A DNA stretch of 64,000 nt from positions 8,246,001 to 8,310,000 of the forward strand of contig NC_087459.1 of the NCBI RefSeq assembly GCF_036321535.1, read 5' to 3'. The notes beneath the pieces were generated by a model, which was not told the origin of the DNA, did no database searches, and was given only the letters and a program-made list of their open reading frames with translations. Of this stretch, positions 1-64,000 are shown piece by piece; within the stretch, counting starts at the first letter, position 1, and every line of letters begins with the position of its first letter. This stretch comes from Camelus dromedarius. Lineage: Eukaryota. The position numbers were made by a program, and so were the translations under genes.

Positions 1-2469
1 GAGCTGGCCTGGAGAAGGAGGGGGTGGTGGGCCAAGGTCACATGCCCTAGAAGAACCAGGCCTGGACCCATTCTACCCTGACCCCAGTCTACCCTGACCC
101 CTGGCATGGGCTCTTCCTTCCACGTCACGTTGCTGTGGGAAGTCAGAGAGCTGTACCCTCAGAAGACTGGAGCGCTGGGGCTCCCCTCACCTGGTCGTGG
201 GGCAGTGGCTGCCTCCGCCCACTTCTCTGACTACTCTCAGGGGCCATTTGACGCCTGCCTGAGGTTTTGAGTAGGTTTGTTTTCTTTCATCCCATACTTT
301 TACAGTAATATAGTGGACAAGAAGGGGCAAAAAGGAGAAAGATGGACCACTTTAAGACTAAGAATCATAAACTTCTAGCTTAAAAATGAGCTCTGGGAGT
401 GTTAGGCCCCTGCTCTGCTCTGTGTACTTCAAGTGCAGCTGAGAGCCAGTGTGCCTCTGGCCTCCCACTTAACACTCCCCTGGACTGAGAGGTGGGGAGA
501 TGGGGGTGAGGCGCACGTGTGGTTTGGAGGAGACTGCCTTTGGGGCAGAGACCCACCCTTGGCCCAGCTACTAAGAGAAGCTAAGCAGAGAGTCCCGAAG
601 CAAACAAATGCTTGGCTGGCCAGCTTGGAGGCCGTGATTTGATGCTAATAGGATGCCCTTGGAGAGACCTCGTGTGATTTTACAACTGAGAAAAGGGCCA
701 AATACTGTAACCATTTTGGCATTCTGGCTCACTTACTAAATCCAGCAGTCATTTTCAGTTTTGTGGAAAAGACCAGTGTGCATTGTGGACTGGCTTTTTC
801 CAGACAGGGGCTGAGATCACAGATGTGTGTCTGATAACACAGGAGCTGGAATGGCACAGGCTGTGGGCATGTGTGTGTTGCAGAGTAGCTCCTGCCTCCC
901 TGGCCACTCTGCTCAGGAAGGCTTAGTCAGAGCAGGGTAACCTGAGCCGCCTGCAGCCTTCTGAGCACACAGAATCTGCAGATTTCAAAGGGAAAAAGCC
1001 TTGGGCAGAACAAACACCCTGGTTGTCTACTTGCCCGTAATAACAACAGTGAGAAATTGCCAGTATGTTCTGGTCCCGAGGTGGTGCTCGTGGTGGGAGT
1101 GATGGTAGCTGGTGATGGTGCGGTTCAGGGAGAGGGATCAAGCCCCAGCGTCCACAGATACAGGCTTGGGTGCCAGCCTTGGCCTGGGGAGCTGCACTGG
1201 CTGCTTCAGGAAAGCAAGTGGGTTGCCAGACGTGGCAGGTTGCTTTCATCTCACGTGCCAAGTCCCATCGTTGGCCATTGTTTGCCTAGAGAATTGCAGC
1301 ACGGCGGATTTCGCCGAGTCAGGGAAGGGCACCTTGATGGGGCCGGCTTGGATGGCAAGCATTGGGCATCTCAGTCTCTCTTAATTATGCCGGGATGTGC
1401 TCTTGTCATCAAGACCAGTGAGTCCCACTCAGACTTGCAGAGCTAAATGGATGTGGCTTCTAAAACCTCTACGGAGACCTTTAAAGTGCTGGATCTGTAA
1501 CCAGGACAAAATGTGACAAACCCTCCGATTTCCTTCCCATTAGAAAAGAAGGTTGGAAGTGCCTGGGGCTGCTGGGAGCAAGTGTACGCCCTCGGCAGCG
1601 CCACCCACTGTGCCCCGAGGGAGGGGTGAGCAGGGGGCCGAGTTTGCTCTCCTCTTGGGCAGCAAAGAGCCTTCCTTGCCCTGATCAATCACCTTGCTCA
1701 CAGGAAGAAAAACTGGGGGACACGGTGTGAGTTGAGTAGCCACTATTTGCCTTAAAATCTTCTTAGCCTTAAAGAAACTACTAGTAACACCCCCCTTTGT
1801 CACAAGCAACTCGAGGGGCTATTCTGTTGGAGAAACACATACGTGGATGTTTGCTGATACTTCAGCATTTGGTGCTGTGTAGGGAAGGCATCCAGCTGGA
1901 AAGTTTGACCCAAAAACTGGGTTTTTTTTGTTCTAGTTGTACAAAAGTGATGCATTTCATAGAAGAGTATTTGGAGAGGGTGAAGCTGGAGGTGGGGGAA
2001 AGCCATAATCCTACTCTATAGAGATGATAATTTTGCCTTTTTTTTTCATGAGTGAATTAATATATTGGATCCAAAGTTTTCCCTCTTGTTTCCCACATTC
2101 CAAATAGTAAATCCACCACTGTCTGGACAAAGTATGTGATTTCTTCTGCTGCTGCGTTGTCATATTAAGAACAGTTTTGTGGGGTTTTTTAATAGTTAAC
2201 TTTTTTCAGATGAAACCATTAAGATTTGGTGCCTGGAGCTGCCTTTTCCTGGTCACCTCTAAATGTCGATCCCTTGTATGTCTGCTAGTCACCAGGAGTC
2301 CCGCAGAATCTCCCTAAAAAATGGAGACAAATAGGCATAGAAGAGCAGAGAGAGGCACTTGCCTGCCAGGAGTCCTCAGGGCCCCGTGGTGGCAGTTAGC
2401 AAGGCTGAGGACAGGTTGGTTACAAGTTAGTTCTCCCAAAACTAGGATTTCTAAATTGATATCTGGATT

Positions 2470-2790
2470 TTTTAAAGTTTCTGTTTCAGGATAATTTATA
2501 GAAAAGTATAGAAGTTATTTATGGAAAGTCACACCCAGATTCCCCAATGTGACCGTTTTTCCACCTTATTCTTCTCTCTCTCTCCCTCCCTCCCTCTCTG
2601 TTAAGACCTGAGAGGTCCTGCCGGCTCCCCATAGCATCCTCTGCTCGCAGTTGGCTTTTCACAACCTTGATGATGGTGACATCACAGCTCCCTGGATGCC
2701 CCCAGTTTGGCTTTCATGTGACCTCATGACCAGATGCGGGATGGGAGTTGGGGAGGGATCCTTGTGTGTAGCACAGGGTCCCTTTTCTCA
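2470..2790 (-). mobile_element. Ancient L1 (L1MC/L1ME-like) 3' fragment
   Basis: Degenerate resemblance to old L1 3' ends; recognised by eye only. Confidence 0.35.
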
Positions 2791-4340
2791 AATTCTCGCT
2801 TTTCATGAGAGTGTGAGGGTGATCTGTTAAGGCAGGGAAGATCAGAACAGCAGACACACCAGAGTGCTGTCCATCATCAGTGAGTCAGATGATCTTGGTG
2901 GCGTTCGTTTCCCATGCTCTGTTTAAAGTCAGGCCCCTGAGGCTGGTCATCACTGCCGCCCACATCCAGCTGCTCACTGAGTCCCGGCCATTCTTCTGGC
3001 CTGATTTTCTTTTTGATGTACTTTCTTTTTAATCTCCTTTGCCACCACCCTGGTTCCAGTTGCCCTATCACTGGTCCCCCAGCCACTTTGCTGCCTGTCT
3101 CAGCCCAACTCCAGCAGTGTGACTCGTCCAAAGGCAGATCCTGCCTCCCACTCTCACTTGTTCGTCCACTCCTTCAATGAGACGTTCTGAGTGCCAGACT
3201 TAGCTACAGGCTCCAGGGATTAGGTCCCTGGTGTCCTGGGGCAGGCCTTCAGATGGGGAGGGCCACATACTCAGAGGATGAGAAAATGGGGACACAGGAT
3301 AGAATGAAGGGTCGGGACAGGGACTGCTTTGGGTAGATGGAGAAAGGGACTCTCTCAGGAGGGTAGTTCCTTCAGCCAGGGCCTGGCCTTGCTCTGATGA
3401 GGTCCCCAGGCCCACCTCCCCTGCCCACTCCCCCCTGCCCTTCCATTTTCTTCCATCCCCCACCCTGCATGGTGTTCCCTGCCTGGACCACTCGCCCGTT
3501 CCTGTGCACACCTGAATCCCTCATGTTGGGCACCATGATATGCAGATGCAAGTGCTTGAGTGAGTCCCCATCGCCCCGGAGTCCCCACGGCTGCTTTGTA
3601 CTTAACCAAAGGGCAGTGACCTGGTTCTTTCAGCCCCAAGGCTGGATCTTTTCTCCCTGACCACACATCCCCAAGAGATGCCAGCTGTCTGCACATGCGT
3701 GTAAGGTGGGAGAGCTTCTTTCCTCTTTGCGCAGGCACCGTCCTGAGCTATCTGGTTCCTGAGCTCAAGGCCTCTTCCTGTGGTTTTCAGCTGACCATCC
3801 AACAGAGCTCTGCACGAGGATGGAAATTTCTGTTTTGTTGTGGATCTGATTCAGTAGCCAATGGCCACACAGGGCCATCGACACCTCACATTTGGTTCCT
3901 GCAACTGAGGATGAGTTTTTATGTCATTGTAATTAATTTGAGTTTAAATGGCCACATGTGGCTGGGGCTACCGTCCTGGGCAGCACAGCCGTCCATAGAT
4001 CTCGCTCAATCACTTTCCTGTAAGAGCAGCCAGTAAATGTTAACCTGTTACCTGTTACGTGGCCTCAGGCAAGAAAGGAAGAGGCTGAAAAGGTGGGATG
4101 TTCTTTCTTCATTGAACAAGTTCCAGAAAGAGGGGAGACCCCAAAGCGTAGGGAGTTTTGAAACAGGATAACTGAAGAAAATACTGTGAGATGGGGGGAA
4201 GAAAAGCATGCCAGCTATTTAGGAAACAGCAGAGAGGTGATAAAATTCTCGAAAGGCTGAGGAGGTCTGGTGGCAAATCCGCAGCACCTTGAAAGCATGT
4301 GGTGCTCATGGCACAGGATTATATCTCTGACCCTGGGCTG

Positions 4341-4790
4341 CTTCTCTTTTCTTTTCTTTCCTTCTTTGTAACAGCTTTATTGAGGTCAGTGGAATGAACT
4401 GTACATATTTGAAGTGTGTAGTTTGGTGGGTTTTGACATGTCTGCACCTGAAAAACCATCCCCACGATCAGGATAATGATGATCTCCATCATCCCTCAAA
4501 TTTCCCTGTATGCCACGGTAATCTCTCCCGGCTTCCCCCGTCTGGGTAACCACCCATCTACTTTCTGTCACTGCAGATCAATTTGCATTTTCTAGAACTT
4601 TATACAAATGGAATCCTGCAGTGTACATGCTTTTTCTGACCAGCTTCTTTGGCTCAGCGTAGTGCTTTGAGATTCACCCAGGTGGTTGTCCTTTCACTCG
4701 TCCCTTTGTTGCTGAGCGCGTCCGGCTGTGCAGATGTCAGTTCAGCTCCTCTTGGTGGAGGAGCCACACTCCATTTCTCAGTCCTGCCTG
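4341..4790 (-). mobile_element. Old L1M 3'-end fragment
   Basis: T-rich tail, then acagctttattgagg...gaactgtacatatt...tctagaactttatacaaatggaatc...gagattcaccca, typical antisense L1MB/MC 3' UTR. Confidence 0.7.
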
Positions 4791-5580
4791 TCCTGCAGGC
4801 AGCAGCCCATGGAGTTGCTGCTGGAAGACAGGCAGAAAAACCCAGCAATTAGAATCACTTGGTGGCTGGCTAGTGCATCCTAAGAAAGCATCCCAGTCAC
4901 CAGCGTGGAAAAGGCTCACCCCATGGAAATGAAATATTTGAAGACACTTAGAGCCTGCGGAGCCATTTATCAGTTATACTTTCAGCACCTCTTATGGGTA
5001 AGAGATTTGGGGAATACCAGTTTAAGTGGAACATCTCTCCATTTGGTGGGATTTGTGAGCTGGGGGTTAGGAAATTTAGACTCTGATTACCACAGTGGCC
5101 AATTCAAAGCAATGCCTTTTCTAAAAGTTCTCTGGGTGCCCCCTCCCTGGCCTCATGTCTCCCCTGCTCTCAGGGTGCCCTTCCTCCATCCTGTATCCTA
5201 GGCTCCTGTTCCCTGACCTCTGCACGCCGGCCTTCTGACCACTCCTCCCTCTTCACAGTAAACCAGACCCAGATCATCGCGGAATCTGGGGGTGCATGTG
5301 CCCATTGGCCTCTTGCTGGTCTGCCATGTTCGCTTCTGGGCAGCGAGACCCTCTGTCTACCGAGTGGCCAATCACGGGCATCCTTAGGTCTCTCCTGTTA
5401 AATTGAGCAAGAGGGAGGGAGAAGCCAAGTGGATTAGGAAGTTTAAGAAGTCTCTGTGTTCTGCTGAGAATGCTTTGGAGAACATAGTCTACTTGAGAGT
5501 AACTTCTCCCAGAGAATCCTTAGGATGGGGCATTTAGAGTTTTTGTTTTATCTTCCTTTTCCTTATCTCCCAGGCACCAT

Positions 5581-5700
5581 ATCATATATCATATATAATA
5601 AAAATATGATATATATTTTAAGATACAAATTATATATTAGTGTTTAACATACAATATTTAAATAAATATATATTAAAATAGGTATTTTTATACACACACT
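5581..5700. repeat. AT-rich low-complexity tract
   Basis: (AT)-rich run in a GC-rich background. Confidence 0.6.
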
Positions 5701-6629
5701 TTTCATTTCTATCTTACCAATTCTTGAAAATCAATGTGAATTAAATCAATGCCATTTGTTGGGATTCATTTCAGGCAGATGCTGAACCAGTGGTCCCTTT
5801 AACATAACAAATGTGGAACCTTTGCTTTTTTTCTTTTTTTAAATGAAATCAACCCGATTCTTGGATTCCGGCAGTGACCTGATCTCTCAGGCGTGTGCCT
5901 ACAATTTGAATGCAGAAACACCCTCCCTCCCTCTCTACCCACCTGCCCACACTGCATTGTAGATGGAAAGAAAGCTGTAAAGGAGCCTCTGACGCTTGAG
6001 GTCTTATGGGTTCAGCACCCCTGTGAGCACTCAGTAAATATTTGATCATGACGGGAAGGCACCATCAGGACCAGGGAATTAGCCACCAGGAGACAGGCGT
6101 CTCCCCCTAGGCACATAAGCCTGTGCCCAGCACCCCAAGTGCACCACTCTGCCCGCCTAAGATAAAAAACAAAGAACATTTTTCTTTTGGAAATTCACTT
6201 GACCCCCTCACCCCCAGGAAGGAATTACATGATTAAGAATGCAAAAGAAAAGAAAAGATCTTTGATTCTTGTTGTGTTCATTTCTAACAAACCAGCCAGA
6301 ATTGAATTACTTCCTATGTGTGACCCTGGCCTAAAGGACATACAAGAGGGAAGGATTGGATTTAATATGTTAATTTGCTTTGCATTTAATTAAAGCAACC
6401 TCAGGCTATGAAAGTTACCAAAACTAAAGAGTACGTCATGAAAGAGTGTTTACCTAGTAATCTGTCTTGCACTTTGGGATTGGTAATGCTGGCTTCCGTT
6501 GTCTTAATTTTTTTTTTTTTTACTGCACGTGTTTTTTTAATTTACATATATGTACTGTTCATTGTTTCTGAGAACATTTAGAGCTTTAGCTTTTTAAACT
6601 TACATAGTTATCAAAGGAATAAAGCCAAC

Positions 6630-6805
6630 CACAAAATAAGAATTAATTCAAAAAGATACATACATTCCACTATTAACATTATAAATGCCAAGATATGGAA
6701 GCATCCTAAGTGTACATCAATTGATGAATGGATAAAGAAGATGCAGCATATATGTGTAATGGCATACAACTCACCCATAAGAAAGAAGGATATTTTGCCA
6801 TTTGC
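6630..6805 (+). mobile_element. L1 ORF2 C-terminal fragment
   Basis: gccaagatatggaagcatcctaagtgtacatcaattgatgaatggataaagaagatg...ttgccattt. Confidence 0.8.
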
Positions 6806-6859
6806 CGCCTTTCATTCACTTTTTTTTTCCACTTAAAAAACCAGAATTTTATAACTGGC

Positions 6860-7209
6860 GTAAACATTTCCATTGTATCAAAAACAACAAAATACCTAGA
6901 AATAAACTTAGCCAAGGAGGTTACCTATACTCTGAAAACTGTAAAGCATTGATGAAGGAAATCGAAGATGATAACAAAGAAATGGAAAGATATCTTGTGC
7001 TCTTAGATTGGAAGAATCAATATCAAAAGAAACACCCTCCCTCCCTCTCTACCCACCTGCCCACACTGCATGGGCACACTACCAAAGCAGTCTACAGATC
7101 CAATGCAACCCCTGTCAAAATAGTCATGACATTTTTCATAGAACTAGAACAAACAATTCCAAAATTTATATGGAACCATAAAAGACCCTAAACTGCCAAA
7201 GCAATCTTT
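6860..7209 (+). mobile_element. L1 ORF2 internal fragment (post-RT region) with a 44-bp insertion
   Basis: aaatacctagaaataaactta...ggaagaatcaatatc...caaagcagtctacagatccaatgcaa...aaaatttatatggaacc...gccaaagcaatctt. Confidence 0.85.
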
Positions 7210-7690
7210 TGTGGTCTTTTTTTTTCTTTCTTCTTTTTGTTCTCTTTTCTTATGGTTTGATGACTAGAGAAGTTCCTTGAACATTTGCTGTAAAGCTGGC
7301 TTTGTGGTGCTGAATTCTTTTAGCTCTTGTTTATCTGTGAAGCTTTTGATTTCTCCATCAAGTCTGAACAAGAACCTTGCTAGACAGAGTATTCTTGGTT
7401 GTTAAGTTTTTCCCTTTCATCACTTTAAATATATCGTGCCACTCCCTTCTGGCCTGTAGAGTTTCTTCTCAAAACTCAGCTGTTAACCTTATGGGAGTTC
7501 TCTTGTTTGTTATTTGTTGCTTTTCTCTGCTAATTTTAATATTTTCTCCTTATCCTTAATTTTTGTCAATTTGATGACTACATGCCTTGATGTGTTCCTC
7601 TTTGGGTTAATCCTGTGTGGTACCCTCTGTGCTTCCTGGACTTGGGTGACTGTTTCCTTTCCCAAGTTGGAGAAGTTTTTGGTTATTATG
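7210..7690 (-). mobile_element. L1 ORF1 C-terminal half plus inter-ORF spacer, cetartiodactyl type
   Basis: Reverse complement reads ...ggccagaagggagtggcacgatatatttaaagtgatgaaaggg...gatggagaaatcaaaagcttcacagataaac...aaggaacttctctag. Confidence 0.85.
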
Positions 7691-10049
7691 TTGTTTTAAT
7701 TTTATATGTGACATGAAAAATCAGTTTCTTACTTAAGTTTGCTTGTATGTATAAAATGGGAAGAATGAACTTATTCCATGAGATACTGAGAATAGCTTCC
7801 TTTGATTCCTAAAATTTGGAAGAGCCTTCTATCTCACATGACTTTAATACATACTTTGAAATTCACCAAAAATCAAATTCTGAAAATCAAAGTTGAATTT
7901 AATTTTAAAACAGAGCACTTTGTTAGGGAGAAAGAGGGGGAAGGATATCTTAAAAACAAATCTAAAAAGGGAATCATGTGGTATATTGATATTTAGAGGT
8001 GAGAATTAGGTATTTCACAGCGTAGTGTTCAGGATAAGCCACATTTGGTGCGTTTTCCTCAATTGTTAGTGGCTCATCGTTGCTCTTGGAGGGCTCAGGA
8101 GGTTTAAGGGTGGCCTTAAAGAATGAGACAAACAAACAAAAAAATGTCTGTAGGTTATCAGATGATACCTGACATTTTGATTAGACTCAGACAGGTGACA
8201 ATTCCAAACAAACTCAGATCTGTAGTACCCGTAATTAGCATGTGTATGACGTTTTCCCTTTGCTAGGGCCACACCTTCTGCAGTGTTTCAGGTGGGAGAT
8301 TATTACTGTTTTACAATCCAGGGCTGTGTGGACCCACTCAACCCAAGTGCTGACAGTTAAAATTTTATTCTTCTCATACCATTCATACTGGATAAATTGA
8401 ATGGGATAAATTCAATAAAAACTGAAAAATTTTAAAACTTTCTTATGGAAAGGCTTCTTTATAGACCTAACCCTGTCCCCCACCACTGAAAATTCTTGAT
8501 TCTCTTAAATCTAAAGTAAATGATGTTTAAAGAAAAATATTTTCTGCTTCTTTGAAAATATCTGTTGAATTTTTTTGTGACTTTAACTCTGTGAATAAAG
8601 TTCCCTGCTGACACCTCTCCCCATTTCCCATAGCTTCTCTCCCTTGTGTTGAAGGAGAACTTGAATTTGCAACCTCCTTCCCTCGTTTATTCATTGAATC
8701 ACCAGCCGTGAAGCCCCTGCTGTATTCCCGGCCCCGTCAACGACTGTCCCCTGCTCTTCACTTGTCAAGATGATTTTCACTTCATCCCGAGTCTAGCCCT
8801 GAGCGTTTCCTCATAGAAATTAAAGATTAAATATTTGTTTAGTCTTGGCCAGGCACTGTTCCTTCACATCATTTATTCCTCATGATACCTGATGAAGATG
8901 GCATTGTGTATTCCATCTGGTTAAATGGCCATCTTGCATTCTTGTTAACTGAAATTACTGCAGTGACATTGAAATGGTTTTTTTCCAGAGGGGAAGAAAA
9001 AGGATTTCTTTTCAGCTATGGATCCTGTATTGTGTTTACAATGTTCCTGTGAACTAGGAGCCCCTGCGATCCCCTCCAGGTCAGCTCTGGCTGGTGGGAT
9101 GCTGAGCTCCAAGGCAGTGGGGAAGCAGCCATAGTGGCCGACCTGTGGAGGGCTGACAATGCCCTGGTATCTGCTCCCAGCCCGGCAGGGGGCTGGGGGC
9201 TGGCTCTTCAGTCTGCTGGTGTGTTTCTAGGGGTTTTTTGGCTCATCTGGGGAGTTGCTGCCCCATGATTGTGATTGCTCACACCCCTGGTCTGCCGGGT
9301 GCTTAGAGGATGACTGAGTGGTCCTGCCCTGTGACTGTCCCTTGGCACCAGGATTGCACTGGCCTGAGAACCACTGATATCCTGTGTGTTCACCATCTCC
9401 CTGCCCCCCTGGGATGCCCTCTGCCTTTGGCCTTGAGGACGTGCATAGACACAGTTTACTTAGTTAGGTGTTTTCTCTCACAGTCAACATCTCCATATTT
9501 CCTGGTGCTGAAAGGCCTGAAAAGACCGTAACAACAGAGGATTTCTGCATGTGCCCTGGTTTGGGGCCAACTTCATCAGGAATCTCGAAGCATAGGGGTT
9601 GTTTGGTGGCCTGACAAGGCTTTTCGGCACTGTCGTCTACTTTGAATTTTAATGACCACCTATCAGGATAGATTTAGGAATGTCTGTCTGACCTTAAGGA
9701 TCTGGGAGTGGATTTTCTTACATCGTCTTTCATTTAGAAATCTTTTTTAGCTGACTCTCAGATACGAAATGCAGGTGATATGATGAAATACAGATGAGAA
9801 TTCTAGAGAAATGACATCAGTACCACAGACTACGTCTCTTTTTGTAAAACTCAGGTGCTACAGCTTGGAGGTAGCACAGTGCTCATTTTAAAGAAGATTT
9901 CCATTTTTTTAGCCCCAGTTTCTCCATCAAATAGCTCTTCAAGGTAAGTTTTCTCTTTATCCCAAATCCAAGCCTGAGCATTTTGTCATGAAAAACAGGG
10001 ACCCCTTCCCAAGAACTAGAGAACCTATGCTTTATGACAGGCAAAATGT

Positions 10050-11110
10050 TTGTTCAAAAAAAAATATGTAAGTGATTCAGGATGATTCTCAATTTAATCT
10101 AGGAGACACAAGTGGGAATAGCCAAGAAAATATTGAAAAGGAAGACTTCAGAGAGCAGATATATATCAGCTATTAAAAGATACTGAAACACTATAAGTTT
10201 AAGAAAACCTTTAGTACTGATTCAGAAATAGACTGAAATATGTATTAGAATTTGGCATATGATAAAGGTAGCATTCGAAGCAATGAGGAAAGAGTATATT
10301 ATTAAGCAAATGGTATAGAAGTAAATAAACTTCTATACTGTGCACCCACAAATTACATCCTGGAGACAGTGCTTACAGCATATAAGACAGATTCTTGACT
10401 AGGTGTGATAAGTCCTTACAGATTGTTGGGAAAAATTTGAACACATGGTAGGAAATCGGACAGGAGACATAATAAGCTGTTCACGAAAGAAGTAACATAT
10501 ATGACTGATACATTTACTCAGGATCATCAGTCATCAAGAAACTAAAAATGAAAACAGTTACGCTGGGCTGTTTTCCCACCTGTCAGGTGGGCGGCGCTGC
10601 TGTCGGGCTGCAGACAGAGGCCGTGGGCGCTCTGGGAAGGGCACCGCCTGCCCCGGGGGATGTAGGGGTGGGATGCCATTCAGAAGAGTCATCAGCCCAA
10701 CCACAGCAGGATGCCACTGGGCAGATACACAAGTGGTAACATTTTAAAGCAACCCAAGTCCAACAATAATAGGCGATCAATTGAGTAAACTATGTTCCAC
10801 ACACACACACTCACAGGGAACACACACCTGTTAAAAGTGGGAGTGGTAGAGTACATTTCTCCACATAGATGCTCCAGGGTAAATGAGCCAATAAACCAGG
10901 TCAGAATACTACGTACAAGGTGATCGCACATTTGCCCTCCCCGCCCCACACACACTAGTCTGGAAGAGTGTCACCCAGTTTTAACTGACCCTCTCTGGAT
11001 GGTAGAATTATGGGTTTTTTAAAAGTATTACTTTCACTTTATACTTTAATAATACTTTAAAAGTATTATTTTTCACACTCTCATCTGATTTTTCTACAAA
11101 AGTATATGTT
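10050..11110 (+). mobile_element. Ancient L1M ORF2/3' relics (interrupted)
   Basis: A-rich degenerate L1 motifs, e.g. atatgataaaggtagcatt, atcagtcatcaagaaactaaaaatgaaaaca. Confidence 0.5.
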
Positions 11111-12439
11111 TATGTCATTCTTTAAATATTCTTTAAGGAATAGGAATTTGAATTACCCAATTTAAAAAAATAGCTTTACCAGCCAATTAATAGCATTTGT
11201 TTATTCTTCTTTGCTGGTCATATCCATGGTCATTCAGAACCACTTTTTTTTTATTTTGTGTGCTACTTCACCTCTTCTGTGTGTTTTCCCAGCAGTGGGG
11301 TGGTTTTGTCTTCATTTTACTTAAGCTGCATGTGATGTCATTAACACAGATTTTCTTCCTGATGCAGCTTCTTCCCTGCCCGCCCCTCCCCTTCCCCCCA
11401 TGTGTTCTGCCCTCTCATTCACTGCGCAGAATGAGTCATCCTTCGGGCAGGAGCCCCAGTGCTTTTCAGCACAAAGACCTTTAGAAGCCGCTGTAGGAAG
11501 TCAAGTGTCTCTGGGGCCCAGAGTTGGGGGGCGGGTGGAGAGTGGTGGAGGGGGGAGTGACTGGGTGCTGTTGTCATGGGAAACACGGCCGTGACCACCA
11601 TGAATTCACCAACTCTTCTTGACACCCAAAACCTGGAATCAGCAACCGGTTTTATATTCCCATCTTCTGAGACTATATTTTCAGAACCTAGTTGATATTT
11701 ACGTTTCCTACAAATGAAATTTCTTAGTATTTCCATTTCCTACTTAGTAAAATCGAGGTGTTGACAGCTCCCTATCAGGGCTGTGGCATCTGTGCCATCG
11801 CCTAGCCTGGGGCCATGCCCCCTGGACTGGAGCCTGGCTTCACCGCCTCCCACCCCCACCCCAGGCTGTCAGTGGTAAGCTAGATCTCCTCCGAAGACCA
11901 TTGAGGATTTTCTCTTGTTTTACAAAATGTTTTCTTCTCACTTGATTTGATAATAATTTTCCCCAGAAACATAGCATGTTAAGGTGCAGATTCCAAATCT
12001 AGACCAACAACCCCCACCCCTAATCTGGTTTTTAAAAGAATCGGAGCAGGACCGTACATTGCTGGTCACTCCACCAAATGACAGCTTCCTGAACGGAGCA
12101 GCGACTGAGATACAGACCAAGAAAATACACTTGGCCTCTTTTAGATGTATCGTACCAAGAGGATTAATATTACCTTGTTGCATAAGGACCAACTACTTAA
12201 TTTGTGGGGCCTAGTGCAAAACTGGCAACATGGCCCCCTTGTTTAAAAATTATTAAGGATTTCAAGATTAAGGTGAGCGTGCATGAGCTCATTTCACCTC
12301 CAGGCCCTGAGTGACTTTCGGGGTAGCCAGTTAGAAGGTTGTGTTACCGACTTCTGGGCAGCTCCTCCAGCCCCTGCTCTCCTGCACTGTCTCTGGCAGG
12401 CCATCGCAGGGGGCTGGGGAGACCGCATTCTGTGCCTGA

Positions 12440-41612
<29,173 letters not shown>

Positions 41613-43061
41613 GGCTGCGGCCTCCGGCACCCCGCCCCGCCCAATGCCTGCCACCTGTACATACAGCCCTGCCCACCCGCCCACCACCCGCCCTGCAGGC
41701 AGACAGGCGCCCGTCCACCCCTCTTCTAACCTCTCAACCTGCAGCTTTCACCTTAGGTCCTGGCCTCCCTTCGAGCTGGCAGAGAGCAGCGATGCGGGGC
41801 TGGCTGGGAGGGAGGCAGGGGAGTGGGGTCATTCTGACCAGGCAGGGGTAGCACCTCTTGGAACACCTTTTCCCTAGCAGCTGCTGGCTGGCACTCAGCC
41901 CACAGTCCTCAAGGCCCCAGGGCACTTCAGGGCCAGAGCATGGCTGAACCCCGAGGTGGGTCAGGCCAGGAGAAGCCCCTACAGGTGGCTCCCAGCTCCA
42001 CCCTGGGCTCCCCACTCCCGTCACTCACTCCCAGGAACCCCCTGAGGGGGAAGCAGGGACTTCACTCCGCCGAGTCTTCCCACCCTGAGCCCACTTGCCT
42101 TTGCCTGCTGCCCACCAGCGTGGGGGTCCAACCCTCAGGGAACTGGCCGTCTCTAGCCTTCCCTGGACTCCCCCTACCCCAATCCCTGCCGCCCTGGGAA
42201 CTGGCATGAAAGCACGTAACCAGGCTCCCTGGGGCACCTGCTTGAGAAAATGGACAGATGCCCTCACTTGCTCGAGTCCCATGATCGTCCTGTGTGGCAG
42301 TTTCTCACTGGCCCTCACTGACCCATGTCCTCCCCCTGCCCTCCCTCCCCTGCCTGGGCAAAGACCAACCATGTAGGAGCAGGCCCTCCAGTCAACTGCT
42401 CCCAGAAGTCTCTAGGATGGAATTTCTTAGGCTGCCAGGGCAGGCCTAAGCCTCAGGAAGAAGGAGAGGCTCCTGGCCTCTCCTGGGGTCAGCCCTTGGA
42501 TGCAGGCTCAGTCTCAGGGTGATGGGGAAAGGTGTGCTCCAGGCCTGCCCCTGTGCAGTCTCCAAGGAGCCCAGCTCCCAAGACACGCTACTAAGTGCCT
42601 AGGGCTGGCGGTGTGGCCTGCTCTCCTGAGGGCAACTGACGACAGGCTGCAGAGGTCCGAAGGGCGGAGGACAGGAGCCGCTTCCAGCCGGCTTTGAGGG
42701 GCACCGCCCTGGACTGCCACTACCCCCCAACCTGCCCAGGCCTTATTCCTGTTCCTCGAGGCACAGATCAGGGCAGCCCCAGGTCCTGCTGCCCATCCCT
42801 CCCACCAGAGAAGCACAGATCTTGGGCAGCCATCCTACAAGCCCAGCCGGCCACCGCCGCCACGTGCAGCTGCAGGCTTCTCCCTACCACCCCGCCACTC
42901 TCCACTGTGATGTATGTCAAGTCCCCTGTCTATTCTCACAGGGCTGTGAAGTGACTCGGGGGGGGGGGTCACCAGGGGGGTGCAGCTAGGGGAAGGGGCT
43001 GGGTGATGATTCTCCTCAGGCTTTGGCCCTGCAAGTGAACCTACGTATCTGCTCTGTATGT

Positions 43062-43067
43062 AATAAA
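43062..43067 (+). terminator. MAPK8IP3: AATAAA polyadenylation signal of MAPK8IP3
   Basis: tgtatgtAATAAAtgtc, with upstream TGTA and downstream U/GU-rich sequence, about 1.45 kb after the stop. Confidence 0.8.
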
Positions 43068-43132
43068 TGTCTTAATACCATACTTCTGTGTCCCTGGGCC
43101 CAAGCCAACTCGAACACAAAGATTTTCTTCAG

Positions 43133-43138
43133 TTTATT
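43133..43138 (-). terminator. NME3: AATAAA polyadenylation signal of NME3
   Basis: TTTATT on the plus strand, about 290 nt past the NME3 stop. Confidence 0.75.
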
Positions 43139-43428
43139 ATAAAAAGAAACCCTGGGGCCAGCCAAGCGCCAGGATAGCGCCCTGCCCCGTTTCCAAGAGG
43201 ACTGAACAGGGGCACAGCCTGGGGCTCCCGCAGGGAGGCCTGCAGCAGCCAGGGCTGGGCAGGCGTGCACCTGTCTGTCCTCCTCTAGGTCCTCAAGGCT
43301 GCTGTGCTCCCCACCACAGGAAGGGTGTTCTGAGCTCTTGGGGGTGGGGGCGCCCACGTGTGTGCACACCTCCGGGGCCTGGAGATCCACGTCAGAAGGG
43401 GGCATCTGCCCGAGAGGCTGCAACCCGC

Positions 43429-44285
43429 CTACTCGTACAGCCAGTGCCCGGCGCTGTCCTCCCAGCACAGGAGCTCATCCGTGCGGAACCAGAGTGCGAT
43501 CTCGCGGCGGGCGCTCTCCACTGAGTTGCTACCATGAATCACATTCCTGCGCCGAAGAGGCGCGCGTGAGCGTGGGCGGTAGGGTGGACAGGGGCCCCAT
43601 ACAGCCCAGCTGGGGGAGTCGGGAGCAGCCTTACTTGCCGACCTCGATGCAGAAATCGCCGCGAATGGTGCCGGGTGGGGCGTCAGCCGGGTTTGTGGCC
43701 CCAATGAGCGCCCGTGAAGCCCGCACAACGTCCAGACCCTGCCACACCTGCAGACGGGGTCGGGAGCGCGAAGTCAGCCCAAGGTCCGCGCGCCTCCGCC
43801 CACCCGACCGCGGGCACTCACCATGGCCACCACCGGCCCCGAGCTCATGTACTTGACCAGGCGCCCGTAGAAAGGGCGCTCGCGCAGCTCCGCGTAGTGC
43901 TCGCGTAGCAGCTCCTCGGAGGCCTGGGGAGGGGAACGGGCCAGGTGCACCAGGAATCCGTGTCCCCAGCACCCGGTGACCCCACCCTCTCTGCCCGCCC
44001 CCCGCGCCCGGGAACCCCGCCCTCACCTGCACCAGCTTCAGCGCCACCAGCTTGAAGCCCTTCCTCTCAAAGCGCCGCACGACCTCGCCCACGAGCCTCC
44101 GCTGCACGCCGTCTGGCTTCACGGCCAGGAAGGTGCGCTCGTGCACGCCGGTACAGGCTGCGGGGACCGGCGGGGTCGGGCGCGTCAAGCTCGGCCGTAC
44201 CCTCTCCCCGCCCGGCCTGACCCGGCCCGCGCTGCTCACCTGCCGGGAAGAGGTTGGCGAAGACGGTCAGCAGCAGGCAGATCAT
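43429..44285 (-). CDS. NME3: Nucleoside diphosphate kinase 3 (169 aa)
   Basis: Exons 44285-44240, 44157-44027, 43923-43822, 43747-43635, 43546-43429 = 510 nt; [49 protein letters not shown] (His135), WLYE*. Confidence 0.98.
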
Positions 44286-44600
44286 GATGGCGGCGGGGCG
44301 CGGGCTGGGGCGGGGGCTGGGGTGGTGCGCAGGCCGGGGCGGGGCCTGTGTTTAAAGCTGCGGGGTAGCCTGGCGCCGCTGCCTGGGTGGAACTCAGCGG
44401 GGGACGCGGAGAGGCGGTGCCAGTCGTTCATGCCCATGCCTCGACTCTGCGGCCGCTAATCCCCTCCGATCTCCCCACGCACCTGGCGCCTGCGCTACAC
44501 TCCTCGCAGCACCGGGCTGTGAGCACTGGTGTCGGCCTGCTTGTCCTTACAACCCTGCAAACAGCCCGCTACGGTCGCCCAACCCCAAACTCAAAAAAAC
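43450..44600. promoter_or_regulatory. CpG island / NME3 promoter
   Basis: CpG-dense; GC boxes (GGGGCGGGG) about 44307-44344; TTTAAA at 44351-44356 just upstream of the NME3 ATG. Confidence 0.7.
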
Positions 44601-44626
44601 CACATCCCAGGGCTACTTCATGTGCT

Positions 44627-44632
44627 TTTATT
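44627..44632 (-). terminator. MRPS34: AATAAA polyadenylation signal of MRPS34
   Basis: TTTATT on the plus strand, about 320 nt past the MRPS34 stop. Confidence 0.7.
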
Positions 44633-44950
44633 CGTGTTCACAGCTTCTGCCTGGGTCCCTACAGAGGACACACGTCACAGACAAGGGAGCCAACGCGGAA
44701 GTGTCACGTGCCAACACTGGGGCTCCACACCTGCTTGCCCCTCTCAAGTCAGATAGGCGTGTTCGAGCAGCTGGGACAGAGGAAAGACACAAGGTGCAGG
44801 GTCTGCTCCCACCCTTTTCCTCCAAAATGTAGAACCTAAGAACAAGTCACTGGAAGGTCGGATCCAGGCTCCCAGGGGCCTGATTCAAGTGTAACCCAAA
44901 CTGGTGCCCACTGTCTTACACCCTTCTGGGAGCCTGCCGAGTCTGGTATT

Positions 44951-45857
44951 TTAGACGGCTGTGCCCTTGGTCTTTCTCTTCGCCTCCAGTTTCTCAGGAT
45001 AGTCCCAGGGATCAATGCGCGACCTCTCCAGACTCAGCATGGGCTCTTCCGTGCTGGTGTCTCCATTTTTCTGTCTCTCAGCTAGAATAATAGCCCGGAG
45101 GAGCGGCGGGTAGGGCACAGAGTGAAGAGTGTCCTCCGGCAACGGTGTGAAAGTGGTGAAGGCTTCCTCCTCGTGCTTGGGCACCACCCTCCAGTCGTGG
45201 TGCATGACCTGTTCTATCTCCCGAGCCTCACTCTCCGTCTTTCCTGGGGAAAAAAGGACGAGGCTTACTGCACACACGCTGGCCGAACAGTCTGTTGCCG
45301 GCAGCCAGCCTACCTTGTCTCCAACACAGCCTTACCTTTGAAGGTCAAGATGCCCCAGGCCTTCCCGTGGTCCAAGTTCTGCAAAGCAAGTGGGGAGGAG
45401 AATCAGTTCAGAAAGCTCGCTTGTCCAGGGATCGGGAGACAGGTGACCCCATCCCACAAAGTCCCGCGCAGGGAAGGCAGAGGTGCCCAGCGTTGCGGGG
45501 GCGGGGCGATGGGGACGGTGTCGACGGTGCGCGCACCTCCGCTGTGTAGTCAGGCCGAACCCGCGTGAGGCGCCAGTAGCATGGCTCGTCGTGCTGCCAC
45601 AGCCAGGACTTGCGCGTGACGAGGCGGCCCAGGCCGAAGAGCGGGAGGCGGCTGAGCAGCTGCAGAAGGCGGTTCTCGTGTTGCACATCGATCCAGGCTC
45701 GCATGGGCAGCCGGCGGCCCGTGTACGGCCGCGTCAGCGTCTCGTAGTCCAGGGCATAGCGCTGCGAGTCGCGCGGCCGGTTCCGTTGCTCGCGCAGGGC
45801 CCGCACGCGGCGGGCCAGCTCGGCGATCAGCCGCGGCCTCACCTTCTTCCGCGCCAT
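44951..45857 (-). CDS. MRPS34: Mitochondrial small ribosomal subunit protein mS34 (218 aa)
   Basis: Exons 45857-45537, 45378-45336, 45243-44951 = 657 nt; [66 protein letters not shown]. Confidence 0.98.
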
Positions 45858-45977
45858 GCCGCTGCGGCCGGAAGCCGTCGCCGCGCGCCGCTAGGCCCGT
45901 CCGATGCCGGAAGCGGCGGGTGTCCCCCGCAAAGGTGTCCGGGCGCAGCCGGAAGCCGAGAAGAGGCCGGGCGGGCC
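45858..45977. promoter_or_regulatory. Bidirectional CpG-island promoter MRPS34/EME2
   Basis: Divergent ATGs only 120 bp apart; CCGGAAG ETS/GABP-type motifs at 45868, 45907 and 45949. Confidence 0.85.
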
Positions 45978-48900
45978 ATGGAGAGGGCTGAGTCTGGGAG
46001 GGCCGGGGGTTCGCGCCAGGGCCGGGTTCAGCGGCGGCCCCCGACCTGGGAGATCTCGGACTCGGACAGTGAGGGTCCCGCCGGCGTGGAGGCCGCCGTG
46101 AGAGTCCCGGACTCGGCGGATGAGCGCCGGGCGGCGGCCGAGACTCCGCGGCGACTGCGGCCGGAGCAGGCCTTGCGGCGCCTGGCGGTGCTCGTCGACC
46201 CAGGTGCGGGCGGGCGCAGAGAGTAGCCCGGGGTGGGGAGCCTGGAAGTTCCCCTTAATCCCAGGAGATTATCGTCGGCCCGACTGCAGGTGGGTGAGGC
46301 ATCTCTCAGGGCCCCCTGTTGGCCAGGAACTGGCACCGGCTTCCCCGCTGGGAAGATTGTTTAGACTCAGTCGTGCGCTGTGGGAGCCGGTCCGGAATGT
46401 GTCTTGGTAACACATGCTGACCAGGCTGTGCGTCTGCTGTCCCTATCCAAGTAGTGTCTTCGCGTGGGGGAAGGAAGGAGTGACAGCTGACTCCCTCTGC
46501 CCCCTCTCAGCCATCCTGGAAGATGCTGGTGCGGATATCCTGATTGAGGCCCTGGACACCTTGGGCTGTGAGTACCGTGTGGAGCCCCAGCGCCCTGCCA
46601 GAAGTCTCAGGTGGAGCAGAGTGAAGCCAGACCCTTGCCCCAACGGTGTGAGTGTCCTAGGTTAAGTGTTTTATAGCCATGAAGTTAATCTTGAAAGGCA
46701 CCTGCTGCAGTCGTGCATGTTTTACAGACCAGTAAACTAAGAATGGGGAATGCCGAGTGGGTGATAGTTGTGGGCTGAACGCAGCTGCTGCTGAGGGCTG
46801 TTCCATCCCCATCAGGGCTGTGGCCAAAAGTTTTGCCTCGAGGACCTGGGCTGGTGTTAGTCTCAGCAGGAGATGGGATGTTGGACTTCTGTAGAGCAGC
46901 ACTGGAAGAAACTGCGAGTGGCAGTAACCACGAGCCTCAGAACTTCTGGGGTGTCCAGGTCGAGACCCTGGGATGCACGAGGCCAAGGGTGGGCAGCAGT
47001 GCCCCGGATGTCCCCACAGGTGCCTCCTGAGGTGTGGGCTGCAGATGAGCAGGACCTGCTGCTGCTGCTGGAGCCTGAGGAGTTTCTTCAGGGTGTGATC
47101 CAGCTGACCCAGGTGCTGGGGGAAGGGTGAGGGGGCAGTAATCCTCGTCCACAAATCGTGAGGGACTGGGTTTCCTATCTTGGATGTTCTGGGTGAGATG
47201 TAGGAAGGCAGCACGACTCTTGGCCTGGGAGCAGATGGGAGCCGCAGCTACTTCTAGAGGGCAGAGCCAGGATAACGAGAGTTCTCTGGGGAGCTGAGTC
47301 AGAAGTCAGAGGCAGTAAGCTGCCAAGGTGGGGGTGAAGACCAGAGCTGCAGACTGGCTGTGCAATCCACCTTGTGACCCCCAACAGCCCAGCCTGTCTG
47401 GCTAGAGGAGAAATAGGGACTGTTCAGCTGATTTTTGCACCAGAGTATTATTAGACCCTCTGCCAGTTCCCAGATTAAGCACCTGCTGTGCGCCAGGCTG
47501 GCGTGTGTGCAGAGGTGGACCGACAATGGCGAGGGGGATTCAGTCCGTCTCTTGCAGGAGCACAGGACGTGCCCGGGGCCTTATGTGGATCTCCGCCCCA
47601 CCCCTGCCACTGCCCTTGATCTCAGGAAAGGCACAAAGCCGGTTCTCTAAAGCGAACTGGCTGGGCAGGGACATCCACTCCTGCCTCCAAGCACCACAGG
47701 GTCGTTCTCAGTCTCGTTCCCCTTCTTTCTGCAAACTGGTCCCAAAGGACATGTGTGGTAAACCTTGGCTTGCAGATCCGTGGCCCAGCCTGTTCGGTGC
47801 CGTGGATCACCCCTGGGAGCCCAGCCTGCCCCCACCTGGCTGTCATTGGTCTGGATGCTTACCTCTGGTACTGGTCACCCTGACACCCTTAGCTGGCCTG
47901 ACTGGGATGGGAGAGTTCAGGGGAACGGCAGGGGTGGCGCTGGAGGCTGGTGTGTCACAGCTAACCCTCTCCCTTGGGTGGCTCTGGGGGAAGCAGAAGA
48001 ACTCAGAGGGTGGGACTGATGGGGTGTGGGGAGCTGGAGTGATGGTCACTTCTGCTTAGGTCTCACCAGCCCAGCACTCGGGAGACACGGCTGCCAGAGA
48101 GTTCAGCCACAGCCTGTGCCCAGGTGGTAGTCGGCTGGCCCGAGGTGGAGGAGGTGAGTGCAGTCAGGTTGGGTCAGGTGGTTGGCCTGGGCCCTAGTGC
48201 TTAGGCTGCTCTTAGACCCAGTGGAGGCTGGTTTGGCATGTGGGTGGCATGTGGCATTGGTCTCAGCTGGGTGTCCCCCAAGGGAGCCCTCCTCTGACCC
48301 ACACCCACGGGCTTACCCCCTCCCTCCTCAGGCCCTGGTGCTCCTGCAGCTCTGGGCAAACATGGATGTGCTACTGGTGGCCTCCTGGCAGGAGCTGAGT
48401 CAGCATGTGTGCACCTTCACCAAGGCCCTTGCCCAGCGCCCCTTCAAGTGCGTGAGCCTCACCCTGCTGGTGGCTGCTGCCAGGAGGGGTGGGGGTATGG
48501 GGCGGGTGCTCAGGAAAGGTGGACGAAGCCTCTAGGAGCCTCCCCGCACCCTCCCCTGTCCAGGCAGGCCCGGGAGTCGGGGCCCTTTTCCTTCTGCACT
48601 GCAGGGCGCTGGGCAGCAGGCGAGCGAGTAGCAGGAGATGGCACAGGGCTGCGGGCGGCCTGGTGGCGGCAGATCCAGCAGTTCAACCGGGTCAGCCCAG
48701 CTGTGGCCGATGCTGTTGTCACCGCCTTCCCCTCCCCCCGCCTTCTGCAACAGGTGCTCCCTCTCCCCCAGTCCCTGGTATGGAGGGTCCCCAAGACCTG
48801 CCCTGCTCATCCCTCTGCCTGCCCTAGGCTTACGTCGCCTGTGGCTCGGAGCAGGAGCGCCTGGCCCTCCTGACTGACCTCCCAGTGAAGATGGGTGAGG

Positions 48901-48998
48901 GTGTGCGGCCCCGCAGGGTGGGGCCTGACCTTTCCCGCCGCATCTGCCTCTTCCTGACCACTGACAATCCTGACCTCCTGCTGGACCTGGGCTCCTGA
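45978..48998 (+). CDS. EME2: Crossover junction endonuclease regulatory subunit EME2 (MUS81 partner), 372 aa
   Basis: Exons 45978-46203, 46511-46647, 47020-47112, 47776-47867, 48060-48153, 48332-48447, 48564-48753, 48828-48998 = 1119 nt in frame; [66 protein letters not shown]. Confidence 0.95.
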
Positions 48999-49534
48999 CC
49001 ACGCTTCGAGGACCAGGTAGGGCTTCTGCCACCTACTGGCAGGACACGATGCAGCCTGCCCAGGGGACTGACTGCAACCCACAAGGGGCGGTATGCAGGG
49101 AGCAAGAAAACGGGTACAGGTCTGACCCCCAAGGTGGGGGCGGGGGGAGGGGCAGTTCTTGAATAACTGCTATGGGCAGAAGAGAAAATTGTTTTCTTGC
49201 TGGGAGATGCCAAGTGCTTGAAGGTCTGGAGAAGACTGGGGCAGGGTTCACATGCCCTAGGGCCTGTATGTGGGCATAGGGGCTGGTAGCTGGCTGGGGA
49301 GTACCTAAGGTCCCCACTAGGGGAAACGCTGGTCACCTGGAGACTTGAGGAGTAGCACCTTCAAAAAGGAGCAATAAGATAAAGCCTTGAGGAAGGAAAG
49401 AGAATCAGGTTCTCTCTTCCCCAAGGTGCTGACACTCCAACCAGAGAAAAGCTGTGGACACCTGTTGAGCCCCAGGCCCTCAGTCTGACCCCTTTTGTCC
49501 TGCCCATGTGTAAGCATTAGACATAGACTCTAAG

Positions 49535-49540
49535 TTTATT
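49535..49540 (-). terminator. SPSB3: AATAAA polyadenylation signal of SPSB3
   Basis: TTTATT on the plus strand, about 410 nt past the SPSB3 stop. Confidence 0.7.
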
Positions 49541-49951
49541 ACTGTCATTTCAGCCTCAGACAGAAGGAACAGCAGCTGACGACATGCAAAGCACATTAAA
49601 AAACCCAGGGCCAGCAGCACAGGAAGGGCTGAACTCCTAGGAAGCCACCCTCCTTGCAGAGAGCAGACCCCAGCCCCCAGGCTCTCCTCCCAGGCCTGCA
49701 GCCTGGGTCCAGCAGCAATAGGGCAGCAGCTCCCCTGAGACTGAGGAAAGTGGCTGCTCCCACACCTGGCCCAGGACGCAGACGGACTCAGACAGGCCTG
49801 GTCTCGGGATCACTGGGCCACGGCCCCGGAGCCTCCACAGCCAGGCCTGTCCCAGCCTCTGGCGGCTCAGCCCACCTTCCCGTGTTGCCCTGGGGGGTGT
49901 TGGGAGGAAGGAGGGGGAACACCATCCAGCCCCTCATCTCCGTGGGGTGAG

Positions 49952-52900
49952 CTAGGTCCTTCGGCAGCGCTTCCTCTGGCAGCGCTGGGGCTCGGGGCTG
50001 CTGGGATCGGCCGGGGGTGAGGGTGTGGGTGTGGGAGGCTGGTGGTGGGCACAGCTCATGCTCAGGACCCAGCCCAGCTTGTGGTGCAGCACCTGCTTGA
50101 GGCCAGGCGGCAGGGGCAGGCCCTCGAGCGTGTCCCCGGAGTCAGGCCGAAGCTGGCGCAGGCGGTAGCAGCACAGGTACTGCAGGGAGGTGATGCTGGC
50201 GCAGGAGCGGATCACCTTCATGCTGCTCTTGGCTGCGGTGGAGCACACCATTGGGTAGAACCTCTTGTTCTGCAGCTTGGTAGCCGCCACTCCTGGTTGG
50301 GGTGGGAAGGCGCACAGCCTGAACCCCAGGCTCAGGCCGTCCTGGGAGGTCCTCCTAGGGTGACTAAGGATGCTGGGATTCCCACCCAGCCCTTCCTCAT
50401 TTGGGGCCCCTTGGACCTCAGGCTTCTATGAGGACAGCCTTTCTGGAAGCGGGGGGCCCTCAACCTGGTCCATACCAGGGGCTCAATGGCAGCTGCGCTC
50501 CACAGCCAGGTGTCAAGGTCACACCCTCACCTATGCACTTCCTGTTCTTAAAAAAGGTGAGCGTCCCATGCCAGGTGTCCAGGTGCACGCCGATGATGGA
50601 GCCTTGGCCGAACCGTGAGGAGAAGCTCATCTTGTCACCCTTGTGGTGGAGGAGCCCTGGGGGCAGTGGGGGCGGGGTAAGCCTGGGTGTCTTGAGCCCC
50701 CGCAGCCCTGCCCGCCCTGGGGGCCCATGCACCTGTGTAGGAGAGGCCCCAGCTGTCCTCATCCCTGCCGAGCAGGCTGCAGAATGTGTGGTGGTACTTG
50801 TCCAGGTCCACGTCCGACGTCCCGATGCCCACCATCTGGGAAGAGTGGGGCTGGCAGAGGGGGCTCGGGACCAGGGCACCTAGCAGCTCCCCCTGCGCCC
50901 CGCCAACCACTTACCATGTCGGTGCCATAGACGGGGGAGGTCATCTTGATCTCCCAAAAGTGCTGGCCCTCCCCCAGCTCCTTGGTGCCCCGAATGGCTG
51001 CAGTGCCGCAGCTGTACTCCATGTGGAAGTTGACCTTTCGGTTGTCGCAGCTCAGCAGGGTGGCTGAGGACTTGTTCAGGTCGTCCCAGACCCAATCGAA
51101 GTCTGCAAGAGCAAGAGGCCCGGGCTGGGCAGGCTCCCCGTGGCCCCGGAGGCCCCACCCACCCACCCTGCAGCCCCACCCGGCGCTCACACTCGTCCTC
51201 CTCCCCGCAGCGGCAGTCCCTGCCCCGGTGGGCCGTGTGCAGGCTGCCACAGAAGGCCTCTCTCTGACTGTCACAGTCGCAGAAGGACTCCCCAGTCACA
51301 GGCACAGCGCTGGGGATGGACGACGGCAGGGACGAGTACTCAGGGTCCGAATCCGAGTCGCTGTGCTGAGAGGAAGGGGCCATCTGTTCCCACCTGCCCT
51401 ACCCTCCACTGGCCCCACCTGACCCCTTCCTCTACTGGCCCCAATGCCCACCGTAGGCCAAAGAAGAGTCTGGGGGTCTGGCCTCAAAGGGCTTCCTCAG
51501 GTCTCAAGGGCACAGCCAACCACCCCTTCTATACTGCCAGCCATGGCGACCCTGGACACCTCTTCCTGGCTCAGGAGCTGGGAGGGCCTCCTTCCCAAAG
51601 GCCTACCACCCTGGTGGCTTCCTGGGAGTAGAGCAGAGGGCCCTGGAGGCCTGGCCGCTACTCAGCCCCAAGGCAGGGCTGCACCCTCAGCCATCCATCA
51701 CTGTCCAGACAACTACATCACAGATAAAGATGAAGCCACACAGCAAAGTACTCTGCTGACCTAACAAAAGCAGCTTGGTCTCCCCACAGCAGCCTGGCTC
51801 AGGCAAGAGCTGAGCACCATGGTAGGGCCTGCACACCTGTCCTGGGCTATGGCACCCTCACCATCCTCACAGAGTTGGCTCTCAACCCCCATCACAGCCC
51901 TGATAAGCCCCGCGGTCTTTTGCTACCTCATGCAGGAAAACGTTCTGTGGGGACTTGGCCCTCTACAGGAGGACTCAGTCCTCGAAGTACGGACTCCGAG
52001 CTTTGAGGTCATGATCTCAGGCCAGCGGCCAAACACTAAGTGAACCGGTCCAGTTCCAGGGACTGGCTGACTGACAGACCCTCCTGGAGGCCAGCCAGGT
52101 GCTCTCTGTGCACCTTGTCATTCCTGCTCTGCAGCCACACGGGCCCCTCCAGACACCTGCCTGGGCTCTGGACCCCCAGCCGACTGGTGAGGGGCTGGAG
52201 TCTGACTCCCCAGGGCCAGTGGATGCAGACAGACTCCATGTGCCTGCTCTCCCAGCCTGCCCAGCCGGCCTGGGGTCCTGGTTGGGCTCTGGCCTCCACC
52301 CTCACTCTTCTGGCCTCTGGCACCCTCTGCACAGTGGTCCCAGTGACCTGCTCAGAGCTGAGAATCCTGCTGCCCTGAGAACAAAGCCTATGCCCTCTTC
52401 CTCTGCCCTGCCCACCTGTCCACTCCCTCCTTGGGGCAGGGGTCTCTTTGCCCCTGGATTGCAGCTTTCAGATGTCACGTCAAAGAGGCTCCTCCTGCCC
52501 TTCCCTCCACATCCTCTTCTCACTGGCTCCTGACACTCCTTGGTCCTGCTGATCTGCCTCCTGTCCCCAGTACTGAGTTTCTCTACTATTACACTCAGCC
52601 CCACGCACCACACAGAAACTCCATGAATCAAGGGCAGAAGCTGAATTCAGGTAGTGAGGAGACTGCACCCCAGGCAGCAGCCTGGGGCCCAGACCTGAGT
52701 GTTGCAGTCCCCAGGGGTCAAACTGGTTGGCACCCAGCTCCCAACCCCCAGGCAGGGCACAGCCACAGCCCCACCACAAGCCATGAGAACTCAGGGCAGA
52801 AAGGACAGGAATGTACATGTTCAGCCTTCAAAGATGCTGGGATGACACATTCTCTCACCCACACAAGTACTCTAGGCCCATCAGGTGACTGAACAAGCCA

Positions 52901-54138
52901 CAGGTGTGTGTCAGACACTATACCCCCAACCCTGGACACCTCCCACATCCCACAGCCATGAGCCAGCAAGGCAGGGACTGATACAAGAAAAGACTGCTCC
53001 AGGCCACGTGGTCAGTGGGAGCTGGGGGCGGAACAGGAATGCAGGCTGGGGCCTCTTGCTGGCTGGGGCAGGGAGCTAAGGGAGGCCCCAGGAAGGGGGC
53101 CTAGCACTCGGCCAGCTCAGAATCATCACCTCCAATTCTCCCCCAAGGCCTGGTGATTCCACGGGGCTCAGCTTCCCTCATGCTGGGGAGGAGAGGCTCC
53201 CACCCCTGCCCAGGACACCTGGCTGAGCCAGGACCCCAGTGCAAGGTGGCTGTGACAGAGAAGAACCAAGTTACCCACAGATTACTCCTGCAGGAAGCAG
53301 CAGAGGTGACTCAGGGCAGAGCCAAAGCCTAGCTCTGGTCCAGGAGGTTCAGGAAGCTGCCTGTGAAGCCATCCCCACATGCCTCCACCACAAGCACGAA
53401 GGCCACACAGCCCCGCCACCCCACCCTGCTGCACAGTGAGGCTCTTCTTGCAAACCTCCAGGTACCTCAGGAACCTGCACTACAGACAAGACAGCTGAGC
53501 TGCTCCTCTCACAGCCTCCATGATCCTGGGCCTCCCAGAGCTCAGGGTCTCAGAGCACGGGAAGGCGCAGGAATATTAGTCTTTAAGAATTGAAATTCTT
53601 TTTTTAGAGGCACACACACAAATATAGAGTATGGATCTGAATGAGCAAAGGAAATGTCCAGAAAGTTGCACTTCAAGTTAACAATAGCTATTTTTGGAAA
53701 TTGGTTAAATGGAATGGAGAAGTTGCTGTTAAACAAAATGACCAAAGTACCTGCTGACACCCTCTTCGGAGAAAAACACACAAAGGAACGTGGTGTCTGC
53801 TTTGAGGTCCTGCCACCCAGGGCCACGTGGGTCCTTAACCAGCGTAAAGTGCCTGGGCAAGCAGAGCACACACAGGACAGCAGGGCCTGAGGCTGGCCCC
53901 ATCCTCTGCTCTCGGGAGCACCTTCCCCTTTGAGTCCTAACTCAGGCAATACCTGCCTTGGGTGTCTCCTCACCTTAGTCCAGCCAAGCCCGCCCCCTCC
54001 ACTGGAACCTACCTGCCCATCAGAGTCATAGCCCCAGCTGGTGGACCCTGCCAGAGCCACAGCCCGGGCATCAGCGTCTCGACGGGCTGCGCTCAGGACA
54101 AAGTGCCACGCTCTGCTGCTCCGGGGACGCCTGGCCAT
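49952..54138 (-). CDS. SPSB3: SPRY domain-containing SOCS box protein 3 (352 aa)
   Basis: Exons 54138-54013, 51365-51191, 51102-50915, 50835-50733, 50656-50531, 50292-49952 = 1059 nt; [53 protein letters not shown] box [13 protein letters not shown]...LPLPPGLK. Confidence 0.97.
53570..53720 (+). mobile_element. Ancient L1ME-like 3' fragment
   Basis: AT-rich island with L1ME-like wording; weak. Confidence 0.35.
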
Positions 54139-54379
54139 GGTGGACAGGATCTGGAAGGAAGCACAGGGTCTGAGCAGAGGAAGATAAGCAGCACACTGGT
54201 AGGTATCCAAATGCCCCCTGCACTCAGGCCCCCAGCCTGCACCAGCCCACCCAGGGCTCCAGAACTCTCTTCAAAAGCGTATACCTCACTCCAGTGTCCA
54301 AGCACCTTGATAAAACCCAAGTAGAGAGCCTGGAGCACCATCCAGACATCCATGACTCTTGAATGCCTGTCTTAGCCCC

Positions 54380-54930
54380 TCTGCAAGCTCAGCCTCAGGA
54401 ACCCAGCTGTCCGACTTGCATGTCTCTCGGGCATCTCAAACCTGGCCTGCTCCTTCTCTGTTGACCAGCTGGATAAATGGTTATCTCCAACCTCCAGGTT
54501 CCTCATGCCAGACACACAGCAGTCACACACTGCAGTCATCCCCAACACATCCTTCCTCCCTCTCATCCTGGCGTCACAGCCCTCCACACCCCACCACACC
54601 ACCTCTGAAACATGTCCTGAATCCATCTCCATCCCTGCTTGCCTGTCCCGCCCCCACAAAACGCGCCTTCAGTATGGCTCCTCCCACTTCATTCACTATA
54701 CCCAAGCTTTCTGGGAAATACAAATTTTAAGCCAACGAATTTTTAAATTCCTTAGGGTTTGCGTTGTTCTTAAGATAATATGCAATATCCTACAGAGCTC
54801 ATCACGCTCTGGCCCCGTCCCAGCTGCGAGATCTTTCCTGCCCTTTGCCCAGAATGCCTTCTCTTTAGCTCTCATTTCCATGTCAGACTTAAAATAGTTA
54901 AGTCGATTTCTGTGACCATCTACTTCCTGG
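54380..54930 (+). mobile_element. L2 (LINE2) fragment
   Basis: gggcatctcaaacc...cagtcatccccaac...cacacccaagctttctgggaaatacaaattt...ctctggcccc...cccagaatgccttc. Confidence 0.6.
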
Positions 54931-55149
54931 CTCTCCCCTGGACTGAAAACCTCAGGAGGGCTGGGACGGTCCCCCAGCCACCACCCCGAGGGAGCGTCAG
55001 TGAAAGCAATGGCACAGCTTTCGAGGGATGGGAGTTCGTCTTCAGACCAGCGTCGCTCTGTCCAGCAACGCCTGCCGGTCTCCGAGCTTAAGTGGAGCCA
55101 GCTATAGTGTGCCCGACCCAATCCCCGCTCGCCACCTCGGCACACACAG

Positions 55150-56100
55150 TAGGTGCCATGCTATGCACGCCAAATGCACGGCCCGGACACTGACCCCGCT
55201 GCGAAGCCAGGCAGCGCGCCCCCAGACCTCGCAGCAGCCGGCTGCTTCCCAATCCGGCATTGCACTCTCAGGGTCGGGCGGTGTTGCGGGGTTCCGCCCG
55301 CGCCGCGCGCTGGCAACCCGCCTGCCGCCCCGCCCGGCCTGCGGCGCAGAGACTCGACCGCCTCGCCCGCCTCGCCCGCCTCGCCGGGGCGCCGCCGCCG
55401 CAGGAACAAAGGTGCGCAGGCCCTGCCGCCCGCGGCTCCGCAAGGTCGGCGGGTGCGGCGGGGTACCGAGCCGGGCGGGACGGCGGGGACCGAGAGTCCT
55501 GTAGACGTGCTGACGCGGCTCGCCGCTCACCTGCAGCCGCCCTGCCGCCGCCGCGCTGCGCCGGGGCTGGCCGTGACCTACTTTCTGCTCCCGAGCGAGA
55601 CGTAAACAATCCCCGCCCCCGCACCGCATTGGCCCCGCAGCGCGCGCGGCTCGGATCTTCGGGAGGGGGGCGGGCCTCTCAGCACATACTTCTTGCTCAG
55701 AGGCTCTTGGACCTGTCAATCTTAATATGACGTCCCCATTGGTCACATCTCAAACTGTCTCAGACAAGGCCTGCGCGCCCATTGGACTTGGGGCGAGGAA
55801 AAGAGGCGGTCCCACGTTCGGGCGTTGATACGGAAGTGAGTCCCTTTCCTGTGCGTCGCCTGCGTCTGAACAGGCGTGCACCTGTAGTGCGGTCTGATTG
55901 GCTGACGGTAGCGCGAGTAGGCCTATCAAGAGGAGCCAGGGGCGTGCTCGCACTTCCCATTGGTCTGAGGGCGCTTCACTCAGGCTGGGAGGCGGGCAGA
56001 AGCGGAAGGAAGCCGTGTGGCTACCCAGGCAGGATGGAGGCGGCCGTGGGTGAGTGTGGTGGGTTTCAGGGTCTCCCCCTTCGCAGGCGTGAAGGGGAGA
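55150..56100. promoter_or_regulatory. Bidirectional CpG-island promoter SPSB3/NUBP2
   Basis: CpG-dense; ATTGG (CCAAT) at 55628, 55738, 55781, 55897, 55959; CGGAAGTG at 55831; CRE-like TGACGTC at 55728; GTAAACAA at 55602. Confidence 0.8.
55531..55620 (-). other. SPSB3: Probable non-coding first exon of SPSB3
   Basis: Minus-strand donor GCAG|gtgagc at 55531/55530 inside the CpG island; the coding exon acceptor is at 54150; the TSS end is approximate. Confidence 0.6.
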
Positions 56101-59100
56101 GTGAAGGAGCTGGCACGCAGCGGCTGGCCGGGTCTCTTGGTTTTAGCACACCGTCTGTTTACAGCGTAAAGGTCGCAGAGGTGCCCCTGTATGTGTTTGG
56201 TCATTATGGCGCTTAGAAAGAAGTCTTGAATAAGGGGTTCTGGTAGCTCACAGCGGAAAGAATGTGATAATGAATATATATATGTTCATGTATAACTGAA
56301 AAATTGTGCTCTACACTAGAATTTGACACAACATTGTAAAATGGCTATAACTCAAAAATGTAAAAAAAGGGGGGTTAAAAAAAGGAAAAGCGAAATACCG
56401 CATAATCTTAGTTTTTTGTAGAAACATTATTCTAACTTTAAAAGCCTTGATTTTTAAAAAGTGAAAGTCTTGTGGGACAGAATATAGACATAAAGTTGGG
56501 CTCAATCAGGTCTACAAAGAGTAGCCAGACAGACCTTTATTAGTAGCGATTTGCCACATTATCTTCTAAAAGATCTCAGGTCTGGTATCTTGGGCACAAA
56601 GCTTTCATAATGCTGGACTCATCCATCAGATTATAAACATAAAACTGGAGAAAAAAACCTGAAAAAGCTTGTTAGGATAAGGGCAGACTTGCTACAAGGT
56701 GAGAGGAATATCTCTAGTTTGATTGATGAAGGGTTTTTTTTTGTTTTTTTTTTTTAACTAGGGGGAAAATGAGTATAGAAATTCAAAAAGCCTAACGGGG
56801 TATGCAGTAAACTTCCTTGTTCCTAGAGGCAACTGTATCTTTCTATAAAGATTCTTTACAAGTAAAAATTTCCATACTCATCTGTTGTATCAAATAATCA
56901 TTATGTGGTTGGACTTAAGGCTCTTTATCCATACAGGGGGCCCCCCACTTCCCTCCATGGGGAGATACTGCTTTTCTTTGCCCCTTCCAGTGCAGCCTTT
57001 CACATCTAGTGGGCACCCAGGTTATCTTTGATAATCTGTCCATAAACTTTTTCCATTTACTTACGAGTGAAGTTTTTTCTGGTTGGCTCGTAAGGATTGT
57101 TGTCTGAGAAGTTCACAGCCTGAAGGGAGCAGGATTGTCCTGTTTGATGCTCAGGCAGATAAAATTCCCCAGCCTCACAAGTGAAGAAAGCCAGTCGTCA
57201 GTATTAGGAACTTGGTGGTGCAGCACCCGCACAAAGGGCGAGTAGAAATCAGGACCCAGGTCTGCTCTTTCCCAAGTTCCCACCAGAGCAGCCACTGCCC
57301 CCACCTCCCCAAGAAAAAGGGCGAAATTGATTCCCAAGTGCTTTTTGATATTAAAGCAATTTAAGTAATAGGTTTTTAAACTGTCACAGAGGTGATCTTG
57401 AGGGCACAGTGTCCAGGGCTTTTATTTTCAGGCAGTGATCTGGGTGGTTGGGTGGGGGTCTCCTTTCTTTGTTAGATCTCTCAGCCCCCAGTACTGGGAG
57501 GAGACCCAGGACAGGCACTGTAATGCATTTATGACAAGGACCTTTGGAAAGCCAGGCCAGGAGCCCTCTGAGTTCTTTCTCGGGGGCCTTTGGTGGCATG
57601 GGCCTTTGAACCTACCCCATGAGAGATGAGTCAGGAGGAGGGCAGTATTTATTGACCTTTTGTTGAGCCCCTTCTGGGGACCCGGGCATGCAGTGAGGGT
57701 AGTGGAGCGAGCAGCTTGGAGGCCAGGCAGGAGTCTGGATGCTGAGGTCCTAAGGGCGCTGGAGCAAGAACTTGGGGGTTTTGCAGGGGCTGAGGGTTGT
57801 GTGCAGACAGCAGCCCTGTGGGGGTGGCAGGGATTGGGATGGTAAGTATTTATTGGGTAGCATTTCAGGCTCAGTGGAAGGAAGAGGAGCTGGGGCAGAG
57901 TGGCCTGTGGCCGACAGGGCTCTACAGAATGGTTGGGCCAGGGCCTGCCCTTGTGTACCCAGGGTTTCTTAAGGCATGACCTCAAGCCATCAAGATGGCC
58001 TGACATCCACACCCACACATGATTGTGGCTGCTCTGATCCCAGAGTTGTAACATCCCTCCTGAGAACTGGAGGCTGGGGCTGCCTTGAGTTCCTCTTCTG
58101 ACCCCAGGGGAGGGGGCTGGGCGCCTGCAGGTCAGACCAGAAAGCTGCCTTGGCACAGCTGTACCTCCTGGCTGTAAGGACGACCCTATTACATTAGTCT
58201 CTGCCCACTTCCCTTGGAATCAGCTGGGAGCCGGCAATCTTTGGCCCCTGTGCCTGTGGGCTCACAGGTGTGCAGTCCCAGGTGTGCACGCTGGAAGGAG
58301 GAGTGGTTTGAGGCATTTCTTGCCCCAGCAGCCCTGCTCCAGATGGAGTGGGAGCAGCCGCTTTTAAGGAACAAGATGGTTGGGTCTGAGGCCTCTTGGA
58401 AGCCCTTCTGCCGTGTGTCAGGGTGAAGGGGCAGGTCTCAGGGAAGTGCCCGGTGACCCCACAGTGAGTGAGCAGTGGAGAGTGTCCAGGGCGAAGGCAA
58501 AGCCCTGCCCTCTTCCCCCGTTGTCCTTTTGACCAGAGCCCGGAAACCTGGCTGGCGTCCGACACATCATCCTCGTCCTCTCGGGAAAGGGGGGCGTCGG
58601 GAAAAGCACCATCTCCACGGAGCTGGCCCTGGCCCTGCGCCATGCGGGGAAGAAGGTGAGAGCCTCCTATCCAATCATGGTATCTGTTCTCCCCTAACGC
58701 CCGCGCCAGCTGCCCCTCGTGGGTGGACACGTGGGCAGTGGCTGGGTTCTTCCTGCCTGGTGGTGCTGGTCCTAGGGAGGCCCCTACATGCCAGTGGCTG
58801 TCCTGCCTCCTTGCAGGTGGGGATCCTCGACGTGGACCTGTGCGGCCCCAGCATCCCCCACATGCTCAAGGTGCAGGGCCAGGCTGTGCATCAGTGTGAC
58901 GGAGGTTGGGTCCCAGTTTTCGTGGACCAGGCGCAGAGCATCTCTCTCATGTCCGTGGGCTTCCTGCTGGAGAAGCCAGATGAGGCTGTGGTGTGGAGGG
59001 GCCCCAAGAAGAACGGTAACAACCCGGGGGAAGGGGGACAGCACCGCCAGCCTCCTGGCCTCTCCTAGCTGCCCCCTCAGTGCTCAGTTAGAAAGCTGTG

Positions 59101-60659
59101 CAGGAACCCCAGGGCGGCCAGCACTCCTCCACACCGCCCTCCCCTGCAGCACCAGCCTTGGGTAAGGTTGGGAAGACTCCCGTGCTAGCTGCTTCACTTC
59201 CCAAACTCTGCTGCCACTCAACTGAGCAGGCGGCCCACACGCATTCAGGCTGTAGGCGCATCCACTAAGACCTGAGGTCACCCAGCGTAGAGCGAGAGGT
59301 TGGGCTCTGGTGTCTCCACCCCAGCAAATGGCATCACACTCCCTGTGTTGGCGGAGAGAGGCTGCCAGGTGTGAGAGCATGTGCAGGGCCAGGGCTGCTT
59401 CCACGCCATGCTGACTGCAGGCTGCCTCTCTTGGGCACAGACACCCCAGGAGGGTCACAGCTCTGGCTGTCCTCAGCTAAGGCCTGAGCAGAAGTCTTGG
59501 GGCAGTGGGGGTGAGGGGGTGGGGAAGGGTCTCCCTGCTGCCTGTGCTTGGCCTGTCCTGGTGAGGAAGGCACACACAGCCACTGTGATGCCGGCTGGGA
59601 GGAGGCAGCGCGCTGTGAGTGACACCCTCATGAGACCCCTGCCTCGCCTGCTCTCCCCCTACCCCGGCCCTCCCTGGGTCTCCGCAGCACTGATAAAGCA
59701 GTTTGTGTCTGATGTGGCCTGGGGGCAGCTGGACTACCTGGTTGTGGACACGCCCCCAGGGACCTCTGATGAGCATATGGCCGCCGTGGATGCCCTGCGC
59801 CCCTACAGCCCCCTGGGGGCCCTCGTGGTCACCACACCCCAGGTACTGCGGGAGCGCCATCCTGTCTGCCTGCCGTGTGCGACCTCACTCCGGGCAGGCA
59901 CTCTCCCTACTCTTTCCGCTCATCTTGACTGAGTTTTCAGGGTGCCCATCGGCAGGTCTTTTCTCTTTCCTGGTCTCCAGGCAGTGTCCGTGGGGGATGT
60001 GAGGCGGGAGCTGACCTTCTGTAGGAAGGTGGGGTTGCGGGTGATTGGGATCGTGGAGAACATGAGCGGCTTCGTCTGCCCGCACTGCGCGGTGAGCCGT
60101 GGGAAGTGGTGGGGTGGGGGCCAGCCCTTCCCCTCGAGTGTGGCGCGAGGCCAGGAGGTGGACTCTGCGCCTCTGTGTCCTAGGAGTGCACCAACGTTTT
60201 CTCCAGGGGAGGTGGTGAGGAGCTGGCCAGACACGCCGGAGTCCCCTTCCTGGGTGAGTGAGCCAGGGCTGCCCCCGGCCTCTGCTCCAGGTGGTCCCAC
60301 CTCCCCACGCCCCCCGCCGCAGGGGAGAGGAGAGAAGGAGTGTCCTCTGCCCTCCTGCTGTGTGGCACCTCACCGCTAACAGATGGGTTGCTGCTGCCCG
60401 GCTGGAGGGAGGCAGCCCCGTGGCGCTGACAGCCGGCTCCTGGGCTGTGGGAGGTGCATGACCGGGACAGGCCTCGCTCTCACCACCTCCCCCTTCCCCG
60501 GCCCCCTTCCTCCTCTTTGCAGGCTCTGTGCCCCTGGACCCCAAGCTCACAAGGAGCCTGGAGGAGGGCCGGGACTTCATCCAGGAGTTCCCCTCAAGCC
60601 CTGCGTTTCCCGCGCTCTCCTCCATAGCCGAGAAGATTCTAAATGAGACACCCATTTGA
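56034..60659 (+). CDS. NUBP2: Cytosolic Fe-S cluster assembly factor NUBP2 (Cfd1), 268 aa
   Basis: Exons 56034-56049, 58537-58655, 58817-59015, 59688-59842, 59981-60091, 60184-60253, 60523-60659 = 807 nt; deviant Walker [45 protein letters not shown]. Confidence 0.97.
56243..56368 (+). mobile_element. Relatively young 5'-truncated L1 tail, camelid-like
   Basis: tatgttcatgtataactgaaaaattgtgctctacactagaatttgacacaacattgtaaaatggctataactcaa followed by an A-rich tail. Confidence 0.7.
56460..57400. mobile_element. Possible ERV/LTR relic in NUBP2 intron 1
   Basis: AT-richer block with LTR-like wording; family not identifiable by eye. Confidence 0.3.
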
Positions 60660-61155
60660 CTGTCCTGACCAAGGTGGCCTTGAGCATCTCCCCTCTGTGG
60701 CCGTGGGGCTCCTGCTCACCTACTAGAGCAGAGGCACTGGGCAAGGTTCCTGGAACCTGCAGGCTGGGCCACGCAGCACCGAGTGTTCCTCTCCGCAGGC
60801 CCTGTCAGTGCTTCAGCGGCATCTCAGTGTCAGAGCCACCGACAGTGAGTGGTTCTACCTGGTTGGCCTGTGGCGAGGCCCCGGGGGATCATGTGCGGTC
60901 TGATGCCGTGGCCTGAGTGCCCTGATGGTGTATGATCACTCTTGGTGCGTTCTGGTACTCATTGCCCCAGACAGAGAGACAGGCTGCTCCTGACAGCCGA
61001 GTCCCCATGTTGTTCACAAAGCTCGTGTGTCTGGAAGCTTGCCAGGCCCCCACCGTCCTCAGGTGCCCTGGGCCCCTGCAGCCCATAGGCTGGTACTCAT
61101 GGTATAGGAGGGAGCACCCAGTGAGGTGTCGAGCTTGTAACCCAGAAGAGCACAA

Positions 61156-61161
61156 AATAAA
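61156..61161 (+). terminator. NUBP2: AATAAA polyadenylation signal of NUBP2
   Basis: cacaaAATAAAcgtgtc about 500 nt after the stop. Confidence 0.7.
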
Positions 61162-62047
61162 CGTGTCCCCCCACCGAGGTTACAGGTTTGACCTTTCTAG
61201 ATCATTCTGCTCTGGTCCCACCTCCTCCACTTAGTGTGATGGTGTCCTAGAGCAGACGGCGTCCACTCCCTCAGTCCCAAGAGTTGGGCCAACAGCCCTG
61301 TTGTCAACAGGCCCCTGGCGACTCGGGTGAGGATACATTTGAATTGAGTTTGGGGAGGAACTTGTGATGTTGGAGAAACGTGTGAGTAGTGACACTTGGC
61401 CCGTGAGAGTTAACTGCCCGCCCCGCAGTCCACACTGTTGGGGCCTGGGGGGCCGACCTGAGGAGCAGGGAAGGTGAGTCTGGAGCAGAGTCCCAGGGCT
61501 CATCCTGCACCCTCCCAGGAAGGCCCCGGGGGGAAAGGCTTTGGAAGGACATTGGCTTTGCTATTCTTTCCAAGGGGAGGAGATTGGGCTTTGAGCAGAG
61601 TATACAGGACGGCCCCGGGGAACAGGGGGTCTGGAAAAATCACCCTCAGGTACCACTTTTGGGACAGAAGGGAAGACAGGAGTATGCCCCAGATGGGCAT
61701 TCCCTGCAGGGGTAGGGGGAGTGGGGGCAGCGCCCTCAAAGGCTTTGGCCAGGAGCACAGGGATCTGGAGAGCGAGGGTCGGCACCACTCTGGCCGCAGG
61801 CCAGCCCGGCAGCTTCCCAGGACCAAGCCGCCTCTGAAGATGTGCCTGCGCTCCACAGGGGGGCGGGGCCTGGGGGTTAGTGGACATGACAAGAATCTGG
61901 GCACAGGACAGGGAGGGATGTGGACGGTTGTGTGGGACCAGGGCAGCCAGAGGTGGTGTGGGCTGAGCCACACAGCAAGGGGCAGGCCACAGCATGCCTA
62001 GGCCAGCACTCCCCTCCCCAAGCGTCATCCCTGTGTCACACGGCATG

Positions 62048-62053
62048 TTTATT
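62048..62053 (-). terminator. IGFALS: AATAAA polyadenylation signal of IGFALS
   Basis: TTTATT on the plus strand about 200 nt past the IGFALS stop. Confidence 0.75.
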
Positions 62054-62254
62054 AGGCTGCTTTTAATTGTTGACAGCTGGGGAGGGCTATGGGCCTTTGT
62101 GGTGGCCGTGTCCCTGACCCTCCTGGTCAGGCCCTCAGGGACCAGGCTGGTGGCCACAGGTCCAGAGCCTGTGCTGGCAAATCCCCAAGACTGTCCCCTG
62201 GGGCTGGGGCCCCGGCAGGTGAATGGGGTGGTGTCCGGCCTGGGCAGCCTCAGG

Positions 62255-64000
62255 TCAGCAGCGAGCAAAGTGGTCTTCGCTGATGTCACGCAGGTCGAGG
62301 CCTGAGACGCTGGCGGGGCTGGCACAGGTGATGTTGTTGTAGGTGTAGGCAGGCGGCTGGCGGTCATCGTCCCCCTCCGCCATGGCCCGGACAAAGCGGG
62401 GCACGATGCTGGGGTGCTGCAGGGCCAAGGCCCTCAGGGCCTTGAGGGGGCAGCCGCAGTCCCAGGGGTTGCCCTCAAGCCACAGGCGCTCCAGGCCAGG
62501 TGGCTCGGGCACAAAGGTCCGCAGCGAGTTGTTCCGGAGGCTGAGGTAGCGCAGCCGCCCCAGGGGGGAGAGCACGCCCTCAGGCAGCGCCTCCAGGCGG
62601 TTGTGGGAGACGTCCAGCCAGAAGGTGCGCTGCAGGGGCCCCAGGACTTCCGCCGAGAGCGCCGACAGCCGGTTCCGGGAGAGGAGGAGATACTCCAGCT
62701 TGCCGAGGCCCTGGAAGAGCCGGGCGGGCAGGTGTGTGAGCTGGTTGGAGGTGAGGTCCAGCTCGAGGAGCTCGGCTAGCCCCACCAGGCTCTGCTCGTC
62801 AATGGCCGTGATGCTGTTGTCCTTGAGGAAGAGCCGGCGCAGCCCTGAGAGGCCGGCGAAGGTGTGCAGGCCGACTCGGCCCAGGCAGCTGCCCTCCAGG
62901 TGCAGGCTGTGCAGCTTGCCCAGGCCCTGGAACACCTGCTCCGGAAGGTTCCGCAGGCAGTTGCGAGAGAGGTTCATGACAGCCACATTGAAGAGGCCCA
63001 GGAAGGCGCCCACCTTAATCTCTTGGATTTGGTTGTTGTTGAGCCCGAGCACCTCCAGCTGGGCCAGGCCCTCGAACACCTTCTCGGGCAACTGCCGGAT
63101 GCGGTTGTAGCCCAGCTGCAGCTCCTCCAGGAAGTGCAGGTCTTTGAAGGTTCGGGGCCGCAAGCCCGCGAGGGCATTGTGGGAGAGGCGCAGGACGTGC
63201 AGGCCCAGCAGGCCCGGGAAGGTGTCCTCCAGGAGGCTGCCCACACGGTTGTGCGACAGGTCCAGCCAGCGCAGCGCCTTCAGGCCCAGGAAGGCGCCTG
63301 GGGCCACGGCCGCGATGAGGTTGTGGTCCAGGTAGAGCTTCTGGAGTTTGGGCAGCTTGACGAAGACGTTGGCCTTGACGCTCCGCAGGGCGTTCCTGCT
63401 CAGGTCCAGCTCCCGGAGCTCACCGAGGCCGCAGAAGAGTGAGGGCTGCAGGTAGGCCAGCTTGTTGCCCGCCAGCACCAGCTCCCGCAGGTTGGCCAGG
63501 CCCTGGAACGCGGTGTCAGGCAGCACGGCCAGGCTGTTCCAGCCCAGGTTGAGGTCCCAGAGGTGGGCCAGACCCTGGAAGAGGCCCTCGTCCACCCGGC
63601 TTAGCAGGTTGTTGTTGAGGCCGAGCGAGGCCAGGCCCGGTGTGTGCAGGAAGGTGTGGGCCGCCAGGCTGCGCAGCTGGTTCCGCTCCAGGTGCAGATG
63701 GTACAGGTTTGGCAGGCCCAGGAGCGCCTGTGGCTCCAGGCTGGCCAGCTGGCTGCCCTGAAGGTTGAGGAAGCCCAGGCTGGACAGGTTCCGGAAGGCC
63801 GCCGCGGGGACGGAAGAGAAGTTGTTGCCATCCAGCCACAGGGCCTTGGCGCCCTCTGGGATGCCGTCGGGCAGCTGGGTGAGGTTCCGGGAGCTGCAGA
63901 AGACGCTGAGCTCGTCTGTGTAGTCGTCGTGGCCGCAGACGCAGACTGCCGGGCACTGCAGGCCCTCAGTGTCTGCTGGCACCCCAGGCTCCACTCCCTC
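62255..64000 (-). CDS. IGFALS: IGF-binding protein complex acid-labile subunit (large coding exon; 5'-partial)
   Basis: Uninterrupted LRR ORF (579 aa in the track from a GTG; frame stays open to the window end): [19 protein letters not shown], repeated LxxLxLxxNxL, [25 protein letters not shown]. Confidence 0.98.

What the first reader, a model, noticed from the sequence alone, without database searches (positions are those of the whole stretch)
43525..43536. NME3 active-site signature altered: H-G-S-D becomes H-G-S-N (D138N)
Minus-strand codons read AAT GTG ATT CAT GGT AGC AAC TCA (NVIHGSNS). The NDP-kinase active-site pattern is N-x-x-H-[GA]-S-D, with this Asp essentially invariant (Asp121 in NME1/2 numbering, near the Mg/phosphate site as I recall). 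AGC-GAC to AGC-AAC is a single CpG-type transition at 43527. The rest of the gene is intact, including His135 and the N-terminal membrane anchor. NME3 is known to have separable kinase and mitochondrial-fusion/oligomerisation functions, so this lineage may carry a kinase-impaired but structurally functional NME3.
Basis: partly seen in the sequence, partly recalled or inferred. Interest (0 to 1): 0.72.

Follow-up and report, generated by a model that had tools for sequence, protein, structure and literature searches.

The report
Camel NME3 with Asn in HGSD motif
An otherwise intact and strongly conserved gene for the mitochondrial-surface enzyme NME3 carries Asn instead of the almost invariant Asp next to its catalytic histidine; the change is real in many sequenced animals and seen in no other species I could sample, but its effect on enzyme activity is untested.

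Summary
A complete five-exon NME3 gene (169 aa, minus strand, 44285-43429) reads H135-G136-S137-N138, with codon AAC at 43527-43525.

It is not an assembly error. All four sampled 31-mers that cover base 43527 are held by contigs of 11 DNA samples from 7 studies under three coded organism labels. A Logan contig I could read (L004) is 100% identical to the window over 6.8 kb, including the site.

Asn is unique among the relatives I could sample:
- 116 of 116 vertebrate NME3 cluster representatives that include the motif have Asp, including alpaca (the closest) and bison (codon GAC).
- None of 150 wider NDP-kinase representatives has Asn.

The rest of the gene is under strong constraint. Against bison, exons 4-5 differ at 18 synonymous and 2 non-synonymous codons. 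All other catalytic, hexamer and membrane-binding residues are kept.

In the human NME3-ADP-Mg2+ structure, Asp138 lies near the beta-phosphate and a Mg2+-bound water.

My best reading is a real, common or fixed CpG transition in a camelid lineage. It probably weakens, but does not abolish, phosphotransfer and leaves the non-kinase roles intact.

Not tested: fixation, the state in each Camelus species, and the enzymatic effect.

The parts
43429..44285 (-). NME3 coding region, five exons: 44285-44240, 44157-44027, 43923-43822, 43747-43635 and 43546-43429 (stop at 43431-43429). The product is 169 aa.
   Evidence: Spliced translation is open with GT-AG at all four introns. Exon 5 matches human NME3 structures at E about 2e-20 and Pfam NDK. 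The gene order MAPK8IP3-NME3-MRPS34-EME2 is the same as at the bison locus L001.
43525..43527 (-). Codon AAC for Asn138, in place of the Asp of the H-G-S-D motif. The changed base is 43527 (T on the plus strand).
   Evidence: Bison has GAC. Human has Asp. The site-covering words are held by 11 DNA samples in 7 studies. It was also read directly in contig L004.
43534..43536 (-). Codon CAT for the catalytic His135, which is intact.
44240..44285 (-). Exon 1, which encodes the N-terminal hydrophobic/amphipathic membrane anchor, with F9 and F13 kept.
   Evidence: F9 and F13 are needed for phosphatidic-acid binding in human NME3 (PMC10432850).
43133..43138 (-). AATAAA polyadenylation signal, 290 nt after the stop codon.
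44286..44700 (-). CpG-island-like promoter and 5' region. Over 44700-44100, GC is 0.68 and CpG observed/expected is 0.83.
45411..45857 (-). Exon 1 of the neighbouring gene MRPS34, read as an ORF that runs on into the intron. It serves as the synteny anchor.
   Evidence: Its homologues are named mS34/MRPS34. Logan contigs L002 and L003 are 100% identical to the window here.

Best explanation
This is the functional NME3 (NDP kinase C) orthologue of a camelid, probably a Camelus species. A single CpG transition has replaced Asp138, the Asp of the H-G-S-D active-site motif, with Asn.

Shown:
- The substitution is real germline sequence present in many animals.
- It is unique among the sampled orthologues.
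- It sits in a complete gene that is otherwise under strong purifying selection.
- Every other catalytic residue, the hexamer-interface glutamates and the lipid-binding N-terminus are kept.

From published structures: in human NME3 bound to ADP-Mg2+, Asp138 lines the pocket next to the beta-phosphate and contacts one of the waters bound to Mg2+. It is an outer-shell metal ligand, not the nucleophile.

Inferred: Asn keeps the shape and a hydrogen bond but loses the negative charge. The likely effect is therefore quantitative: slower phosphotransfer and/or weaker or altered Mg2+ dependence. His135 can probably still be phosphorylated. The kinase-independent roles (hexamer formation, phosphatidic-acid binding, mitochondrial tethering) should be untouched.

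The change was probably tolerated because NME1 and NME2 supply most cellular NDP-kinase activity, and it may have been fixed by drift in a lineage of small population size.
For: Gene anatomy and codon.

Reality of the base:
- all four sampled words, each covering 43527, are held at share 1.00 in samples S1-S3 and S17-S24, from 7 studies, under organism labels A, B and D.
- the 3-kb haplotype is held at share 1.00 in 8 samples from 6 studies.
- contig L004 is 100% identical to the window over 6,772 bp, including the site.

Uniqueness:
- 116 of 116 vertebrate NME3 cluster representatives with the motif have His...Asp.
- of 150 representatives at 50% identity, 146 have Asp, 2 Ser, 1 Glu and none Asn.
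- six further exon-5 products all have Asp.
- The nearest relative, alpaca P0151, has Asp. Bison has codon GAC.

Constraint:
- Exons 4-5 differ from bison at 18 synonymous and 2 non-synonymous codons.
- F9, F13, K29, E40, E46, Y69, F77, R105, T111, R122, V129, N132, H135, G136, S137 and E146 are all kept.

[quoted passage not shown] It also shows that Mg2+ is needed for 1-pHis formation.

Separable functions: PMC10432850 and PMC10938004.
Against: - No kinetic data exist for Asp-to-Asn at this position in any NDP kinase that I could find. 'Impaired' is therefore an inference.
- Asn can still hydrogen-bond the water, so activity might be near normal.
- Fixation is not shown. The run search lists only holders of the window's allele, and I could not lay reads.
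- Expression of this allele is only suggested. RNA-run contigs hold 54-64% of the words of the 3-kb stretch. Small runs guessed to be RNA hold 2 of the 4 site words.
- The organism labels are coded, so I cannot say which species share the change.
- 'Camel' rests on other agents' unchecked notes and on alpaca being the nearest NME3.
Confidence: 0.55

Rival explanations
1. The substitution is functionally near-neutral. Asn138 replaces Asp138 adequately as a hydrogen-bond partner of the Mg2+-bound water, so camel NME3 has essentially normal NDP-kinase activity.
For: - The residue is an outer-shell ligand and does not touch Mg2+ directly (PMC11431768).
- Asp to Asn is isosteric.
- The gene is otherwise under strong constraint, which suggests the enzyme still matters.
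- One natural NDP kinase has Glu here, and two align with Ser, one of them with an Asp one residue on. The position is therefore not absolutely fixed.
Against: - Asp is kept in 116 of 116 NME3 representatives and 146 of 150 wider representatives. It is never Asn, even though Asn is one CpG transition away in species with AGC GAC. That pattern argues that Asn is normally selected against.
- NM23-H2 D121A loses ligand and DNA binding in the same pocket (PMC4538829).
Confidence: 0.3
2. It is a segregating, mildly deleterious allele, carried by the reference animal and many others, rather than a fixed lineage change.
For: The run search finds only holders of the window's allele, so animals with the ancestral allele would not appear. 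CpG sites mutate fast. Camels have low diversity, so a drifting allele can become common.
Against: Sixteen DNA samples from 11 studies and three organism labels hold it. No contig with the other allele turned up.
Confidence: 0.12
3. It is an assembly or sequencing error, or the gene is an early pseudogene.
For: None beyond prior odds for a single-base oddity.
Against: - Independent runs and a directly read contig carry the base.
- The frame is open, the splice sites are canonical, and a polyA signal and CpG-island promoter are present.
- Exons 4-5 show 18 synonymous against 2 non-synonymous codon differences from bison.
Confidence: 0.02
4. A-to-I RNA editing of the first A of AAC restores an Asp codon in the transcript.
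For: Inosine at that base would read as GAC. This is an idea only.
Against: The 241-nt region around the site folds no better than shuffled sequence: z = +1.16, and 179 of 200 shuffles fold at least as well. The 5' neighbour is C, which ADAR enzymes use poorly (general knowledge).
Confidence: 0.01

Closest known systems
Human NME3 / NDP kinase C (PDB 1zs6, 8qvy-8qw3)
   Same: Same length (169 aa) and the same exon-5 sequence apart from three residues. The whole protein is about 95% identical to the human/ape cluster representative P0152. The catalytic residues, hexamer-interface residues and N-terminal anchor residues are the same.
   Different: Asn138 replaces Asp138, the residue that lies by the beta-phosphate and a Mg2+-bound water in 8qw1 (PMC11431768).
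Alpaca (Vicugna pacos) NME3, P0151
   Same: It is the closest sequence found. From residue 60 to the end only two residues differ. It shares V133 and T154 with the window.
   Different: Alpaca has Asp138 and Val127. If the window is Camelus, the change arose after the split from the llama/alpaca branch.
Engineered NME3 separation-of-function mutants H135Q and E40/46D
   Same: They show that the NME3 roles can be uncoupled. H135Q is kinase-dead yet still tethers mitochondria. E40/46D lacks NDP-kinase turnover yet keeps phospho-His and restores mitophagy (PMC10432850, PMC10938004).
   Different: The natural change hits neither the nucleophile nor the hexamer interface. Its effect on each step is unknown.
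Divergent NDK domains of multi-domain (group II-like) NDP-kinase proteins
   Same: These are natural NDK folds that depart from the H-G-S-D signature. Examples are the HGSS and HGSE repeats in P0025, P0026 and P0032.
   Different: Those are old, divergent paralogues with many changes. Here a single residue differs in an otherwise canonical group I enzyme, and the replacement (Asn) was not seen in any of them.

Membership tests
NME3 orthologue (group I NDP kinase, Pfam NDK PF00334) | Sequence match to the NDK domain and to NME3 in particular | tested here: met
   Exon 5 matches human NME3 structures at E about 2e-20 and PF00334 at 27.9 bits against a cutoff of 27. The whole protein is 94.7% identical to P0152.
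NME3 orthologue (group I NDP kinase, Pfam NDK PF00334) | Conserved gene neighbourhood (MAPK8IP3 - NME3 - MRPS34 - EME2) | tested here: met
   Bison locus L001 has the same genes in the same order and aligns along its length with window 40.4-48.2 kb. MRPS34 exon 1 was identified.
NME3 orthologue (group I NDP kinase, Pfam NDK PF00334) | Catalytic histidine and nucleotide-binding residues (K29, Y69, F77, R105, T111, R122, N132, H135, S137, E146) | tested here: met
   All are present. The residue list comes from PMC11431768 and from general knowledge of NDP kinases.
NME3 orthologue (group I NDP kinase, Pfam NDK PF00334) | NDP-kinase active-site signature N-x-x-H-[GA]-S-D (PROSITE pattern, recalled from memory) | tested here: not met
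   The window reads N-V-I-H-G-S-N. The final Asp is Asn. Every other position of the pattern is met.
NME3 orthologue (group I NDP kinase, Pfam NDK PF00334) | NME3-specific N-terminal membrane anchor with F9 and F13, and hexamer-interface residues E40 and E46 | tested here: met
   The roles of these residues are given in PMC10432850.
NME3 orthologue (group I NDP kinase, Pfam NDK PF00334) | NDP-kinase activity and 1-phospho-His135 formation | not testable with these tools
   This needs recombinant protein assays.

The most novel reading that the evidence does not exclude
Old World camels carry a naturally fixed separation-of-function NME3. NDP-kinase turnover is strongly reduced by loss of the charged outer-shell Mg2+ ligand. 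His135 phosphorylation, hexamer formation and phosphatidic-acid-dependent mitochondrial tethering are kept. A whole large-mammal lineage would then show which NME3 activities are dispensable in vivo. The change might even be an adaptive retuning of mitochondrial quality control under starvation or dehydration.
Probability: 0.2. Interest if true: 0.65.

Novelty: new variant of a known kind. Interest (0 to 1): 0.45.

Why it matters
NME3 has at least three separable activities: NDP-kinase turnover, a phospho-His135-dependent role in hypoxia mitophagy, and catalysis-independent mitochondrial tethering. These have been dissected only with engineered mutants in cells and mice.

A natural, widespread substitution at an otherwise invariant active-site residue, in a gene that is otherwise tightly conserved, offers a ready-made test. 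It would show how much NDP-kinase chemistry NME3 needs in a whole animal. It would also show what the HGSD aspartate contributes, and I found no mutational enzymology for that residue.

If activity turns out to be normal, that is a useful correction to the assumption that this Asp is essential.

I found no paper that mentions the variant.

Tried and rejected
- **Raw-read check.** I instead used the second run search on a 61-nt stretch centred on the site.
- **Cluster members.** I could not open the 90% clusters (P0152, P0151) that probably hold the Camelus proteins.
- **Full-length protein searches.** A spliced protein has no reference, so I did not query with the window's full-length NME3. 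I used exon 5, the bison fragment P0002 and an exon-5 ORF instead.
- **Exon-5 ORF look-up.** The exact look-up of the exon-5 ORF found nothing on record. The ORF starts at TTG, so the reference translation cannot match a called product.
- **Metagenome scans.** Two scans found nothing: one for the camel exon-5 sequence with either allele, and one for an Asn-allele pattern with degenerate synonymous sites.
- **Species identification by SINEs.** Repeat searches and self-BLAST found almost no repeated DNA in the window.
- **MRPS34 homologues.** They did not resolve the species. The best identity was 93%, in an unnamed Logan product.
- **RNA editing.** No stable structure surrounds the site, so I rejected this idea.
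- **Literature.** I found no kinetics for an Asp mutant of the HGSD motif. The only result was that NM23-H2 D121A loses DNA and ligand binding.
- **Assembly error and pseudogene.** Both are rejected.

Full report
**What is there**

Five exons joined by GT-AG introns give an open 169-codon frame: 44285-44240, 44157-44027, 43923-43822, 43747-43635 and 43546-43429. His135 is at 43536-43534 and Asn138 at 43527-43525.

An AATAAA signal lies 290 nt after the stop codon, and the 5' region has CpG-island composition.

Exon 5 matches the two human NME3 crystal-structure sequences end to end (E about 2e-20). It differs only at L133V, D138N and A154T. It also matches Pfam NDK.

The neighbouring genes are those expected for NME3:
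- MRPS34 lies immediately upstream on the same strand.
- EME2 lies beyond MRPS34, and MAPK8IP3 is on the other side, as at the bison locus L001.
- IGFALS-like leucine-rich repeats lie at 62-64 kb.

**Is the base real?**

I could not lay reads. 

Three other lines of evidence show the base is real.

1. The 3-kb stretch 42500-45500 is held at share 1.00 (301 sampled words) by contigs of 8 DNA samples from 6 studies, under two coded organism labels.
2. I searched a 61-nt stretch centred on 43527, so that every 31-mer in it covers the site. All four sampled words are held by 11 DNA samples from 7 studies, under three organism labels (A, B, D). Five small runs guessed to be RNA hold two of the four words, as spliced transcripts would. 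Together, searches give 16 DNA samples from 11 studies.
3. An exact look-up of a neighbouring ORF returned a Logan contig from run SRR36380800. It is 100% identical to window 39428-46199, so it includes all of NME3 and the site. Three more contigs from sister runs are 100% identical over MRPS34 and over the stretch between NME3 and MAPK8IP3, but none of them reaches the site.

These searches list only holders of the window's allele. They show the allele is widespread, not that it is fixed.

**Is Asn found elsewhere?**

No.

- A search of 1.84 billion representatives with exon 5 gave 150 best hits. At the aligned position 146 have Asp, 2 Ser and 1 Glu; one lacks the region; none has Asn. One of the Ser cases reads H-S-S-S-D and may simply be shifted by one residue.
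- A search at 90% clustering, seeded with the bison fragment, listed 120 proteins, nearly all named NME3, from mammals to sharks. Of its 117 newly listed proteins, 116 have His...Asp; the one exception is a predicted Acomys isoform that lacks the His segment.
- Six further exon-5 read-through products all have Asp.

The closest sequence is alpaca NME3 (P0151). From residue 60 onward it differs only at I127V and N138D.

Bison has AGC GAC where the window has AGC AAC, so the change is a CpG transition.

Non-coding identity to bison is only 67-80%, so the window is not from a bovid.

Other agents of this scan call this genome a camel (unchecked notes). The alpaca affinity fits that. If so, the change arose after the Camelus and llama/alpaca branches split.

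**State of the rest of the gene**

Between the window and bison, exons 4-5 (76 codons) differ at 18 synonymous and 2 non-synonymous codons: P117T and N138D. That is strong purifying selection.

These residues are all kept: F9, F13, K29, E40, E46, Y69, F77, R105, T111, R122, V129, N132, H135, G136, S137 and E146.

In a 21-sequence mammalian alignment, Asn138 is the only residue of the window's protein that no other sequence shares.

This is a working gene, not a decaying one.

**What the residue does**

The 2024 structures of human NDPK-C show that Asp138 joins the pocket only when Mg2+ is bound. [quoted passage not shown] The same paper shows that Mg2+ is needed for formation of 1-phospho-His135 (PMC11431768).

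In NM23-H2 the equivalent D121A mutant loses binding of DNA and of a small molecule in the same pocket. Its kinase activity was not reported (PMC4538829).

I found no kinetics for any Asp mutant of the HGSD motif.

From general enzymology, neutralising an outer-shell carboxylate of a Mg2+-phosphoryl site usually slows catalysis without abolishing binding. That is an analogy, not a result for this enzyme.

**How it fits NME3 biology**

- Kinase-dead H135Q still clusters and tethers mitochondria. Tethering needs F9/F13 and the E40/E46 hexamer interface (PMC10432850).
- Hypoxia mitophagy needs a phosphorylatable His135 but not NDP-kinase turnover.
- The authors of that study note that NME3 contributes little to NTP pools compared with NME1 and NME2.
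- H135Q knock-in mice are viable and show late ataxia (PMC10938004).

**Verdict**

The functional claim is still inference.

| Reading | Odds |
|---|---|
| Real, common or fixed substitution that weakens phosphotransfer while other roles persist | about 0.55 |
| Near-neutral substitution | 0.30 |
| Merely a common polymorphism | 0.12 |
| Error or pseudogene | 0.02 |
| RNA editing rescue (the region folds no better than shuffles) | 0.01 |

No paper in the searched library links camels and NME3.

**Limits**

- The organism names are coded.
- The 90% clusters could not be opened.
- The window's full spliced protein could not be used as a query.
- The metagenome scans were blank.

Noticed in passing
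Nothing was laid. I worked beside them afterwards.
   Followed up: no
window 43522-43545: Compared with bison, four of the eight codons around the site differ by transitions at CpG or third positions: CAC/CAT, GGC/GGT, GAC/AAC and TCG/TCA. This is a small local cluster of C-to-T and G-to-A changes. Only one of them changes the protein.
   Followed up: partly
window 43522-43527: The new Asn is followed by Ser. From general protein chemistry, Asn-Ser is a deamidation-prone pair, and slow deamidation would yield Asp or isoAsp at position 138. NME3 is reported to be short-lived (PMC10938004), so this probably matters little.
   Followed up: no
window 40747-41199 (+): A 150-aa ATG ORF lies between NME3 and MAPK8IP3. 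It is called as a gene on Logan contigs, and a 109-aa gene with no Pfam hit on record is annotated at the matching place in bison (L001 4539-5047). Whether it is a real gene is unknown.
   Followed up: no
window 1-64000: There is almost no repeated DNA within the 64-kb window. Self-BLAST finds only one 44-bp repeat (5914-5957 and 7028-7071), and the repeat tools find nothing. That is unusual for mammalian sequence, where several copies of young SINEs would be expected.
   Followed up: partly
P0256 (Acomys russatus NME3 isoform X2): This predicted isoform lacks the K-N-V-I-H-G-S segment, including the catalytic His. It is probably an annotation artefact of an alternative acceptor site.
   Followed up: no
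window 62258-63994 (-) and 14875-22715: IGFALS-like leucine-rich-repeat ORF. The scan's index also lists first-reader notes on my window about IGFALS cysteines (at 62357-62383) and about JIP3 (at 14875-22715). I assessed neither.
   Followed up: no
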